From: a virus
Direction: 5' to 3' (one strand)
IMG/VR virus record: IMGVR_UViG_3300046616_000269
Coordinates: 6,617 to 70,616 of that record
Length of the DNA: 64,000 nt
The translations under genes were made by a program, and so were the position numbers. The stretch's first letter is position 1. Each line of letters begins with the position of its first letter. Of the stretch, positions 1 to 64,000 are shown one piece after another. The notes under the pieces were generated by a model. The model was given only the letters and a program-made list of their open reading frames with translations, made no database searches and was not told the DNA's origin.

Positions 1-279
1 GATGAATTGCCAGCCGTCGTCGGCTGGATGGGCGAAGGGCAGCAGCTTGCCGGGGCCGCGCTTGGCGTATATCCGTTCGGCGCCACGTTCGCGTAGCACA
101 GCACAGAGGTCGCGCCAGTGCTGGCGGGTCATGTCTGCTTTCAGCCCGCGTATCTCGCAGTTCTTGGGATCGCGCCACACCACCATGCCGCTGCCGATGT
201 AGGGCGCCCCATACTCGGCACCTGGTGGGAAGATCCGCAGCTGGCCGATGACGTCTTCGTAATGCACTAGCTTCGCCAT
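1..279 (-). CDS. hypothetical protein (partial, runs off the left end)
   Basis: ATG at 279 with a GGAG RBS; open frame MAKLVHYEDVIGQLRIFPPGAEYG... to the window edge; not in the ORF track. Confidence 0.6.
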   Translation of the reverse strand, partial: MAKLVHYEDVIGQLRIFPPGAEYGAPYIGSGMVVWRDPKNCEIRGLKADMTRQHWRDLCAVLRERGAERIYAKRGPGKLLPFAHPADDGWQFI

Positions 280-322
280 GGCGTTTGTCTCCTGAAGGGT
301 AAGGGCGTGTAGGCTCGTCGGC

Positions 323-628
323 CTACTCTGGCCGCACCTGCTTACCCTGCAGATAGTCCAGGGCTTCGGCCAGATACTGGCGAACGGGCGGGTTGATGTT
401 GGGCGGCAGGACCTTCAGCGCGCCCAGGTTGGAGTAGGCGGTCTGCGCGACGTTGGGGTCGCGGCTGTAGGCTACCTGCTCCAGGGTCGAGCGCACCCGC
501 GACACCAGGCTCTGGCTGGCCGTGTTGAACTCGCCCTGCGGCGCCTTCGGCATGGTCGTCCGGCTGGCGACAGGCTCTGGTGCCTGGGCTTCCGTGCTGA
601 CGTCTTCACCTGGTTGCTTCTTAGCCAT
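323..628 (-). CDS. hypothetical protein
   Basis: GGAGG RBS; co-oriented and tightly packed downstream of terL. Confidence 0.6.
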   Translation of the reverse strand: MAKKQPGEDVSTEAQAPEPVASRTTMPKAPQGEFNTASQSLVSRVRSTLEQVAYSRDPNVAQTAYSNLGALKVLPPNINPPVRQYLAEALDYLQGKQVRPE

Positions 629-809
629 TGCGGCCTCCGTTGGTTGGGATGATGGGCTTGGTCAGCGCCCGCAGTTCGGCTTCAGCCTTCTCTGCACGTA
701 GGCGCCAGTAGTCAGCTTCTTGCGTCAAGGACTTGGGCGTTGACCGCGGCTCCCCATAGGCGGGGTCGTAGATGCGCTGGCCGTCGATGGATCGATGCAC
801 GTCATCCAT
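621..809 (-). CDS. hypothetical protein
   Basis: Start MDDVHRS overlaps the upstream stop; short coiled-coil segment. Confidence 0.5.
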   Translation of the reverse strand: MDDVHRSIDGQRIYDPAYGEPRSTPKSLTQEADYWRLRAEKAEAELRALTKPIIPTNGGRNG

Positions 810-1041
810 GGCTAGGCTCCCGTGCTTCATCGACCAGCACGTCATGTGCCTTGCCAACCAGCTCGCGCGGGTCGCCGTCGAAGTACTTGATGACCTGCCG
901 CCATACGCCGTCCAGGGTGCGACGGTGGATGTTGACCAGCGGGCGATGCTGCACCTGCTGCTTCCATTGCTCGACTGCCCAGGCCAGCCCGTTGGCCTGG
1001 TGGGCGTCCATGGCCGGGTCTACCTTGATGCTGTCACGCAT
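802..1041 (-). CDS. hypothetical phage protein
   Basis: GGAG RBS just after the terL stop. Confidence 0.6.
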   Translation of the reverse strand: MRDSIKVDPAMDAHQANGLAWAVEQWKQQVQHRPLVNIHRRTLDGVWRQVIKYFDGDPRELVGKAHDVLVDEAREPSHG

Positions 1042-1050
1042 ATCGTTCTC

Positions 1051-2475
1051 CTAGTTGGGTTGCTCTGCTGCGCCCAGGCGTGCCCAGACTCCAATGGTGC
1101 CGCCGCGCGTGATGTAGCCATCAAGTGCATACCTGATGGCATCCCAGCAGTGGTTGTGCTTATCCACGAGCTTCGGCAGCACCAGTGGCTGGCCCTGGCT
1201 GTCCACGACCTTCGGGTCCACCTGGTAGCGCCACAGGTAGGCTTCCTTAGCCGTTTCCTTGCAGCGCGTGTGGATGACGATCTTGTCGAAGCCCCGCAGG
1301 AAGGCGATGCCATCCTTTACGCTGCCGTCCCACTTCTGGGCGGCGCTGATGTTGAAGCCATGCCTGCGCTGCTTGCTGATGGTCTCGGGTCGCGCCGAGT
1401 CGGCCTTGATGGGCCAGTTCTCGGCATCCGGCACGCTGCGATAGAAGTCAGGCATGTCATCGAGTTCGACGCCCACACCATAAGCCTCGTACTCGATGTA
1501 TAAGCGGTTCTTTTTGGCATCGGCAGGGCTGGGCAAGATGAAGCCGCGAATCAGCGTGTTAGGGTCCTGACTGAAGCCGAAGTCGGCGCCGAACAGAACC
1601 CGGTCTGCATCCTTCCAGAGGTCGTCTTCAAAATCCTCTACGATGTACTTGCCGTTCAGGACGATGGCGTTGCTGATCTTCAGCGGCATGCCAAGCCAGA
1701 TGTGCTCGTACAGATGGTAGTCGTTTTCCTTGTCCGTCTCCATCTCTTCCCGCAGGCCTGCCGGGAAGTGCGGGTTGCTGTCGTAGTTGATCTTATGGAC
1801 GATGCTGTTAGGCCTGGGGTTTACTACCAGGCGCTGATACGTGGCATCGTTCTCGTCAATCAAGTTGAAGGTCACCCAGATCTCGGCGCCATCCTTGCGG
1901 CGCACCGTAGCACTCAGTGACTGCCAGCTGCCTGCTGTCGTCGTCTGCGCTTCTTCGACCCACGTAATGTCGATGCCTTCTAGTGAGCGGATGCCCTGGT
2001 CGTTGCCGTGCAAGCCCATGAAGATGAACTCGGCGCCCACCCTGGACTTAATGCTGGTGTCAGTCACATCGAACCAGGACTGCAGGCCCAGGCGTTCAAT
2101 GGTGTCCTTCAGCATCTTGTGCGAGCTGTGCTGGATCTTGTTCTGGAACTGCCGCGTGCAGAGGATACGCAAGGCGCTCTGGCTGGCTAGTCGGATAAGC
2201 GCTTCTGCGACTCCCCACGACTTCGCGCTGCCACGACCGCCCCAGTAGACTTTGTACGGCGCCCGCTTATAGTAGAGGTCGCTGAGTACGTGGTTCCTAT
2301 CCAGTACCAGCGACGGCACTGCCAGGAACTGCGGACCCAAGCTAGTCGTCGTGGCGGATTCGGCGTTTACCAGTTGCTGGCGCTTCAGCTTCGTCCGTCT
2401 GGCCTTCTCCGCCAGTGCCAAGGCTAACGCCTGCTTCGGCGGCAGCGCCCGCAATGATTGCGTCGAGATCGGCAT
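1051..2475 (-). CDS. terL: terminase large subunit (PBSX-type)
   Basis: Walker A GGRGSAKS, Walker B TWVEEAQ, nuclease motifs GADFG, ADSARP and HCWDAIRY; GGAG RBS before ATG 2475. Confidence 0.95.
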   Translation of the reverse strand: MPISTQSLRALPPKQALALALAEKARRTKLKRQQLVNAESATTTSLGPQFLAVPSLVLDRNHVLSDLYYKRAPYKVYWGGRGSAKSWGVAEALIRLASQSALRILCTRQFQNKIQHSSHKMLKDTIERLGLQSWFDVTDTSIKSRVGAEFIFMGLHGNDQGIRSLEGIDITWVEEAQTTTAGSWQSLSATVRRKDGAEIWVTFNLIDENDATYQRLVVNPRPNSIVHKINYDSNPHFPAGLREEMETDKENDYHLYEHIWLGMPLKISNAIVLNGKYIVEDFEDDLWKDADRVLFGADFGFSQDPNTLIRGFILPSPADAKKNRLYIEYEAYGVGVELDDMPDFYRSVPDAENWPIKADSARPETISKQRRHGFNISAAQKWDGSVKDGIAFLRGFDKIVIHTRCKETAKEAYLWRYQVDPKVVDSQGQPLVLPKLVDKHNHCWDAIRYALDGYITRGGTIGVWARLGAAEQPN

Positions 2476-2752
2476 CGCTTACTCCAGAGATGATTTCCAC
2501 GGTACTAATCTTTGGCGCAAAGTAAGGTGCAGCCGCCTTGGCGGCATCCTTGCGCTGCTCTACGTCCAGGCTGACCCAGCGCTCGGTGACCTTGCCGTCC
2601 GCGTCTACCTTGAACTCTATCTGCGGCTCACCGCGTGCCATGGCAAGCAGGATCTCATGCGGCAGCATGCCGGTGGCCTGCGCCCTTTCTCTGGCTTCAT
2701 GCGCCATCTTGTTGGCCGTTCCGGGTGGCCTGCCCCTTCCGCGTTTTTCCAT
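2342..2752 (-). CDS. terS: terminase small subunit
   Basis: GRPPG..NK N-terminus and DAAKAAAPY..PK motif; directly upstream of terL and overlapping it by 134 nt. Confidence 0.75.
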   Translation of the reverse strand: MEKRGRGRPPGTANKMAHEARERAQATGMLPHEILLAMARGEPQIEFKVDADGKVTERWVSLDVEQRKDAAKAAAPYFAPKISTVEIISGVSDADLDAIIAGAAAEAGVSLGTGGEGQTDEAEAPATGKRRIRHDD

Positions 2753-2828
2753 AATTTAGTATTCCCGTGTTATCGTCTCGATGTCTTACGGTAAGGCTCT
2801 CGTGTAACTCTACCGTAAGGCCACGAAC

Positions 2829-2856
2829 AAAAGCCCAGGGGCTGCCTGGGCTTTAT
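2829..2856 (-). terminator. intrinsic terminator
   Basis: Hairpin AAAGCCCAGG-loop-CCTGGGCTTT with a T-tract on the minus strand. Confidence 0.6.
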
Positions 2857-3024
2857 CTGCATGTTGATGAATCCTGAATAGTCTCACATGATTGGCTCCC
2901 TGCAGTTAGCCACCAGCTTCTGGTCGAGGTGGCATCGCCTCCTAGTGTTGCCGGTTACTCAATCCGCCGCCGTATCGCTTTCCCCAGGTCGTGCGTATGG
3001 GCGCCTGGGTTACGGCAGCATTCC

Positions 3025-3462
3025 TTATTGCCAGCGGCTGCGCTTGGGTCCCAGCACGTTGGCTACCAGCTCGCGCTTCTGCTGGCGTTCGTCAGGTTTC
3101 CTGGCCGGCAGGTTCCAGGGCACGGTAAACGATGGCAACTGCGTCATTGCTATCTTCGGCAGTGATCTCGGCTTCGTTCCTAGTTGCAGCCTGACTTCAT
3201 CGGACGTAATGGTTACGTGGATGCCGTCTCCGAGAATCCAATGTGAGCGCTCCCAGGCTACCACCGGGGGCTGGCGGCCGTGTGCGTAGATTTCATCTTC
3301 AAGGGCTTGGTGGTCCCTGACCTTCGCCGCTTCTAGGCAGGCGTTGATGTCTGCCAGCACTTCTTCACTCGTCTTGGTCTTCCACGCAGACGAACTGGGC
3401 GATGCCTGCGCAGCTGCCCACTCGGCGTCTGTCAGGCGGTGGATGAGATCTGAACCTTCCAA
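3025..3462 (-). CDS. hypothetical protein
   Basis: ORF track; GGAG RBS; co-oriented with neighbours. Confidence 0.55.
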   Translation of the reverse strand: MEGSDLIHRLTDAEWAAAQASPSSSAWKTKTSEEVLADINACLEAAKVRDHQALEDEIYAHGRQPPVVAWERSHWILGDGIHVTITSDEVRLQLGTKPRSLPKIAMTQLPSFTVPWNLPARKPDERQQKRELVANVLGPKRSRWQ

Positions 3463-3475
3463 TTGATGCTCCTAG

Positions 3476-4048
3476 TTAGCAGCAGGCGTGGGCGGCTTTC
3501 TTCGTCACGCCTACCGTGGCGGATGCCACGACTTTCCTGCCGCTGGTCAAGGTAGCTATACCGCGGATACCGTAGATGGTGCCACGACCCCGTGCCTTGA
3601 AGCGCTGCAGGACGATTCTGCCGCCTGCATCCAGATAGAAGAGGCCGTCGACTATCTTGCCGACTGCATAGAGGCCGTCTGCCAGCAGCTGCGGAGTGAC
3701 ATCTGGATTTCCGGCGTCGACCATGACCTGGACCTGGAAGCCCGTGATGGTCTCGGTAGCCGCGATGCCGCTGAAGTCGAAAGGCACGTCGTCGATTTCC
3801 GCGATGTCAAGCGGTTCGAGTTCGTACTCACATCGGCTGGCACTGAGTTGCAGGCCAACGTCGTAATAAATGGCGCGGACTTCGCTGGGCGCCACAGAGC
3901 CCGGCTTGCCGCCACCGATGGCCGTGTAGAGGCCCAGCAGCAGCGAGCCGCCGCCCTGCCCGCTCACTGCGTACAGCTGGGGCCAGGGCGTGACTGCGGG
4001 CTGCGGCTGGATATCTGTCCACACCATGTCGTAAAGACTGAGTAGCAT
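3476..4048 (-). CDS. putative virion fibre adaptor / structural protein
   Basis: Beta-rich C-terminal domain; last gene of the fibre-like module. Confidence 0.45.
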   Translation of the reverse strand: MLLSLYDMVWTDIQPQPAVTPWPQLYAVSGQGGGSLLLGLYTAIGGGKPGSVAPSEVRAIYYDVGLQLSASRCEYELEPLDIAEIDDVPFDFSGIAATETITGFQVQVMVDAGNPDVTPQLLADGLYAVGKIVDGLFYLDAGGRIVLQRFKARGRGTIYGIRGIATLTSGRKVVASATVGVTKKAAHACC

Positions 4049-4083
4049 CGGTTCTTCCTTTTACATGATGTGGGAGCAGACTT

Positions 4084-4818
4084 CTAGAACGGCGTCTTCG
4101 CCAAGCGCTTCAAGGCGTTTGCCATGAGTCGCATATTCACGCGGCCCCCCAGGGTGCTCAGGTGAATGTGCTGGCCGGCGTTATCCGTCGTAGACCAGAG
4201 CACCAGCGGCGTGTTCGATGTCTCGAACGTAGCCGGTTCGTAATCGGGATAGTCGAAGGGTCCACCCTTATATCGAATATCCGTGTAGCCAACTGCGCCG
4301 GCATCCCTGAAGCCGTTGCGCATCAGCGCGTTGTACGCGTCGATGTTGGCGTTGCGCTGGTTGCGCTGCGCCGTATTGTCACCAGGCTGCAGCGCAGGCG
4401 TCGTCGTCATCAGAATGATGCGTAGCTCCGGATTGGCAGCGCGTCGGGCAAGGCAGTAGTCGCGGCAAGATGCCCAGACGTACTCCGCCGAGCCAGGTGC
4501 ACCGGCGACAGAGGTGTTGCTGATGCTGTTCGTTCCTTCCAGCGCGAATAGGATGTTCGTCTTGGTTGGGTCGAAGGCACTATCAACGTCTGTCGCGCTG
4601 CCGCCGTCCAGGCCATTCATCATTCGCCACGTCTGACCATTAACGCCGCGCCACGCCAGTACAACGCCCTGGTTCATGGGCACCAGATTCGCAAGGCTTC
4701 CGCCCCCGTTATCTGATGCCATGTTGACCACCAACGAGTTACCGTCGACGATGACCTTTACCGCGCTACTGTACTGCTGCACAGGCTTGGTAAGGTTGTT
4801 CCAGCGGTTCAGGTTCAT
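4084..4818 (-). CDS. SGNH/GDSL hydrolase (esterase/deacetylase)
   Basis: Blocks VIVDGNSL, RGVNG, EGTNS and HIHLS; ATGA overlap with the upstream gene puts the start at 4818. Confidence 0.8.
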   Translation of the reverse strand: MNLNRWNNLTKPVQQYSSAVKVIVDGNSLVVNMASDNGGGSLANLVPMNQGVVLAWRGVNGQTWRMMNGLDGGSATDVDSAFDPTKTNILFALEGTNSISNTSVAGAPGSAEYVWASCRDYCLARRAANPELRIILMTTTPALQPGDNTAQRNQRNANIDAYNALMRNGFRDAGAVGYTDIRYKGGPFDYPDYEPATFETSNTPLVLWSTTDNAGQHIHLSTLGGRVNMRLMANALKRLAKTPF

Positions 4819-6788
4819 AGCAGGCCGGCCCCGCGCATGTTGCTGATGCCGCAGGTGTTGGTCATCTGCAGCAAGATAAACAGCTGGGCAGTGGTTGGGC
4901 CGCTGTAGTTGTGCAAGGTCGTCCAGGTGGCGCCGCCATCCGATGAAACGCGCGCACTCAGTTGACCGGCGCCGTCGCGGAAGATGCCGTACTTGTCGCC
5001 GTTGGCGATGGCCCGGCTTGCGACCACGTTGCCGGCGATACCAACACCATTCTCCTTGATGTTGTAATTGCCGCTGCCATTCGATGCGATCGTGCACAGC
5101 GTATTGGCGAAGATATCAGGCGCATTGACGGTGTCCATGCTGATGTTGGGAATCGCCTCCCCCGTCACATAGCCGACCAGTTGGCCGTGAACCTCTGCCG
5201 CCGCCCCAGCCGGGAAGGACTTGTTAGCCGTTCCCCACTGGTCAGCGATGTAGCTGCCGCCAACGCTACCGAAGTAGGTGCGGCCCAAGGTATCGTCGCC
5301 CTGCGAAGTCACGCCGCTGGTGTTGACCAGCACCGTCACAGGGTCGCCGCCACCCAGCACGTTGTTGCTGATGTAACGCGCGCTGAAGCTCGCCACAAAG
5401 TTCCCGGCAGCATCTTGCAGGCGGCCAGTCCCAGGCTGCGTGTAGGCCAGCGTGATCTGGGCATTTGCGGCATACGGTGTGTCCACCGTAATTTCCAGGT
5501 TGCCGCCATTCAGCGCCACGCCCGTAATCGTCTTGCCAGCTGCCGTGAATGCCGAGATGGCCGGCACGCCAGTCACCAGCGGCTCGCTGAAGACCATGAT
5601 GATCTTCGACGTATTCGCTGCTGCCACCTGGGCGCCCTGCGGCGTAGGCGGCGTCGTATCGGATGCCGATACGTTGTTCGTGACGGCAAGGCTTGCAACG
5701 TTCGCCAGCAGATTCCCGGCCAGGTCCTTCAGGTTGCCGGTTCCAGGCTGCGTATATGCCAGCGTCCGCGCGGCTTCGCCATTGACGAAAGCCGGAGTCA
5801 CCGTCAGGTTGCAGGCGGTGGCGCTGGCAAAGGCGACGGCCGAGATCGTGTGCCCGGCGATTGCAAAGGCAGATGCAGCAGGAATGCTGGTCTGGTCCAT
5901 GGCTTCGCTGAACAGCAGATTGACGACTGTCGGCGATGCATCTGCAACTGTCGCACTGGTCAAGGTGGGTGGCGTTGCGTCGGCAGCAGCGATGTTGTTG
6001 GTCACGCTGGTCGAGAAGTTGGCGGTCTGGTTGCCTGCCACGTCTTGGATGACGGTGCCAGAGCCGGGCTTGGTGTAGCTGGCCGTGATGACATCACCGT
6101 TGGCGTATGGCGTATTGACCGTCAAGTTGATGACCGAGCCAGCATATGCCACGCCAGTCACGGTCTTGCCGCCACTGACAGCAAAGGCGCTTGCAGCTGG
6201 TGGGCTGCCGGCCAGCACTTCGCTCATCTGCAAGGCAATGACTGATCGCGCTGCGTTCGTGACTTGCGCCGACGAAACTGTTGGCGGTGCCGTATCTGGG
6301 GAACCAACGGCAACGGGCGCCAGAGACTGCATCCAGGCATAGTAGTACTGCAGGCCGTTGAAGCGCATGATCAGTTCATTGACGATGCCCGCGCCGCTAT
6401 TGAAGCCAGCGTTGTTGCCGTCTTGCAGGAAGCCAACATCGAACAGCGGCGTAACGACGCCGTTGCCGACAACCGTCATGGATGTCGTCGTGTTACGGCT
6501 GGCGCCGGTGGGGTTGATCGTGAACGTCAGAGGTCCGTCAAGGTACTTGATACCCATGTCCGCGTTGGCATACGTGAACGGGATGGACGTATCGAACGGG
6601 ATGACGGTGACGGCGCTGGTGTCCTGCCAGACAACGCCATCACAGCGATAGGTGGCAAAGGGCGCGGCGGCGCCGATAAGCGCGATACGGCCCGCGTAGG
6701 CCAGACCGGGCGGGTAGCTGGCAATCAGCGCCGACAGCGTGGCGAACGGGCCAAGCACGCCGGAGGAAGAAGGGTTGTAGATAGGCAT
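4815..6788 (-). CDS. SwmB-repeat (Ig-like) fibre/adhesin protein
   Basis: Three tandem ~105-aa repeats (DxxPPT..SA.V...FSE....SAF.V.G...YT.PG.G..LQD.AGN...NN) followed by a beta-sandwich C-terminus. Confidence 0.75.
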   Translation of the reverse strand: MPIYNPSSSGVLGPFATLSALIASYPPGLAYAGRIALIGAAAPFATYRCDGVVWQDTSAVTVIPFDTSIPFTYANADMGIKYLDGPLTFTINPTGASRNTTTSMTVVGNGVVTPLFDVGFLQDGNNAGFNSGAGIVNELIMRFNGLQYYYAWMQSLAPVAVGSPDTAPPTVSSAQVTNAARSVIALQMSEVLAGSPPAASAFAVSGGKTVTGVAYAGSVINLTVNTPYANGDVITASYTKPGSGTVIQDVAGNQTANFSTSVTNNIAAADATPPTLTSATVADASPTVVNLLFSEAMDQTSIPAASAFAIAGHTISAVAFASATACNLTVTPAFVNGEAARTLAYTQPGTGNLKDLAGNLLANVASLAVTNNVSASDTTPPTPQGAQVAAANTSKIIMVFSEPLVTGVPAISAFTAAGKTITGVALNGGNLEITVDTPYAANAQITLAYTQPGTGRLQDAAGNFVASFSARYISNNVLGGGDPVTVLVNTSGVTSQGDDTLGRTYFGSVGGSYIADQWGTANKSFPAGAAAEVHGQLVGYVTGEAIPNISMDTVNAPDIFANTLCTIASNGSGNYNIKENGVGIAGNVVASRAIANGDKYGIFRDGAGQLSARVSSDGGATWTTLHNYSGPTTAQLFILLQMTNTCGISNMRGAGLL

Positions 6789-6791
6789 GAC

Positions 6792-7568
6792 TTACCACTC
6801 CCGTGCCGAGAAAGCCTGACCAGCAGTTGCGCCGATGATGGATACCGCATCCGTGCCTCCGCCCCCAGCCGGGGTTTCGTAGAGGGCGCCGGGTGCAAGG
6901 CGGATGGAGGGCTGGTTCAGTGTCGCCTGGACGCCGAGCCCGTTGAAGCCCAGGTCACCCGTCGACAGATTCTGGATCGAGTAGCCGCGCCGCGTCGGGT
7001 TGGCAGCCATCAGCAGCTGTGACGTGCCGCCAGTCGTGATGGTGCCGCTGCGGTTTGCCAGCACAGAAGGCGCAGGCGCCGTTGCGAAGACGGCATCACT
7101 GGCGGGCGCCACGGACAGGCTGGCTGCCGCGGTCTTGATGCCCAGGCTGGCGGGCAGCTGGGAGATCATGGCCGTCAGGCGCTGGGCGATGCGCTGCAGG
7201 CGGCCATTCAGGCCAGACGATGCCGTATCGCTGGCGGGCGCGGTTTCCGTGACTGCGCCCAGCAGGGCACCGTTGGCAACGACGCCGTTCGCAATGGCGG
7301 CTTCCTGGGCGAGCTGCAGCAGCTGGTTGGCTGCGCTGGCATCACCAGAGCCGCCACCACCGCCACCGCCGCTGACGATGACCACTGGCAAGGCCCCACC
7401 CTGCAGCGCCGGTTGCAGGGCCAGCAGCTGGGCCAGCAATGCATCGGTTTCAGGGGACTCGGTGCGCTGACGGTAGACGCTCAAGCCGCCTACTGTCAGC
7501 ACTTCGCAATCGATCTTCTTGCCCCCGTTTTGCGAGTCATCGGGAAGAGTTTGGAAACCATCAGCCAT
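6792..7568 (-). CDS. putative virion fibre/decoration protein
   Basis: Gly-run linker, GDASAANQ and a C-terminal beta domain (RSGTITTGG...RRGYSIQN) typical of phage fibre proteins; start MADGF at 7568. Confidence 0.55.
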   Translation of the reverse strand: MADGFQTLPDDSQNGGKKIDCEVLTVGGLSVYRQRTESPETDALLAQLLALQPALQGGALPVVIVSGGGGGGGSGDASAANQLLQLAQEAAIANGVVANGALLGAVTETAPASDTASSGLNGRLQRIAQRLTAMISQLPASLGIKTAAASLSVAPASDAVFATAPAPSVLANRSGTITTGGTSQLLMAANPTRRGYSIQNLSTGDLGFNGLGVQATLNQPSIRLAPGALYETPAGGGGTDAVSIIGATAGQAFSAREW

Positions 7569-7579
7569 AGCGAGTCCTT

Positions 7580-8131
7580 TCAGTTTAAGTTGGGTTGGTC
7601 TGCTCTGCGCAGCGCGTCCCACATTCGCAGCCCGGCTAGACGTGCCAGATCGATGCACTCATGTGGTAGGAGTTTTTGTGCGTCTCGGTTGGGATGTGCG
7701 CGGCGGCGCAGATGCATGACATCGGTCGCACCTTGGCGGCCGAGCAGGATGACCCCGCTGGTGGCTGGCAGGAACTCCAGCAGCTCGGGCTTCCAGATGT
7801 CGACTGGCAGCGCGTAATAGTGTTTCCACACCCTGGGCGGCCAGTCACGGCGAACACCGCCAGGAACGGCGTTAGAACGACTCCATGGCCTGTTCTGCCA
7901 CCACTTGTCCTTCTTCAGATCCGCCTTCAGGTCGCTGCGGCTGATCTTGACCTCGACATCAATGATGCGCAGGCCCTTTTCCACAACCAGCAGGTCGCAC
8001 TCGTGGCCGGTCCAGCCGCAGCAGGGCACGGCAAGGACGGCGCGGTGGAAAAGGTCGCCGTGGACTATGGCGCGGCCGATGCGCGCTTCCGTCCACTTCT
8101 GGGGCGGCTCGATGACTCGTCTTGCAACCAT
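7580..8131 (-). CDS. PD-(D/E)XK nuclease, MmcB-like
   Basis: ECDLLVV...DVEVKISRSDLKAD..K motif. Confidence 0.65.
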   Translation of the reverse strand: MVARRVIEPPQKWTEARIGRAIVHGDLFHRAVLAVPCCGWTGHECDLLVVEKGLRIIDVEVKISRSDLKADLKKDKWWQNRPWSRSNAVPGGVRRDWPPRVWKHYYALPVDIWKPELLEFLPATSGVILLGRQGATDVMHLRRRAHPNRDAQKLLPHECIDLARLAGLRMWDALRRADQPNLN

Positions 8132-8249
8132 GCGCCACCCCGCCAAAAATAAGTTGACAGCTTCCCTGCCCTGCCGCATGAAGCAGCGTAGCAATGACCC
8201 AGTCGTTCCCGTTCAACACGTGCAGCGGCGCTAACCCGCTGCCAGGACC

Positions 8250-8520
8250 GGGAAGCCGTCGTAGGAGGACTCTATGCAAGCGGGGCAAGCCCCCTTAGTC
8301 CACCGGGGCGTCCTGCGCCTGGGGAACTCTCACAAAGCCTTCCTACCACGACTCCCAAAGAAGAAAAGCCCCGGCGCCAATCCTTAGCGTCGGGGCACTG
8401 GGCTGAATAAAGCGGGCCGTGCAATCCCCTACTTCCCCACGACCTCGGGGCCAGAAGGCCGGGAGACTTGCGTCCCTCTGGCCCTGCAAACTCCGTCCCG
8501 CCCTTCCTGGCTAAGCCCAG
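8250..8520 (-). ncRNA. candidate structured non-coding RNA(s) in the late leader
   Basis: Nested stems at 8398-8520 (including a GCAA tetraloop) and a long hairpin at 8250-8356; no credible ORF. Confidence 0.4.
8357..8396 (-). terminator. intrinsic terminator in the late leader
   Basis: GCCCCGACGC-loop-GCGCCGGGGC followed by TTTTCTTCTTT. Confidence 0.7.
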
Positions 8521-8543
8521 CGGCTCACCATGAAATCGACATG

Positions 8544-8569
8544 AAAAAACCCGCCTATTTCAGCGGGTT
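8544..8569 (-). terminator. intrinsic terminator just after the putative late promoter (tR'-like)
   Basis: AACCCGC-loop-GCGGGTT followed by a T-run. Confidence 0.7.
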
Positions 8570-8594
8570 CGTTAGCTGGCCGGGTATACCAGCA

Positions 8595-8660
8595 ATATCT
8601 AATGGATACGTAATATAGGTGAAAAATACAAATTTTTCACTTTGGCCTGAAAATAATTTT
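8595..8660 (-). promoter_or_regulatory. putative late promoter region with a 9-bp inverted repeat
   Basis: Very AT-rich patch; GTGAAAAAT-N4-ATTTTTCAC at 8619-8640; lies downstream of the Q-like gene. Confidence 0.5.
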
Positions 8661-8929
8661 TACAGGAAGGCCCATATAAGGGCGCCGCAGCCCCCAGCCA
8701 GGACTAGGCCCAGGGTCCACCACATCTGACGCTTTTCTGCCCTGGCTGCTTCCTGCAGCTGGTTCTCGACGATGTCGCGGCCGTCGATGATCTGGATAGA
8801 TAGCTGCAGGCTGCTGATGTGGGCTTCCAGGTCAGCCGGCACGGCCTTGCCCTGGGCCATGAGCCCGTGGCGTTCGGCCAGCAGGCCATTCAGCTGGGCC
8901 TTGATGCCACGCAGGTCATTGTTGGTCAT
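8660..8929 (-). CDS. small membrane protein
   Basis: Coiled coil plus a C-terminal TM helix; ATGA overlap. Confidence 0.6.
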   Translation of the reverse strand: MTNNDLRGIKAQLNGLLAERHGLMAQGKAVPADLEAHISSLQLSIQIIDGRDIVENQLQEAARAEKRQMWWTLGLVLAGGCGALIWAFL

Positions 8930-9654
8930 GCGTCTACTCCTTCATGGCTGCCAACGATGCCGACTGCATCGAAGTGGGCGTCGGCTTCCTGCCAAGCCTC
9001 GTCTATCACCTGGTCCATCAGTTCGACGATCCAGGCCCGGTGCTTGGCTGCCGTGACTAGGCTGACCTCCGCCAGGGCGGCCAGGTCGGTCATGGTCAGG
9101 GCCTTGCCGCTGAATATCTGCTCAACGACCGCCTTGCGCAAGACTGGTACCGTGCTGAAGCCCCGCTTACCGGGTTCCCGCTGGTCTTCGCCGCTGTCCT
9201 TCAGCATCAGGCAGGTAGCCGTTACGGCTGCCGACCACTTGGAATTCTCCGACCAGCCGCTGCAGCAAGGCCTGCGGCAGGCGCAGGGCGTGTGGGAACG
9301 CGTCAGGATGCCCGTCAGCACGACTTGATGGATCGGCTTGAGCTTGGCGAACTCCTGCAGGATAAAACCCGCCTGGGCGCTTCTTTCCATGGCCGTCAGC
9401 TTCAGCTGGCCGGGGCGGAAGGCGGCGCGGACGAGTTCGGCGTACTGGCGCCGTTCTTCCTCCAGCGGATCTTCGGCCTGCAGCAGCTTGTCGATCTCGG
9501 CACCGTAGCTCTTCTTCTTCGGCTTGCGCTTCTTGCGGATGCCTTCGGCCATGGCCTTACTCATGAACGGCGCCGGCATCTTCACGTCACCGCTGATGTT
9601 CAGGGCGAACACCAGGGCGCCCCTGGTGCTGTCGAATATGGGGGCGTCAGCCAT
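8926..9654 (-). CDS. putative late transcription regulator / Q-like antiterminator
   Basis: F.S...AL.FA.N, AQAG.I, CxCxxxCCSGW Zn motif and C-terminal HTH, resembling betaproteobacterial prophage late regulators; upstream of a promoter and terminators. Confidence 0.5.
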   Translation of the reverse strand: MADAPIFDSTRGALVFALNISGDVKMPAPFMSKAMAEGIRKKRKPKKKSYGAEIDKLLQAEDPLEEERRQYAELVRAAFRPGQLKLTAMERSAQAGFILQEFAKLKPIHQVVLTGILTRSHTPCACRRPCCSGWSENSKWSAAVTATCLMLKDSGEDQREPGKRGFSTVPVLRKAVVEQIFSGKALTMTDLAALAEVSLVTAAKHRAWIVELMDQVIDEAWQEADAHFDAVGIVGSHEGVDA

Positions 9655-9658
9655 CGCC

Positions 9659-10390
9659 TTACCGGGCTTCGATGAAGTAGTCGACCGCGGCTTGGCTCCA
9701 GCCTTCCAGGCGCGAGTAGATAGCGGGCTGCTGCAGCTGATCCAGGGTCAGCCATTGCGCGGACTCGATGACGCCGGTTTCCAGGGTCAGTTCGGTGGCA
9801 TGGGCGCCCAGCGTCGTCAAGATGCCCATGTGCACGCGGCCGACTGCGTTGGTGGGGTCGCTTATCAGCGCCACCATGTTCAGGTCATCGTTCAGGATCT
9901 TGAACATGCCGACTTCCTCTTCCAGCTCGCGGCGGGCTTCATCCTTCAGCCAGGACTCCAGGCCCTGGCCGAAAGGCGGCTCGGCGTCGACGTGGCCGCC
10001 GAGTCCGATGCTCAGGGCGCCATGCAGCCGGGCTTCGGCACCACCCTTGCCCCGGCTATAGCAGAACAAACGGTCTGTGGCATCGACAAGGACGATGTAC
10101 GGCAGCAGCTGCAAGGTCGTTTCATCGGTTTCACAGTCTTCTCGCTCTGCCAGATAAACAGGAGTTGCCCAGAAGCTCTGATGCAGGGTGATGGCGCGGG
10201 GCCGGGTCTTGTTGGCGAGATAGTTGTAGGGCGCGTCGGCCCGGTCGATGCATAGCGCCGGCCTGACCCAGGTCTGCGCCGGCAGCTTGGCCGGTCGGGT
10301 CCAGAAGGCGAAAGCCACTACGATGGCGATGAGCGTCAAGGTCATCAGAATGAAGGCGACCGTATGGGCGTTGGTACTGAAAATGTTCAT
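9659..10390 (-). CDS. NUDIX hydrolase with an N-terminal TM helix
   Basis: QLLPY, SIGLGGHV...ARRELEEEVG Nudix box, VGRVHMG. Confidence 0.8.
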   Translation of the reverse strand: MNIFSTNAHTVAFILMTLTLIAIVVAFAFWTRPAKLPAQTWVRPALCIDRADAPYNYLANKTRPRAITLHQSFWATPVYLAEREDCETDETTLQLLPYIVLVDATDRLFCYSRGKGGAEARLHGALSIGLGGHVDAEPPFGQGLESWLKDEARRELEEEVGMFKILNDDLNMVALISDPTNAVGRVHMGILTTLGAHATELTLETGVIESAQWLTLDQLQQPAIYSRLEGWSQAAVDYFIEAR

Positions 10391-10414
10391 GGGGTTCTCC
10401 GGGAGTTGCTGGGG

Positions 10415-10891
10415 CTAGTCTTGGAAGACCGTGGCAGAGTTGCCGTCGTGCTCGGCCACGAGGACCTGGGCGACGACCAGATTCAGTGGCGGCGTGATGC
10501 CGATTTCCAGCAGGTCGCCAACATAAAGCGGCAACCAGCCCTGCAGCTTCTCGAAGATCATCTGTGCAAAGGCTTCGCAGCCGGTCGCCCTGACGATGCG
10601 CATGTCGATGACTCCCGCCAGATGCAGCTTGGTCAGCTCGGCGCGTTCTGGGTCGTCCTGGGCGACCACGGTCGTGTGATCGAACTGTTCCTGCAGCCAT
10701 GCCTTCATCTGCTTCAAGGCGCCGAAGTCGACTACCCAGTTGCGGCTATCAAGGGCATCGGCCTCGAAGACGATTGTGATGGCAAGGGCGTAGCCGTGCA
10801 GCTTGCTGCAGTGACTCTTCGCCCGCCATTGACGGAAGCAGCAGGAAAGCCCCTGCTCGTGGCCGTAGCGCTTGATTGATTGAAATTTCAT
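10415..10891 (-). CDS. queD: 6-carboxytetrahydropterin synthase QueD
   Basis: SHCSKLHGY, WVVDFG.LK, FDHTT, GCEAFA and EHDGN motifs. Confidence 0.9.
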   Translation of the reverse strand: MKFQSIKRYGHEQGLSCCFRQWRAKSHCSKLHGYALAITIVFEADALDSRNWVVDFGALKQMKAWLQEQFDHTTVVAQDDPERAELTKLHLAGVIDMRIVRATGCEAFAQMIFEKLQGWLPLYVGDLLEIGITPPLNLVVAQVLVAEHDGNSATVFQD

Positions 10892-10904
10892 AGGGATGGG
10901 CCTC

Positions 10905-10936
10905 AAAAGAAAAGGGTGCCAGGATAGGCACCCTTT
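10905..10936 (-). terminator. intrinsic terminator between DUF932 and queD
   Basis: AAAGGGTGCC-N6-GGCACCCTTT followed by a T-tract. Confidence 0.7.
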
Positions 10937-10944
10937 ATCTATAC
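10937..10944 (-). promoter_or_regulatory. GTATAGAT putative phage-sigma promoter for queD
   Basis: Recurring 8-mer about 45 nt upstream of the start. Confidence 0.5.
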
Positions 10945-10959
10945 GGCTGCGCCTGGGAA

Positions 10960-11991
10960 TTAGACGACTAGCGCTTCAAAGGCCTGCCGCTTGAAGGCAT
11001 CACCGCGGCCGAACCATGCCGAGTCCAGGCGCGTGTCATCGGTGCGGCCCATGCTGTGGTCCACGTGCTCCGTGACGGCGTTCAGCAGGCCCCAGCGCGT
11101 GCCCTTGGCGGTCTTCATGTTGGCGCCCATGCCGCCGCCATCGAATAGGTCAAGGATGGTCGCCACGATGCGGTTATCGGGGTCGTCGACTGGCTTGCCC
11201 AGATCCATCAGGCCGCCCATCCATGACAGGTCGGGTTTCTTCACATCCTTCTCCTTCGGCGGCGCGAAGATGGCGGCCAGCAGGACGCGGGCTTCTTCCA
11301 TGTTGATGGGGGTGTCCGCCATTTCCCGCGCCCGTTCGACGTAGGCAGCAAAGCTGTTCTGTGCCACGCCCAGGGTCCGCTTGACGGCTTCGGGGTCGAA
11401 CACCGAGCGATGGCTGATACGCAGCGCCTTCTCGTTATCTTCCAGCGCGTAGGCCAGGGTATTGGCGCAGACAACGCGGATGGCCGTAGGGGCGGCTACC
11501 GTGCGCATGCTGCCGTCCAGGCTGGTGGCAAGCAGCAGGTTCTGCATGACTTCATCCTTGCCGCCGATCTTGGCGGACTCGCCATTACTTGCCATGGCCC
11601 AGAGCTTGCGGCCGCCACGCAGCGTGCCAGCCGTGTGGATATGCCAGCCGCCTTGCTCGGTCAGGTCGCGGAAGAACTCAAGGACTTCGCGCGGCTGGAC
11701 CTTCTGGTAGTTGGCGCCGACGATGGCGAGTGGCTTCAGGTTATCGCTGCGCCAGATGGCCTGGTGGTCTTCGTACTCGATCAGCTGGGGCTTGCCGCGC
11801 ACGCTGTCGACGGCCGGAATGAAGACCTGCGGCACGCCGCTTTCTGCCGTCCAGTCCATGCCTGCTTCCTTTGCCCAGACGCCGATGCTGGCGCCCTTGG
11901 TGATCTGCTGGCCGAGTCCATGCCAAGGGGTCTCGCCAACAAACGCCATTTCGGCGCGGCCGTTCGCGCGGAGAGTTAATTCATGTGCCAT
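10960..11991 (-). CDS. DUF932 (TIGR03299-like) phage/plasmid protein
   Basis: PWHGLG, TAG.L.GG, LLATSLDGS, RVVCANTL, WGLLNAVTE..DH. Confidence 0.9.
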   Translation of the reverse strand: MAHELTLRANGRAEMAFVGETPWHGLGQQITKGASIGVWAKEAGMDWTAESGVPQVFIPAVDSVRGKPQLIEYEDHQAIWRSDNLKPLAIVGANYQKVQPREVLEFFRDLTEQGGWHIHTAGTLRGGRKLWAMASNGESAKIGGKDEVMQNLLLATSLDGSMRTVAAPTAIRVVCANTLAYALEDNEKALRISHRSVFDPEAVKRTLGVAQNSFAAYVERAREMADTPINMEEARVLLAAIFAPPKEKDVKKPDLSWMGGLMDLGKPVDDPDNRIVATILDLFDGGGMGANMKTAKGTRWGLLNAVTEHVDHSMGRTDDTRLDSAWFGRGDAFKRQAFEALVV

Positions 11992-12011
11992 TTTCTAAGC
12001 TCCTAGAGGTG

Positions 12012-12440
12012 TTAAAGGACACGAGTCCATTGACGGCGCGCAGCATCTGCGAGCTTGCGCCGGGTTTCTTCACTGACTTTGCGGCCCTTGCGAACCGCGC
12101 TCAATTTTGCCCGCGTCTCTTCTGAGAGCGGGCCTTTCTTGCGGCCTAGGTGATAGGCCGCCTGCTTGGCGCGAACTTCTGCTGTCGCGCTTTTGCCCCG
12201 GAACCCCGTGGACGAGGTTTGATTCTTGTTGAATGGTGGTGCATGGTAGATGATGGCTTCCAGCTCGCGTGCCGAAGCGGATTCAAAATCCGCGTAGTCC
12301 TCCGTTGCCATCCGCGCCACGATGCGGCCATACTTGCGGATGAATGCCGTTTTTCTTTTCTCTGGTTGGTCACTGCGGCCAACGTAGAGCAGCGCGTCAT
12401 CTTCCCCGTAGAGGAAGTAGACCGACCAGACAGGTGCCAT
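12012..12440 (-). CDS. GIY-YIG homing endonuclease with NUMOD3 repeats
   Basis: VY....LLYVGRS, E...I...PPFN, SEETRAKLS repeats. Confidence 0.8.
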   Translation of the reverse strand: MAPVWSVYFLYGEDDALLYVGRSDQPEKRKTAFIRKYGRIVARMATEDYADFESASARELEAIIYHAPPFNKNQTSSTGFRGKSATAEVRAKQAAYHLGRKKGPLSEETRAKLSAVRKGRKVSEETRRKLADAARRQWTRVL

Positions 12441-12455
12441 TTTGATTTCCTTCAG

Positions 12456-12806
12456 TTATGGGCGACGTTGCCCCGCAAGCCCTGCACGCAAGGCTTGAAG
12501 AGTTGGGTCATTTTTTCTTGCGTGGCACCGGGACCCAGCGCCCCGACTTTTGCCAGCCGTGCAGGCCTTCATCAGCGCGGTCGATGCTGGCCGCTGCGCC
12601 GCGTGGCTGGACCTTGGCAGCTTTTGGAATGAAGGCTTCGGCTTCATCAAGCGTTGCGAAGGTGTAGGCGCGCGAAACATAGCGTCCAGAGTAGCCGCCG
12701 CGGTTGGCCCAGAACGTGACCCGGAAAGGCCAGGTCTTTGGATTCCAAGGGGGTGCATGGCGGCCTTGATAAGCTGGCCGACGTCTTCCGTTGCCGTTGC
12801 GTTCAT
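12456..12806 (-). CDS. hypothetical basic protein
   Basis: AAGGA RBS before MNATATED; fills the gap in the operon. Confidence 0.45.
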   Translation of the reverse strand: MNATATEDVGQLIKAAMHPLGIQRPGLSGSRSGPTAAATLDAMFRAPTPSQRLMKPKPSFQKLPRSSHAAQRPASTALMKACTAGKSRGAGSRCHARKNDPTLQALRAGLAGQRRP

Positions 12807-12834
12807 TTTCTTGCTTCCTTTGGATTGGTGGGAA

Positions 12835-13197
12835 TCAGCCTTGGTAGGCGCGGGCGTAATCTTCGCGGTCATCATCGCTGTCGCGGTCATCGTCCAGGTC
12901 GCCTTCTTCTTCCAGTGCTTGCATGGCGCGGGCTTCGTCGTCGCGCGGCGCGTACGTAACTGGTTCGCCGTTGTTGCAGATGTCTTCGCAGAGGTCGTTC
13001 ATGCAGCCTTCTTCAAGTTCTTCCAGCATGCCGGGCAGCATGTCGAGTTCTTCCTGCAGGTCGGCGGCGCGGATGCTGATCAGCGGGCCGTGCGTTGCGG
13101 CATCCAGCAGGTCCAGCTTGCGGATGGCGGCGGCCAGCAGATGCGCCTGAACTCCGGTCAGCTTGATTTCGTAGGCCTTCTTGATGTCTGTGTTCAT
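12835..13197 (-). CDS. hypothetical acidic early protein
   Basis: First gene after repeated promoter box 1. Confidence 0.6.
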   Translation of the reverse strand: MNTDIKKAYEIKLTGVQAHLLAAAIRKLDLLDAATHGPLISIRAADLQEELDMLPGMLEELEEGCMNDLCEDICNNGEPVTYAPRDDEARAMQALEEEGDLDDDRDSDDDREDYARAYQG

Positions 13198-13203
13198 GGT
13201 TTG

Positions 13204-13291
13204 CTTTCAGGATTTAATTGCGTTGATGAATTCTAACCTGTCTTTATAAAGATTCCCAGCGTCTTCCAGCTGAAAGTAAAAATATTTTTCA
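13204..13291 (-). promoter_or_regulatory. early promoter/operator box, copy 1
   Basis: TAGAAT -10; palindrome TCTTTATAAAGA; 25-bp CAGCTGAAAGTAAAAATATTTTTCA identical to copy 2. Confidence 0.7.
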
Positions 13292-13294
13292 CAA

Positions 13295-13319
13295 CAAAAA
13301 AGCCGCTCTACGGCGGCTT
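13295..13319 (-). terminator. intrinsic terminator
   Basis: AAGCCGC-loop-GCGGCTT followed by T6. Confidence 0.7.
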
Positions 13320-13450
13320 GGCGGGTGGCTTCTTCTTGGCGTCTGGATGCAGGCAGGCGTAAAGCGTGCCGCAGACCGGGCAGCGCTGCCCTGCTGGGGG
13401 CTCTGGGCAGGGCTGGTGGTAACGCTTGCTGCGGTGGTCCTGCCGCTTCT

Positions 13451-13879
13451 TCACTTCTGCCCCCAGCTGGTAGAAGCAGCGACCTCGCGTCGTACCATCT
13501 CATCAAGGAACTCGTTGGCATCTTCCCGGCTCCAGCGCGATACACCGGTCAGGAACGGCAGGATGGCGCCGCCGCACATGCTGCGTACGAAATCCCGTAC
13601 GGCTGCATCATCGCGTTCGCCCTGCCTGCGGATGGCGGTCGTGGCGTCGAACATGCAGACCTTCGTGCGACCGAGTATGCGCAGCAGCTCGCGGCGTTCG
13701 GCGGCCAGCTGGGGGTTGTAGGTTCGGGGGTCGGGCGAATCGACCTGCTCGATGTTCGCGGTCTTGGCGCCAGCCGGGTCGGCCATCACAGCCAGAAGGA
13801 TGGCAAGGAGGATTGCAGCGCGCAGCAGGATTCCGTTCATGAAGCGCGAGATAGCTGCGATGGCAGGTGGTTTGATCAT
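13451..13879 (-). CDS. secreted or membrane hypothetical protein
   Basis: Hydrophobic N-terminal signal with an AGA cleavage-like site. Confidence 0.55.
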   Translation of the reverse strand: MIKPPAIAAISRFMNGILLRAAILLAILLAVMADPAGAKTANIEQVDSPDPRTYNPQLAAERRELLRILGRTKVCMFDATTAIRRQGERDDAAVRDFVRSMCGGAILPFLTGVSRWSREDANEFLDEMVRREVAASTSWGQK

Positions 13880-13880
13880 T

Positions 13881-14111
13881 TCAGTCCTTCGAGTTGAGAT
13901 CGTAGTGGGCGACATCGATAACGATGCACAGGCGGTGCGGATACGTGCTCTGCAGAACGATGCCGCGGTTCAGCTCCTGGGGCGCATTGCTGACGGTCAA
14001 GAGGGCTTCCAGGGCGGTTCCCAGCATCTGGTGTAGGCGCTGGGCTTCTTCCAGGCCCAGGCGTACCTCTGCCTCCGTTGGCTTCGTCCGGGGCTCGCTG
14101 TTGATGCGCAT
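13881..14111 (-). CDS. hypothetical protein
   Basis: Tightly packed in the operon. Confidence 0.5.
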   Translation of the reverse strand: MRINSEPRTKPTEAEVRLGLEEAQRLHQMLGTALEALLTVSNAPQELNRGIVLQSTYPHRLCIVIDVAHYDLNSKD

Positions 14112-14112
14112 G

Positions 14113-14412
14113 TCAGTCTTTCTTGAATGGTGATGGCGTGAATTCCAGGTCCTTCCAACCCAGGCCTTTGTAGTTGCTGCGACAGCTCTTGCAGTCATGC
14201 CCGACGATGACGTGGTCCTTCAGCTCGTAGCAGCCGCCCAGGGTGTCGCCAAGCTGTTCCTGGCAGCGGGCGCAGTTAATGTAGCCGAAGCAGGATGTCA
14301 CGATCTTGCTGTGCCCTATCAGGGCGCAGACGATCTTGTTGCGCTGATCGTCTGGCAGAGCACCAAGGGCCTTCAGCTTCTTGGCTAGTTGCTTTTGCGA
14401 GATGTCTGGCAT
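14113..14412 (-). CDS. small Cys-rich (Zn-binding) protein
   Basis: C..GH, CARC and HDCKSC motifs. Confidence 0.6.
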   Translation of the reverse strand: MPDISQKQLAKKLKALGALPDDQRNKIVCALIGHSKIVTSCFGYINCARCQEQLGDTLGGCYELKDHVIVGHDCKSCRSNYKGLGWKDLEFTPSPFKKD

Positions 14413-14415
14413 GGC

Positions 14416-15393
14416 TTAGAACTTCAAGTCGATCTTCAGGCCGGCTGCTGCCTTCAAGGCTTCCAGGGCGCCGAAGGTTGCAGCGAGTGCCAGCTTGTCG
14501 TCTTCCTGCACCCACTTACGCACATCGAAGTCCAGGGGCTTCTTGGCATCCGTCAGGCACTTCGCCATGGCTTCGGCAAGGGTCTTGCCGAGTTCGGAAA
14601 GCTCGGCATCCGACAGCGCGCGCATCTTCAGCGTCTTGCCCTTCTTGGCGGCCTTGGCGCGGCGTTCCGTGTCCAGTGCCTTCTTGATGTCGGCTTTCTG
14701 GCCGCGCCCTGCGCCTGCCTTGGCCTGTTGGACAAGTTCAGCCTGCTTGCTGGCGTCGCCCTTGGCGTGCGTGGCAATCTGCTTTGCCATGGTCTTCCCG
14801 ATGCTGCCATCAGCGACCGCGGCCTTGACGCTGTCATCGGCGGCCATCAGATTCAGGATCTCCGTTACATGCATGGATTTCCGGCCAACGGCTGCGCAGA
14901 TCTGCTTGATGGTCATGCCGGCTTCCTTCATCTTGCTGTAAGCCATGGCTTCTTCCAGCGGCATGAAGGGCTTGCCGTCGTTCGCCACAAACATCTGAAT
15001 CAGGCTGGTTACTTCATCCTGCGCCTTATCCACGATGATGGCTGGCACGCCTTCGGGAAACTCGTGGCCGGCTTTCAGCAGCTTCTCGATGGCCGTTAGG
15101 CGGCGGTCGCCGTCCACCAGCTCGAACAGCTTGCCTTCCGGCGTGGCAGCGATGCGCTTGACGCGGATGGGGTTCAGCATGCCGTTCGCCTTGATGCTGG
15201 CGGCAAGGCCTTCGATGTCGCCGAAGTCGAAGCGCGGGTTAAAGCCATCCTTTCGGGTGATGGCGTGGGGGTCAAGGAAGAAGGCGCTGCTGCGCTTGGC
15301 GATGCCCGCCGCTTCCTTGCGGGCTGGGGCCGCCTTGGCGGATTCCTGGGCGCTGGCGATGGCTTCGGCTGCTTGCTTGGATGCGTCGGTCAT
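14416..15393 (-). CDS. parB: ParB/Spo0J-like protein
   Basis: FNPR, LAASIKANGML.PI.V, ELVDGDRRL box II and an HTH; GGAG RBS before MTDASK. Confidence 0.85.
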   Translation of the reverse strand: MTDASKQAAEAIASAQESAKAAPARKEAAGIAKRSSAFFLDPHAITRKDGFNPRFDFGDIEGLAASIKANGMLNPIRVKRIAATPEGKLFELVDGDRRLTAIEKLLKAGHEFPEGVPAIIVDKAQDEVTSLIQMFVANDGKPFMPLEEAMAYSKMKEAGMTIKQICAAVGRKSMHVTEILNLMAADDSVKAAVADGSIGKTMAKQIATHAKGDASKQAELVQQAKAGAGRGQKADIKKALDTERRAKAAKKGKTLKMRALSDAELSELGKTLAEAMAKCLTDAKKPLDFDVRKWVQEDDKLALAATFGALEALKAAAGLKIDLKF

Positions 15394-15466
15394 TTTGTAA
15401 TCTCCGTTGGGTTTGCTGTGCCGGGAAAATCCCCGTCTAAGCCCGCCTGGGCTTAGGCTGGAACTT

Positions 15467-15847
15467 TCAGATTTCAACCGGATACGTTGCGCGGTGGTTG
15501 CCCTGCAGATTCCAGAGCTGGCCGGGGCCGAAGTAGCCAGCTTCGATGTGGCCGCTGAGCCATTTGCCCATGTTGGCAACAACTTCGTTAGGGCCTGCCA
15601 GCAAGGGCTGGTTGCGGATTTCCACGATTTCAAAGCGGGCGCCGTGGTTGCAAACGACATCCCCAATTTTCAGTTCCGTGGCTTTCTTCATCTGGGTGGG
15701 GGCGATAACTTCGCCCCGGGTCGTTACGCGCCAGCCTGCTTTGATGGCCTTGGCGAGCAGCTTCTTGGCGCAATCCAGCTTGGTGGCGCTAGTTGCTTCG
15801 TTGCCGTAGATCGTGGCGGCTGCTGCTTGGATAGTTGCGTATTTCAT
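15467..15847 (-). CDS. hypothetical early protein
   Basis: First gene after promoter box 2. Confidence 0.6.
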   Translation of the reverse strand: MKYATIQAAAATIYGNEATSATKLDCAKKLLAKAIKAGWRVTTRGEVIAPTQMKKATELKIGDVVCNHGARFEIVEIRNQPLLAGPNEVVANMGKWLSGHIEAGYFGPGQLWNLQGNHRATYPVEI

Positions 15848-15854
15848 GGAAGGC

Positions 15855-15946
15855 CTTTCAGGTTAATTGCTGCGGTGATTGAATTCTAACCGTCTTTATA
15901 AAGACTTGTCACCACCAATTTCAGCTGAAAGTAAAAATATTTTTCA
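15855..15946 (-). promoter_or_regulatory. early promoter/operator box, copy 2
   Basis: GTGACA-N18-TAGAAT with the perfect palindrome GTCTTTATAAAGAC (15892-15905) in the spacer. Confidence 0.75.
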
Positions 15947-16189
15947 GTGCAGGCTGCCGAGCTGGGGTTCGACCCGCGCCACGTGGCAGGCTTCCCCTTC
16001 TTCCGTGCTGACGGCCACATCCGACGCCAGAACGTACTTCGCCCTTATTAGCACGCCTGCAGCGGCTTCGCGCTGGAAGGGCGCCCAGGGCACGCCTGGG
16101 CTGCTAATAAGGGCTTCCAGCCACTCCAGGGCCTGCGCTATGGGCCGGGTGCCGTCCGTGGTATCGACATCGAAGTCAGCGAGCTTCAT
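15944..16189 (-). CDS. hypothetical protein
   Basis: GGAGG RBS before MKLADF. Confidence 0.55.
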   Translation of the reverse strand: MKLADFDVDTTDGTRPIAQALEWLEALISSPGVPWAPFQREAAAGVLIRAKYVLASDVAVSTEEGEACHVARVEPQLGSLH

Positions 16190-16871
16190 TGTCGGCCTCC
16201 GGTGGCTGGTAGCCGCTGACGATGCGCTTGGCAACAACCGCGGCGAGTCCCGATGCAAGGTAGCCAGGGAATTCGGCGTCGAAGAGTTCGGCCACATGCT
16301 GGGCCTGCCCTGCTACCAGCTTCGGCGACAGCGGGGCTTTCGTGTAATGGCAGACCTCGCGGCTGCGCTTGATGACAAGACGTGCCAGGAACTTGTAGAT
16401 GGCTTGCCGCTCCGTCACGGTCATGGTCCCCAGCTTTGACGCCGTCATGAAATCGTCCACGGGGCGCCAACAGTTTATGGCCGTTAGTGCGCGTTTGACA
16501 AGCATGGGGGCTAAGCTGCCCCTATCCCCTGCCCCGATCACCGTTTGTAGGCCGTCGTAGACAGCCGTTGCCCACATGTCCTTGTCACGGGAACCTGTGC
16601 TGGCGTCCATCTGGGCGTCTAGTGCCAGCTTTGCCAGCAGTTCGCGGCGCTGGCTTACGGTAAGGTCAGCAGCCAGGTCAAGGACTGCGCCTACCTTATC
16701 TATTTTCTCTGGCGGCCCGACCTCAGGTAAAGAGCCCCCTATTACTATCCCCCCTTTAGAGGGGGGTAATAGGGGGGCTTTTGTTCGGGAGTTTTTTTCC
16801 TTAACACTAGCCACGTAAGCATTGGTCTCCGTGGCCTTGCGTGGGGGTCGGGTCAGGACAACTTTCTTCAT
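16176..16871 (-). CDS. hypothetical protein containing an internal inverted repeat (possible origin-associated gene)
   Basis: GAGGA RBS; atypical composition; inverted repeat at 16733-16779. Confidence 0.55.
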   Translation of the reverse strand: MKKVVLTRPPRKATETNAYVASVKEKNSRTKAPLLPPSKGGIVIGGSLPEVGPPEKIDKVGAVLDLAADLTVSQRRELLAKLALDAQMDASTGSRDKDMWATAVYDGLQTVIGAGDRGSLAPMLVKRALTAINCWRPVDDFMTASKLGTMTVTERQAIYKFLARLVIKRSREVCHYTKAPLSPKLVAGQAQHVAELFDAEFPGYLASGLAAVVAKRIVSGYQPPEADNEAR

Positions 16872-16898
16872 GGCGGATTTCCTCGTGTAAGGCAGGCG

Positions 16899-17285
16899 TT
16901 ATGCCGCGGTACGGCGTCGTTCTTGGCCCCGTGTGGGCGAGAGTCGTTCAGCCAACTTGCGGCCGAAGTCGGGCTTGGCTTTCGTCATGGTCTTCTTACC
17001 GCTACTAGCAGCTGGTGCATCCTTTTTCTTGGCGGCTACCGTGGGCTTGGGTCCGGGCGTGCTGGCGCCAACGGCCTGGGCGGCGGCTACGCTGAACTTC
17101 AGGCCGTGTTCTTTTGCCCAGGCTTTGATGACGGCCGGATCGAAGCGGACGCCGTAGCCAGGATGCTCGGCAACAGGCAGTGCTGTCTTGCCGGGGGTGC
17201 CCTTGCGCCAGTTGCTGATGGTCACGGCGCTGACGCCGAAGCCCGCGCAGAGTTGCTTGGTGGACAGGAAATTTTGCTTGGTCAT
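16899..17285 (-). CDS. HTH DNA-binding protein (excisionase/MerR-like)
   Basis: LSTKQLCAGFGVSAVTISNWRK...RFD. Confidence 0.7.
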   Translation of the reverse strand: MTKQNFLSTKQLCAGFGVSAVTISNWRKGTPGKTALPVAEHPGYGVRFDPAVIKAWAKEHGLKFSVAAAQAVGASTPGPKPTVAAKKKDAPAASSGKKTMTKAKPDFGRKLAERLSPTRGQERRRTAA

Positions 17286-17309
17286 TTTGACGCTCCGGTT
17301 GAGTTGATC

Positions 17310-17360
17310 GAATTTGAATTATATAAAGATTCGACCAATTTTGGCGGCCTTCGTATAGAT
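17310..17360. promoter_or_regulatory. divergent promoter region
   Basis: Leftward AATCTTTATATAATT (contains TATAAT); rightward GTATAGAT at 17353-17360. Confidence 0.6.
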
Positions 17361-17389
17361 GACCATCAAAGTTGATAAAGGAACTCCCG

Positions 17390-18115
17390 ATGTTTGGTCA
17401 GAATCCCATCCGTGCTGTCGAGCGCAATGCCGCCCAGCTGGCCGTCGAAGATATCTTCTACACGATTCAAGGCGAGGGGCCATTCGCTGGCTGCCCGGCG
17501 CTCTTCATCCGCTTGGCCGGCTGCAATCTGGCCTGCCACTTCTGCGACACCCAGTTCGAGACCATGGCTGATATGCCTGGGGATACGGCCGAGCTGCTGG
17601 GCACCATCCTGAACGTCTACCCCGCCAGCCAGCGCAAGCTGGTGGTCATCACCGGCGGCGAGCCGATGCGCCAGAACTTCTCGGCCCTGGCAGCCGGTCT
17701 GCTGGCAGCCGGAACTGAAACGATCCAGATCGAAACCGCGGGCACAGTCTGGCAACCGGACCTTGCGGACATGATCAAGGGCGGCAGCATCGTCCTCGTT
17801 TGCAGCCCAAAGACGCCGCGCGTCCACGCCAACATCGTTGAGTACTGTGACCATTGGAAGTACATTATTCGCGGCGGCGAGGTCGGCACCGATGGCTTGC
17901 CGAACGTGAGCACCCAGAAAAAGGGCGTCCCCCAGATCCTCTATCGGCCCTGGCAAAACCGGGCACTGACCACCGCGGAAACCATCTGGCTCAGCCCTTG
18001 CGACGATTACGATGCCGTCCTGAATAAGGTCAACCAGGACCTGGCCCGCGACCTCTGCCTGAAGCATGGCTACCGGCTCAGCCTGCAGATGCACAAGCTG
18101 GTAGACGTCAAATGA
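17390..18115 (+). CDS. queE: 7-carboxy-7-deazaguanine synthase QueE (radical SAM)
   Basis: TIQGEG, RLAGCNLACHFCDT, ITGGEP, IETAG, SPK and LSLQMHK motifs. Confidence 0.95.
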   Translation: MFGQNPIRAVERNAAQLAVEDIFYTIQGEGPFAGCPALFIRLAGCNLACHFCDTQFETMADMPGDTAELLGTILNVYPASQRKLVVITGGEPMRQNFSALAAGLLAAGTETIQIETAGTVWQPDLADMIKGGSIVLVCSPKTPRVHANIVEYCDHWKYIIRGGEVGTDGLPNVSTQKKGVPQILYRPWQNRALTTAETIWLSPCDDYDAVLNKVNQDLARDLCLKHGYRLSLQMHKLVDVK

Positions 18116-18432
18116 AGCCCATCGAAGCCGGCGAGATCTGCGTCATCATCAAGGAGACAGAGGCCTTTCGTGAAAACGTTGGGGCCTTCGTCACCGTTGT
18201 CGAATATGTGGAGTCGACGGGTGGCTGGATGTGGACGTTCAAGGATGCCAGCCGCCCTATCTTGGTCGGCATCAACCTCCTACTGCATAAATTCTACGTG
18301 TCCAGTAGTCAAGAGTGTATCGACCGGTGGGGTCCGGAACCAGGATTCAATAGCGGCTGTCTTATCCCCATCCGCGACCCAGGCCCCGAGGTCGAAGAGC
18401 GAATCGAACTCGACCAGCCGGCGTTTGCATGA
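18112..18432 (+). CDS. hypothetical phage protein
   Basis: ATGA-coupled; LIPIRDPG C-terminus. Confidence 0.6.
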   Translation: MKPIEAGEICVIIKETEAFRENVGAFVTVVEYVESTGGWMWTFKDASRPILVGINLLLHKFYVSSSQECIDRWGPEPGFNSGCLIPIRDPGPEVEERIELDQPAFA

Positions 18433-18884
18433 AGCCCCGCTATGACGTCGGGATTATTGCCTGCACGCGGGGCAAGAATCCGACTGGCTTGACGCCGCTG
18501 ACGCTCTATAAGGGCACGCCGTTCGTCGTCGCCATGCGGCACGCCCAGCAGCGCTGCGGGACCATCTTGATACTCAGCGCCAAGTATGGGCTGCTGCGGA
18601 CGGATGACCCTGTCAGCTACTACGACGCCTACATTCCCGACCTGGATGCCCAGGGCAGGCAGGCGCTTGTCGACCGCATCCGCGCCGAACCCTGGGTCGA
18701 ACTCTACGCCGGCAAGCGCATCCTGTCATACCTGCCAGAAGCCTATTTCAAGCTGCTGGCCGAAGCCAAGCCGGCCCTGGCAGCCACCATTAGCCGGCCC
18801 TACAGGGGCCTGAACATGCTGGCACTCGCACGAACCCTTTCCAATGAGCAAAAAGGCTATGGCATCTACCCGCAACGAAGATAG
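18429..18884 (+). CDS. DUF6884 / YaaA-like protein
   Basis: IIAC...K, LY.G, ILSAKYGL, YD and Y...L pattern. Confidence 0.7.
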   Translation: MKPRYDVGIIACTRGKNPTGLTPLTLYKGTPFVVAMRHAQQRCGTILILSAKYGLLRTDDPVSYYDAYIPDLDAQGRQALVDRIRAEPWVELYAGKRILSYLPEAYFKLLAEAKPALAATISRPYRGLNMLALARTLSNEQKGYGIYPQRR

Positions 18885-19446
18885 AGTCCTGCTCTGCGTC
18901 CATTACGTCTACTACTTGGTCGATCCGGCATCGAACGAGCTGCTCTATGTCGGGCGCTCTACCAGCCCCAAGGTTCGACTGGCCCATCACGAACGTAGGC
19001 TGGGCTGCGCGCTGGCAATCGATTACCTGCAGCGCTTCACGGACTTAGCGGCTGCTTGCTGTGCTGAACGCGATGCGATACGGGAACTTAAACCACGCTT
19101 CAACCTGCGCGTAGCGTCCAGCCCTGGGCATCTTGGTTTCAAGGGAACTCAGCGCTCTAGAGATGCGGTAAGCGCCCGCATGCAGCAGCACTGGTCCGAC
19201 CCGGCAAACAGGGCTGCCGTCAGCATTCAGTTCAAAGGAGTCCCAAAAACCAAACAGCATGCCGAGAAGATCAGCGCAGCTCTGAAGGGTAGGACCTACT
19301 CGGCGGAGCGTCGGGCAAACATCGCAAAAGGACTGAAGGGGAAATTACTGGGAGTCCCAAAAAGCCCAGAACATCGCGCCAAGCTGGCCGAAGCCCTAGC
19401 GCGAGGCCGCGAAACTATCAAGAGGAACCGCCATGCAGCAGGATAG
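18844..19446 (+). CDS. GIY-YIG homing endonuclease with NUMOD3 repeats
   Basis: YVYYL...LYVGRS..P..R..HH, E...I..LKPRFN, KSPEHRAKLA. Confidence 0.8.
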   Translation: MSKKAMASTRNEDRVLLCVHYVYYLVDPASNELLYVGRSTSPKVRLAHHERRLGCALAIDYLQRFTDLAAACCAERDAIRELKPRFNLRVASSPGHLGFKGTQRSRDAVSARMQQHWSDPANRAAVSIQFKGVPKTKQHAEKISAALKGRTYSAERRANIAKGLKGKLLGVPKSPEHRAKLAEALARGRETIKRNRHAAG

Positions 19447-20278
19447 AGTTTTATTGCTTTGCGATTTATCGTACCAGTGTTACCGCGCCAGCGCCGCCAA
19501 TCCGCATCTGACCAGCCGCCGCGTTTTCACTGGCGGCCTCTACGGCTTCCTGATGACGCTGGGCAAGATGGTCCGCGAAACCCGCGCCACCGATGTCGCC
19601 TTCTGCCAAGACATCAAGCCCTATCTGCGCAGCAAGACCTATCCAGAATACAAGCAGCTGCGCAAGTCGACCGCCGACCAGGATCTGATGGAGCGCCACA
19701 AGGCATCCATGCCGCTGATACTCGAGGCCCTGGAGGTCTGCGGTGTCAAGCCCTGGGGCGTTCCGGGCTTTGAGAGTGACGACCTCATCGGCTTGGCCGC
19801 CACGCGGCATCGTGGGCGGTTTACGCGCATCTACGCGGGCTCCAATGACAGCGACCTCTATCAGCTGCTGGTCTTCCCGAACTTCGCCGTCTATAAGGAC
19901 AGCATCGCTACCGTGGTCACCGCGGCCACTCTGCTGAAGACCAGCGGCCTGACCCCGCAGCAATACATGCTGGCAACGGCCCTGCAGGGCACCCACAACG
20001 ACATCGCAGGCATCCCCAGGGTGGGCGAGACCACGGCCAAGAAGGCGGTGCTAGACGCAGGCCTGCTGCGCAAGCTGCGCGCCGACTGGGCTGCCGTCAT
20101 CGACCGCAACCTTGGCCTTATCAAGCTGCCGCATGCCGACCTGCCGGCTGCGACCACCCTGCCCGTTCATGACGTCGGCTTTGATGTCAGGCGCCTGTAT
20201 AGATACCTCAACAAGTACGACATCGACTGCACGCTTGCCATGGAAAACGCCTTTAACCAATTCCTTCATAAGAGATAG
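19433..20278 (+). CDS. 5'-3' exonuclease / flap endonuclease
   Basis: R...YPEYK..R, ESDD, SNDSDLYQ, DIAGIPRVGETTA H3TH motif. Confidence 0.9.
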   Translation: MQQDRVLLLCDLSYQCYRASAANPHLTSRRVFTGGLYGFLMTLGKMVRETRATDVAFCQDIKPYLRSKTYPEYKQLRKSTADQDLMERHKASMPLILEALEVCGVKPWGVPGFESDDLIGLAATRHRGRFTRIYAGSNDSDLYQLLVFPNFAVYKDSIATVVTAATLLKTSGLTPQQYMLATALQGTHNDIAGIPRVGETTAKKAVLDAGLLRKLRADWAAVIDRNLGLIKLPHADLPAATTLPVHDVGFDVRRLYRYLNKYDIDCTLAMENAFNQFLHKR

Positions 20279-20280
20279 CC

Positions 20281-20571
20281 ATGAACAATGTGATCTACAA
20301 GTACCCGCTGCGCATTCACGACCAGCAGACCTTGCTGCTGCCCAGCATGGCCCAGCCCCTGACGATTCAGCTGCAGGACAAGGAAAAGTCCTGTGGAGTT
20401 GCGCAGCCATGCCTGTGGGCCAGGGTCGACCCCACCAACCCGCAGAAGCTGCCCTACTCGGTCTGGATGGTCGGCACCGGGCATCAGTTCGACCTGCCGG
20501 GAGTCGCCATCTATCTGGGCACGGTCCAGCATCCCAGCGGCTTGGTTCTGCATTGCTTTGGTGGCTTCTAA
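20281..20571 (+). CDS. conserved phage hypothetical protein
   Basis: IYKYPL...LWARVD...GTG...YLGTV pattern. Confidence 0.65.
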   Translation: MNNVIYKYPLRIHDQQTLLLPSMAQPLTIQLQDKEKSCGVAQPCLWARVDPTNPQKLPYSVWMVGTGHQFDLPGVAIYLGTVQHPSGLVLHCFGGF

Positions 20572-20573
20572 AC

Positions 20574-22028
20574 ATGCAAACAGATGAACGGATGAGTGGG
20601 GCGCTGGCCGAGAACATCCTTACCCTGCTCTGCTTCGACGACAAGAACTGCAAGCTGGTCCGCGCCGTTCTGACGCCCCAGCTGTTCGAGTCGGCGGTCA
20701 GCCGCGAGGTGGCGGGCCACGCCATCGACTTTATTGACCAGTACGGCGAGACCATCAAGGAGCACTTGCCCGACCATCTTGAAGGCGTGCTGAACGGCGA
20801 CGACAAGCGCAAAGCCGAGATGTATAAGCGCCTGCTGGATAACCTCTACCAGAGCCGCGACAGCGTCAATAGCGACTACGTGCTGCAGAGCCTGCATAAG
20901 TTCGTGCGCATGCAGAAGCTGAAGTCGGCCATCGTTGCCGCGGTCGAGCACGTGGGCAACGGCAACATCGATGCCGCCGAAGTCGAACTGAATAAGGGCC
21001 TGAACAGCACCGCCGTTTCCTTTGAAGCCGGGCTGTCACTCAGCAGCGCCGAAGACATTGGCAACCTGCTGGACGAACCCGAGGAAGAAGGCTTCGAGCT
21101 GGGCATTCCCGAACTCGACCAGAACGGCAACTATCCGCGCCGCAAGGAGTTGACGCTATTCCTGGCAGCGCGCGGCAGGGGCAAGTCGTGGTTCATCACG
21201 CACTGCGCCAAGCAGGCCCTGCTGCAGCGCTGGAGCGTGCTTATCGTAACGCTGGAGATGGGCGAAAAGAGCTACGCCCGCCGCTTCCTGCAATCGTTCT
21301 TCTCTATCAGCAAGCGCGAGGCCATAGTCAAGGTCACGCGCTTCACCAAGTCCCGCGACGGTGCACTCGAAGACCTGGTCATGGAAGAAGTCGAACGCAT
21401 GACTATGCGCGATGACGACATCAGGACCAAGCTGATCAGCAAGGCCAAGCGCGAGTTCACGCGGCGCCGTCCTTTCCGCATCAAGGCCTTCCCCACCGGG
21501 CAGCTGACCATGGACGGACTGAAGGCCTATCTGGAAGGACTCGAGCGCTTCGAGAAGTTCACGCCGGACTTGATCTGCGTCGACTACCCCGACCTGTTCC
21601 AGATCGACAGCCAGAACCTGCGCATTGAAGTCGGCAAGGTGGTCGAGAACCTGCGCGGTATCGCCGTCCAGCGCAACTGCGCCATGGTCACGGTCAGCCA
21701 GGGCAACCGGACCTCTGAATCGGCGACGACCGTCACCGGCGACATGGCGGCCGAAGACATCAGCAAGCTCGCAACCGCTGACTTGGCCTTCACTTATAGC
21801 CAGACGCCGGGCGAATACTCACTGGGTCTGGCCCGCCTGCTGGTCGAGAAGGCGCGGAACGAAAGCGCCAAGTTCTCGGTGCTGATGACCCAGGCCTACG
21901 CCATCGGTCAGTTCTGCCTGGACAGCGTCAAGCTGGTCAGCGACTACTGGCAGCTGATGGAGGAACGCGGCGACCGCGAAGAGCGCAAGCGGCCCCGCCG
22001 CAAGACCAGGGACGGCGATGAAGATTAG
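20574..22028 (+). CDS. dnaB: DnaB-like replicative helicase
   Basis: Walker A AARGRGKS, TLEM, CVDYPD, SQGNR and KARN motifs. Confidence 0.9.
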   Translation: MQTDERMSGALAENILTLLCFDDKNCKLVRAVLTPQLFESAVSREVAGHAIDFIDQYGETIKEHLPDHLEGVLNGDDKRKAEMYKRLLDNLYQSRDSVNSDYVLQSLHKFVRMQKLKSAIVAAVEHVGNGNIDAAEVELNKGLNSTAVSFEAGLSLSSAEDIGNLLDEPEEEGFELGIPELDQNGNYPRRKELTLFLAARGRGKSWFITHCAKQALLQRWSVLIVTLEMGEKSYARRFLQSFFSISKREAIVKVTRFTKSRDGALEDLVMEEVERMTMRDDDIRTKLISKAKREFTRRRPFRIKAFPTGQLTMDGLKAYLEGLERFEKFTPDLICVDYPDLFQIDSQNLRIEVGKVVENLRGIAVQRNCAMVTVSQGNRTSESATTVTGDMAAEDISKLATADLAFTYSQTPGEYSLGLARLLVEKARNESAKFSVLMTQAYAIGQFCLDSVKLVSDYWQLMEERGDREERKRPRRKTRDGDED

Positions 22029-23583
22029 CCGGCAAGCGGTCCGCGAGTTCGTGCGGCGGCCCTTCGACGACTTCAACTGGATGAAGGCGCTGCCGCGTGA
22101 CAAGATCCTGGCCGAGCTGCGCCAGCTGAAGGTCCGCCCCGTTTTCAAGACCCAGCCCTGGGAGCACCAGCTGGTCTGCTTCTACATCGGCATGTTCTAC
22201 CCGCGGTTCCTGTTCCTGCTGGACATGGGCCTGGGCAAGTCGAAGATCCTGGCCGACCTCATCACCCAGGCCATGCGCGAGAAGCGCATCAAGCACGCGC
22301 TGATAAGCGTGCCGCGCCTCATCAATATCGACAGCTGGACTGATGACCTGGACCGGCACAGCGACCTGGAGCCCTGGGGTATCGGCATCCCAGACATCGA
22401 GGAAAAGCGTGACCGACTGCTTAATCCCAAAGGCGAGGTCACGCTTATCGACTACCAGGGCCTGCAATGGGCTCTGTGCCGCAAGGAACGCATCAGCGGC
22501 AAGAAGACGGTGCTAGTTCGCGACGACAAGCTGGTGCGCCGCGCCCGCCAGCTGTATGGCTTCATCGGCATCGACGAAAGCCATAAGCTCAGCAACACCG
22601 AAAGCCTCTGGTACGGGATCATGAAGCAGCTCAGCAAGAACGCCGAGATGGTCTTCGCCACAACCGGCACCCTTTTCGGCAGCCAGGTCGAGGACCTCTG
22701 GGGCCAGTTCCAGCTGGTCGACCAGGGCGAGACCTTCGGCGAAACCCTGGGCCTGTTCCGCGCCGCGCTTTTCAAGGAAGAAACCCAGGCCTGGAGTGGC
22801 TACCCCAAGTACGTCTTCGATAAGGCCAACGACAAGCTGCTGCACAAGATGCTGCAGCACCGCAGCATTCGGTACGATGAGACCGAGGTCCTGGACCTGC
22901 CTAAGCGCGTATACCGCACTCAAATGTGTGAGATGGGGGAAGAGCAGCGGAATCACTATTTACGCGCCCTGGAAGGCCTTATCAATGCCGGCGGCCAGCT
23001 TTCCGAACTCGACTCACAGTGGCTGCGCATGCGGCAGATCATCAGCGGCTACCTTGCCTGGGCCGATGAAAGCGGCAAGCATGTCATCAGGTTCAAGCAG
23101 AACCCGAAGCTGGACCATCTGGAGCGGCTGATGGCCGAGATGGGCGACAGCAAGATTGTCATCTGCTATGACTACACGGAGACGGGCAGCATGATCGTCG
23201 ACCGGGTCAAGGCCATGGGGCTGGGCTACGAATGGTTCTATGGCGGCACCAAGGACAAGAGCGCCAGCCGCACGCGCTTCATGACCGACCCCAGCTGCAA
23301 GGTCTTTGTCATGAACAGCGAAGCCGGTGGCACCGGCAACGATGGCCTGCAGAAGGTCGCGCGTTACATGGTCTTCTACGAAACGCCGACGCCGCCCAAC
23401 GTCCGCAAGCAGACCGAGAAGCGCATTCACAGGCCCGGCCAGGACAAGCGCGTGTTCATCTGGGACCTCGTCATGGCGCGCAGCCTGGACCGCGGAATCC
23501 TTGATGGCATTGCCGAAGGCATCGACATCCATGCCCGCGTCGTAAACGGGAAGGCAGACAACAAAAATCTTTTTTTACGGTAG
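22018..23583 (+). CDS. SNF2-family (SF2) helicase
   Basis: DMGLGKS, DESH, TGT and Q..KRIHRPGQ motifs. Confidence 0.9.
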   Translation: MKISRQAVREFVRRPFDDFNWMKALPRDKILAELRQLKVRPVFKTQPWEHQLVCFYIGMFYPRFLFLLDMGLGKSKILADLITQAMREKRIKHALISVPRLINIDSWTDDLDRHSDLEPWGIGIPDIEEKRDRLLNPKGEVTLIDYQGLQWALCRKERISGKKTVLVRDDKLVRRARQLYGFIGIDESHKLSNTESLWYGIMKQLSKNAEMVFATTGTLFGSQVEDLWGQFQLVDQGETFGETLGLFRAALFKEETQAWSGYPKYVFDKANDKLLHKMLQHRSIRYDETEVLDLPKRVYRTQMCEMGEEQRNHYLRALEGLINAGGQLSELDSQWLRMRQIISGYLAWADESGKHVIRFKQNPKLDHLERLMAEMGDSKIVICYDYTETGSMIVDRVKAMGLGYEWFYGGTKDKSASRTRFMTDPSCKVFVMNSEAGGTGNDGLQKVARYMVFYETPTPPNVRKQTEKRIHRPGQDKRVFIWDLVMARSLDRGILDGIAEGIDIHARVVNGKADNKNLFLR

Positions 23584-23594
23584 CTGGACCATAA

Positions 23595-23617
23595 GCCCAA
23601 AATCTTTATATAATTTC
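23595..23617 (+). promoter_or_regulatory. promoter/operator-like AATCTTTATATAATT
   Basis: 15-mer identical to the one at about 17317-17331 on the minus strand. Confidence 0.55.
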
Positions 23618-23623
23618 CCCAAC

Positions 23624-23875
23624 ATGCAGGACAAAACTTTACCAACCAAGCCACCGCCGGCTTCCCCAACTGGGAGGGCACCGACGGATTACGTCCCGCC
23701 CTTTCACAACTTCCCGCACCCTGGCAGAACTGCCAGGGTCAGCTGGGTCAGACCCCCAGGCAAGAGCTTTTACAACGCCTATGTAAGGCATTTTTGGGAA
23801 GCGCAAGAAGCGCGCCACCAGGGCCAGCTTGCCATCAGGGCAGCCATAAAAACACTCTTCCAGCGACAGCGCTAG
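23624..23875 (+). CDS. hypothetical protein
   Basis: ORF between the promoter and the primase gene. Confidence 0.45.
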   Translation: MQDKTLPTKPPPASPTGRAPTDYVPPFHNFPHPGRTARVSWVRPPGKSFYNAYVRHFWEAQEARHQGQLAIRAAIKTLFQRQR

Positions 23876-23882
23876 ACGGCCC

Positions 23883-24902
23883 ATGCGAGTCATCGACTGG
23901 GAAAGGCTCTTACGGGAGCAGAGGATACCTTTTGCCGAATCTGGCCCGAACATCAAGCGGGGCGAGATTGGAATACGCTGCCCGTTCTGCGGCAGCGCCG
24001 ATCCCAGCATGCATATGGGCCTAAGCCGCGAGACGGGCTGGTGGTCCTGCTGGCGTAATCGGGCACAGCATAGCGGCAAGAGCCCGCTGCGCCTGCTGAT
24101 GCGCCTGCTGGGGGTTCCCTACGGGGTCGCCCGCGAGCTGGCAGGGCTTGGCGATGACTACATCGACCCGGAAGGCTTCGACGCCCTGGCTGCCAAGCTG
24201 ATGCGCCGCGATGACACGACTGGACGCCCAGAAGAAACGCAGCGCAGGCGCCTGGACCTTGACGGCGACTTTGTGCCCATCGAACCGCGGGGCCGGACGC
24301 GGCACCACTTCGATTATCTGGTCGACAGTCGCGGCTTCGATGCCGATGACATCAAGGCCCTGGGGCGGCTTTACGGCGTCTGCGCTGGCGTTAGCGGCCC
24401 CTTCTCTGGCCGCGTCGTGCTGCCCTACTACCAGGACGGCGACCTGGTTACCTGGACGGGCCGCGCCATAGGCCCCGCCAAGATCCGCTACAGGGACCTG
24501 GAAATCGCAGACTCCCTGCTGCCGCCGAAGCTGACCCTTTTCAATCACGATTGCATGCTGGCAGGCGGAAACGTCCTGGTGCTGCAGGAAGGCCCGATGG
24601 ATGCATTAAAAGTCGACTTCTATGGCCGCCGCTATGGCATCCGCAGCACAGCACTTTCCACGAACAGCATCCAAGACGCGCAGGCCTATCTGCTGCAGAC
24701 GGCCATCAACAAATTCAAGCGCGTCCTGGTCATGCTGGACAACGCATCCATCCTTGGCATCGTCGACAGTATGCGGATGCGCCAAGAGCTTTCATTCCTT
24801 CCCAACGTCGCCACAGCCAAGGTCCCATACGGGGCCAAGGACGGCGCCGATCTAACGCCTTCAAAAATCCGCCGCTGGTCCCAGCAGCTTCTTCTGGAGT
24901 AA
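23883..24902 (+). CDS. dnaG: DNA primase (Zn finger + TOPRIM)
   Basis: CPFC...WSCWR...H, EGPMD, LDN and KDGAD motifs. Confidence 0.9.
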   Translation: MRVIDWERLLREQRIPFAESGPNIKRGEIGIRCPFCGSADPSMHMGLSRETGWWSCWRNRAQHSGKSPLRLLMRLLGVPYGVARELAGLGDDYIDPEGFDALAAKLMRRDDTTGRPEETQRRRLDLDGDFVPIEPRGRTRHHFDYLVDSRGFDADDIKALGRLYGVCAGVSGPFSGRVVLPYYQDGDLVTWTGRAIGPAKIRYRDLEIADSLLPPKLTLFNHDCMLAGGNVLVLQEGPMDALKVDFYGRRYGIRSTALSTNSIQDAQAYLLQTAINKFKRVLVMLDNASILGIVDSMRMRQELSFLPNVATAKVPYGAKDGADLTPSKIRRWSQQLLLE

Positions 24903-24908
24903 CTTCCC

Positions 24909-25301
24909 ATGTCTGATTTCAAACGCCACATGAACAGTGGCTACGCCGGGTGCCGTCTTTTGGCCTATGCACGCGATAACCACCGTAATCGCGACGTCAA
25001 GATTTTCCAGATTCCACACGAATGGGAAGCCGTTGGAGTCAGCGACGGCGTCGACAGCTGGATTGCGCCAGTCATCGCCGATCCGTTCAGCGTGAACATC
25101 AAGCGGCTGATGGCTGACCTGCAGGCAGGCAAGCCATTACCGACGCCAGTGCCACCAGACAAGGCCCAGACGGCGCCGCCACAGCTGAAGAAGGCCAGGG
25201 TGGCACTACTGGAAGAAAACGCCCCAAAACGCGTCAGGGTTCGGATTGAAGAAGCCGAGCCCGCTGCGCCAGCCAAACCCGCCCGTAAACGCATCAACTA
25301 A
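24909..25301 (+). CDS. hypothetical protein
   Basis: GGAG RBS; Pro/basic disordered tail. Confidence 0.6.
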   Translation: MSDFKRHMNSGYAGCRLLAYARDNHRNRDVKIFQIPHEWEAVGVSDGVDSWIAPVIADPFSVNIKRLMADLQAGKPLPTPVPPDKAQTAPPQLKKARVALLEENAPKRVRVRIEEAEPAAPAKPARKRIN

Positions 25302-25312
25302 AGGAACGCGCC

Positions 25313-25867
25313 ATGCATACCCCAGTCTATGACGGCCCCATCGCAGGCTACGTGGTCAACTTCATCCGCAAGAACCAATGGCGGACGGCGCGGACCCATG
25401 AGTTCGATGACCTGAAGCAGGAAGCCTACATTGTCTTCATGCGGGTCGCCGAGAAGTACCCCGACATGGACACGCCGCAGCACTTCATGGCGCTGTTCAA
25501 GATGGCCTGGACGAACCACTTCACGGACTTGGCGAATAAGCACACCAACCAGAGCTTCCAAGTCCAGATGCCGGTCTACCGCGGTGAAGACGGCGAAGAG
25601 GCCATGGAGATGGATATGGCCGGCGACCTGAATAACGACGGCGAGCTGGCAGTCCTGCTGAACGAGGCCCCCAGCGAGGTCGTGGCCGTCTTGAATCTTT
25701 TTTTGTCCGCACCACAGGAAATCTTGGATATGGCGCTGGCATCGTGGCGGGGCCGCGATAAAAGGTGCAAAACCGGCGGCAGCAGCAAGATCTGCCGGCT
25801 GCTGGGCCTGCCCCAAGACTGCGACGTGATGCAGAAGGTCCACGACTATTTTGGAGGTCGCCACTAA
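25313..25867 (+). CDS. phage sigma-like factor (sigma70 region 2)
   Basis: DDLKQEAYIVF...KY...F...F..AWTN.FTD. Confidence 0.7.
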   Translation: MHTPVYDGPIAGYVVNFIRKNQWRTARTHEFDDLKQEAYIVFMRVAEKYPDMDTPQHFMALFKMAWTNHFTDLANKHTNQSFQVQMPVYRGEDGEEAMEMDMAGDLNNDGELAVLLNEAPSEVVAVLNLFLSAPQEILDMALASWRGRDKRCKTGGSSKICRLLGLPQDCDVMQKVHDYFGGRH

Positions 25868-25940
25868 ATACCAGAACCCCCGTATAGCTTCCCCAGCCAA
25901 ACCGGCTACTACTCAACAAACCCCTGGAGCTACTAAGCAC

Positions 25941-26930
25941 ATGAACAGCAAAATCGAAGCGAAACTGGCCAAATTCCTGGACTTCAAACCAAAGCGTGGC
26001 GCCAGCCGCCAAGAAGTTCTGTCCGCCATGGTCTTGGCCGTGGGCGCGCTGTCCGACAAGGACTGGAACGAACTCGACGAAGACGCCATGGAATGGTTCA
26101 ACGCCTGCGCCGACGCCAAGAACGCGAAGAAGAAGGAACTGCCTGACTTCCCAGATGTCGAAGCCGCCGAAGAAGAAAAGGAAGAAGCCAAGCCAACCCG
26201 CCGCCGCGCAGCCGCTGCTGACGAAGATGATGCGCCTGCCAAGGCCAAGCCAGCACGTGATGCCAAGGTCGGCGATGTCGTTACCGTGACTAACAAGCGC
26301 GGCAAGGAAACGACCGGCGAAGTCGTGGAAATCGACAAGGATGTCATCGTCTTGCTGGTCGGCAGCGAAGAGGTCGAGTTCGGCCGCGACCGCGTCGAGA
26401 AGATCGTGCTGGCCGAAGCTGAACCTGCGGCCGATGATGAACCCGCTGGCGCCCCAGAGCTGAAGGTCGGCGACAAGGCCACGGCCACCAACAAGCGCGG
26501 CAAGACCGTCACCGGCAAGATCATCGAGATGGATGACGAGCTGGTGGTCATCGACGACGGCAAGGACGAGCACGAGTTCCCGCGTGACCGCCTCGAGTCC
26601 CTGGTGCCAGTCGGCGGCAAGCCTGCCCGCGCCGCCAAGGAAGAAGCCGCCGAAGAAGAAAAGCCGGCCCGCCGCGGTCGCACGGCAGCTGCCGATGACA
26701 AGGACGCCGAAGAAAAGCCGAAGAGCACGCGCGTCAGCAATGGCGAGGTCAGCATCGGGCAGGCCATCCGCGAAGCCATCCTCGACGACCTCGACGCCAA
26801 GGAAGAAGACATCGCCAAGGTCCTGAAGAAGCGCGGCCTGGAGTTCAAGGAAAACACCCTGAACCTGAACTACAAGGAAGCGCACAAGTTCTTGGATCTG
26901 CTGAAGTCCCGCAAGATGCTGAAGGCATAA
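25941..26930 (+). CDS. acidic protein with two tandem SH3/Sm-like beta-barrel repeats
   Basis: KVGD....TNKRGK..TG...E.D...V.......EF.RDR.E occurs twice; own promoter motif and terminator. Confidence 0.7.
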   Translation: MNSKIEAKLAKFLDFKPKRGASRQEVLSAMVLAVGALSDKDWNELDEDAMEWFNACADAKNAKKKELPDFPDVEAAEEEKEEAKPTRRRAAAADEDDAPAKAKPARDAKVGDVVTVTNKRGKETTGEVVEIDKDVIVLLVGSEEVEFGRDRVEKIVLAEAEPAADDEPAGAPELKVGDKATATNKRGKTVTGKIIEMDDELVVIDDGKDEHEFPRDRLESLVPVGGKPARAAKEEAAEEEKPARRGRTAAADDKDAEEKPKSTRVSNGEVSIGQAIREAILDDLDAKEEDIAKVLKKRGLEFKENTLNLNYKEAHKFLDLLKSRKMLKA

Positions 26931-26959
26931 GCCCAGGGGCTTGCCGCAACTGCGATAGC

Positions 26960-26993
26960 AAAGCCCGGAGCCGAAAAGCTGCCGGGCTTTTTT
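26960..26993 (+). terminator. intrinsic terminator
   Basis: AAAGCCCGG...CCGGGCTTTTTT. Confidence 0.7.
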
Positions 26994-27013
26994 CAACTCA
27001 ACCGGAGATAGAT

Positions 27014-27916
27014 ATGAAGAAAGCACTTGTCGTCCTGAGTGGCGGCCAGGATTCGACGACCTGCCTTGCCATCTGCATGGCGCTGCTGACCAAGGGCAGC
27101 ATCGATGCCATTGCCGCCGTTACCTTCGACTACGGCCAGCGCCACGTCCGCGAACTGCAGGCAGCCAAGGACATCGCCGAACTCTGCGGCGTGACCGAGC
27201 ACGAGATTGTCCAGGTCGGCCCCATCCTGGCAGGCACCAGCCCGCTGACTGACCCCAACCAGCCGCTGGAGCAATACAAGGACTTCGCCAGCATGGACGC
27301 CATCATCGGCGACCGCGTCGAGAAGACGTTCGTGCCGATGCGCAACGCGCTGTTCCTAACTCTGGCCGCCAACCGCGCCGTCTGCATGGGCGCCACGATG
27401 ATCGTCACCGGTGTCTGCGAGGCCGACAACGCCAACTACCCCGACTGCCGCCAGGACTTCATCTACTCACAAGAGCGGACCATCAACGAAGCACTGGGCT
27501 TCGACCGCGGCGATGAGCGCTACATCCACATCTGGACTCCGCTTATGACGTCCAGCAAGGCTAAGTCCATCGATATGCTGATGGAACTCGGCGTCAACGC
27601 ATTCGCGCTGCTGGCCTTCTCGCATACGGCCTACGATGGCGCCTACCCGCCGGTCGGCAACGATCACGCCACACTGCTGCGCGCCGAAGGCTTCCGGCAG
27701 GCCGGCGTTGCCGATCCGCTGATCGTCCGCGCCGCCATGGACGGTTTGATGCCTTACCCAGGCACCGAGAACTACGACGCCTACCATGCCCGTCAGCAGC
27801 TGGGGGTTAAAGACAGCGAGCTGCAGTTTGCCATCAAGGCCCATCAGGCGCGTCTGCAGGCAGGCGCCATCCGCCGTCACAACGCAGCCGTCGACTTCAG
27901 CAAGGCGGTGCAGTGA
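27014..27916 (+). CDS. queC: 7-cyano-7-deazaguanine synthase QueC
   Basis: SGGQDSTT, FDYGQRH, TFVPMRN, YPDCR and TPLM motifs. Confidence 0.95.
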   Translation: MKKALVVLSGGQDSTTCLAICMALLTKGSIDAIAAVTFDYGQRHVRELQAAKDIAELCGVTEHEIVQVGPILAGTSPLTDPNQPLEQYKDFASMDAIIGDRVEKTFVPMRNALFLTLAANRAVCMGATMIVTGVCEADNANYPDCRQDFIYSQERTINEALGFDRGDERYIHIWTPLMTSSKAKSIDMLMELGVNAFALLAFSHTAYDGAYPPVGNDHATLLRAEGFRQAGVADPLIVRAAMDGLMPYPGTENYDAYHARQQLGVKDSELQFAIKAHQARLQAGAIRRHNAAVDFSKAVQ

Positions 27917-28518
27917 TGCCTAATACGCAACAGCCCTACCTCTTCTTGGAAGAAGAAAAGGCACAGCAGGCGGATGCGAAGATCGCCATTCAGACCTTGC
28001 TGCGGTTCGTTGGCGAAGATCCAGCGCGTGAAGGCCTGCTGGAGACTCCGGCGCGCGTCGTCAAGGCCTGGAAGGAGTGGTGCGACGGCTACGCGCAGGA
28101 CCCGGCTGCTGTCCTGAAGACCTTTGGTGATGGCGCCGAAGGCGTGGACGAGATGGTCATCGTCAAGGACATCGAGCTATATAGCCATTGCGAGCATCAC
28201 ATGGCTCCGTTTTTTGGCGTGGCGCACGTGGCCTATATCCCCAGCAAGCGCATCGTTGGCCTGTCGAAGATTGCGCGGCTGGTGGATATCTTCGCGCATC
28301 GCCTGCAGGTTCAGGAACGGCTGACCAACCAGATTGCCGATGCCATGCAAGAAGTCTTGGAACCCATCGGCATCGGCGTCGTCATCCAGGCCAAGCACTT
28401 TTGCATGTGCAGCCGCGGTGTGGGCAAGCAGGGCAGCACGACCATTACGTCGGCGCTGCGCGGCGCCATCAAGGACAAGCCGGAAGCCCGCGCCGAGTTC
28501 ATGGCCTTCCTCAAATGA
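27913..28518 (+). CDS. folE: GTP cyclohydrolase I FolE
   Basis: REGLLETPARV, SHCEHHMAPF, GLSK, QVQERLT and HFCMCSRG motifs. Confidence 0.97.
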   Translation: MMPNTQQPYLFLEEEKAQQADAKIAIQTLLRFVGEDPAREGLLETPARVVKAWKEWCDGYAQDPAAVLKTFGDGAEGVDEMVIVKDIELYSHCEHHMAPFFGVAHVAYIPSKRIVGLSKIARLVDIFAHRLQVQERLTNQIADAMQEVLEPIGIGVVIQAKHFCMCSRGVGKQGSTTITSALRGAIKDKPEARAEFMAFLK

Positions 28519-29453
28519 AAGTGTGGATGGCTGGGGCAGACGCCGGGAAAGTAGCCAACGCATATCTGGACGCGCAGCGTGGCATCTACCCACCAAGCCT
28601 CCAGTCATTCCATTACATCAGAGTAAAAATGATAAAACCATCCGCCTTTCAATTTTTTCTGGATTCCGGGGCCTACTCTGCGTGGTCCAGAGGAACCGCC
28701 ATCGACATAGACGAATACATCGCCTTCATCAAGGCGAACATCGAGCACATCGAGGTCTACGCCTGCCTGGACTCCATACCGGGCGAGATCGGCAAGGCGG
28801 CTACCGAGCGCCAGCGCCGCGAAGCCGCCGAGCTGACCTGGGAGAACTATCTGTACATGAAGGCGGAAGGCCTGGACCCGCTGCCCGTCTATCACTATGG
28901 CGAAGACTTCAAGTATCTGGACCGCATGCTTGACTACGGCTGCGATTACATCGGCATCGGTGGCCTTGTCCGGGTGCCGGGTCCCATGCGCAGACACTGG
29001 TTGGATCGCCTGTTCAAGCGCATCACGAATGACGCCGGCGAGCCGCTCATCAAGACGCACGGCTTCGGCATGACGGCGGTGCCGCTGGTCTTCCGCTATC
29101 CCTGGTACAGCATCGACTCGACCACCTGGATTCAGATTACCGCCAACGGCGCCGTATATCTGCCTGCCATGGTGGACGGCGAATTTGTCTTCGACCGGGT
29201 GCCAGCCACGGTGACGGTCAGCAACAAGAACCCCAAGCAGGGGCAGGGCGGCAAGGCAGCGAACACGATGAGCCCAGCCATGCGGGGCATCTTGGATCGC
29301 TGGCTGGCTGTCTGCGGCAAGACCTATGACGAAGTAGTCGACCACTACTATCACCGGGCCTGCGTCAACGTGACTTTCTTCAAGATGGTGAGCGAGGCCA
29401 AGGCCGCCCACGTCTTCCGGCCTGACGGCATCAGGAAACAATCGCTTTGGTAA
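28515..29453 (+). CDS. dpdA: DpdA-like DNA-guanine transglycosylase (TGT fold)
   Basis: FLDSGAYS, LD.IP, PVYH.GE, IGIGG, HGFG and YSIDSTTW motifs; ATGA-coupled to folE. Confidence 0.85.
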   Translation: MKVWMAGADAGKVANAYLDAQRGIYPPSLQSFHYIRVKMIKPSAFQFFLDSGAYSAWSRGTAIDIDEYIAFIKANIEHIEVYACLDSIPGEIGKAATERQRREAAELTWENYLYMKAEGLDPLPVYHYGEDFKYLDRMLDYGCDYIGIGGLVRVPGPMRRHWLDRLFKRITNDAGEPLIKTHGFGMTAVPLVFRYPWYSIDSTTWIQITANGAVYLPAMVDGEFVFDRVPATVTVSNKNPKQGQGGKAANTMSPAMRGILDRWLAVCGKTYDEVVDHYYHRACVNVTFFKMVSEAKAAHVFRPDGIRKQSLW

Positions 29454-29467
29454 AAGGAGAATCAAAA

Positions 29468-29875
29468 ATGGGAACCGCAACAAAGACCGCCGCCGACTAT
29501 TTCAGCCAGGGCGTTATCGACGCCCGCCAGGGCAAGCCCATGCTGGCCCGCGCCGCCAGCTGGCAGGGTAAGGCCTACTGCGCAGGCTACAAGGAAGAAA
29601 GCGACCGCATCACCGCGGACCGGCTGAAGGAAGCCACCAAGCCAGCCAATCGTAAGCCCATCTTCTCGCCAGATCCGCTGCCCACCTTTTTCCTGGGTGC
29701 CAACGACATGTCGTACTGGCCCGAGGGTGCCCGAGAACACGCGATCCAGCTGCGGCAGGCCCTGGGCAAGGAACAGACGCAGAAACGCGCCCAGCGCCTC
29801 GTTAGGAGCCTGGAGCGCATGGTGGCGCGGCACAGCATCACGCCGCTGTCCACGGCACGCCGCGCGGCAGCATGA
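29468..29875 (+). CDS. hypothetical protein
   Basis: AAGGAG RBS; YFSQG..D...G...W...Y..GY N-terminus weakly resembling Rmf. Confidence 0.6.
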   Translation: MGTATKTAADYFSQGVIDARQGKPMLARAASWQGKAYCAGYKEESDRITADRLKEATKPANRKPIFSPDPLPTFFLGANDMSYWPEGAREHAIQLRQALGKEQTQKRAQRLVRSLERMVARHSITPLSTARRAAA

Positions 29876-30132
29876 AGATCTACCTGGTCTGCAGCACGGC
29901 CAAGAACTGGATGGCGACCGGCTACGGCGGCGCGCTGGTCCATGGTGACGCCGACCGGCTGCTGGTCAGCTTTGTCGAGTTCGTCAAGAACCCCGCCCAG
30001 CAGCTGGCCGTGACGGATATGCCCAGCCCCTACGTTCCCAGCCAGAAGAAGGTCCTGGCAGAACTGCCCGTTGCCATCGGTTCGATGGTCACCAATCACA
30101 TGGAAGAAATCTTCGGAGATGCAGATGAATAA
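29872..30132 (+). CDS. micro-protein resembling the DpdA N-terminus
   Basis: ATGA-coupled; MKIYL...RLLVSF. Confidence 0.6.
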   Translation: MKIYLVCSTAKNWMATGYGGALVHGDADRLLVSFVEFVKNPAQQLAVTDMPSPYVPSQKKVLAELPVAIGSMVTNHMEEIFGDADE

Positions 30133-30559
30133 CAAGCTGATCTATCTGGCCGGCGCCATCGCTGGCCGCAGTGATGCCGACTGCAATACGTGGCGCCAGA
30201 CCGTTACGCGCCTGTGGGGCGGCCAGACCCTGGACCCGATGCGGCGTGACGGCAGGGGCCGCGAACTGCAGGAAGGCAGCACCAAGGAAATCGTGGAAGG
30301 CGATAAGGCCGACATCATGGCTTGCGATGCCGTCCTGGTCTGGTACGAGGCCCCCAGCGTTGGGACGTCGATGGAAATCCTGTTCGCCTGGGAGCAGCAC
30401 AAGCCCCTGGTCTTGATGAACATCAGCGGCCAGCCCGACCACATGCTGAGTTACTGGATACGCTACCACTGCGAGCCCTACATTCGCCCAGACATCCCTA
30501 GTGCCATCTGGCTGTTGCATGACCTGCTGGATCTCGACCCGCCAGACCACAACGAATGA
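30125..30559 (+). CDS. nucleoside 2-deoxyribosyltransferase / dNMP N-glycosidase family
   Basis: IYLAG, D..DI..CD.V, SVGTSMEI..A (catalytic Glu). Confidence 0.85.
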   Translation: MNNKLIYLAGAIAGRSDADCNTWRQTVTRLWGGQTLDPMRRDGRGRELQEGSTKEIVEGDKADIMACDAVLVWYEAPSVGTSMEILFAWEQHKPLVLMNISGQPDHMLSYWIRYHCEPYIRPDIPSAIWLLHDLLDLDPPDHNE

Positions 30560-30711
30560 AGATCTATCCGGTCCTGGGTGGCGACGATCCCTTCTGGCCT
30601 GGGCGCTGCTGTATAGATAGCGATGTCAGCGCCGTCCTGATCAGCTTCGCCAACTACCCCAAAGTCTTCACCTCTCTCTCAACTGAACCAAGCCATCAAG
30701 GAAAAACATGA
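30556..30711 (+). CDS. 51-aa micro-protein (not in the ORF track)
   Basis: MKIYPVLGG...VLISFANY...; ATGA overlaps at both ends. Confidence 0.6.
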   Translation: MKIYPVLGGDDPFWPGRCCIDSDVSAVLISFANYPKVFTSLSTEPSHQGKT

Positions 30712-31793
30712 ACGAAAAATCAACGACCAATCGGCTGGCACTCGCCAAGGTGGCGGCGCTGGTGCGGCCAGCCCTGGCAACGCAGGACTACATCAAGGCG
30801 CTGACGCACATCAAGTTCGACGGCGAATACGCGACCAGCCATAACGACATCAGCGCCATCAGCATTCGTTGCCAGGTGGCAGTCGACCGCTGCATTCCCG
30901 GCGAATTGCTCATCAAGGCCCTGGGCAGCTTCGGCGCCGAGCAGATCATGTTCCAAGACGGCAAGAACGGCGCCCTGGTGCTGAGTAGTGGCCGCAGTAA
31001 GCTGACGCTGCCCACCCTGGCCGCCAAGGACTTCCCGTTCGACTGGCCCAGTGATGAAGACGGCACCGAGGTCGACCTGGACCATGCCATCCTGAAGGGT
31101 ATCGAGCGCTGCCTGCTCAGCGTCGGCACAGACCCCACGCATGCATCCCAGATGGGAGTTACCCTGGACGCCGACGACCGCGGCCATGCAGTGCTGTTCA
31201 GCACCGATAACTTCAGCATGAGCCGCTACCAGACCAAGACCAAGGTCAAGCTGCCCGGCGACGTGCCAGTCATCCTGCCGCGCTTCTTCTGCGAGCAGCT
31301 AGTCAGCCTGTCCAAGGCCTACCCGGATGACGACATGGTCCTGGTGCTGCACGACGGCGCCCTGCTGGTCGAGTTCGGCAAGGCCGCCAAGCTGTTCACC
31401 AAGACCCCAGTCGACCTGCAGCCGCTCGACTTCCCATCCATGTTCCTGAAGTACGTCAAGCTGGACGGCATCAAGAACAAGCTGTCCGTGATTCCCGACA
31501 GCTTCGATGCAGCTTTCGGCCGCGCCTTGCTGGTGTTGAGTGGCGAAGTCGATAAGGCCACCAAGGTCACCGTGGACGGCGACAGCATCAAACTCAGCAG
31601 TACATCCAGCCTGGGTGACAGCGATGACAGCATGAGCTTCGACGGCAGCGAACTCGACGCCTTCCATACGGACCCCGTCATGATCGCCCGCGCCGTTAAG
31701 GCCTGCGCATTGCTGGGCTTCACGCCGAAGGTCACCATCCTGGCCGACGCCGACGCAAATTTTGTCCACCTTGTCGCCCACTGCGCCGCCTAA
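30708..31793 (+). CDS. dnaN: DNA sliding clamp, beta-like
   Basis: About 360 aa with three-domain DnaN-like patterns (L..L.AKDFP, STDNF.M). Confidence 0.75.
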   Translation: MNEKSTTNRLALAKVAALVRPALATQDYIKALTHIKFDGEYATSHNDISAISIRCQVAVDRCIPGELLIKALGSFGAEQIMFQDGKNGALVLSSGRSKLTLPTLAAKDFPFDWPSDEDGTEVDLDHAILKGIERCLLSVGTDPTHASQMGVTLDADDRGHAVLFSTDNFSMSRYQTKTKVKLPGDVPVILPRFFCEQLVSLSKAYPDDDMVLVLHDGALLVEFGKAAKLFTKTPVDLQPLDFPSMFLKYVKLDGIKNKLSVIPDSFDAAFGRALLVLSGEVDKATKVTVDGDSIKLSSTSSLGDSDDSMSFDGSELDAFHTDPVMIARAVKACALLGFTPKVTILADADANFVHLVAHCAA

Positions 31794-31799
31794 GCTGTC

Positions 31800-34415
31800 A
31801 TGGCCTTTTTCTTCAATGAGTCCAAGAAGGAGGCCGCCAAGCCGAAGGCTAAAGCGGTCACCAAGCGCAGCAACGCAGTCGTCCCCATTGCAAGCCTGCA
31901 GAAGATGGGCTGCGCGGCTTGCCCGCGCGATAAGGACGACTCCTTGCTGAGTCCGAAGATGGAGCCCAGCGGCAAGAAGGGCGCCCCAGTCTACCTGCTG
32001 GGCGGCAACCCCAGCAAGGCCGAAGACGAAGACAACATGCACTGGACGGACAAGGCCGGGCAGATGATCGCCAGCAAGTTCGGCGGCAAGTTCATGAAGT
32101 CCGAAGTCCGGTCTAACTTCATCACGCAATGCAGGGGCGCCGACACCGAAGTGGAAATCGAGTGCTGCCGCAACCGCATCGTGGCCGACATCGAAGCCGC
32201 GCAGCCGCTGGTCATCGTCACGATAGGCGATGCCGCCATGCGCTGGGCGGTCAAGTTCGGAACGCCAAGCAAGCACAGCGCCCTGAATCACCGCGGCGCG
32301 CTATTCGTCGTCAAGATCGGCCGCCACGTCTGCTACCTGATGCCGCTGCTGTTCCCTAACTTTGTCTTCAAGAAGAGCTTCAAGAAGTCGGAGTACGAGT
32401 TCACCCTGGAACACGACATCAAGCGCATCAAGGCCCTGGTTCAGCGCGATGACCTGCCGCCTGCCCACGTCTATGAAAAGCCATATGACGCTGGCGTCGA
32501 ACTCATTACCGGCAACGAGCCCGGTGACATGCAGCGGCTGCAGCTGGCCCTGCAAGATCTGGCAGCCGAGCCAGACGTCGGCCTGGATCTGGAAACCAAT
32601 GGCCTGCGGCCTTACTTCCTGAAGGACCCGAAGATCTGGATGATTGCCATCGGCACGTTCGAGCGCACCATCGTCTTCCCGCTGGATCATCCCGAAGGCT
32701 GGGGGACGGAAGGCAGGCGCCGGCAGGTCTGGTCGCTGGTGGGGGAGTTCCTGATGAACAGTGGCCGCAAGCAGGCCCACAACCTCGCCATGGAGATGGA
32801 GTGGCTGTCCTACTTCTTCGGCCCCGCGATTTTGCGCAAGACCGAGTGGGAAGACACCATGGCAATGGCGCATACGCTGAACGAGCAGCCCGGCACCAAG
32901 GCGCTGGGAACGCAGACCGTCATGCACTTCGGCTTCGATGTCAAGGCGCAATCCAATATCGACGTCAAGCGCATCCTCGAGTACCCGCTGCGCGACACGC
33001 TGCGCTATTGCGGCATGGACACCAAGTGGACCAATAAGCTGGCGCGGACTCTGATGCCACTGGTGCGGGCTGAGAACCTGGCCGAGTACGAACGCAAGGT
33101 CCGGCTGGCGTCGACTCTGATTCTGACGGAGGCGAAAGGCATGCCCGTCGACTTCAAGTACGTCGATGACCTGCGCGAAACGACCGAGACCACGCTGAAG
33201 GACATCGAAGGCAGGCTGCGCAGGACGCCTGAGATCAAGGAGTACTCGTCGCGCTTCGGCACCTTCAGCCCCACGGCACCTGCGCACGTTCTGAAGCTGC
33301 TGCGCGACGTCTGCAAGCGGACCGAGATCGTCGTAGAAGATCGCGACGGCAGGCGCGAGACGACGGGCGAAGAAGAACTGTCGAAGATACCGGCGGCCGA
33401 AGTGCCCAGCGTCCCGCTTATCTTGGAACACCGCGCCATGTCCAAGATTCTGGGCACCTACATCCTGCCCCTGCATAACCGCGAGATCGTCTGCCCAGAT
33501 GGCAGGGTGCGCAGCAAGTACAGCAGCATGACCGCCGTCACCGGGCGCCTTGCCAGTGAAGACCCCAACGTGCAGAACTTCCCGAAGCGTAAGCACAAGG
33601 AAGTGCGTGGCGCCATCTACGCGCCGCCTGGGTGGTGGATAGCGGCCCTAGATTACGGCCAGATCGAGTTCCGGGTCGTCGGCATGGCATCGGGTGACCC
33701 TGCCATCGTCGAGGCCTGCTGGACCGGTTATGACGTGCACAAATTCTGGGCCGAGCGCATCGTCGCACTCTACCCAGGCGCAAAGGACTGGATTGTCGAA
33801 ACCTTCGGCGTCGACTGGGATGAGAAGGGCCTGAAGACGCTGCGGCAGGAAGCCAAGAACAAGTGGGTCTTCCCCCAGCTGTTCGGCGCCTCTGCCAAGA
33901 GTTGCGCGGAATCCCTGCATCTGCCCGACGATGTGACAGAGGACCTGGTGGGGGAGTTCTGGGACACCTTCAAGGTCGCCCGCAAGTGGCAGGAAAAGCT
34001 GCTGGCCGGCTACGAAAAGAATCTGTACGTGGAATGCCTGGGTGGCCGCAAGCGGCGCGGCCCCATGACGAAGGAGCAGGTCATCAACGCGCCCATCCAG
34101 GGGACCGCCTTGGATATTGTTGCAGAGGGTATGAATGCAGTAAGCGAGCGCGCCGAAGCCGAAGACGATGCCGACCTGCAGCCGAACCTGAACGTGCACG
34201 ATGACCTTTCCTTCTGGATTCCAGACCACTGCCTGACCCAGAAGATCGACATCATTGCCACCGAGATGTGCAAGCCGCGGTTCGACTACATCAACGTGCC
34301 GCTGATCGTCGAAGCAAGCGTTGGAAGCCGCTGGCATGACCTGCACGAAATCAAGGTCTACCGCAGCAACGAACTCTTCGGCACCCCCAACCCTTATGCG
34401 AAAGGCAAGCGATGA
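31800..34415 (+). CDS. polA: family A DNA polymerase with N-terminal UDG-like and 3'-5' exonuclease domains
   Basis: CAACP...QCR...ECC UDG fold; DLET, HN and YC..D exonuclease motifs; TGRLAS..PNVQN, DYGQIE, INAPIQG, VHDD. Confidence 0.95.
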   Translation: MAFFFNESKKEAAKPKAKAVTKRSNAVVPIASLQKMGCAACPRDKDDSLLSPKMEPSGKKGAPVYLLGGNPSKAEDEDNMHWTDKAGQMIASKFGGKFMKSEVRSNFITQCRGADTEVEIECCRNRIVADIEAAQPLVIVTIGDAAMRWAVKFGTPSKHSALNHRGALFVVKIGRHVCYLMPLLFPNFVFKKSFKKSEYEFTLEHDIKRIKALVQRDDLPPAHVYEKPYDAGVELITGNEPGDMQRLQLALQDLAAEPDVGLDLETNGLRPYFLKDPKIWMIAIGTFERTIVFPLDHPEGWGTEGRRRQVWSLVGEFLMNSGRKQAHNLAMEMEWLSYFFGPAILRKTEWEDTMAMAHTLNEQPGTKALGTQTVMHFGFDVKAQSNIDVKRILEYPLRDTLRYCGMDTKWTNKLARTLMPLVRAENLAEYERKVRLASTLILTEAKGMPVDFKYVDDLRETTETTLKDIEGRLRRTPEIKEYSSRFGTFSPTAPAHVLKLLRDVCKRTEIVVEDRDGRRETTGEEELSKIPAAEVPSVPLILEHRAMSKILGTYILPLHNREIVCPDGRVRSKYSSMTAVTGRLASEDPNVQNFPKRKHKEVRGAIYAPPGWWIAALDYGQIEFRVVGMASGDPAIVEACWTGYDVHKFWAERIVALYPGAKDWIVETFGVDWDEKGLKTLRQEAKNKWVFPQLFGASAKSCAESLHLPDDVTEDLVGEFWDTFKVARKWQEKLLAGYEKNLYVECLGGRKRRGPMTKEQVINAPIQGTALDIVAEGMNAVSERAEAEDDADLQPNLNVHDDLSFWIPDHCLTQKIDIIATEMCKPRFDYINVPLIVEASVGSRWHDLHEIKVYRSNELFGTPNPYAKGKR

Positions 34416-34705
34416 AGATGGTTTACTGGGAGATACCGCTGAAGCGGGACTGGTCCTTGTATGGGGGCGCCACCAGCATTCCCATCATTCAGAAGGCCAA
34501 CAAGAAGGTCGTGCTGCGGACGGTCAGCCGAACCGATACCGATCTGAACCATGCCAGGTCAATCGTCAAGCTGCACAACCAGCACGTCAAAGCCCAACTC
34601 GAAACTCAGAAAGTAAAAAATGGCAACAAGGAAATCCCTGGACGACTCCCAACCCTCCACGAAGTCGTCGCCAACGCCGCCATCAATCTCGGCAGAAACA
34701 ACTGA
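34412..34705 (+). CDS. hypothetical protein
   Basis: ATGA-coupled to the polymerase gene. Confidence 0.5.
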   Translation: MKMVYWEIPLKRDWSLYGGATSIPIIQKANKKVVLRTVSRTDTDLNHARSIVKLHNQHVKAQLETQKVKNGNKEIPGRLPTLHEVVANAAINLGRNN

Positions 34706-35633
34706 ACCCATCCACCTGAAGTACCGGCCCCAGGCGCTGCGCGACGTCCTGGGGCAGGCGGCGGTAGTCAAGAGCCTGGAAGCCGTGCTGAAGGCCAAGA
34801 GCCGCCCGCACACGTTCCTGTTCACCGGCCCGCCTGGAACTGGCAAGACGACGCTGGCGCGCATCGTCGCCAGGGCCTTCGACTGCGACGTCGCAAACAT
34901 GCTGGAGGTCGATGCAGCCAGCAATAGCGGCATCGATGACATGCGCAAGGTCACGTCGACGCTGCGGTATAACGGCTTCGGCTCGACCCCCAACAAGGCC
35001 ATCATCATCGACGAGTGCCAGGGGCTGAGTAAGCAGGCCTGGGACAGCTTGCTGAAGTCGACGGAGGAACCGCCGCCGCACGTCTTCTTCTTCTTCTGCA
35101 GCACGAACCCCGGCAAGATTCCAGCAGCTCTGACGACCCGCGCCCTGGCGTATTCGCTGAACCCGGTGAAGTATGCCGACATCATGGACCTACTCGAGGA
35201 AGTCTGTGACGCCGAGCTGTTCGACACCCCGGGCAAGCACCTTGCCATGGTGGCCCAGGCCTGCGAGGGAAGCCCCAGGCAGGCACTGACGATGCTGGCG
35301 AAGGTCCATGACTGCGAACACGAAGATGAAGTCGCCATACTGCTGCGGACGGCCCTGGACAATGCCGAGGTCATCGATCTGTGCCGGATGCTCATCAAGG
35401 GTGACCTGACTTGGCCGAAGCTGACGTCGACCTTGGCTGCCATGGAAGATGTGCAGGCCGAAACCATCCGCATCGTTGTCACCAATTATCTGAACAGCTG
35501 CCTGATGAAGGCCCGCAGCGATAAGGAAGCGATACGGATGCTGGACATGCTGGCCTGCTTCACCAAGCCCTGCAATCCATCCGACAAGCTGGCACCCATC
35601 CTGCTGGCCTTCGGCGACTTCATATTCGCCTGA
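34620..35633 (+). CDS. dnaX: clamp loader subunit (DnaX gamma/tau-like AAA+)
   Basis: KYRP...DVLGQ, GPPGTGKT, EVDAAS, IIDEC, LLKSTEEPP and GSPR motifs. Confidence 0.9.
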   Translation: MATRKSLDDSQPSTKSSPTPPSISAETTEPIHLKYRPQALRDVLGQAAVVKSLEAVLKAKSRPHTFLFTGPPGTGKTTLARIVARAFDCDVANMLEVDAASNSGIDDMRKVTSTLRYNGFGSTPNKAIIIDECQGLSKQAWDSLLKSTEEPPPHVFFFFCSTNPGKIPAALTTRALAYSLNPVKYADIMDLLEEVCDAELFDTPGKHLAMVAQACEGSPRQALTMLAKVHDCEHEDEVAILLRTALDNAEVIDLCRMLIKGDLTWPKLTSTLAAMEDVQAETIRIVVTNYLNSCLMKARSDKEAIRMLDMLACFTKPCNPSDKLAPILLAFGDFIFA

Positions 35634-35667
35634 CCGCCTGTATAGATGGGCCAGGAAAGGGCATCGA

Positions 35668-36240
35668 ATGAACATCAAAGACTACCGCGGCATGCTGATG
35701 ATCAGCAAGCACCGCCTGGACGATGAACTGGAAATCCAGGCCGAGATTCAGGATCGCATCGCCACCCAGAAGGCACTTGCGAACACCAAGCAGCTGGAAG
35801 CCAAGGACCTGCTGATGCGCAAGGAAGGCCGGCTGGCCGAAGACCTGCGCGATGACGAACCGAAGTTGACCGTGGGCGCCATCAACGCCAAGGTTGCACG
35901 GGACCCCGAACGGATGAAGGCCTGGGACCACTACCAAGCCATGCGCGCCGAGCACGAAGCCTGGGAAGGCCTGCACGAGGCCTGGAAGAGCCGGGGCTAC
36001 AACCTGAAGGCCATGGCGGACCTCTGGCAAGCCGGCTACTGGACCAGCGACAGCTACAGCCCAGCCGGGCCACGTGGCAAGCAGGAAGACCGCCAGGACC
36101 AGCGCCGCGCCGATATGCGCAAGGCCCACCCGGAGCGGACCCGCGACGTGGCAGCAGAAGGCGCTGCAGCTGGCCGCCGCCAACGCACCCTGGTCGATGA
36201 AGACGAACCGGAGATTAAGCCGCGTCGGAGGATCGAATGA
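35668..36240 (+). CDS. UvsY-like recombination mediator
   Basis: Helical protein with a L.I....LD.E pattern, just upstream of SSB and recA. Confidence 0.5.
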   Translation: MNIKDYRGMLMISKHRLDDELEIQAEIQDRIATQKALANTKQLEAKDLLMRKEGRLAEDLRDDEPKLTVGAINAKVARDPERMKAWDHYQAMRAEHEAWEGLHEAWKSRGYNLKAMADLWQAGYWTSDSYSPAGPRGKQEDRQDQRRADMRKAHPERTRDVAAEGAAAGRRQRTLVDEDEPEIKPRRRIE

Positions 36241-36374
36241 CATTTTTCGAGTTCTTGGGTTGGGGGTTGCTCGCCCTCGTCCTGATCTACCTTGCCGCAC
36301 GCCTTGGGTCGGCGGCTTGGTATAAGAGCAAAAGAGAGCATGACAGTATCGCAACCAAAAGGAAACAAGCATGA
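36237..36374 (+). CDS. 45-aa single-TM membrane protein (not in the ORF track)
   Basis: MTFFEFLGWGLLALVLIYLAARLGSAAWYKSKRE...; ATGA overlaps at both ends. Confidence 0.6.
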   Translation: MTFFEFLGWGLLALVLIYLAARLGSAAWYKSKREHDSIATKRKQA

Positions 36375-37579
36375 GCCGCAACCGTGATGACGAACGCCCA
36401 GCGCGCCGCAGCCGCGACGAAGAAGATGAACCCCGCCGCCGCCCAGCGCGTGACGACGAAGACGAACCCCGCAGCCGCACCAGCCGCAGCCGTGATGACG
36501 AAGACGAGGCCCCACGCCGTGGCGGCCGCAGCGGGGGCGCCAGCGGCTATACCTACCGCGAACGCAGCAGCGAAAGCGTTGCCAAGCGCGCCCAGGGCGG
36601 CGGCGACTTCGACAAGATCCTGAAAGACGGCATCAAGATGTGGAAGCCGAACGACGGCGACAACAACATCCGCATCTTGCCGCCAACCTGGAAGGATGCC
36701 GAGCACTTCGGCCTGGACCTCTATGTCAACTATGGCATCGGCGCCGACAAGGCAACCTACCTGTCGCTGTCGAAGATGAAGGGCGAAGACGACCCCATCG
36801 AAGAAGAGCGCCGCAAGGCCCAGCAGGACGGCGACGAAGAGTATGCCAAGGAACTGGCGCCGAAGAAGCGCGTTCTGGTCTGGCTCATCGACCGCGACCA
36901 CGAACGCGATGGCGTGCAGGCCTGGGCAATGCCGCAGGGCCTGGACCGCGACATCGTCAAGGTCAGCGTGGATAAGAAGAGCGGCGAGGTGCTGCAGATC
37001 GATCACCCCGAAGACGGCTACGATGTCAGCTTCGAGAAGAACGGCACCGGCATGAAGACCAAGTACGAGGCCGCCAGCATCGCACGTCGGTCATCGCCGC
37101 TTGGCAAGGATGCATGGCTGCAATTCGCCATCGACAATCCGCTGCCCGACCAGCTGAACTACTTCGACTACGACCACATCGCCCGCGCCTTTGGCGGCAA
37201 GTCGGCGTCCAAGCGCCGCGACCGCGACGAAGACGACCGCGACGATGACCGCGGCAGCAGCCGCAAGGGCCGCGACGACGACGATGCACCGCGCAGCCGT
37301 GGTGGACGCGATGAAGAACCGACGCGAGGCCGCAAGAAGGCCAGTGACGAGCCCAGCTGGGAATCCGTGCACGAGATGACGCGCACCGAGCTGGAAGACC
37401 TCATCGAAGCCGAAGACCTCGACATCCGCGCCAAGGATGCCAAGGACGACGAAGACCTGGCCGACTGGATCTGCGAAGACATGAAGCTGAAGAAGGTCGA
37501 AACGTCAAGCCGCCGCCGCGTTGTCGAAGACGACGAAGACGACAAGCTGGCCGACATCCGCAAGCGTCGGAGGGATTAA
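36371..37579 (+). CDS. gp32-like ssDNA-binding protein
   Basis: G.N.IRILPP, DP..E and D.PEDGYD motifs; highly charged tails; adjacent to recA. Confidence 0.7.
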   Translation: MSRNRDDERPARRSRDEEDEPRRRPARDDEDEPRSRTSRSRDDEDEAPRRGGRSGGASGYTYRERSSESVAKRAQGGGDFDKILKDGIKMWKPNDGDNNIRILPPTWKDAEHFGLDLYVNYGIGADKATYLSLSKMKGEDDPIEEERRKAQQDGDEEYAKELAPKKRVLVWLIDRDHERDGVQAWAMPQGLDRDIVKVSVDKKSGEVLQIDHPEDGYDVSFEKNGTGMKTKYEAASIARRSSPLGKDAWLQFAIDNPLPDQLNYFDYDHIARAFGGKSASKRRDRDEDDRDDDRGSSRKGRDDDDAPRSRGGRDEEPTRGRKKASDEPSWESVHEMTRTELEDLIEAEDLDIRAKDAKDDEDLADWICEDMKLKKVETSSRRRVVEDDEDDKLADIRKRRRD

Positions 37580-37582
37580 GCC

Positions 37583-38734
37583 ATGGCGACTACTGCTAAG
37601 AAGAAAGTAGTCGCCCGCCGTGCAATCGCGGATAAGCCCGCGGTCGCACGTCGCGCAACTAAGGCCAGTCCCACGACTGGCTCTACTCGCGTCCGAGTCG
37701 TCATCGAAGACGATGGCGGCGAAGAGCTGGCACACGGCGGCGGCGTAGCCAGCGATTACTTCGCCAAGGTCGATAAGGAAGGCGTCGACTTCATCAGCAG
37801 CGGCTGCGTGGGCCTGGATGCAGCGCTGGGCGGCGGCTGGCCTAGTGGCCGCGTCGTCAACATCGTTGGTGACCGCAGCGCCGGCAAGACCCTGCTGGCA
37901 ATCGAAGCCTGCGCGAACTTCCATCGCAAGTTCCCAGTCTGCCACATCCGATACGCAGAAGCCGAAGCCGCCTTTGACGTGCTCTACGCCGAAGCCCTTG
38001 GCATGCCGGTCGATGCAGTCGAATACGATAGCGGCAGGCCGCTGCGTACCATCGAAGATTGGCAGAAGGACTTGACCGAAGTCCTGAAGGCGAACAAGGG
38101 CAAGCCAATCCTCTACGTGCTGGATAGCCTGGATGCACTCAGCGATGAAGCCGAAGCCGAGCGCGACATCGACAAGGCCAGCTTCGGCGCCAGCAAGGCC
38201 AAGAAGATGGGCGAACTCTTCCGGCGCATGGTGGCGGAAATCGAAGACGCTAACTGCACGCTGATCGTCATCAGCCAGCTACGCGACAAGATCGGCGTTA
38301 CCTTCGGTGAAAAGCAGACCCGCAGCGGTGGCCGCGCCCTGGACTTCTATGCCACGCATATCGTCTGGCTGTCGGAGATCGGGAAGATCAAGAAGACCAT
38401 CGACAAGGTCGAGCGCGTCGTCGGAACCAACGTCAAAGCCCGCATCAAGAAGAACAAGGTGGGGCTGCCGTTCCGCGAGTTTGCCTACCCCATCATCTTC
38501 GGCTACGGCATCGACGACTTGACATCTAGCGTCGAATGGCTGCTGGAGGTCGGATGCGATGACCGGCTAAAGGAAGTCGGCATGAGTGCAGCCGGCTACA
38601 AGGTCCGCATCGGCAACCTGCGCAACAAGGGCGGCGCCGAAGTGAAGGATATCCGCGAAAAGCTGAACGTCATCGTCCGCGATGAGTGGCAGCGGATCGA
38701 GATGAAGTTCTTACCACGCTCACGCAAATACTAA
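37583..38734 (+). CDS. recA: RecA/UvsX recombinase
   Basis: SSG...LD.ALGGG, GDRSAGKT, LDSL, SQLR.KIGV.FG, GGRALDFYA and KNKV motifs. Confidence 0.95.
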   Translation: MATTAKKKVVARRAIADKPAVARRATKASPTTGSTRVRVVIEDDGGEELAHGGGVASDYFAKVDKEGVDFISSGCVGLDAALGGGWPSGRVVNIVGDRSAGKTLLAIEACANFHRKFPVCHIRYAEAEAAFDVLYAEALGMPVDAVEYDSGRPLRTIEDWQKDLTEVLKANKGKPILYVLDSLDALSDEAEAERDIDKASFGASKAKKMGELFRRMVAEIEDANCTLIVISQLRDKIGVTFGEKQTRSGGRALDFYATHIVWLSEIGKIKKTIDKVERVVGTNVKARIKKNKVGLPFREFAYPIIFGYGIDDLTSSVEWLLEVGCDDRLKEVGMSAAGYKVRIGNLRNKGGAEVKDIREKLNVIVRDEWQRIEMKFLPRSRKY

Positions 38735-38744
38735 GGAGAAGGCC

Positions 38745-39020
38745 ATGGCCGGGAAACTCGACATCAAACTGGGTCAGCGCTGGGTGACCCGCAGCGGGGC
38801 CATCGTCACGGTGGTCGTTGACCGATACGAAAGGTTCCCGGCCAACGGCTGGCGCTGGGCGCTGACAAACGACCAGATCGCCGATGAAGCTGGCCGCGTC
38901 AGCATGGCAGGCCTGCCGCACGACAGCGACCTGATGACGCTGTACAGTGAGCCCGATGTGGTGAAGCTCAGCAACGCCAGCATCCAAGGCATGGATTCAA
39001 CAATGGGGAGTTTGGAATGA
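38745..39020 (+). CDS. hypothetical protein
   Basis: AAGGAG RBS. Confidence 0.6.
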   Translation: MAGKLDIKLGQRWVTRSGAIVTVVVDRYERFPANGWRWALTNDQIADEAGRVSMAGLPHDSDLMTLYSEPDVVKLSNASIQGMDSTMGSLE

Positions 39021-39244
39021 ACGAAGAAACGCAAAACCTACGAGCTGGGCTTGAACAAGGCCGGGTCAAGTTGCCAGAAACCAAAGAAGAAGCCAAGGGT
39101 ATGGCACTTCTGGGCATTGCATGGTTAAAGGCGTATGCGCCCGAAGAACTTATCTCGCATCCCGAAAAGCCGGGGCTGCTGACGGTGCCGACGCAGACCT
39201 TCTGGCAGGTCGTTCAACCCCAAGATCATGAGCAAACCAAATGA
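39017..39244 (+). CDS. hypothetical protein
   Basis: ATGA-coupled. Confidence 0.55.
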   Translation: MNEETQNLRAGLEQGRVKLPETKEEAKGMALLGIAWLKAYAPEELISHPEKPGLLTVPTQTFWQVVQPQDHEQTK

Positions 39245-40266
39245 GTGAAAAACTGGAAGACATCGTCAAGGACATGCGAGACCGTCAGCGCGACATCTAC
39301 GCAAATCACCTGGAGACCTTTGCTGACAGGCTGGAAGCTGCAGCGCAGAGGCTCTTGCAGCTTCCAGAAGTCCCAGGACTCGACCCCTGGGTGGTCAGGC
39401 AAGCCGCAGCTGGCGGCCATGGAATCATTGTCCGCTTGATCGATGAAGGCCCCATCTTCAACCAGGACTATCGCAAGGATTCGATGGGCTGGAATGTGGA
39501 GATGAATGACGGCACCATTAAATGCTTCTCTGGCAATGGCCTGGGCGGCTTCATCGTTTTGGACAGCTGGCGTAAGCCCGGGTCGCAGAATGTGCCCTCA
39601 TTTAACTCGCCCGAGAAGTCACGCATAGCCGAAGCCTTCTCGCAGCCATTAAAACATGCAGACGGCTACACGACCGGCGCAGCCGTGGGGTTTATGTCGC
39701 CAGACACCAAACCAGAAGACGCAAAACTGATAGGGTTGGCAGTCGATCCAAAGGACGGCTTCTTGTCCCCTCTATGGGAAGGCAAGATGCTGCCCCGCAA
39801 TGGCGCCAACGTTCCCGCTCTTAGCCAAGGGTGGACCTGGAAATTTGAATGGGATGAGGATGCCGTGCGCTGGCTTGTGTCACCAGATCGTGACATGTGG
39901 ACGCTCATTCATTCCAAACGCCACGATCCAAAACGCGCCTTCACGATCAACATCGGTGGCACGACGCAGCAATATGCAGGTGAGATTGATCCCGAAGACC
40001 CCTGCACCGTCGTCTTCAATTTGACGCCTGAGCAAGCTGCAGCGCTGGAGTCACCCGTTAACCAGCCCGGTGACCATGTGCACTTGACGGAGGCTGGTTC
40101 CCTTGCTTCAGCCCAGGCCGTCGTCGATGCCATACACCCCACATCATGGGCAAGTTATGAATGCGGGCCGGGCAGGGTTCAACTCGATGGTGAATTTACT
40201 CTTGAAGAGCTGGAAGCCATCATCAAAGTCAGACGCGAAACGCCTGACGAGGACTTGCCAGAATGA
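39241..40266 (+). CDS. hypothetical protein (lower GC)
   Basis: Long ORF coupled at both ends. Confidence 0.65.
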   Translation: MSEKLEDIVKDMRDRQRDIYANHLETFADRLEAAAQRLLQLPEVPGLDPWVVRQAAAGGHGIIVRLIDEGPIFNQDYRKDSMGWNVEMNDGTIKCFSGNGLGGFIVLDSWRKPGSQNVPSFNSPEKSRIAEAFSQPLKHADGYTTGAAVGFMSPDTKPEDAKLIGLAVDPKDGFLSPLWEGKMLPRNGANVPALSQGWTWKFEWDEDAVRWLVSPDRDMWTLIHSKRHDPKRAFTINIGGTTQQYAGEIDPEDPCTVVFNLTPEQAAALESPVNQPGDHVHLTEAGSLASAQAVVDAIHPTSWASYECGPGRVQLDGEFTLEELEAIIKVRRETPDEDLPE

Positions 40267-40535
40267 ACCCCGCCGCACAGGCGCTGGTCGCTAAGTTCAG
40301 AGCTAACCAACCCGTTAAGCCCGAGTTTGACTGCATCGGTGCCTTCCCCGTTCAGCTTGACGGCTACTTTTCAGTAGCGTTTGCCGAACCCGATAAATTG
40401 ACGGCAATCGGCCACAGCGGCGGTCGCATGGCAGTTACGTGGGTGGATGGCGACCGCGGCGGCTACCAGGTTCTGCAGCGCCCCGTCCCACCACGCCCGA
40501 CTTTCTGGCAACGACTTTTCAGGTGGTTCAAATGA
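40263..40535 (+). CDS. hypothetical protein
   Basis: ATGA-coupled. Confidence 0.55.
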   Translation: MNPAAQALVAKFRANQPVKPEFDCIGAFPVQLDGYFSVAFAEPDKLTAIGHSGGRMAVTWVDGDRGGYQVLQRPVPPRPTFWQRLFRWFK

Positions 40536-41284
40536 AACTTTTCAGCCGCAGCCCCAGCAAGCGCCGGGTCATCATCCGCAGTGGCTTGGCCGGTCTGCTA
40601 CTAGGTGGTGCCTTGGCGCTGGCAGCCTGGGGCCTGCACGAAGAGGCCGCGCCCAACTACTACGGCGAATACAAGGAGTCCGTGAAAGCTGCAGCCGCCA
40701 CGCTCGATGTCAGGGACAACTGCAAAATCGGCAAGTTTGGTGTGGCGCCCTGGCGTAAGCAGGCCGAACCGAAGGATGCCGCCTGGGAGGCCCATACTCG
40801 ACTCGCGCTGTCCGCCATGGCCCTGACGCCAGCTGCCGTCGATAAGGCGGTCGTGGCCCTGCGCAGGGCACCAGATACGGCTGCAGTCCTGGGCAACCGC
40901 TACGGCATGCCGATAAACAGCGGCTCCTACTATCTGCCGGTCTTCGAGACGACCTTCAGGCGCAGCGATGGCGTCTACACGATCTGCCATGCCAGCACCA
41001 CCGACTTCGCCGATGACCAGCAGATGGAAGGCGCGACTGTGCACGTCATCCAAGACGGCGCCATGACCTACCACATCGGCGAATTCCTGGCTTGCGGCAA
41101 TATCTCGCGCTTCCTGCCGGCGCCACCGGGCTGGCTGCCCTATGGCATGCAGCGACCCAAGGCCGCGGTGCCAGCACCAGGTGCCAGCGGCGCGGCGGGC
41201 GCCGGCAATCAGATCCCAGAGCCTTCCAGTCTGGCCCTGGGCTGGCTGGCGCTGGCGTTGGCCTTTTTCTTCGGAGCTTCCTAA
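40532..41284 (+). CDS. PEP-CTERM sorting-domain protein
   Basis: N-terminal basic + hydrophobic signal; Pro/Gly/Ala linker; C-terminal QIPEPSSLALGWLALALAFFF. Confidence 0.8.
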   Translation: MKLFSRSPSKRRVIIRSGLAGLLLGGALALAAWGLHEEAAPNYYGEYKESVKAAAATLDVRDNCKIGKFGVAPWRKQAEPKDAAWEAHTRLALSAMALTPAAVDKAVVALRRAPDTAAVLGNRYGMPINSGSYYLPVFETTFRRSDGVYTICHASTTDFADDQQMEGATVHVIQDGAMTYHIGEFLACGNISRFLPAPPGWLPYGMQRPKAAVPAPGASGAAGAGNQIPEPSSLALGWLALALAFFFGAS

Positions 41285-41622
41285 TGCTACCCACCAAAAT
41301 GACCACACTAGAAGAAGACAGCATCATTGCTGCACTGCATGAGCAGCCCATGACCTACGTCGAGCTTTGCAAGGCAACGCAGATGTCCATGACCCGGCTA
41401 CGAAACCGCATCGGCCTGCTGATCAATGCCGGCAAAGTCCAGCGCGCAGGCAAGCGCAAGTCTAAGAATGGGCTGATGGCGGAAGTCTTGGCCCTGGCAT
41501 CCGCGAAGGGTTTGATCGAGCAGGTGGTAGTGCCGCCCCGGCCCTGGGTCACGCCGCGCTTTAAGTCTATTTTTGCCGGCGGTATAAATCCCTGGCACAT
41601 CTACGAAAACCAACAACAATGA
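41284..41622 (+). CDS. winged-HTH protein
   Basis: PMT..EL...T.MS...L.NRI..L...GKV; TAATG overlap. Confidence 0.6.
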   Translation: MLPTKMTTLEEDSIIAALHEQPMTYVELCKATQMSMTRLRNRIGLLINAGKVQRAGKRKSKNGLMAEVLALASAKGLIEQVVVPPRPWVTPRFKSIFAGGINPWHIYENQQQ

Positions 41623-42278
41623 ACATCATCGCAGTGGGAATTGACGCGGCCTTCGCCAACATGGGCTTTGCGCGCGTCCGCATAACTGGCAGCAGCCTGC
41701 AGACGCTGCAGGTCCAATGCCTGGGGCTCAGCCTCACGCAGACGGAAGGCGATGGCAAGCGCCGCGTCGTGCGCAAGAGCAGCGAAGAACTGCTGCGCGC
41801 CCGCCAGCTGCACGCCGCCATGCATGAAGCCTGCCGGGGCGCCACCTTTGCCTTTGTCGAAGTGCCCAGCGGCAGCCAGTCGGCGGCAGCGGCGCGAAGC
41901 CTGGGCATTGCGGTCGGTGTCCTGGCTGGCTGCCCCATCGCCATCATCGAAGTCAGCCCCATGGAGGTCAAGGCCGCGGTTGCCGGCAAGCGGGTTGTCA
42001 AGGGCGCCAGCAAGGCCGACATCATCGCCTGGGCTGCCGCCAAGTGGCCGGATGCACCATGGCAGCGGGCGCCACACAAGGCCACGGTGATGAACAAGAA
42101 GACTGGGCAGCGCATCAGCCTTCCAGCTGGCCGCCTGCTGGCTGACAACGAGCACTGCGCCGACGCCATGGCTTCGGTCATGGCCGGTATCGCCACGCCA
42201 GAGTTCCAGCGCCTGCTTGCCATGCAAGCGGCTTTCCCACCCCCAGTCAGGCGGCGTGTCGTGCTGCTGGACCAGTAA
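41619..42278 (+). CDS. ruvC: RuvC-like Holliday junction resolvase
   Basis: VGIDAA...G, FVEVP.GSQ, VSP.EVK, K..II..A and EHCADA motifs. Confidence 0.85.
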   Translation: MNIIAVGIDAAFANMGFARVRITGSSLQTLQVQCLGLSLTQTEGDGKRRVVRKSSEELLRARQLHAAMHEACRGATFAFVEVPSGSQSAAAARSLGIAVGVLAGCPIAIIEVSPMEVKAAVAGKRVVKGASKADIIAWAAAKWPDAPWQRAPHKATVMNKKTGQRISLPAGRLLADNEHCADAMASVMAGIATPEFQRLLAMQAAFPPPVRRRVVLLDQ

Positions 42279-42314
42279 CCCATCCCCTTGCCGGGCACAT
42301 CCTGAAAGACCATC

Positions 42315-42659
42315 ATGCAAATGGACAGAAACCTCAACCCGGACGGCATGGGCAAATACGCCATCCTCAACCTGCGCAAGCTGATCGACCCCACCGCGCA
42401 CCCAGGCGACCTATCCCGCTTCTCGCCGGAAGTGCTGGACGCGTTGGCGACGCTGGAAAAGGCGGGCGGGCTCGAATGGGGCATCACCGGCAAGCCCGAC
42501 GAGTTTTTTCTGATCAAGCTGAAGGATTTCTACGCCATGCCAGCGCTGAATGCCTACGCTGGCGCCATTGAGCCTGACGACGCGCAATTTGCCGCCGAGG
42601 TCCGCGAGATGGCCCAACGCAGTGGAGTGCGCAGTCCTCACTGCAAGCGCCCGGATTGA
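42315..42659 (+). CDS. conserved phage hypothetical protein
   Basis: EFFLIKLKD..A..AL.AYA pattern. Confidence 0.65.
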   Translation: MQMDRNLNPDGMGKYAILNLRKLIDPTAHPGDLSRFSPEVLDALATLEKAGGLEWGITGKPDEFFLIKLKDFYAMPALNAYAGAIEPDDAQFAAEVREMAQRSGVRSPHCKRPD

Positions 42660-42695
42660 ACCCCATCCTCTGCCCGAGCAAATTGGAGAAACAGA

Positions 42696-42962
42696 ATGAT
42701 CAGAGCACGATTCAAAGTCAACGGCGCGGACTACCGGCCTGTGATGTGGCCCATCCCCCACCCCTACTGGTGCAGCGGCTACAGCGCAGACGGTAAAGCC
42801 ATCATCGTCGCCTACGCAGCCGGCGAGCCGCAAATTCTTCGCCTATGGCCGGACGCAGAGGACATCGACGTGATGGAAACAGAGCTGACGCAATACACCT
42901 TCACTGAACGGTTTCAGCGCCCTGAATGGTTCGCTCAGGCCGATATCCAACCCCCTGTCTGA
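42696..42962 (+). CDS. conserved phage hypothetical protein
   Basis: DYRPV.WP..HPYWCSG; GGAG RBS. Confidence 0.65.
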   Translation: MIRARFKVNGADYRPVMWPIPHPYWCSGYSADGKAIIVAYAAGEPQILRLWPDAEDIDVMETELTQYTFTERFQRPEWFAQADIQPPV

Positions 42963-42969
42963 GAAGACC

Positions 42970-43959
42970 ATGAAACTGCCTGCACTTATAACAAGCGACC
43001 TGCACTTGGTCAGCAATGAATCAGCGGCTTACCGCTGGGACCTGTTTCCGTGGCTGAATGAAACCATCGCAGAGGAACGAGTCAAGACCTTGCTGATACT
43101 CGGCGACATCACGGATGCCAAGGATCAGCACCGCGCCGAACTCGTCAATAAGATCGTGGCGGCAATCGCCAGCCTGAAGGTGCCGGAAATCATCATCCTG
43201 TCCGGCAACCACGACTGGTTGCAGCAGGGCCACGAGTTCTTCAAGTTCCTGAACATGCTGCCCAACGTGCAGTTCATCACCCAGCCGCGCGAAGACCTGG
43301 ACGTCAAAGGCGAGTCGGCCTTCTACCTGCCCTACAGCAAGCAGCCGGCCAAGGACTGGGCGGGCTTCGACCTGAGTCACTACCGCTGGGTCTTCATGCA
43401 CCAGACCATCAAGGGCAGCATATCCAGCAACGGCCAGGAGATGGAAGGCGAGGACCTGCCGGATCTGACGGGCGCCGGGAAGATCTACAGCGGCGACATT
43501 CACGTTCCCCAGGTCATCGGCCCCATCGAATACTGCGGCAGCCCCTACCATGTCCACTTCGGCGATAAGTTCAAGCCGCGCTGCGTGCTGCTCGAACGCA
43601 ATGGCAATGCCGTCGACCTGCACTTCAACACCATCAGCCGCGTAACGGTGGCGGTCGGCAGCATCAAGGAACTCCGGCGCCAGAAGTTCAGGGCCGGCGA
43701 CCAGGTCAAGCTGCGGGTGCAGCTGGCCGAAAGCGAAAAGCATGAGTGGTCGCGCATCAAGCGTGAAGCCCAGGCCGTGCTTGCCGACCAGGGCGTCCAG
43801 ATACATGGCATCGAACTCGTGGTCGGCAAGTCAGATGCGCGGCTGCGCGCCGTCAAGTCGGCGACCAGCTACTCGCCTGAAGATTCCATCCTGCGCTTTG
43901 TCGAACAAGAAGACTTGACGGCAAGCGCGTATGAAGCAGCCATGGAGATACTCGAGTGA
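42970..43959 (+). CDS. sbcD: SbcD/Mre11-like metallophosphoesterase nuclease
   Basis: SDLH, LGD, GNHD, MHQ, GDIH and YCGSP motifs. Confidence 0.9.
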   Translation: MKLPALITSDLHLVSNESAAYRWDLFPWLNETIAEERVKTLLILGDITDAKDQHRAELVNKIVAAIASLKVPEIIILSGNHDWLQQGHEFFKFLNMLPNVQFITQPREDLDVKGESAFYLPYSKQPAKDWAGFDLSHYRWVFMHQTIKGSISSNGQEMEGEDLPDLTGAGKIYSGDIHVPQVIGPIEYCGSPYHVHFGDKFKPRCVLLERNGNAVDLHFNTISRVTVAVGSIKELRRQKFRAGDQVKLRVQLAESEKHEWSRIKREAQAVLADQGVQIHGIELVVGKSDARLRAVKSATSYSPEDSILRFVEQEDLTASAYEAAMEILE

Positions 43960-44165
43960 GCAGCAACTATCCAAGTACGGAGCCCTTCAATGCCAAGGGT
44001 TGGCGGCCGACCATCTTCTTCTACAGGCGCTGGTGGCGCATCAGGCAGAATTACGTCTGGAAGCGCCTGGATGACAAGCAGAAGACCGAGCTGCTGAAGA
44101 CCTATCAGCACGTGGCTTTCCTGAATGCCTGCCCCGACCGCCTTGAGCATGCGAGGCCCGCATGA
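43956..44165 (+). CDS. hypothetical protein
   Basis: Coupled between sbcD and sbcC. Confidence 0.5.
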   Translation: MSSNYPSTEPFNAKGWRPTIFFYRRWWRIRQNYVWKRLDDKQKTELLKTYQHVAFLNACPDRLEHARPA

Positions 44166-46024
44166 TCTTCACTGAACTGCGCATCCAGAACTTCCGCAGC
44201 TTCGGCAAGACCCAAACGTTTGTCTTCCCCCAAGAACCCGGCCTCTACTTCATGAGTGGCCGCAACGAAGCCGAACCGCGGCTGGATGCCAACGGCGCCG
44301 GCAAGTCGACCATCTGGGATGCGCTTACCTGGTGCATCTTCGGCAAGACCCCGAAGGGCCTGAAAGCCGGCGACGTCAACAACTGGGAAGCCGGGAAGAA
44401 CACCCGGGTAGAGCTGGACTTCACATCACCCAGCGGCGAAGACTGCACGATGGTCCGCAGCTGGAAGCCCAACACCTGGACTCTGCAGGCCAGGGGTGGC
44501 GTCGGCCCGGTCGATGACCTTACGAAGTCCGCCGACAACTTCTTTCTGGGCTGGCTGGGCCTGGACTTCGCGCCATTCCTGAATGCCGTGCTGATGGCGC
44601 AGGGCCAGCCGATGTTCTTGGACATGAAGGCCGAGCCCCAGGCGGCGCTTTTTTCTGAAGTCATGGGCCTGGACCGCTGGATGGAAGCATCTGGCAAGGC
44701 CAGTAAGAAGGCCAGTGACCAGGACCGCGTCAGCCGCGCACTAGAACGGACCCAGGCGGCCATCCGCGGTGAACTCGAGGGCCTGGGTAGGGAAGACCTG
44801 AAAAGCAGCCTGCAGCGTTGGGAGGAAGAACGGTCGGCCCGCCTGCATAAGATCGACGCAACAATCGTCGGCTACGAGATGCACAGCAGCGCGCTCGAAG
44901 ATGTCGAACACTTCGGCGCCGTCGAACTCGAGCGACGCGCCGAGCTGGATGCGGCCGAGCTGCCGCTTGCAGGCCTGGACCAAGCCAGGGCAGAGGCCCA
45001 GGCGCTGGAGTCGAAGCTGCGCCGCGAACTAGATCTGCTGAAGCGGGACCTGGAGCATGAAGACGAACACTTCGACGCCCTGGAAAGCGGCGAGCCCTGC
45101 CCGAAGTGCGGCCACAAGCTGTCAGCCCGCGAACTCGACGAGGCCCTGGACAAGCAGGTCAGGCGTCTGGAGAAGCTGAAGAAGGAAACGACCGCGGCGA
45201 TGACCGCCTACCAGGAAGCCAGGACCGCAGTCCAGGCCGCCAACAAGGCCCTGGATGAGCACGACGCCGTCCGCGATGTCTGCGTCAAGCGCCTGCGCAA
45301 GGCAGAAGATGAAGCCGCCAGGGCGCGGCAGGCCCTGCAGCAGGAAGAGCGCGACATCAAGCGGCTTAACAAGGAGTTCGATGACGTCCAGGCCGAAACG
45401 AACCCCTATGCGGCCATGGAAAAGCGGGCGCGGCAGAACCTGGAGCGGCTGAACGAAGAACTGGCGGCGACCGAACGGCAACTGGACGCCAGCAACTCGA
45501 AGATGGGGCTTTACAGCTACTGGGTACGCGGCTTCAAGGAACTGCGCTTGCAGCAGATAGCCGAAGCCCTTACGGAACTCGAGATAGAGGTCAACAGCAG
45601 CGTCGAAGCCCTGGGTCTGGTCGGCTGGCAGCTGAACTTCCAGGTAGACCGCGAAACCAAAGGCGGCAGCATCCAGCGTGGGTTCAGCGTAGCCGTTAGA
45701 TCACCGCATAACAGCTTGGCGGTGCCCTGGGAGGCCTGGAGTGGCGGCGAGGCCCAGCGGTTGCGTCTGGCCGCGAATATGGGGCTTTCCGACCTCATAC
45801 GCAGCCGCACCGGTGCCAGCCTGCCGCTGGAGGTATGGGACGAGCCTACGGAAGGCTTAAGCCATCAGGGGATTCAGGATCTACTCGAGACCCTGGAAAC
45901 ACGGGCCAGAGTCGAGCAGCGGCAGATCTGGGTTGTCGACCACAGAGCCCATGCCTTCGGTGGCTTTGCAGGCGGCGCCGAGATCATCAAGACCAACAGC
46001 GGCAGCCGCATCCGGCAAAGCTGA
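44162..46024 (+). CDS. sbcC: SbcC/Rad50-like ATPase
   Basis: NGAGKST, coiled coils, CPKC hook, SGGE and WDEP motifs. Confidence 0.92.
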   Translation: MIFTELRIQNFRSFGKTQTFVFPQEPGLYFMSGRNEAEPRLDANGAGKSTIWDALTWCIFGKTPKGLKAGDVNNWEAGKNTRVELDFTSPSGEDCTMVRSWKPNTWTLQARGGVGPVDDLTKSADNFFLGWLGLDFAPFLNAVLMAQGQPMFLDMKAEPQAALFSEVMGLDRWMEASGKASKKASDQDRVSRALERTQAAIRGELEGLGREDLKSSLQRWEEERSARLHKIDATIVGYEMHSSALEDVEHFGAVELERRAELDAAELPLAGLDQARAEAQALESKLRRELDLLKRDLEHEDEHFDALESGEPCPKCGHKLSARELDEALDKQVRRLEKLKKETTAAMTAYQEARTAVQAANKALDEHDAVRDVCVKRLRKAEDEAARARQALQQEERDIKRLNKEFDDVQAETNPYAAMEKRARQNLERLNEELAATERQLDASNSKMGLYSYWVRGFKELRLQQIAEALTELEIEVNSSVEALGLVGWQLNFQVDRETKGGSIQRGFSVAVRSPHNSLAVPWEAWSGGEAQRLRLAANMGLSDLIRSRTGASLPLEVWDEPTEGLSHQGIQDLLETLETRARVEQRQIWVVDHRAHAFGGFAGGAEIIKTNSGSRIRQS

Positions 46025-46053
46025 CGTATATCTATTCAACAAGGAGGACCACC

Positions 46054-46302
46054 ATGAAAGCACTTATTGAACCACCAGCAAAAAGCAAAGCAGTACCAGC
46101 TTTCCCACAGCTGTTCCAACACAAAAGTAAGAAGGGCTGCATTCTGCTGGTCTTGTCTAGAGCCATGACTAACGGCGGGTGGGTCTATGACGGCGCCATC
46201 GTTTCAACCGTTCCTGGTGCCAACGAACTCGGTGCCGTCGAAGATCTGAATGCTGACCTCTGGGAAAAGTTTGACGGCAGAGTCACGCTTTCAAACGACT
46301 AG
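46054..46302 (+). CDS. hypothetical protein
   Basis: AAGGAGG RBS. Confidence 0.6.
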   Translation: MKALIEPPAKSKAVPAFPQLFQHKSKKGCILLVLSRAMTNGGWVYDGAIVSTVPGANELGAVEDLNADLWEKFDGRVTLSND

Positions 46303-46304
46303 CC

Positions 46305-46832
46305 ATGGCACTCAGTAGCTACAAGGTCGGTCTGGTCGTCGGCACCATGGGCATCAATCAGGCCCAGGTCGACTATCTGGCCGCCGCCATCAAAATGATT
46401 GGCGCCCAGCTGGAACCCGGCGCCGTCATCACCATGCTGGCCTCTGCCAGCAATCTGCGCAAGCCCACCGAGGGCCTACCGGCGCAGGTAAAGGCACTCG
46501 CTTACAAGGGCAGGGTGCACGTGCAAGAACTGGACGCCATGGATGCCGGGACGCCTGTGGCTGCCTTCCTCTATGCGCAGCTGAAGGATTGCGACGAAAT
46601 CTGGTGCTGTCCGGGTCCCGGCCAGAACAATCACAGCAAGGCCAGGGCTTGCGCGCTCTACCAATACGCGCAGAACCGGGCCGGCGAGATGCGGGACTGG
46701 TACTACTCCCCAGCTGATGGTCACGATGCCAAGCGGACGGCGCTGCGCTTCAAGATGGTCTCCCCCTGGGTCGAAGTGCAGGCGGCTGCCAAGCCCTTGG
46801 AGCCACGTCAGAAACTGAAAGGAAAACGATAA
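46305..46832 (+). CDS. hypothetical protein, possibly SLOG/Rossmann-like
   Basis: G.VVGT.GI..AQ and CDEIWCCP...A...YA patterns. Confidence 0.5.
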   Translation: MALSSYKVGLVVGTMGINQAQVDYLAAAIKMIGAQLEPGAVITMLASASNLRKPTEGLPAQVKALAYKGRVHVQELDAMDAGTPVAAFLYAQLKDCDEIWCCPGPGQNNHSKARACALYQYAQNRAGEMRDWYYSPADGHDAKRTALRFKMVSPWVEVQAAAKPLEPRQKLKGKR

Positions 46833-47275
46833 TGGAACGGAAGAAGATTTTGGATGCGCCGCGCGTGATGCGCAGGGCTATTGTGGCCGATGCCGATAAC
46901 TCGGTGGCCGCGGTCGCTGGGGACCAATTGGTGCTGCCCGGCATTCATCCGTTTGGCTACGGATACTCGGCCTGGGCGATTGCGCTGACTGGCTGGGTGC
47001 TGGGGCCTTGCCCACCATGCTCTGGGATCTGGGAATACCGGATTGACGGCAACCCCGATGAACTCGGCCGCCTCTGGTTCGAGCGCGCCGCCGATAAGGA
47101 AGACGGCCGCTGGTTCGGCATCAACCTCGACACGGGGCGCCGCAACGAGCAGTGCCTGAGCTGGCATTCCACGGTGGCGGGAACTACCTGGTGGCGGGGC
47201 CTAAGCGAACCCTGCCCAGATGGCTACAAGCACAAGGTGCCGGGCGCCAGCATGTACCGGGTGCCATTGCTATGA
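46832..47275 (+). CDS. hypothetical protein
   Basis: TAATG coupling; Trp-rich. Confidence 0.5.
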   Translation: MERKKILDAPRVMRRAIVADADNSVAAVAGDQLVLPGIHPFGYGYSAWAIALTGWVLGPCPPCSGIWEYRIDGNPDELGRLWFERAADKEDGRWFGINLDTGRRNEQCLSWHSTVAGTTWWRGLSEPCPDGYKHKVPGASMYRVPLL

Positions 47276-47610
47276 AGAAGCTCAAGTGGTGGCAGCGCAT
47301 GCTGATGACACCTGTCGGTCAGCATCTTTTCTACCTGCTACAGCAGCCCGACTGGGTCTTCAACAAGCTGCAGACGCTGAGCACGGACATGACCATCACG
47401 GCGCGCGGTGAACTGGTCTATGGCGACCGTGCAATCGTTTTGGACCTGGCCGCAGGCTTCCGTTATGAGCACATCAAGACGCTGCCAACAGACGTCTTGA
47501 ACGCCTGCGACAAGCACGTTCTGCGGGGGCTTGTCGCTGCATCCTGGCATAAGGAGCGCTACGAGAAGGAAGAAGCAGTTCGTGCCGCAATCATGGCGAC
47601 CAAACTATGA
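47272..47610 (+). CDS. hypothetical protein
   Basis: ATGA-coupled; start MKKLKWW. Confidence 0.55.
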   Translation: MKKLKWWQRMLMTPVGQHLFYLLQQPDWVFNKLQTLSTDMTITARGELVYGDRAIVLDLAAGFRYEHIKTLPTDVLNACDKHVLRGLVAASWHKERYEKEEAVRAAIMATKL

Positions 47611-47825
47611 ATACCTGCGAAGCCGCGAACTGGCTGACTCTGATACTGCTTGGCATGATCGGCACCGCAGGTATCGCTGTCATGGTAGGGGCCGCTTACG
47701 TGACCAAGCGGTTTCGCCAGATGATGCGGGACCCTGGCCTAGGTGGGCTCTATACGGCGGCCCCGACGCTTCCACCCACAGGAAGCTCCATCGTCCGAGG
47801 GGTAGCGGAGGATATGAACGCATGA
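47607..47825 (+). CDS. small membrane protein
   Basis: TM helix; ATGA-coupled. Confidence 0.55.
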   Translation: MNTCEAANWLTLILLGMIGTAGIAVMVGAAYVTKRFRQMMRDPGLGGLYTAAPTLPPTGSSIVRGVAEDMNA

Positions 47826-48037
47826 GCGCCCGCAAACGCAAAAAGGCGCCCCGCTCCCTGACTGTGAACAGGGGCGGGGCATGGGGTCACGTGCGCTATC
47901 TGCGAAAGCGTGCCTACTGCTACGGGCATCACTGCCCCGCTGATGCGCTAGGAATCGAGCGCACGGCAATGCTGACGGCATTCATGCAGCGCGAATTGCG
48001 CGCCATCAATTTTTACAACGAAGGCAGAACCTTATGA
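47822..48037 (+). CDS. small basic protein
   Basis: ATGA-coupled; start MSARKRKK. Confidence 0.5.
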   Translation: MSARKRKKAPRSLTVNRGGAWGHVRYLRKRAYCYGHHCPADALGIERTAMLTAFMQRELRAINFYNEGRTL

Positions 48038-48378
48038 ACTCCCAACCACAAGACTTCGATGAGTGCCCAGCCAGCGGCCAATCCTGCAGCTACGTCGACA
48101 ACTACGGCCCCAACGGCGAGCGCGGCTGCCAGTACTGCGGATCGGCCCCGATTGCACCGGTACAGCCACCACGCAGGTCGCCGGAAGAAGTCGCCGAGAA
48201 CAACCGCAAGGCCCAGGCAGCGACCATCGCCTTCTATGAGCATGAGTTTCGGCAGCTGATCGCAGCCGCCGGTATGGCTGGCATGAATGTCGAGATAGCG
48301 CGTCAAAGCTACCCGCCGCTGAAGCAGGGCAACACCGTTGCGGTAGTCACGGTTTGGCCGCGCCTGCCGAGCCGTTGA
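48034..48378 (+). CDS. hypothetical Cys-containing protein
   Basis: CP...C...CQYC; last plus-strand gene. Confidence 0.55.
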   Translation: MNSQPQDFDECPASGQSCSYVDNYGPNGERGCQYCGSAPIAPVQPPRRSPEEVAENNRKAQAATIAFYEHEFRQLIAAAGMAGMNVEIARQSYPPLKQGNTVAVVTVWPRLPSR

Positions 48379-48871
48379 TGCGGTTCAAGGTGTCGCGGGC
48401 TTCCCCGTAGCGCCGGTAGCAGGCGTCCCGCTGATCGGCAACGGTTCGGGCGCTGGCAGCGAGCCGGATAAGAACCTCTGCATCTCCGCGATATAGTCCG
48501 GCGCCGGTACAGCTGGGTCCAGGGCCGGCAGCACCGGGCAGATCTGCTGCACCAGGGCCGGGCCTTTCGGGCCGGTCGCGCAGCCCGTTAAGAGCAATAG
48601 TAAGGCTGCGCTGGGCAGCAGCATATTTTTCAGCACTGGTTTTCCTTTCGGCATCGGCGGCATCCTGCAACGCCCGGGTTTCGGCTTCATTCTTGCGGAT
48701 CAACTTCTTGTTCTCTTCCGCCCTGGCCTGGGACTCTGCATCCCAGGCCGTCTGCACGCTGTTGGCGCCGTTTTCATGGCCCCGGCTATAGGCAGACAGC
48801 CCCACGCCTGTCAAGAGCGCCAGAAGGCCCAGAATCAGCCAGGGGTTCGGCAGCAGCCCCAACAGCTTCAT
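48347..48871 (-). CDS. Rz: i-spanin (Rz-like)
   Basis: N-terminal TM, coiled coil and C-terminal Cys; follows the endolysin. Confidence 0.8.
   Translation of the reverse strand: MKLLGLLPNPWLILGLLALLTGVGLSAYSRGHENGANSVQTAWDAESQARAEENKKLIRKNEAETRALQDAADAERKTSAEKYAAAQRSLTIALNGLRDRPERPGPGAADLPGAAGPGPSCTGAGLYRGDAEVLIRLAASARTVADQRDACYRRYGEARDTLNRINGSAGAAKP
48385..48624 (-). CDS. Rz1: o-spanin lipoprotein (Rz1-like), embedded in Rz
   Basis: Lipobox LLLTGC; Pro-rich; alternate frame inside the i-spanin gene. Confidence 0.8.
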   Translation of the reverse strand: MLLPSAALLLLLTGCATGPKGPALVQQICPVLPALDPAVPAPDYIAEMQRFLSGSLPAPEPLPISGTPATGATGKPATP

Positions 48872-49515
48872 CACGTCAGCACCTTCTGGACTTTCGTCTT
48901 CATCGCCTGGACCTCGGCCAGCCCGAAGACGCCGCCATTGACGATCTTCCGCAGCCGCACGGTATCGCCAAGGATGGAGTCGGGAATCTTGCCTTCCCAC
49001 CAGTCGATGGCGAACTGAAGCGCGAAGTGCGGCTGCTCGGCCAGCTGGGGATTCTCGACCAGGTCCTGGCCGCTGTAGGCTCCCTGCCAAGCGTAGTTCG
49101 ACTTGCCCGTCAGCATGATCAGCCCCCTGCCGCGGTACTTGCTGCCATCGCCTGGGATGTTGTTCCCCATGCGGCCACCGTAGCAGGCCTCGAAGAAGGC
49201 GTCTTCATTGTTGGCGATGCTTTCGGCGATGGACCCCATGCTGCGCCAGCGAGTGTTCAGGCCGCTGGCCGCCGCCAGCTGGCGGATGCGCGGGGCGCTG
49301 TAGCGGCCGTCTTCCACCAGACGTTCGAGCTTCGCGCTTTCCACAAGGATGGTCGGCAGGAAGTCCACCAGATCGGCTTCGCCACGGCTGAAGACGTAGG
49401 GGCGCAGGACAGCGGCAAAGACCGGCCCCCACTTCTCGGCCGTTGTCGGCTTGACGCCGCAGCCCAGCAGTATCAGGGACCAGTCTTGCGCAGTGCGCGG
49501 TTTGAGTTCATTCAT
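48871..49515 (-). CDS. endolysin, glycoside hydrolase family 19
   Basis: ES...L.E, YGGRMGN, YRGRGLIMLTGKSNY and VNGG motifs. Confidence 0.9.
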   Translation of the reverse strand: MNELKPRTAQDWSLILLGCGVKPTTAEKWGPVFAAVLRPYVFSRGEADLVDFLPTILVESAKLERLVEDGRYSAPRIRQLAAASGLNTRWRSMGSIAESIANNEDAFFEACYGGRMGNNIPGDGSKYRGRGLIMLTGKSNYAWQGAYSGQDLVENPQLAEQPHFALQFAIDWWEGKIPDSILGDTVRLRKIVNGGVFGLAEVQAMKTKVQKVLT

Positions 49516-49954
49516 TTCGTTGGGCCTTTCGCATATCTGTCAAGGGCATCAGGCCACTGTCGGTCAGCGCCTTGGACGACGAAACAACCACCGGCCGCAT
49601 GCGCTCGAACTCGCGGCGCAGGTAGCCGAGTTCTGACTCCAGGGTGGCGATACGCGCAGCATCTGCATTGCGTACGCTCCAGGCCTCGTTTGCTGACTTC
49701 ATCAGCCGCTCGTTTTCTTCGATGAGCGACTTATTCACCTTCATCAGGGCATCGACCATGCCGCCTTCGGCGCGGTCCTTGGCGGTCTCGAGTCCGTCGC
49801 GGCTGATGCGTCGGCGCAGCCACATGATGGCAAGGCCCACGATCAGCGTACCGGCCCCCACGCCGGTCGCAGTTTCGCCAGTGATGGGAAGCGCTGGGAT
49901 GGGATTCACCAGCTGCTGCTGCGTCGTCTGCTGCGCTATTGGCAGATAGGTCAC
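49508..49954 (-). CDS. single-TM coiled-coil lysis-cassette protein (holin-like)
   Basis: GTGA overlap start; one TM followed by a coiled coil; upstream of the endolysin. Confidence 0.55.
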   Translation of the reverse strand: MTYLPIAQQTTQQQLVNPIPALPITGETATGVGAGTLIVGLAIMWLRRRISRDGLETAKDRAEGGMVDALMKVNKSLIEENERLMKSANEAWSVRNADAARIATLESELGYLRREFERMRPVVVSSSKALTDSGLMPLTDMRKAQRNE

Positions 49955-50418
49955 GCCGTCACCATTTCCCGCCGTAAACCCGTGCGGTACAGGGCCCAGC
50001 CACTTGCCACTATCAGCACCCATTCGGTTGAAGAAGTGGGTAGGAGCAGACCAAGGCTGAGATTGATGGAAAGGGTCGAGTAAAACCATATCACGAACCC
50101 GTAGAAGTTGACCAGAATCCCAGCCCATACCCGCTCCTTTGGATCTAAGATCCTCCAATGAACACCAACCCAATGCAGGGTAAAAATAAAGACCCAAAGC
50201 CACTCACCGCGCAACGAGCCGATGTGGACGAGGTCCATCAGCGCGTAGGCGGGGCGGTCGAACAGCAGGTTGCCCTGCCATGTGTTTATGCCCAGCGTCA
50301 TGGCGTAGACGCCGGATGACCATGCCAGCAGCAGCCGGACGGGTGCCGTGTCACCGGCGGCCCAGATAGTGCGGGCGACGATGATGCACCAGCGCCGGCG
50401 CAAGGCCTCCAGAGTCAT
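49951..50418 (-). CDS. multi-TM membrane protein (holin/antiholin candidate)
   Basis: About 4 hydrophobic segments; in the lysis cassette. Confidence 0.55.
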   Translation of the reverse strand: MTLEALRRRWCIIVARTIWAAGDTAPVRLLLAWSSGVYAMTLGINTWQGNLLFDRPAYALMDLVHIGSLRGEWLWVFIFTLHWVGVHWRILDPKERVWAGILVNFYGFVIWFYSTLSINLSLGLLLPTSSTEWVLIVASGWALYRTGLRREMVTA

Positions 50419-50771
50419 AGCGCCGACTCCGTGCCTTCAGGCTTGCCGGCCTGCGGCCAGGGCTCCCCAGGGGCGGGCGTAGTCACGATGACCGGCACTT
50501 CGACGACAGCAGGCGGCATGCTCTTCTGCTTCAGTGGCCTGACGAAGAAGATGATGCCGTGCGCCACCAGCAGCACCAAGCTCTTCAGGGCAGGGGGCAA
50601 GCTGGGTAGCCCCGTCTGAATCAGGTCGGCGTGTTCGAGGACGAAGGTCGCGGCGTCGGGTCCGTAGGCGATAAGCAGAGAGGCCACGCTGGTCAGCCAC
50701 GCCCAGGACTTGTAGAAGCCCTTAACGATATGCGCGTTGTACCAGGCCCAGTATTTTTCCTTCAGCGTCAT
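50415..50771 (-). CDS. two-TM holin candidate
   Basis: KSW..., two TM segments, R..KQ. Confidence 0.55.
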   Translation of the reverse strand: MTLKEKYWAWYNAHIVKGFYKSWAWLTSVASLLIAYGPDAATFVLEHADLIQTGLPSLPPALKSLVLLVAHGIIFFVRPLKQKSMPPAVVEVPVIVTTPAPGEPWPQAGKPEGTESAL

Positions 50772-50795
50772 GATGTGCTCCAGTAGTTGATGAAA

Positions 50796-51269
50796 TCAGC
50801 CCGGCAGATCGAAGTCAGGCAGGGTGGCGATGAGTTCTGCAGCCGTGGGCTCGTCTGCTTCACCGGCGCGGTAGCGCTCCAGCAAGTCGTAGCAAGCCGC
50901 CCAGACAAGCGAGCGCCATGCACGCAGGGCTCGGCCTTCATTCTGGAAGCGGGCGACTGCTGGTTCGTCTGCATAGCCGACCGCGGCAGCAATGCTGTCA
51001 TAGCCGAAGCTCTGCGCCTTCACGTCGAGATGTCTCTGAACTGCCGCTGACAGCTTGCCGATGCGCTCATCGACGCTGATAGGCGGGGGCGGGGGCGGCT
51101 CAGCAAGCACGGGGTTGCCGTCGCTGTTGGGAACGATGACCTTGCCAGCCGACTGACCGGCCAGGAGTTCGGCATGTGCTTGTTCCGTGATTTCCACCAC
51201 GTCGCCGGGCACGTTTCCGCCGTGAACTTCAGGCGTGTAAAAACCGTTTGTTGATGCGCTGTAGAACAT
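50796..51269 (-). CDS. tail fibre assembly chaperone
   Basis: MFYSASTNGFY..EVHG..VP.D.VEIT...H..LL.GQ..GK.I; YDSI..A..Y. Confidence 0.85.
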   Translation of the reverse strand: MFYSASTNGFYTPEVHGGNVPGDVVEITEQAHAELLAGQSAGKVIVPNSDGNPVLAEPPPPPPISVDERIGKLSAAVQRHLDVKAQSFGYDSIAAAVGYADEPAVARFQNEGRALRAWRSLVWAACYDLLERYRAGEADEPTAAELIATLPDFDLPG

Positions 51270-51271
51270 GA

Positions 51272-52228
51272 TTAGTACCCGATTGCGATTGCGGTGTATG
51301 CCGCGTTGGAAGTTGACCCGCTGATATTTTCAAATGTCCCGATGTTCACGCCGGACGTGCTTTTGCCATTGAATGACGCAAGGTACGCGGCGGGGTTGTC
51401 GCACATCGCTGTGACGGCGATACATGCCGTGGGGAATGCGATCGGGAAAACACGACTAACAAAAGGTGAACCGGCAGAGGCGCTGCCGTTGCCGGTAAAG
51501 AATTGAATAATCAATCCGCTTGGTAGGCGCTGCCAGCCATTGGCGCTAAGGCTTCGCCCATAGTCACCTTGACTGCCACGGGCCGATGCGGTGCCACCAG
51601 TGATAGCCCAAAATCCGCCAATCTTGGTAAACACGGCAGAATCGCCGTTGTTGAGCGTAACGGTACTGAGCGCCGCGCTGCCGCTCAAAAATTGGTCTGC
51701 GCCATTTCCGTCAATCACCACACCATCAACGGTCGCCATCATGGAAAACGACGATCCGAAGTTTACGGCCGACAATGCGGGCAAACCATAGGTGCCCGCA
51801 GCTTGGATGTAGAACGCGCCACCAACGTCCGTCACGGCAAAGTTACCAACAATGCTAATGGGCTGGCCGAATTGGTAATTGCCGATTGCGCGCTGCACAA
51901 ATGCCGTAGTAGCAGGCAACGTGGTGGCGTTAAACTGCGGAGCCGTGGCGAAGATATTGGCAGCACTCAATGTCGCCTTAAAGATAGTCGCAATCTGCGC
52001 CGGCGTCAGCGTATCGACCAGGTCCGTGCCCTGGCTGTCCGCCATCAGCTGCGACAGACCTGCTGCAATGAGTGATGCCTGCCGCAGGGCCTTGTTGACT
52101 AGCTTGCTGCGTGCCGTACCGGGTTGGTTGCCGTTCGTTCGCTGGCTGTCGGCGGCGTACTCGGTGTCCGTCAGCAAGTTGGTGCCGATGTCAGTCGGCG
52201 AGAAGGTGAGAATCTTATTGGCTGCCAT
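51272..52228 (-). CDS. tail fibre protein
   Basis: ARSKLVNKALRQAS N-terminus, ATTAFV, NGWQRLPSGLIIQ...FPIAFP...AIGY C-terminus. Confidence 0.9.
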   Translation of the reverse strand: MAANKILTFSPTDIGTNLLTDTEYAADSQRTNGNQPGTARSKLVNKALRQASLIAAGLSQLMADSQGTDLVDTLTPAQIATIFKATLSAANIFATAPQFNATTLPATTAFVQRAIGNYQFGQPISIVGNFAVTDVGGAFYIQAAGTYGLPALSAVNFGSSFSMMATVDGVVIDGNGADQFLSGSAALSTVTLNNGDSAVFTKIGGFWAITGGTASARGSQGDYGRSLSANGWQRLPSGLIIQFFTGNGSASAGSPFVSRVFPIAFPTACIAVTAMCDNPAAYLASFNGKSTSGVNIGTFENISGSTSNAAYTAIAIGY

Positions 52229-52243
52229 GATGTCTTTCAGTGG

Positions 52244-52906
52244 TTAAATTTCAACTGCCCAGCGCCCGATGTCCCAGCCCTGCAGCGTCACGCTGTCAGA
52301 GTCCCAGGCGAAGAGAGTGCCAACAGTTGGTGGATAGTTGTAGAAGGCAATGCGAACTCCTTCCGGCTTCAGCGGGAAGAAGCCAGATGTGAGCAGAGCG
52401 ATCTGGATAGCCGTTAGCGATGGCCCCGTGAAGTTGATCGCCATACTCATGTCCTGGTTGTCCTGGACCACGATGTTCTGGCCGGTGTCGGCAAACACTA
52501 TATTCCATACGCGCTCGGCATCAGCGATGGTTCCGTCCCAGCTGTTGGCGGCGATCTTGGCAAGGATGATCTGCCGGTAGGCATCATCTGGTAAGACGCT
52601 GATGCCCGTGTCTGGATCAAACTCGCCTTTCCAAGTGCCTGAATCCCAGCCGACCAGATCGGTGCTGTCCCAGGCGAAGTAGACGCCGGTCAGCTCGACG
52701 TTCAGGCGCCTGCCGATGCCCACCCACAGGCCTATGGCGTCCAGCTGCACGCCAACAGCCTGTGACAGATCGAAGTTGTCGGATAGCGCGGCCACTGCGT
52801 TCCCAGTCTGGGCGACGGCGTCCGTCAGGGTCCGGACGGTTTCGACGAAAAGGGGCTTGTCGGCGTGCTGGCTGGTGATGAGTAAGATGTAGTCATCTGC
52901 TGTCAT
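52244..52906 (-). CDS. baseplate wedge protein (DUF2612-like)
   Basis: FD...AVG.QLDAIG.WVG, DDAYR..I.AKI..N.WDGT, DNQDMS. Confidence 0.85.
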   Translation of the reverse strand: MTADDYILLITSQHADKPLFVETVRTLTDAVAQTGNAVAALSDNFDLSQAVGVQLDAIGLWVGIGRRLNVELTGVYFAWDSTDLVGWDSGTWKGEFDPDTGISVLPDDAYRQIILAKIAANSWDGTIADAERVWNIVFADTGQNIVVQDNQDMSMAINFTGPSLTAIQIALLTSGFFPLKPEGVRIAFYNYPPTVGTLFAWDSDSVTLQGWDIGRWAVEI

Positions 52907-54090
52907 GGCGCCGCCGTCAGAGCAATGTTTGCCACCAAGCTGGTCGCCATCTCATTGAAGGCGATGGGTACATCAGCGCTTGCGACTGCAGCAGGGTTGA
53001 TGCTGATCTGCAGGACGTTGACTTCAAAGGTCTCCGAACCAATGGCGCCGAAGAACTGAGCCGGCATGTAGAGCCTGCCAAGGTCGACCCGCTTGCCGAT
53101 TCCCAGCGCGTTGATGTAGGCTGCCACAGATGCCTTGATCTGCTCGCCGATGGCGGTCGTATAGCCTGGGTAGGTCTTGACCGTGATGGCTACCTTGATC
53201 GGCACAAACGTCGGGATGAAGTAGCGGATGCTGTAATTGATGCCGCCGCTACCCACGACTGTGACGACCGTCGTCCCATGCGTGTAGGCGCCCGGCGTCT
53301 TCTTCGGCAGGATGGTGTCGCCGATCTGCTGGCTGTCACCGCCAAGGACCACCAAGGCGATGCTGTGCTCTGGCAGGCCATTGGAATCCGTCGCGTTGGT
53401 ATCGTTCTCGTAGGCCTTGACCTGCGTCACGCCGGGAAGGGCTGCAACGGCCCCCACAATCCCATCCAAGACCGTCCGGCTGGGCAGGGCCGTGCTAAAC
53501 GTCTGGCGGCGCCGTAGGGTGGCGTCTGACTCGACTGGCGCGCCCGGCGCCGCTGCGCTGATATTCGTCGTCGTCTGCCAGCCCTGCTGCGGATTGGCGA
53601 TCGTTGTCAAGGTCCCGATGCCTGCGGTGATGGCGCCATCCTTTTCGGCGGTCGCCGTGACGTCGACTTGGCCGGCGCCTGGGATGGTGACTGCAGCAGG
53701 CAGCAGCCAGCGGTTGCCCTGGGCGTCTGCGACGATGCCGTTCATGATCGTCGTCCCGATGACCCCAACGACGCGCTGCAGCACCGAACCGCGGCTGGCG
53801 ATGGCGCGGCTGATGCCGTTCAGCTTGACGTTGTTGCTGAGTGCGCGGCCCGTTGATGTGGCCGGGCTGAAGCTGTTGTAGACGGCGATGGCAACGTCAT
53901 TGCTGTCACTGATGGCCTTGGCAAAGACGGCAAGCAGCTGGCCGTCCTGGCTATCGGGCTCGATGTAGGCATCGCTGCCGTAGATGGATTGAAAGCTGGC
54001 CTGCAGTGACTGCAGGATGTCGGAGTAGGGCGGCGCCGTGATGCCGTTGGCGTCGACGGTGGCGGCCAGGGTTGCAAGTGGGAATGGCAT
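52903..54090 (-). CDS. baseplate J/gp47-like protein
   Basis: DSQDGQ, ESDA.LR.R, YENDT and LP.HSI motifs. Confidence 0.9.
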   Translation of the reverse strand: MPFPLATLAATVDANGITAPPYSDILQSLQASFQSIYGSDAYIEPDSQDGQLLAVFAKAISDSNDVAIAVYNSFSPATSTGRALSNNVKLNGISRAIASRGSVLQRVVGVIGTTIMNGIVADAQGNRWLLPAAVTIPGAGQVDVTATAEKDGAITAGIGTLTTIANPQQGWQTTTNISAAAPGAPVESDATLRRRQTFSTALPSRTVLDGIVGAVAALPGVTQVKAYENDTNATDSNGLPEHSIALVVLGGDSQQIGDTILPKKTPGAYTHGTTVVTVVGSGGINYSIRYFIPTFVPIKVAITVKTYPGYTTAIGEQIKASVAAYINALGIGKRVDLGRLYMPAQFFGAIGSETFEVNVLQISINPAAVASADVPIAFNEMATSLVANIALTAAP

Positions 54091-54091
54091 G

Positions 54092-54433
54092 TCAAAGGGC
54101 CTCGTTTATTTCCGCGATTCCGTAGATGGTGTCAATGCGAGCGCTGACGTTGAAGGCGCGGTCTGTTATGGTGCTGACGTAGGAAACCAAGGACTTGACC
54201 CCCAGCGTCTGCAGGATGCGGCGCTGGATCTCGCGGTCGCGGGTCGGCGCCGTTCCGTAGCCCAGAATCTTGTCCTTGTCCAGGCCCAGGCGACTGTCTA
54301 GGAACCACTCGCCGCGGTAGAGCCGCAGCCGCGTTAGCACGGCCTGGGCGACCGTCTCGGGTGAGTTGGATAGGAAGGCGCTGGACCCGTTGAATTGGTA
54401 GTCGCCTTCCGGCGTCATCTTGCGGTATCTCAT
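54092..54433 (-). CDS. baseplate wedge / sheath initiator (gp25-like)
   Basis: VAQAV.TRL.L..GEWFLD...G; TIYG. Confidence 0.8.
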   Translation of the reverse strand: MRYRKMTPEGDYQFNGSSAFLSNSPETVAQAVLTRLRLYRGEWFLDSRLGLDKDKILGYGTAPTRDREIQRRILQTLGVKSLVSYVSTITDRAFNVSARIDTIYGIAEINEAL

Positions 54434-55068
54434 GGAAGGCCCCCGGTGTTGGCGCCGCCTGTCTGGACGCCGGTGTGGACGTGCGTCGCATAAGGGATGC
54501 CGTTGATGATCAGCGTGCCGGTGATGCGGACAATAGGCGCCGCTACGGTCACTTCTGCGGCTGCCGTCAGATTCACGTTGCCGGCAGGCGTCACTTCGAC
54601 CTTGGTCGTGCCCGCGGTTGTCCGCAGCTGGGCGCCGGCGTTGCTGAGCCCAGGCATGACGCGCGGCAGGCTGGCGATACCGACAAGGGCAAAGCCGTCG
54701 CTTAGGTCATGCATGCGCAGGTCCGGCTGCTCTTGGATGCCGCCCATCTTCCACCAGTTGTCGATGCAGCGGTCAGCGAACATGACAAGGGCTTCATCAC
54801 CCTTGACGACCGGGAAGGTCAGGGCGACGCCGCCGCCGGCTGGGAAGATGACGGGGCAGTCAACGAGTAGCGGCAGTTCGACCCAGCTGAAGGCCCCGCG
54901 CTGGCTCTGAACCCTGGCCTTGATGGCGGGCTTGATGCTGCAAGTCTGCTTGGTCGAGTCGTAGGATTCGATGATGCCGGGCAGCGTCGTCCAAAGGGTT
55001 GACGCCAGTTCCTGCTGAACCGCCCGCATGGCTGTTTGCGGGTCGCCTGCCCGTTCGCGTCTATCCAT
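54430..55068 (-). CDS. baseplate spike (Gp138-like)
   Basis: LP.LVDCPV.FP.GGG, GDE..V.F.DR.ID.W, R.HDLSD and HxH iron motif. Confidence 0.9.
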   Translation of the reverse strand: MDRRERAGDPQTAMRAVQQELASTLWTTLPGIIESYDSTKQTCSIKPAIKARVQSQRGAFSWVELPLLVDCPVIFPAGGGVALTFPVVKGDEALVMFADRCIDNWWKMGGIQEQPDLRMHDLSDGFALVGIASLPRVMPGLSNAGAQLRTTAGTTKVEVTPAGNVNLTAAAEVTVAAPIVRITGTLIINGIPYATHVHTGVQTGGANTGGLP

Positions 55069-56011
55069 AGGGTTTGACCTTCATTGTGACCGGGTCGACT
55101 GCCAAGCAGATCAGGTCGGTGTAGTATTCGACGCCGCGCGTATCGCCGGTATGCTCGGCGACATAGACGCGGTAGAGGCCGTCAGCGGTTATGGTCGCCA
55201 GCATCTGCACGCCGGCGTAGCGGTCGTAGGCCAGCTGGGCGCCTTCGATCTCAGAGCCGCGAGCCGCCACCGTCTGGTTGATGCTCTTGTTATCGATCTT
55301 GACAAGGCCACCAACGACGATCTTCGGGTTGATAAGGACCCGCGCCCGCAGCCCGGCTTCCGTCTGCTCGGCGCGGCCTATCAGCCCGGTCTCGGCTGTC
55401 AGGACGACGGCTTCACCAGGTAGGTAATCTTCCAGCGGCACGATGTTGACCTTGCCACCCGTGATGGTCCATGTGGCGCCGGCTGCATTCGACTCAGCGC
55501 GTAGGGCAGCACGGGCCAGCCCGAACAGCACCTTACCACGTGGCAGCACGCCGCCTGTCGGCGGAATCAGGTTCTTGCCAGCCGTAACGCCGTTGGGATT
55601 CATGGCCTTGATCGCGGCGGCTAGGCGCTCGGTTCGAGTGCTGCCGGCTGCCAGGGTCTGGTTGACCATGGACCAGTTGTAGGCGATGTCGCCATCAGCT
55701 GCCAGGATGTCAAGGTAGCTGTTGATGCCGTCCGGCTCCTTGCCGATCCGATACTGCTTGACGGTGCCGCTGAAGATGACGCCGAAGGCCGAGCCGTCGT
55801 AGCCAGCCTGCAGGACCACCTTGCTGAACTCGCCGCGGATTTTCTTCACCGTGTCTTCGGCAAGATTCCATACGCGGATGGCGCAGTTGTCGGGCGACTC
55901 TTCATCCGACTGCTGGCTGCGGAATCGAAAGTGCATGGCACTCAGGTCCAGCGCCTTTTCGCCTTCCACCAGCAGCAGCGATACGCGGCGGCCGAACTGC
56001 TTGTTTTCCAT
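55061..56011 (-). CDS. baseplate hub protein
   Basis: I.VWNL, LQAGY, ADGD and GDTRG motifs. Confidence 0.85.
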   Translation of the reverse strand: MENKQFGRRVSLLLVEGEKALDLSAMHFRFRSQQSDEESPDNCAIRVWNLAEDTVKKIRGEFSKVVLQAGYDGSAFGVIFSGTVKQYRIGKEPDGINSYLDILAADGDIAYNWSMVNQTLAAGSTRTERLAAAIKAMNPNGVTAGKNLIPPTGGVLPRGKVLFGLARAALRAESNAAGATWTITGGKVNIVPLEDYLPGEAVVLTAETGLIGRAEQTEAGLRARVLINPKIVVGGLVKIDNKSINQTVAARGSEIEGAQLAYDRYAGVQMLATITADGLYRVYVAEHTGDTRGVEYYTDLICLAVDPVTMKVKPYG

Positions 56012-56012
56012 G

Positions 56013-56324
56013 TTAGGGCTCCGTTACGAAATACAGGCGGCCGGTGATGCCCAGGTTGTCGAAGGTCGGCACGGCATCGGCATCGAAGTCCGTCTGCACC
56101 AGAAGGGCGCCTGTGAAGCCCAGATGCGCGTAGGGCTCCAGCAGGTCCAGGCCCGTCACCAGGGGGATGCCGTTGACGATGGGCAGCCGGTCTTCATCGG
56201 CGATGTCCAGCACCCAGCAGGCGCTCGCGCGGTTCCAGGCCAGGGTCATGTAGTAGTCGATGCCACCCAGCTGAATCGTGAAGCTCTGGGGCTCTGGCGT
56301 CAGCGGAATCTCATACGGCGTCAT
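56013..56324 (-). CDS. baseplate plug protein
   Basis: IPL...PQ.F.I.L, WN, GIPLVTG.DLL. Confidence 0.75.
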   Translation of the reverse strand: MTPYEIPLTPEPQSFTIQLGGIDYYMTLAWNRASACWVLDIADEDRLPIVNGIPLVTGLDLLEPYAHLGFTGALLVQTDFDADAVPTFDNLGITGRLYFVTEP

Positions 56325-57004
56325 AGCGGCACCCCGACGAGCTTGGTGAGCGCCTTAACAGGGAAGCTCTGCGCGCCCGCGATGGCGTTGAAGACCGGCG
56401 CAGGAATCAGGCTCTTGACGCCCTTGCTGACTGGCGACTGAGTGGCAGCCGGGTCGGCTTGACTGGCGGCAGGGGCAGCCACAGTTGCGATCTGCACGCT
56501 GACCATCAGCACTTCGCGGCAGACCGCCGTCACGGCCAAGGTGTTCTCGTTCTCCTTGTCCGTCACGATGCGCAGGCTCTGCACCAGCATGTTGCTGTAG
56601 ATACGCTTGCCGGTCTGGATCTCGAACGGGATGCGCGAGCGTTGCAGGTCCAGCAGGCTCTTATACATGGCCTGCACCTGGCTTTCGCTGTTGCCGCTGA
56701 ATAGCGACGTGATGCCGTTGATGGTGCCGGTCACGGCGCCCAGCAGGCCGGCCACCAGCCCCGATGCGGTGGGGCTATTGCTCCAGCCGCATCGAATCGT
56801 GACCTCGGACGGCTTCATGTAGGCGTGGTCGCTGATGCGCGCCCCGGTCTCGACTGGGTGGTCGGTGATGACCAGCTCATCGACATGGGTCTCTTCAAAC
56901 ACGACCTGTGCCGTGAAGCCGCCGATAGAGCGTTGCGGCCGAACCTGGATGGACTGCAGGCCCAGCTGCAAGGCTGCGGTTACGTATCCAGAGAATGCTG
57001 ACAT
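56321..57004 (-). CDS. tail tube initiator / baseplate protein
   Basis: E.H.D...IT.HPVE.GA.ISDHA...P; TG.R.Y.NM. Confidence 0.8.
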   Translation of the reverse strand: MSAFSGYVTAALQLGLQSIQVRPQRSIGGFTAQVVFEETHVDELVITDHPVETGARISDHAYMKPSEVTIRCGWSNSPTASGLVAGLLGAVTGTINGITSLFSGNSESQVQAMYKSLLDLQRSRIPFEIQTGKRIYSNMLVQSLRIVTDKENENTLAVTAVCREVLMVSVQIATVAAPAASQADPAATQSPVSKGVKSLIPAPVFNAIAGAQSFPVKALTKLVGVPL

Positions 57005-58660
57005 TTATTGCACCTTTGGCGTGAAGTTGCGGATGGCGTCGGCGTTGACGTCTTCCATGGCCGACTGAACGGCGCGGGCTGATTCCTGCGGCTGCGCGGC
57101 GCCGGTGACCGTGATGTTGTTCGTCTGGTTCAGCTGGGGCGGCGCCACCTTCTCGATGTACTTCCGCGTTTCCTCTGGCGCCGCGCCAAGCCCGTAGCGG
57201 TCCAAGTTGCCGGGTCCCCAGTTGAAGGCGGCTGCAGCCTTGGCGGCGTCACCGTCATACTTCTTCAGCAGGTCGGCGTAATACTTGGCCGCGCCTTCCG
57301 CAGACTGGGCCAAGTCGTTGGGGTCCTTCACCCCATACTGCTTGGCGGTAGGGTCCATGAACTGGAAGTGGCCTTTGGCACCGGCGCTACTCTGCATGAA
57401 CCGCGGGTCACCACGATTCGATTCAGCCTTCCAGACCCGGTCGAGCAGGCCAGCCGGCAGCGCGTACTGCTGCTCGAGTCGGCGGAACAGGGCATCGGCG
57501 CTGCCATCAGCTGCGCTAGGCGCCTTGGAATTGACCGGCATGGCCCCATCAACACGAACGCCGGATGGAATGGGGCCGACACTGACCGCTGGCCCGGTCG
57601 CTACGACTGGGTTCTTCGCATCTTCGGCCGCGTTCTTGTATGCAGGCTTGCCCCAACGCTTCAGGCGCTCCATCCAGCCCAGGGTAGGGGGCTGGGCAGG
57701 GGAGGGCGCCGTTGACGCGCCTGGGGCCGTTGTGGGGGCCTTGCTGGCGTCTGCATAGTCATTGATGTTCGACGTCAGGAAGTTTTTGCCGCCGAGTCCG
57801 GGTTTTTGGTCGTCTTGCGGCAGGCCCAGGCGCTGCCGGGCATCTGCGGTCAGCTTCACGCCGCCACCAGGTGCCTTGATGCCCAGCCCCTCCTTCAGCT
57901 TGTCCCAGAAGCTGCCGAAGTCCATCTGTGCAATTGCAGTCCAGTCCTTCAGCAATTCCTTGGTGACACCAGCGACCTCCATCAGCTTCGGCAGCATGCC
58001 CATGGCAAGCGCATCACGGAACAGGCCGGCATACTCGGCGATCTCGCGCCACTGGTTCGCGTATTCCTTGCCGGCAAGGGCTGCAGCTTCAGTGTCGACG
58101 CCCATCTCGGCCGCCATCTGCTTCCGTTCAGCCTGGGCCTTCTTCATCTCGTCCAGGCCGTCTTGCAGCATGAACAGCGTATCCGGGTCGATGCCGAACA
58201 GATTGGCAAAGCGCTCGGCCACGTAGAAGGGCATCTTCTTCAGCTGGCCGACCAGGTCCGTCAGGACGTCGGCCTTGTCGCGGCCCTTGACGGGCACGCC
58301 CAGGCTTTCCAGCAGGCCGGTCAGGCCCGGGTTGCTGCGCAGGTTGCGGGCCAGCGCTTCAAGGCTGCCCCGGATAGTCTCGCTGCTGCCGCCAACTTTG
58401 CGAAAGCCGTAGTCAAGCGCCTGGATGCTGCCGACCGCGCTGTCGGTGCGGCGGCTGGCGTAGTACAGCTTCTCCATGGAAAACGCGAACTGCGTCACCA
58501 TGGCCTGGGCGGCAACCCCGACGCCGAACAGGCTGCGTGATAGGGCGGTGGCCCGCTTATCCCACTTCTCCAGGCCCTGGTCGAACTTCTTGGCTTCTGG
58601 GGCCGAGACCTTGAAGCCCAGCGATACCAGGTACTCCCGCAGAATGGTTGAGTCGGACAT
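57005..58660 (-). CDS. tape measure protein with a C-terminal lytic transglycosylase
   Basis: EYLVSLGF start; AES, GAKGHFQFM..TA, AAFNWGPG and ETRKY SLT motifs. Confidence 0.9.
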   Translation of the reverse strand: MSDSTILREYLVSLGFKVSAPEAKKFDQGLEKWDKRATALSRSLFGVGVAAQAMVTQFAFSMEKLYYASRRTDSAVGSIQALDYGFRKVGGSSETIRGSLEALARNLRSNPGLTGLLESLGVPVKGRDKADVLTDLVGQLKKMPFYVAERFANLFGIDPDTLFMLQDGLDEMKKAQAERKQMAAEMGVDTEAAALAGKEYANQWREIAEYAGLFRDALAMGMLPKLMEVAGVTKELLKDWTAIAQMDFGSFWDKLKEGLGIKAPGGGVKLTADARQRLGLPQDDQKPGLGGKNFLTSNINDYADASKAPTTAPGASTAPSPAQPPTLGWMERLKRWGKPAYKNAAEDAKNPVVATGPAVSVGPIPSGVRVDGAMPVNSKAPSAADGSADALFRRLEQQYALPAGLLDRVWKAESNRGDPRFMQSSAGAKGHFQFMDPTAKQYGVKDPNDLAQSAEGAAKYYADLLKKYDGDAAKAAAAFNWGPGNLDRYGLGAAPEETRKYIEKVAPPQLNQTNNITVTGAAQPQESARAVQSAMEDVNADAIRNFTPKVQ

Positions 58661-58665
58661 CGGGG

Positions 58666-58848
58666 TTACCTCTTCGTTTGTTTGGCGCGCAGCCAGGACT
58701 CTGTCCGCGCCTTGTTCTCGATTTCGACGTCGATGGCTTCATTGCACATAGCGATGAAGGCAAGGTCCAGCTGCGTGCCGAGCAGCTTGTCGGCAGTCAG
58801 CAGGCCACGCATGACCGGTCGCCAGAGGTAGTCTTCGCCATCGGCCAT
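58666..58848 (-). CDS. tail assembly chaperone C-terminal part (GT-like; probably reached by frameshift)
   Basis: DYLWRPV..G; in the -1 frame of the upstream chaperone. Confidence 0.7.
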   Translation of the reverse strand: MADGEDYLWRPVMRGLLTADKLLGTQLDLAFIAMCNEAIDVEIENKARTESWLRAKQTKR

Positions 58849-58886
58849 GCCGATGTACTTAACTTCCCCTGGCCCCGTTGCAAACC

Positions 58887-59315
58887 TTAGGAGCTTGCCG
58901 ATGTCATCCGTTCGGCGAGTCCCAGCGTAAAATTTTGCAGGTTGTGCTTCAGCACTTCAACGACAAGACGCAGCATGCCCGGCATGTCCACGTCCTGATA
59001 CATGAAGCCCTTGCCCTGCGTCAGCGGCGCCCAGCGCTCGCCATCCTTGCGCTTGACGACTGCCAAGCAATGGAAGATGATGTAGTCGCTGTCCTTGTCA
59101 TCCATCATCGACATGATCTGGGCGACCGGCCCCAAGCTGGGGATGAAGTCGGCCATCTCCAACTTCTTGCTGCCGTCTGCCAGCATGGCAAGGCTGATGC
59201 CTGCAGTAGCCAGGATCGGCGCAAGGCGCCGGGTCAAGTGCCACTGCATCATCAGGTCCAGCTTGCCGATCTGGTACATCTGGCCGCCTACTTCGATTTC
59301 CTTGGTGTCATTCAT
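58887..59315 (-). CDS. tail assembly chaperone
   Basis: Between the tube and tape measure genes; KL....Q.H..RR..P. Confidence 0.8.
   Translation of the reverse strand: MNDTKEIEVGGQMYQIGKLDLMMQWHLTRRLAPILATAGISLAMLADGSKKLEMADFIPSLGPVAQIMSMMDDKDSDYIIFHCLAVVKRKDGERWAPLTQGKGFMYQDVDMPGMLRLVVEVLKHNLQNFTLGLAERMTSASS
58929..58935 (-). other. -1 programmed frameshift slippery heptamer A AAT TTT
   Basis: In-phase X XXY YYZ; the -1 frame stays open into the 58848 ORF. Confidence 0.75.
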
Positions 59316-59338
59316 TTTTTGGTCTCCGGTAGCAGGCT

Positions 59339-59779
59339 TTAGCTACCCAGGGTTTCGGTGATGCGCAGCGCGTTGAAGACCCATTCCATAATGCCGGCCT
59401 CCTTGGCGTAGGTGTTGTCGGGCATCTTGGTGAAGCCCACGCCTTCGGCCGTGATCACGTCACCGCGGCTGAAGTCGGTGATGGTGATTGTGTTCTGGCC
59501 GTAGTTGGCGCCAGCCGACGTCTGGAAGGCATAGGCTGCCGACAGCAGGGCATTGGTGGGCGAGGTCTTCATCAGGCGGACCGTGATCTGGCCGCTCTTG
59601 TTCGCGTACAGGCTGTGCTGGCCGTAGCCGTCTGCACCGACCTGCATGCCGCCGATGTCTTCGGTCAGGGCGACCGTGATGCCTTCTTCGGACACGCCGG
59701 CTTCCGAGCCCAGGACGATGGCGATGCCGGGGCCGACCATGGCGGCCTTGACGTCCAGAAAACTATAAACTTTGCTCAT
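59339..59779 (-). CDS. tail tube protein (DUF3277-like)
   Basis: YSF.DV, EEGI.V, GADG..HS and TSP.N..L motifs. Confidence 0.85.
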   Translation of the reverse strand: MSKVYSFLDVKAAMVGPGIAIVLGSEAGVSEEGITVALTEDIGGMQVGADGYGQHSLYANKSGQITVRLMKTSPTNALLSAAYAFQTSAGANYGQNTITITDFSRGDVITAEGVGFTKMPDNTYAKEAGIMEWVFNALRITETLGS

Positions 59780-59810
59780 GTCGATTCACTCCTAGTTGCT
59801 GCTTGTTGAT

Positions 59811-61304
59811 TTACTGGTTGACCGTGACGGCGACATCCACGCTATGGACAGCACCGGCCAGCTTGGCAGCGATCTGGATTGGCATCGCCTTCCGCGCGCC
59901 GCGATTGGCCTGACTCTGCACGGAGAAGCTCTGCGAGTAGACGTAGAAGCCTTTCTCCATGAAGTCACCCGTCTTCAGCAAGCCGAAACCGTTGGACTGC
60001 CAGACACCGGGTGCCAGGGCGCCGTTGGTCACGTAGGCGCTGCAGACGGCTTCACAGGTGGCAAGCAGGATCTGCTGGCCGGCGTCTGTCTGCGGGATCT
60101 TCGTGACGCTGGTGTAGAGCACGTTGAACAGCGCCGTCTGGATCTCGATGGCAAGGGCATCGGTGGCGCAGACCACATCGGTGTAGGTGCCATCCGCCAT
60201 CACGCCCTGTTCGAGGATGGAGGTGTCGTTGTTGTAGTGGACAAAGACGTTGCCGTTCTTGCCTTCCAGCGCGTTGGCTTGGCTGGCGTTCAGGTACTCG
60301 GCGATGATGCCGGGCTCGTTCTTGAACTTCAGCGTAATCACCGTGTTGGCGCCGCTGTAATCCGTCGTCAGGATACGCGCGGCCGCGCTGATAGCAGCAT
60401 ACGGGTTTGAGCTGGAGAACTGCCAATACGTGCGGCGCACATTCAGTTGTGACAACAAATAACCCAGATCCGTGGACGAATTGTCCACCAGGGCGCCAGC
60501 TTCTGCCGACGTTACCCAGTAGGTGTGCTTGGTGCCGCTGCCTTCGATGTAGGCGGCAACTGCCAGATGGTCGTCGTTCGTGCCTGCAGGGATGGCGAGG
60601 CCATACCATTGCTGGCCCAGCAGGTTGTCCATGAGTGCCACAGCAGCCAGGGCGGTTTCCGCGACTTGGCCTGTGTAGACATAGGCGCCGCTGCTGGCCG
60701 CCGTCATGCCCAGCTTGGCCGAGATGTCGGTGCCGGTTGCAGCAGGGACCAAGAAGCCAATCGCAGACGTGACGCCGGCGGTCGTGCTTTCGATCTCGAA
60801 GCGCGCGTAGGTCGCGTTCCAGACGACTGTGGTCGTGCCAGTCATGCCAGCGGCTGCAGCGATGATGCCGGCCACTGCATTCAGGTTGGCGGCGCCGCTG
60901 AAGTTCAGGCCCGTGACGTCGACGCCTGCGGCGCCATTCTTGGCGATCTTGAAGCTGCCGGTCGTAATGGCGTTCCAGCTGGCGATTGCCTGGGCCGATG
61001 CCGACAGCGTGGCGCCGCGCAGGCCACCGCGGCTATTGGCGTTGACCCAGCGGCCGATAAGCAGCTCGGTCGGCTGCGGCACCTGGCTGAACCACTTGCT
61101 GGCGGCAAGGTATTCCATGGCGGTCGTGCCGAAGTCGGAGGCCACATCGGCCAGCAGGTTGTAGCTGCGGTAGCGCTCGCTCGAGTCGATGACGTTCGAC
61201 GTGCCCAGGATCAGCATGTTACTCAGGCTCTGGGCCTGGGCACCGGCAGGGGACAGCAGAACATCGACCTTGACGATGCGCGAAAGGGCGAGGGATGGTT
61301 GCAT
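59811..61304 (-). CDS. tail sheath protein (DUF3383-like)
   Basis: V..DFG....EY.AA..WFSQ.P.P, TLKFK.EPG, KIPQTD.G, R.AR...P and GAVH motifs. Confidence 0.9.
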   Translation of the reverse strand: MQPSLALSRIVKVDVLLSPAGAQAQSLSNMLILGTSNVIDSSERYRSYNLLADVASDFGTTAMEYLAASKWFSQVPQPTELLIGRWVNANSRGGLRGATLSASAQAIASWNAITTGSFKIAKNGAAGVDVTGLNFSGAANLNAVAGIIAAAAGMTGTTTVVWNATYARFEIESTTAGVTSAIGFLVPAATGTDISAKLGMTAASSGAYVYTGQVAETALAAVALMDNLLGQQWYGLAIPAGTNDDHLAVAAYIEGSGTKHTYWVTSAEAGALVDNSSTDLGYLLSQLNVRRTYWQFSSSNPYAAISAAARILTTDYSGANTVITLKFKNEPGIIAEYLNASQANALEGKNGNVFVHYNNDTSILEQGVMADGTYTDVVCATDALAIEIQTALFNVLYTSVTKIPQTDAGQQILLATCEAVCSAYVTNGALAPGVWQSNGFGLLKTGDFMEKGFYVYSQSFSVQSQANRGARKAMPIQIAAKLAGAVHSVDVAVTVNQ

Positions 61305-61318
61305 GGTTCAGGATTCCT

Positions 61319-61888
61319 TTAGGTTGTTGGCGGCGTGATGGTGATTGGCGTGACGTATTCGTCGTTGTTCAGATCGACGCCGTCGAAGCGCTCGATTGCG
61401 TTAGTCGTGTAGATGCGCTGGACTCGGCGGCGGAAGTCGCCGCGTATATCCCATCGCTTCATCCACTTTTCCTTCATGAGTGCAGGCAGTTGGCGGGTCT
61501 CCTTCAGGTCGATGAGCTTGACCCCTGCTGTCGCAAGGTCGGCGCGGTTCTGGTCGATGTAGATGCCGTCGTGAAACAGCGCGCAGATGCTCTGGCAGTT
61601 GGGGCCGTAGAAGCTGAAGAGGACGCTGAGTTCCTCGTCGCGCTCCAGCACCATCTTGAAAGCGTCCAGCTGCTTGGTCCAGGGGAACTTGTCTTTGTCG
61701 CCTTCCGTGATGCCGAAGGCGACCCAGTTGATGCTGAAGTCCGGCAAGTTGGGCGGTTCCGGCTGCCAGCGTGGCCGCACCAGCTGCGGTTGCAGGCCCG
61801 TTATGCCCACCAGAAGCCGCTGGAAGATGTCTTCCAAAGGCTCGGCATAGGCAGGCGTCGTTGCGCTGTCTGGAAGTAGGTATGGCAT
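61319..61888 (-). CDS. tail completion / neck terminator protein
   Basis: GITGL....VRPRWQP.PP; SFYGP; QNR. Confidence 0.75.
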   Translation of the reverse strand: MPYLLPDSATTPAYAEPLEDIFQRLLVGITGLQPQLVRPRWQPEPPNLPDFSINWVAFGITEGDKDKFPWTKQLDAFKMVLERDEELSVLFSFYGPNCQSICALFHDGIYIDQNRADLATAGVKLIDLKETRQLPALMKEKWMKRWDIRGDFRRRVQRIYTTNAIERFDGVDLNNDEYVTPITITPPTT

Positions 61889-61895
61889 GGTGCTC

Positions 61896-62291
61896 CTATT
61901 GCGGTCGGTCCATGGCGTTCTGCGAAGAAGCGATGACTTCGTAGACCCCTTTGCCGTAGCGGTGATAGGGCATGACCTCTTCGACCGTGTAGACGATGCC
62001 GTCCCAGGTAATCAGGTCGGGCTGGTAGCTGCGTCCGTTCTCCACGCTGGCCTTGCGGATCTTGAACTTCGTGGCGATGAAGATCCGGTTGGGCACGCTT
62101 TGCGAGTCGTCGCGCCGCAGCAGGTCGCCGGGGCTCTGAAATGTGATGACGCCGCGCACCCGCGTAAAGGTCTGGTAGACCGTTGGCAGTGTGCGCCCGT
62201 TCTCGCCGACAACATCGTCGCGGCGCTGGACCGCGAAGACATCGGACAGCATGGGGTCCTGCGTCACAAAGGACACATCTAGCAATGGCAT
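61896..62291 (-). CDS. head-tail adaptor/closure protein
   Basis: MPLLDVS....DP; PD.I.W.G..Y.V; YG.G. Confidence 0.7.
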   Translation of the reverse strand: MPLLDVSFVTQDPMLSDVFAVQRRDDVVGENGRTLPTVYQTFTRVRGVITFQSPGDLLRRDDSQSVPNRIFIATKFKIRKASVENGRSYQPDLITWDGIVYTVEEVMPYHRYGKGVYEVIASSQNAMDRPQ

Positions 62292-62293
62292 GC

Positions 62294-62881
62294 TCAGCCT
62301 CTCTTTCTTGGCCGCAGGGCATAGGTAACCGCGTTGCGCATCTGGCCGGTATCGACCAGCGGCTTGGCGAACTCCGTGCTAGGTGCCTGCCCATCCCAGC
62401 GCCGGTCGAGTTCCTGCGCCGCGCCTATGCGGGCGCCGCCGCCGTTCTTGCGGCCAGACTTCATGCGGGCGCGCAAGGTGAAGTCCGACAGGGGAGGGGG
62501 CACGCCAGCGTTGATGGTGCGCTTGATGCTGTTCATGGCAAGGAAGCCGATCTGCGTGAATCCCTGCTCGACTCGCTGCGGTCCGTCGCCGCGCAACACT
62601 GCGCGCATCGTCTGGCCCAGCTTGTCGGCGACTGCATCCTGCACGGCTTCGATGCCCGGCAGCATGAAAGGGCGGGCCGGGATGTTGGCTTCAGGCGCCC
62701 CGTTGTCATGGATGTAGCCCAGCATGGCGTTCGTCGGGTCTTCACCGTCCTGGCGTTCGGCGCCATCCTCTGGGAAGCCCACCAGCACCTCGTTCTTCGT
62801 CAGCAGCTCCAGCGCATCCTTCAGGCCCGCAAGCCCGGCGCCGCCGATGCGCACGCCGCTGCGGTTGTTCGACTTCGCCAT
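62294..62881 (-). CDS. neck / virion morphogenesis protein
   Basis: VLVG.P, NA..GYIH.NG.P..NIPARPF..PG, KPLVDTGQMRNA. Confidence 0.8.
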   Translation of the reverse strand: MAKSNNRSGVRIGGAGLAGLKDALELLTKNEVLVGFPEDGAERQDGEDPTNAMLGYIHDNGAPEANIPARPFMLPGIEAVQDAVADKLGQTMRAVLRGDGPQRVEQGFTQIGFLAMNSIKRTINAGVPPPLSDFTLRARMKSGRKNGGGARIGAAQELDRRWDGQAPSTEFAKPLVDTGQMRNAVTYALRPRKRG

Positions 62882-63363
62882 CAGATGCCGCCGCTCATGG
62901 GCGGGTAGATATCGGGTCCCGGCCATGCGCCGCCGTAGCCGTAGTTGCTGGCACCCAGCGGCGCGCCGATATGCAGGGGGCCGGCGCCGACCATGCGGAC
63001 CAGCTGGATATAGCGCAGGCCATATGTCGTCAAGTTCCAGTGCCCGTTCTTCGGGTCCATGGCAGCACTCGAGTCGCGGCTGTAGCTGACCTTGTCGACC
63101 GTGGCCGATGTCAGCGGGCCAAGGATGGCACCGGGGCCGCTGGCTGCACCCTGGCCGCAGCGTGCCGCTTCCAGGCTCAGGTTGTGCGCCACAAAGAGTT
63201 GCAGGCCGAAGCTGGCTAGGTTGCCCCAGCGGCCCACGTTGATCATGTTCGTGCCCAGGGCAATCCAGAAGTCAATCTCTGGTCCCAGGTATGCAAGGTC
63301 ATCTGCGAAAGCAGGGAAGGCAACCCGGAAGGAGTCAGCCGTTACGGTTGTGATATCAGGCAT
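62881..63363 (-). CDS. head-tail connector (DUF4054-like)
   Basis: FR..FPAF, LFVAH.L, VDKVSYS and WNLT.YG motifs. Confidence 0.8.
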   Translation of the reverse strand: MPDITTVTADSFRVAFPAFADDLAYLGPEIDFWIALGTNMINVGRWGNLASFGLQLFVAHNLSLEAARCGQGAASGPGAILGPLTSATVDKVSYSRDSSAAMDPKNGHWNLTTYGLRYIQLVRMVGAGPLHIGAPLGASNYGYGGAWPGPDIYPPMSGGI

Positions 63364-63390
63364 TTGCTTTGTCCTTTCCGGGGCCGGGGT

Positions 63391-63846
63391 TCAGTCGTTG
63401 ATGGTGACGCCGTGAGCCTTGGCGTACCAGTGCTCGGCATGCTCGCGCGGGATCTTCTTGGTGCCGACCGCGTACTCATGCACGCCGCCGTCATCCGCGG
63501 TGATGCGGAAGGGCTTGGTGATGGTGGCTTCGACCATCTCGAGTTCCTTCAGTGCCACGCGGCGGTGGCGGCCAGCTTCGGCTTCTGTGCCAACAGGCAG
63601 CTGGGCGTTGGTGACCTTCTGCGCGTCTTCTGCCAGGGTCTCGGCAAGGGCCTTGCCGCCATCGGTTGTGTCGATGACCTCGTTGGCCTTCATGCCGGTG
63701 GGGTCGCGCAGGTCGGTCGGGGCATCGGCGCCATCGCGTGGGTCCGTGCTGGCAGCAGCAGGGGAGGCGGTGAGAGGGGTTCGTGCGGGTGCTGTCTTGG
63801 CGGCCGGCAGGGCTTTGCGCTGGGGCGCCTGAGTCTTCTTCGTCAT
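63391..63846 (-). CDS. phage head-associated protein
   Basis: C-terminal ITKPF....DDG....Y..G......A.HWY..AH domain; follows the capsid gene. Confidence 0.65.
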   Translation of the reverse strand: MTKKTQAPQRKALPAAKTAPARTPLTASPAAASTDPRDGADAPTDLRDPTGMKANEVIDTTDGGKALAETLAEDAQKVTNAQLPVGTEAEAGRHRRVALKELEMVEATITKPFRITADDGGVHEYAVGTKKIPREHAEHWYAKAHGVTIND

Positions 63847-63863
63847 ATCGTTCTCCAGTTGGG

Positions 63864-63900
63864 AAAAGAAAAAGCGGCCCCAGACATCCGGGGCCGCTTT
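63864..63900 (-). terminator. intrinsic terminator after the major capsid gene
   Basis: AAAGCGGCCCC-loop-GGGGCCGCTTT followed by a T-tract. Confidence 0.75.
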
Positions 63901-63921
63901 CATGGCTAAAACCCGCGGGTT

Positions 63922-64000
63922 TTAGATGCCGTCGCGATACGCGAAGGTTTCAGGGTAGACCACTTCCACCACGCCCAGGCGCTGGTAGTACACCGTCTTG
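63922..64000 (-). CDS. major capsid protein C-terminus (partial; DUF2184-like)
   Basis: ...YYQRLGVVEVVYPETFAYRDGI* followed by a terminator. Confidence 0.75.
   Translation of the reverse strand, partial: KTVYYQRLGVVEVVYPETFAYRDGI

Follow-up and report, generated by a model that had tools for sequence, protein, structure and literature searches.

DpdA enzymes write 7-deazaguanine into phage DNA and thereby shield it from restriction and CRISPR nucleases. The determinants of DpdA sequence preference and efficiency remain an open question. In the bacterial DpdA of the Dpd system, an insertion after barrel strand 1 forms, with Ins8, the DNA-binding surface, and the insertions that follow strands 2 and 3 flank the active site, with a possible role in sequence specificity (PMC10164549).

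The canonical phage DpdA1 proteins of the Queuovirinae (CAjan, 9g and NP1/JG012) share with the enzyme described here a core resembling tRNA-guanine transglycosylase (TGT) with an FLDSGAF strand. CAjan, 9g and JG012 also share the gene order FolE - DpdA - clamp - DNA polymerase. The N-termini of their DpdAs (MNVFMAAVYTNGY...HILESYHYVG) match our canonical N-module profile, but in these phages the module is integral to one protein of ~306-318 aa, and no stand-alone modules were found in the 6.7-8.7 kb around each dpdA gene. In contrast, in the clade to which our phage belongs, the module is detachable, occurs in more than one copy and often follows the core in gene order.

Gene order around dpdA

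The window (the whole 64,000-nucleotide stretch of DNA that was analysed) is part of a 70.6-kb phage genome, and the features of its dpdA region are listed in Table 1. ATGA stop/start overlaps are found at four starts, those of the DpdA ORF, m1, m2 and the clamp gene. By synteny, the sliding-clamp gene is the downstream edge of the zone that holds the micro-ORFs. The Ndt-like gene was matched in 7/17 clade loci and is missing from many relatives; the L001 locus stops short of this slot. The only phmmer match (E ≤ 1e-5) of the 135-aa ORF outside the window was in L001, and its slot is taken by longer ORFs in L002 and ZHS (L016). Neither m1, m2 nor the 135-aa ORF could be assigned to a Pfam or PHROG family, and megablast of positions 27000-32000 against phage records gave nothing beyond short QueC and FolE matches.

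Table 1. Features of the dpdA region, in window positions.
Feature	Position	Strand	Evidence and remarks
QueC (7-cyano-7-deazaguanine synthase), preQ0 pathway context gene	27014..27916	+	Pfam PF06508, E 2.5e-46
FolE (GTP cyclohydrolase I)	27913..28518	+	Pfam PF01227, E 8.8e-74; stop overlaps next start as ATGA
N0, N-terminal module (strand 1, helix, strand 2), in-frame fusion to DpdA core	28515..28628	+	leave-window-out profile, hhalign
DpdA core, TGT-like, FFLDSG strand onwards	28629..29453	+	phrog_887, E 1.3e-53
135-aa protein, unknown function	29468..29875	+	patchy among relatives; no Pfam/PHROG family
m1 ('mB' ortholog group), 86 aa	29872..30132	+	leave-window-out profile, E 3.9e-19; start overlaps preceding stop as ATGA
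Nucleoside 2-deoxyribosyltransferase-like (Ndt)	30125..30559 (alternative start 30119)	+	Pfam PF05014, E 1.1e-7
m2, 51 aa, same module family as m1	30556..30711	+	leave-window-out profile, E 2.9e-10; ATGA overlaps with Ndt stop and clamp start
Sliding clamp (DNA polymerase processivity factor)	30708..31793	+	phrog_947, E 3e-34; synteny

The DpdA core and its N-terminus

The DpdA ORF (28515-29453, 312 aa) starts MKVWMAG...SLQSFHY, with SF at residues 31-32. Its match to phrog_887 ('queuine tRNA-ribosyltransferase') covers residues 29-291 (E 1.3e-53), while a Pfam search found no family at E ≤ 1. An AlphaFold2 model (pLDDT 78) gave 7ui4 DpdA as the best Foldseek match, followed by TGTs, and only DpdA or TGT structures were listed, although these matches were weak (best E 6.4e-3, TM 0.38). 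Taken with the model of a canonical relative, the window model places the core among the TGT-type (beta/alpha)8 barrels. As in this enzyme family, the DSG motif that follows strand 3 contains the catalytic Asp, and a later strand contains another conserved Asp. D50-S51-G52 together with S199, D201 and S202 are invariant in 43 clade sequences, and D58-S59-G60 and D200 are invariant in a 34-sequence alignment that includes distant DpdAs. D201 could be the nucleophile of the core, an assignment that is inferred only. The structural zinc site of TGT and bacterial DpdA (CXCX2C...H) was not found; there is no CXCXXC in the window DpdA. In the clade alignment C267 is the sole invariant Cys, and C143 is nearly invariant.

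The GC content is 53.5% at 28515-28628 vs 59.9% at 28629-29450, with a trough of 37-42% at 28580-28640, immediately 5′ of an in-frame ATG at 28629. This ATG corresponds to the start position used by core-only homologues. The sequence facts given in the original prediction, which was made from the sequence alone, all held: the N-terminal sequences and SF positions of DpdA and of the ORFs at 29872-30132 and 30556-30711, the translational coupling of the micro-ORFs (by ATGA overlaps), the AT-richer 5′ part of dpdA, and the second possible start at 28629 before the FLDSG core.

m1 and m2 are small genes of a conserved family

m1 (29872-30132) starts MKIYLVC...RLLVSFVEF, with SF at residues 33-34, and consists of an N-module (residues 1-37) followed by an acidic tail. 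m2 (30556-30711) starts MKIYPVL...VLISFANY, with SF at 30-31. When the window's 1,396 six-frame ORFs were searched with a profile built only from 32 micro-ORFs of other phages, m1 and m2 were recovered at E 3.9e-19 and 2.9e-10 (next best 0.32).

Loci of relatives were sampled with a DpdA alignment, which gave 65 loci and was used instead of a viral-contig scan with a 4-sequence mB alignment, which gave 3. At least one micro-ORF was present between the dpdA core and the sliding-clamp gene in 17/17 clade loci, with 1 to 4 copies per relative. The mB group was present in all 17, with or without N0. Furthermore, all 39 family matches in 17,179 six-frame ORFs (803 kb) were in clade loci on the dpdA strand, and all were downstream of dpdA except the N0 of L002, which is upstream. 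The modules follow dpdA also in loci without Ndt. Orthologs of m2 with a common PKAFTSLS-type tail were found in L003, L025, L026, L028 and L029. The cultured Edwardsiella phage vB_EpM_ZHS has two members, annotated as hypothetical proteins ZHS_63 and ZHS_62.

Ortholog groups persist between phages with no more than 58-78% identity in the DpdA core, and start codons and coupling are retained. In every pair that could be computed dN/dS was below 1: the closest mB pair gave 0.03-0.08, mC gave 0.035 and m2 gave 0.15, compared with 0.07-0.28 for the core. It was likewise below 1 for m1 against five orthologs. These ratios are rough because dS was saturated (above 1) in most pairs. The GC3 of m1 is 0.80. 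A search of 1.84 billion proteins with mB returned 67 cluster representatives (50% identity) at E ≤ 1e-3, of which 65 are 54-114 aa long. None of the 67 was fused to a DpdA core, as a circularly permuted enzyme would be, or joined to a protein of DpdA length. These results show that m1 and m2 are real small genes of a conserved family.

The tails of the paralogs are very different (acidic, basic or Cys4). A CxxxC...CxxxxC motif is seen in the tail of some mB relatives. In relatives, some ORFs overlap their neighbours by 40-140 nt.

The micro-proteins are homologous to the DpdA N-terminus

Pairwise BLASTP among DpdA, m1 and m2 was not significant (E 1.1, 0.80 and 6.0). Profile-profile comparison with hhalign aligned the micro family with the N-termini of the fused clade DpdAs (probability 96.2%, P 2.3e-9, 32 aligned columns, score 36.0) and with the N-termini of 29 distant canonical DpdAs (93.4%, P 2.6e-7, 32 columns, score 28.9). 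In both comparisons 0/50 column shuffles reached the observed score, and reversed controls scored 6.4 and 7.9. An iterated profile search from the micro family converged at 39 matches and gained the separate N0 of L002 (iE 5.8e-4, round 3), but this sequence-to-profile iteration did not recruit the window's N0 or the canonical N-termini. The link to these therefore rests on the profile-profile scores, which establish that the micro family is homologous to the DpdA N-terminus.

The identity of the shared region was read from a high-confidence model of one canonical phage DpdA (pLDDT 92.9, pTM 0.90), for which all 50 listed Foldseek matches were TGT or DpdA (best E 1.2e-7). Two strands and a helix (E2-6, H13-22 and E25-29) precede the LFLDS strand (E54-58), so that the canonical N-terminus comprises strand 1, helix 1 and strand 2 of a TGT-type barrel.

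We also considered that the micro-ORFs might be N-terminal fragments of Ndt, since Ndt starts ..KLIYLAG and sits between m1 and m2. This origin was rejected; hhalign against five clade Ndt proteins gave a probability of 0.7%, and the canonical module gave 15.6% against Ndt over only 16 columns.

The N-terminal module of DpdA is detachable

N0 in the window DpdA was found at E 4.7e-5 (runner-up 0.3) by a profile that combined 39 fused DpdA N-termini and excluded the window. The N0 family aligned with canonical N-termini at an hhalign probability of 90.8%, and 0/50 shuffles reached this score. GC3 is 0.605 for N0 and 0.63 for m2, vs ~0.8 in neighbouring genes, which may possibly reflect weaker constraint.

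The arrangement of the module varies widely among the 120 closest DpdAs. Sixty-six are core-only, that is, they start ≤10 residues from FFLDSG; 40 have one fused module, 4 have two or three tandem modules, and the remaining 10 have short extensions. The junction residue is M or V in 44/44 fused forms. L002 encodes the counterpart of N0 as an ORF of its own (41 aa), with an ATGA overlap between its stop and the start of the core. Thus, in the clade of the window, the N-module of DpdA is detachable. Where two or three modules stand in tandem (P0003, P0010, P0113 and P0049), they cannot all fit into a single barrel, a point against the split-enzyme reading. In the AlphaFold2 model of the window DpdA the cis module was not confidently placed (pLDDT < 50 at residues 1-8 and 27-48), so that its presence in the barrel is neither shown nor excluded.

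Stand-alone modules are also found outside the clade. Four of 10 distant core-only dpdA loci (L039, L042, L051 and L060) have one nearby, and the one in L060 overlaps the dpdA stop with its start. In the flanks examined of the other six no module reached the threshold; L043 has a weak candidate (E 0.05). Extra modules were present even in L004, L037, L048 and L050, where DpdA has an integral module.

Complex model of the core with m1

Core residues 39-312 were modelled with m1 in three runs, together with three controls. The complex scores were 0.90, 0.91 and 0.87, with at least 66% contact agreement and a partner pLDDT of at least 57. The best control scored 0.00, as did the control in which an unrelated 296-aa protein replaced the core. 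In calibration the pass mark was reached by 58/80 solved complexes and 2/110 mismatched pairs, counts that are only roughly valid here because custom alignments were used. In the contacts with the lowest error, LLVSF of m1 (residues 30-34) met FFLD of the core (47-50), and m1 residues 2-4 met the YSID stretch at core 198-201. The strands of m1, the only micro-protein modelled, are thus predicted to fit between the FFLD and YSID strands of the core, in the barrel strand 1 and 2 positions beside the DSG strand. Such a pass shows that m1 fits the fold, not that it binds, because the halves of split proteins tend to pass by likeness to solved TGT structures.

The original prediction had named three outcomes that would refute it: no profile similarity of the micro-ORFs to DpdA N-termini, no co-occurrence with dpdA, and no predicted or measured interaction. 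None of these was met. Profile similarity is present (hhalign 96.2% and 93.4%), co-occurrence is tight (directly downstream in 17/17 clade loci, and also in distant lineages), and the predicted interaction of m1 with the core from 28629 passes its controls with a barrel-completing geometry. The proposal of a first-strand module held in part, since the module is the first two barrel strands and not the first alone. The idea of stand-alone or exchangeable modules that complement DpdA is supported, with binding modelled and not measured. Retuning of specificity is no more than plausible, by analogy with the statements on the strand-1 and strand-2 loops of bacterial DpdA (PMC10164549).

Discussion

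We consider it likely (probability roughly 0.65) that DpdA of this clade is a naturally split enzyme whose barrel is completed in trans or in cis. What is shown is that the family exists and is conserved, that it is homologous to DpdA N-termini, that the module is detachable and that it is co-located with dpdA; the binding of m1 to the core in the cell and its need for activity are inferred, without binding data. In the split-enzyme reading, m1 and m2 would each be a stand-alone N-terminal quarter of the DpdA barrel, comprising strand 1, helix 1, strand 2 and a free tail. The catalytic core would start at the FFLDSG strand (ATG 28629) and lack the two strands that close the barrel, which would lie between the strand of the DSG aspartate and that of the conserved S-x-D-S motif. 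The source of these strands would be either a module fused in frame (in cis; 28515-28628 in the window) or a separate micro-protein (in trans), namely m1 or one of its orthologs, which are encoded a few hundred bases further downstream and are present in every relative examined. Since the genes from queC to the polymerase have overlapping stop and start codons, this run would yield the core and micro-protein pieces together. The paralogs N0, m1 and m2 (up to four per relative) may give holoenzymes that differ in DNA preference through their strand-1 and strand-2 loops and tails, a difference that is likewise inferred. With a cis module in the window DpdA, this phage has no obvious need of m1 and m2, which counts against the split-enzyme reading.

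One alternative is that the micro-proteins, with their origin in the DpdA N-terminus, are now regulators and not subunits. They might, for example, bind the open core or a folding host TGT or DpdA to leave it inactive or timed, or they might compete with the cis module. In its favour, m1 and m2 are kept although the window DpdA already has a cis module, there are several paralogs per genome with very different acidic, basic or Cys4 tails, and the complex model shows only a fit to an open barrel, which an inhibitor could achieve likewise. However, 66/120 of the closest DpdAs lack a module of their own, and mB is present in 17/17 clade loci regardless of N0. Furthermore, the strands that the core lacks lie beside both of its catalytic strands in the model, so that a completing subunit would be needed anyway. 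We consider this alternative unlikely.

We also regard it as improbable that the micro-proteins act independently of DpdA, with each other or with replication proteins (the clamp, the polymerase or the Ndt-like enzyme), and that the likeness reflects ancestry only. Such a role would agree with the position of the micro-genes between dpdA and the clamp and polymerase genes, where m2 overlaps the clamp start, with the extra modules beside DpdAs with an integral module in L004, L037, L048 and L050, and with the lack of any DpdA fusion among the 67 mB matches. Against it, the N0 group often fuses with and splits from the DpdA core, the modules follow dpdA even where Ndt is absent, CAjan, 9g and JG012 have the FolE-DpdA-clamp-polymerase order with an integral module and no stand-alone modules, and the score was 0.00 when an unrelated 296-aa protein was used instead of the core. 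Least credible, and very unlikely in our view, is that the micro-ORFs are functionless, decaying stubs of 5′ dpdA left by recombination at gene boundaries. The low GC3 of m2 and N0 in the window, the 40-140 nt overlaps of some ORFs in relatives and the copy number of 1 to 4 could be read this way, but the ortholog groups are conserved, with starts and coupling kept, despite cores of 58-78% identity, dN/dS is well below 1, the GC3 of m1 is 0.80, and the mB-like small proteins form 67 distinct 50%-identity clusters.

If the split-enzyme reading is true, a DpdA with its DNA-facing quarter on exchangeable micro-genes would give a direct handle on sequence preference and efficiency. It would also be a rare natural TIM barrel built from separately encoded pieces, and it would bear on the long-standing idea that TIM barrels have their origin in quarter or half barrels. 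Metagenomic 'DpdA' calls of ~274 aa would then in many cases be incomplete enzymes unless their micro-partners, which are mostly unnamed or uncalled by current annotation pipelines, are annotated as well. A bolder reading, which we put forward only as a possibility, is that DpdA is a combinatorial enzyme in which one core is completed by any of several quarter-barrel micro-subunits, in the clade of the window and independently in some distant dpdA phages, as a natural and evolving case of TIM-barrel fragment complementation. Each subunit would then bring its own strand-1 and strand-2 loops and its acidic, basic or Cys4 tail to the DNA-binding face, and the choice of guanine contexts modified with 7-deazaguanine would depend on the set of micro-genes.

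Comparison with known systems

No separate N-terminal modules of DpdA are described in the literature that we searched (DpdA/7-deazaguanine, split TGTs and split TIM barrels, with supplements outside the scope), in agreement with the original prediction, which knew of no such accessory components. PMC10516641 and PMC6884629 describe none in the sections that bear on split, truncated or small proteins. The bacterial DpdA of the Dpd system (PDB 7UI4; PMC10164549) is, like the core described here, a (beta/alpha)8 barrel with a catalytic Asp after strand 3, and the regions after strands 1 and 2 that carry insertions in the bacterial enzyme are the parts carried by the micro-proteins. It differs in being a single chain of 413 residues that works with the ATPase DpdB, and in having the CXCX2C...H zinc site that the window's core lacks; the relevant sections of the structure paper mention no separate N-terminal subunit (PMC10164549).

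Split or heteromeric tRNA-guanine transglycosylases are alike in that a TGT-family enzyme is made from more than one polypeptide. A split archaeal ArcTGT is one such case, and the heteromeric eukaryotic QTRT1/QTRT2 was among our Foldseek matches. In these enzymes, however, the subunits are whole domains or whole paralogous barrels, and to our knowledge none has its barrel cut between strands 2 and 3. Engineered TIM barrels, in which fragments complement each other and quarters or halves are swapped (PMC13137295), resemble the proposed enzyme in that the barrel is formed from separately made (beta-alpha) pieces and the quarter-barrel is an exchangeable unit. The halves of HisF are an example of such engineered complementation. 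These are laboratory constructs, whereas the split proposed for the phage enzyme would be natural and conserved, with several alternative quarter-barrel genes per genome.

A micro-gene family conserved beside dpdA

The original prediction was that two micro-ORFs of the window, m1 and m2, may be stand-alone or exchangeable N-terminal modules that complement or retune DpdA, the TGT-like phage DNA-modifying enzyme. All of the sequence details it gave for DpdA, m1 and m2 held. The resemblance was invisible to pairwise BLASTP among the three proteins (E 1.1, 0.80 and 6.0), and no Pfam or PHROGs family was found for m1 or m2; the case therefore depends on relatives. Three close relatives (viral contigs, DpdA 72-78% identical) each carry 2-4 similarly patterned ORFs on the same strand, and 12 aligned micro-ORFs and modules gave the consensus MKIYLAxG..(about 20 residues)..RxLVSFxxY. 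The starting profile comprised 10 of these 12 sequences, excluding N0, the module fused in frame to the window's DpdA core, and the N0 of L002, a related dpdA locus. It was searched against 17,179 six-frame ORFs (≥25 aa) drawn from the window and 803 kb of retrieved loci. The iterated search converged at 39 matches, all in loci of the clade (the window's close dpdA relatives), all on the dpdA strand and all downstream of dpdA except the upstream N0 of L002. The best match outside the clade (E 0.01) was again a small ORF directly behind dpdA, in the distant locus L037. A window-excluded profile recovered m1 (E 3.9e-19) and m2 (E 2.9e-10) among 1,396 window ORFs, with the next best at 0.32.

At least five ortholog groups were distinguished: N0 (upstream of or fused to the core), mA, mB (including m1), mC and m2. 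Among 1.84 billion cluster representatives the mB profile matched 67 proteins at E ≤ 1e-3, nearly all aligning from their first few residues. Sixty-five are 54-114 aa long; the others are 166 and 177 aa, and one of these two, P0164, is a pair of tandem modules. No DpdA-length protein was among the 67, and no mB-core fusion was found. The cultured Edwardsiella phage vB_EpM_ZHS encodes two family members, annotated as hypothetical proteins ZHS_63 and ZHS_62.

Homology to the DpdA N-terminus

The distant phage DpdAs retrieved share the two-strand pattern of the micro-ORFs, typically starting MKIYLAGE..(10-35 residues)..KRRLFSYYYH, with DLFLDSGAF ~25 residues on. By hhalign, the micro family (34 sequences) matched the fused clade N-termini (40 sequences) at a probability of 96.2% (P 2.3e-9, score 36.0, best shuffle 17.3) and the N-termini of 29 distant canonical DpdAs at 93.4% (P 2.6e-7, score 28.9, best shuffle 9.8). 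Fused and canonical N-termini matched each other at 90.8% (P 1.2e-6, score 23.9, best shuffle 9.2). In each comparison 0/50 shuffles reached the observed score, and all three alignments span 32 columns, the module from end to end. Reversed controls scored 6.4-8.2, and the neighbouring Ndt family, used as a negative control, reached probabilities of 0.7%, 15.6% (over the first strand alone) and 0.1%. The micro-proteins are thus a conserved family, homologous to the N-terminal quarter-barrel of DpdA and always beside dpdA in the clade.

In the canonical DpdA of L080, AlphaFold2 (34-sequence alignment; pLDDT 92.9, pTM 0.90) placed a strand at 2-6, a helix at 13-22, a strand at 25-29 and then the LFLDS strand at 54-58. 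All 50 listed Foldseek matches were TGT or DpdA structures (best E 1.2e-7). By this model and its matches, the homologous module comprises the barrel's first strand, first helix and second strand.

A detachable module

Over half of the clade's closest DpdAs lack the N-terminal quarter. In the best 120 of 671 homologues (E ≤ 1e-5), 66 are core-only, starting ≤10 residues from FFLDSG (usually as MIxPxxFxFFLDSG, in a protein of about 274 aa), 10 carry a short extension, which in some is only the second strand of a module, and 40 have a single fused module (about 311-316 aa). The remaining four (P0003, P0010, P0113, P0049) have two or three tandem modules, each with an initial Met. The junction M or V is kept in 44/44 fused forms (37 M and 4 V at the exact position, 3 M one residue earlier), consistent with a retained internal start; the window's equivalent, ATG 28629, follows the stretch of highest AT content in the region. 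L002 encodes N0 on its own, as a 41-aa ORF with a stop that overlaps the core ATG, and in L001 and L003 N0 is absent altogether. Repeated joining and splitting of this sort is a classical indication of two polypeptides working together.

Tandem arrangements were also seen in two further loci (L035, an mA-mB fusion, and L036) and in P0164, a small protein. Units of the in-frame arrays each start with Met or Val; P0049 has three modules ahead of one DpdA core, and other cores have two.

The canonical-module profile also detects stand-alone small ORFs adjoining dpdA in distant loci; many of these rows are near-duplicates, hence only counts are given. Where DpdA starts at the DSG strand, 4/10 distant loci have a stand-alone module at threshold (L039, L042, L051 and L060, the last with its start overlapping the dpdA stop), and the candidate in L043 is weak (E 0.05). 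Extra copies also occur where the module is integral (43 rows), namely in L037, L048/L049 (identical) and L050. The integral module of L004 falls under the final profile threshold, and its stand-alone modules number two at threshold and five at looser ones. L004 and L037 show 3-5 extra downstream module ORFs, several back to back, with a DpdA that has its own N-module.

Predicted complex of the core with m1

A complex was modelled of m1 (alignment of 16 rows) and the DpdA core starting at 28629 (residues 39-312; alignment of 43 rows). The proposed interaction between core and micro-protein held for m1, as a prediction only: the complex scored 0.90, 0.91 and 0.87, against 0.00 for the best of three controls, with contact agreement between runs ≥66% and partner pLDDT ≥57. 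In calibration the mark was reached by 58/80 solved complexes and 2/110 mismatched pairs, counts that are only approximate here because custom alignments were used. The lowest-error contacts join m1 30-34 (LLVSF) to core 47-50 (FFLD) and m1 2-4 to core 198-201 (YSID); both core strands bear invariant residues (D50; S199, D201, S202). With these contacts the modelled m1 closes the barrel at the core's opening, between the strands bearing the conserved aspartates. The model thus predicts that m1 completes the core and can substitute for strands 1-2; binding in the cell is not shown, and pieces of split proteins tend to pass such a test through likeness to solved TGT structures. The most likely working mode, inferred without binding or activity data, is that the active enzyme would be core plus module, the latter supplied in cis or in trans.

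Gene order and the preQ0 pathway

The virus record is 70,616 bp long and carries direct terminal repeats; the window, its bases 6617-70616, contains only one DpdA match. Genes near dpdA are all on the + strand and tightly coupled, and an ATGA overlap with the preceding stop occurs at the start codons of the DpdA ORF, m1, m2 and the clamp gene.

Coordinates of features in the window and in related loci and proteins
Feature	Location	Strand	Remark
QueD-type gene	10532-10855	-	PF01242, E 1.1e-16
Radical-SAM gene	17516-17806	+	PF04055, E 4.5e-9
QueC	27014-27916	+	
GTP cyclohydrolase I (FolE)	27913-28518	+	
DpdA ORF	28515-29453	+	
Unknown ORF, 135 aa	29468-29875	+	between dpdA and m1
Micro-ORF m1	29872-30132	+	
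Ndt-like gene	30125-30559	+	PF05014, E 1.1e-7
Micro-ORF m2	30556-30711	+	
Sliding clamp	30708-31793	+	
Family-A DNA polymerase	31800-34415	+	
Overlapping ORFs	L001:7431-7715 vs 7573-7860		
Overlapping ORFs	L002:7369-7584 vs 7508-7789		
Overlapping ORFs	L003:2270-2539 vs clamp start near 2424-2436		
Extended GTP cyclohydrolase I	L003:2-838		
Extra module ORFs	L004:6795-8590		
Extra module ORFs	L037:6020-6477		
Tandem modules	L036:4875-5951		
Tandem modules	L035:952-1455		mA-mB fusion
CxxxC...CxxxxC(H) protein	L030:5936-6271		mB-type
CxxxC...CxxxxC(H) protein	L032:5822-6088		mB-type
CxxxC...CxxxxC(H) protein	L035:1096-1452		mB-type
CxxxC...CxxxxC(H) protein	P0123		mB-type

In the window the overlaps are 4 nt at the m1 start and at both m2 ends, and the Ndt start lies over the m1 end by 8-14 nt; in relatives, several micro-ORFs run 40-140 nt into the following gene, in a different frame. 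The 135-aa ORF has a strong AAGGAG ribosome-binding site, matches no Pfam or PHROG family and is found in only some relatives, where its length varies (135-196 aa). The Ndt-like gene sits within the micro-ORF zone beside the 7-deazaguanine system, and its role there is unexplained. In L003 the GTP cyclohydrolase I gene has a ~90-residue N-terminal extension with a VIIDDIIDTGAT-type motif; such motifs are typical of phosphoribosyltransferases.

The QueD-type and radical-SAM genes are distant from the queC-folE-dpdA block. Nothing in the genome scored above the QueF cut-off, the sole match falling within FolE. Given QueC, FolE, QueD-type and radical-SAM genes and no QueF at cut-off, the phage is probably equipped for preQ0 synthesis, whatever the final modified base.

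Alternative explanations

Several observations count against the core-plus-module reading. In the window, DpdA already has a module in cis, which leaves the need for m1 and m2 there unclear, and AlphaFold2 placed that cis module without confidence. Codon-usage signatures of N0 and m2 are weak: GC3 is 0.80 for m1, as is normal for genes of this genome, and N0 (0.61) and m2 (0.63) depart from that. Furthermore, not all units of a tandem array can enter one barrel, and the mB search turned up no fusion to a core.

It is unlikely that the micro-proteins are regulators or inhibitors. A function independent of DpdA is also improbable: by gene map, the interval from the dpdA core to the clamp gene contains at least one micro-ORF in 17/17 clade loci (L016 and L024 being near-identical) and an Ndt gene was matched in only 7/17, so the micro-ORFs track dpdA, not Ndt. 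Among the ten loci without an Ndt match, L001 stops short of the slot. Least credible is that the micro-ORFs are decaying stubs. Nei-Gojobori dN/dS was <1 in every computable pair; in the closest pairs, mB came out at 0.076 over the whole protein and 0.032 over its module, mC at 0.035 and m2 at 0.15, and the DpdA core gave 0.07-0.28. These ratios are rough because dS >1 in most pairs.

Comparison with known DpdA proteins

In bacterial DpdA the insertion after strand 1 and Ins8 form a positively charged DNA-binding surface, and the active site is flanked by those that follow strands 2 and 3, which may aid sequence-specific recognition (PMC10164549). The segments after strands 1 and 2 are the most divergent between micro-protein paralogs, the stretch after strand 2 being a free tail that is acidic in m1, strongly basic in five loci (L025, L026, L028, L029, L031) and equipped with a CxxxC...CxxxxC motif in three (L030, L032, L035). 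Since the variable segments correspond to DNA-facing insertions of the bacterial enzyme, alternative modules could plausibly give holoenzymes different DNA preferences, a suggestion by analogy without activity data. The C-terminal CxxxC...CxxxxC(H) of some mB-type proteins may be a zinc ribbon; the usual TGT zinc motif is present neither in the window's DpdA core nor in the clade cores.

In the literature searched (including PMC10516641, PMC6884629 and PMC10164549; supplements not covered) no account was found of DpdA N-terminal modules that are separate or present in several copies. No stand-alone copies were found in the stretches examined of CAjan, 9g and JG012, whose characterised Queuovirinae DpdAs have integral modules, unlike the detachable ones of the window clade. 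The DpdA family is already known; a split form of it, in which several quarter-barrel genes are alternatives, appears to be new.
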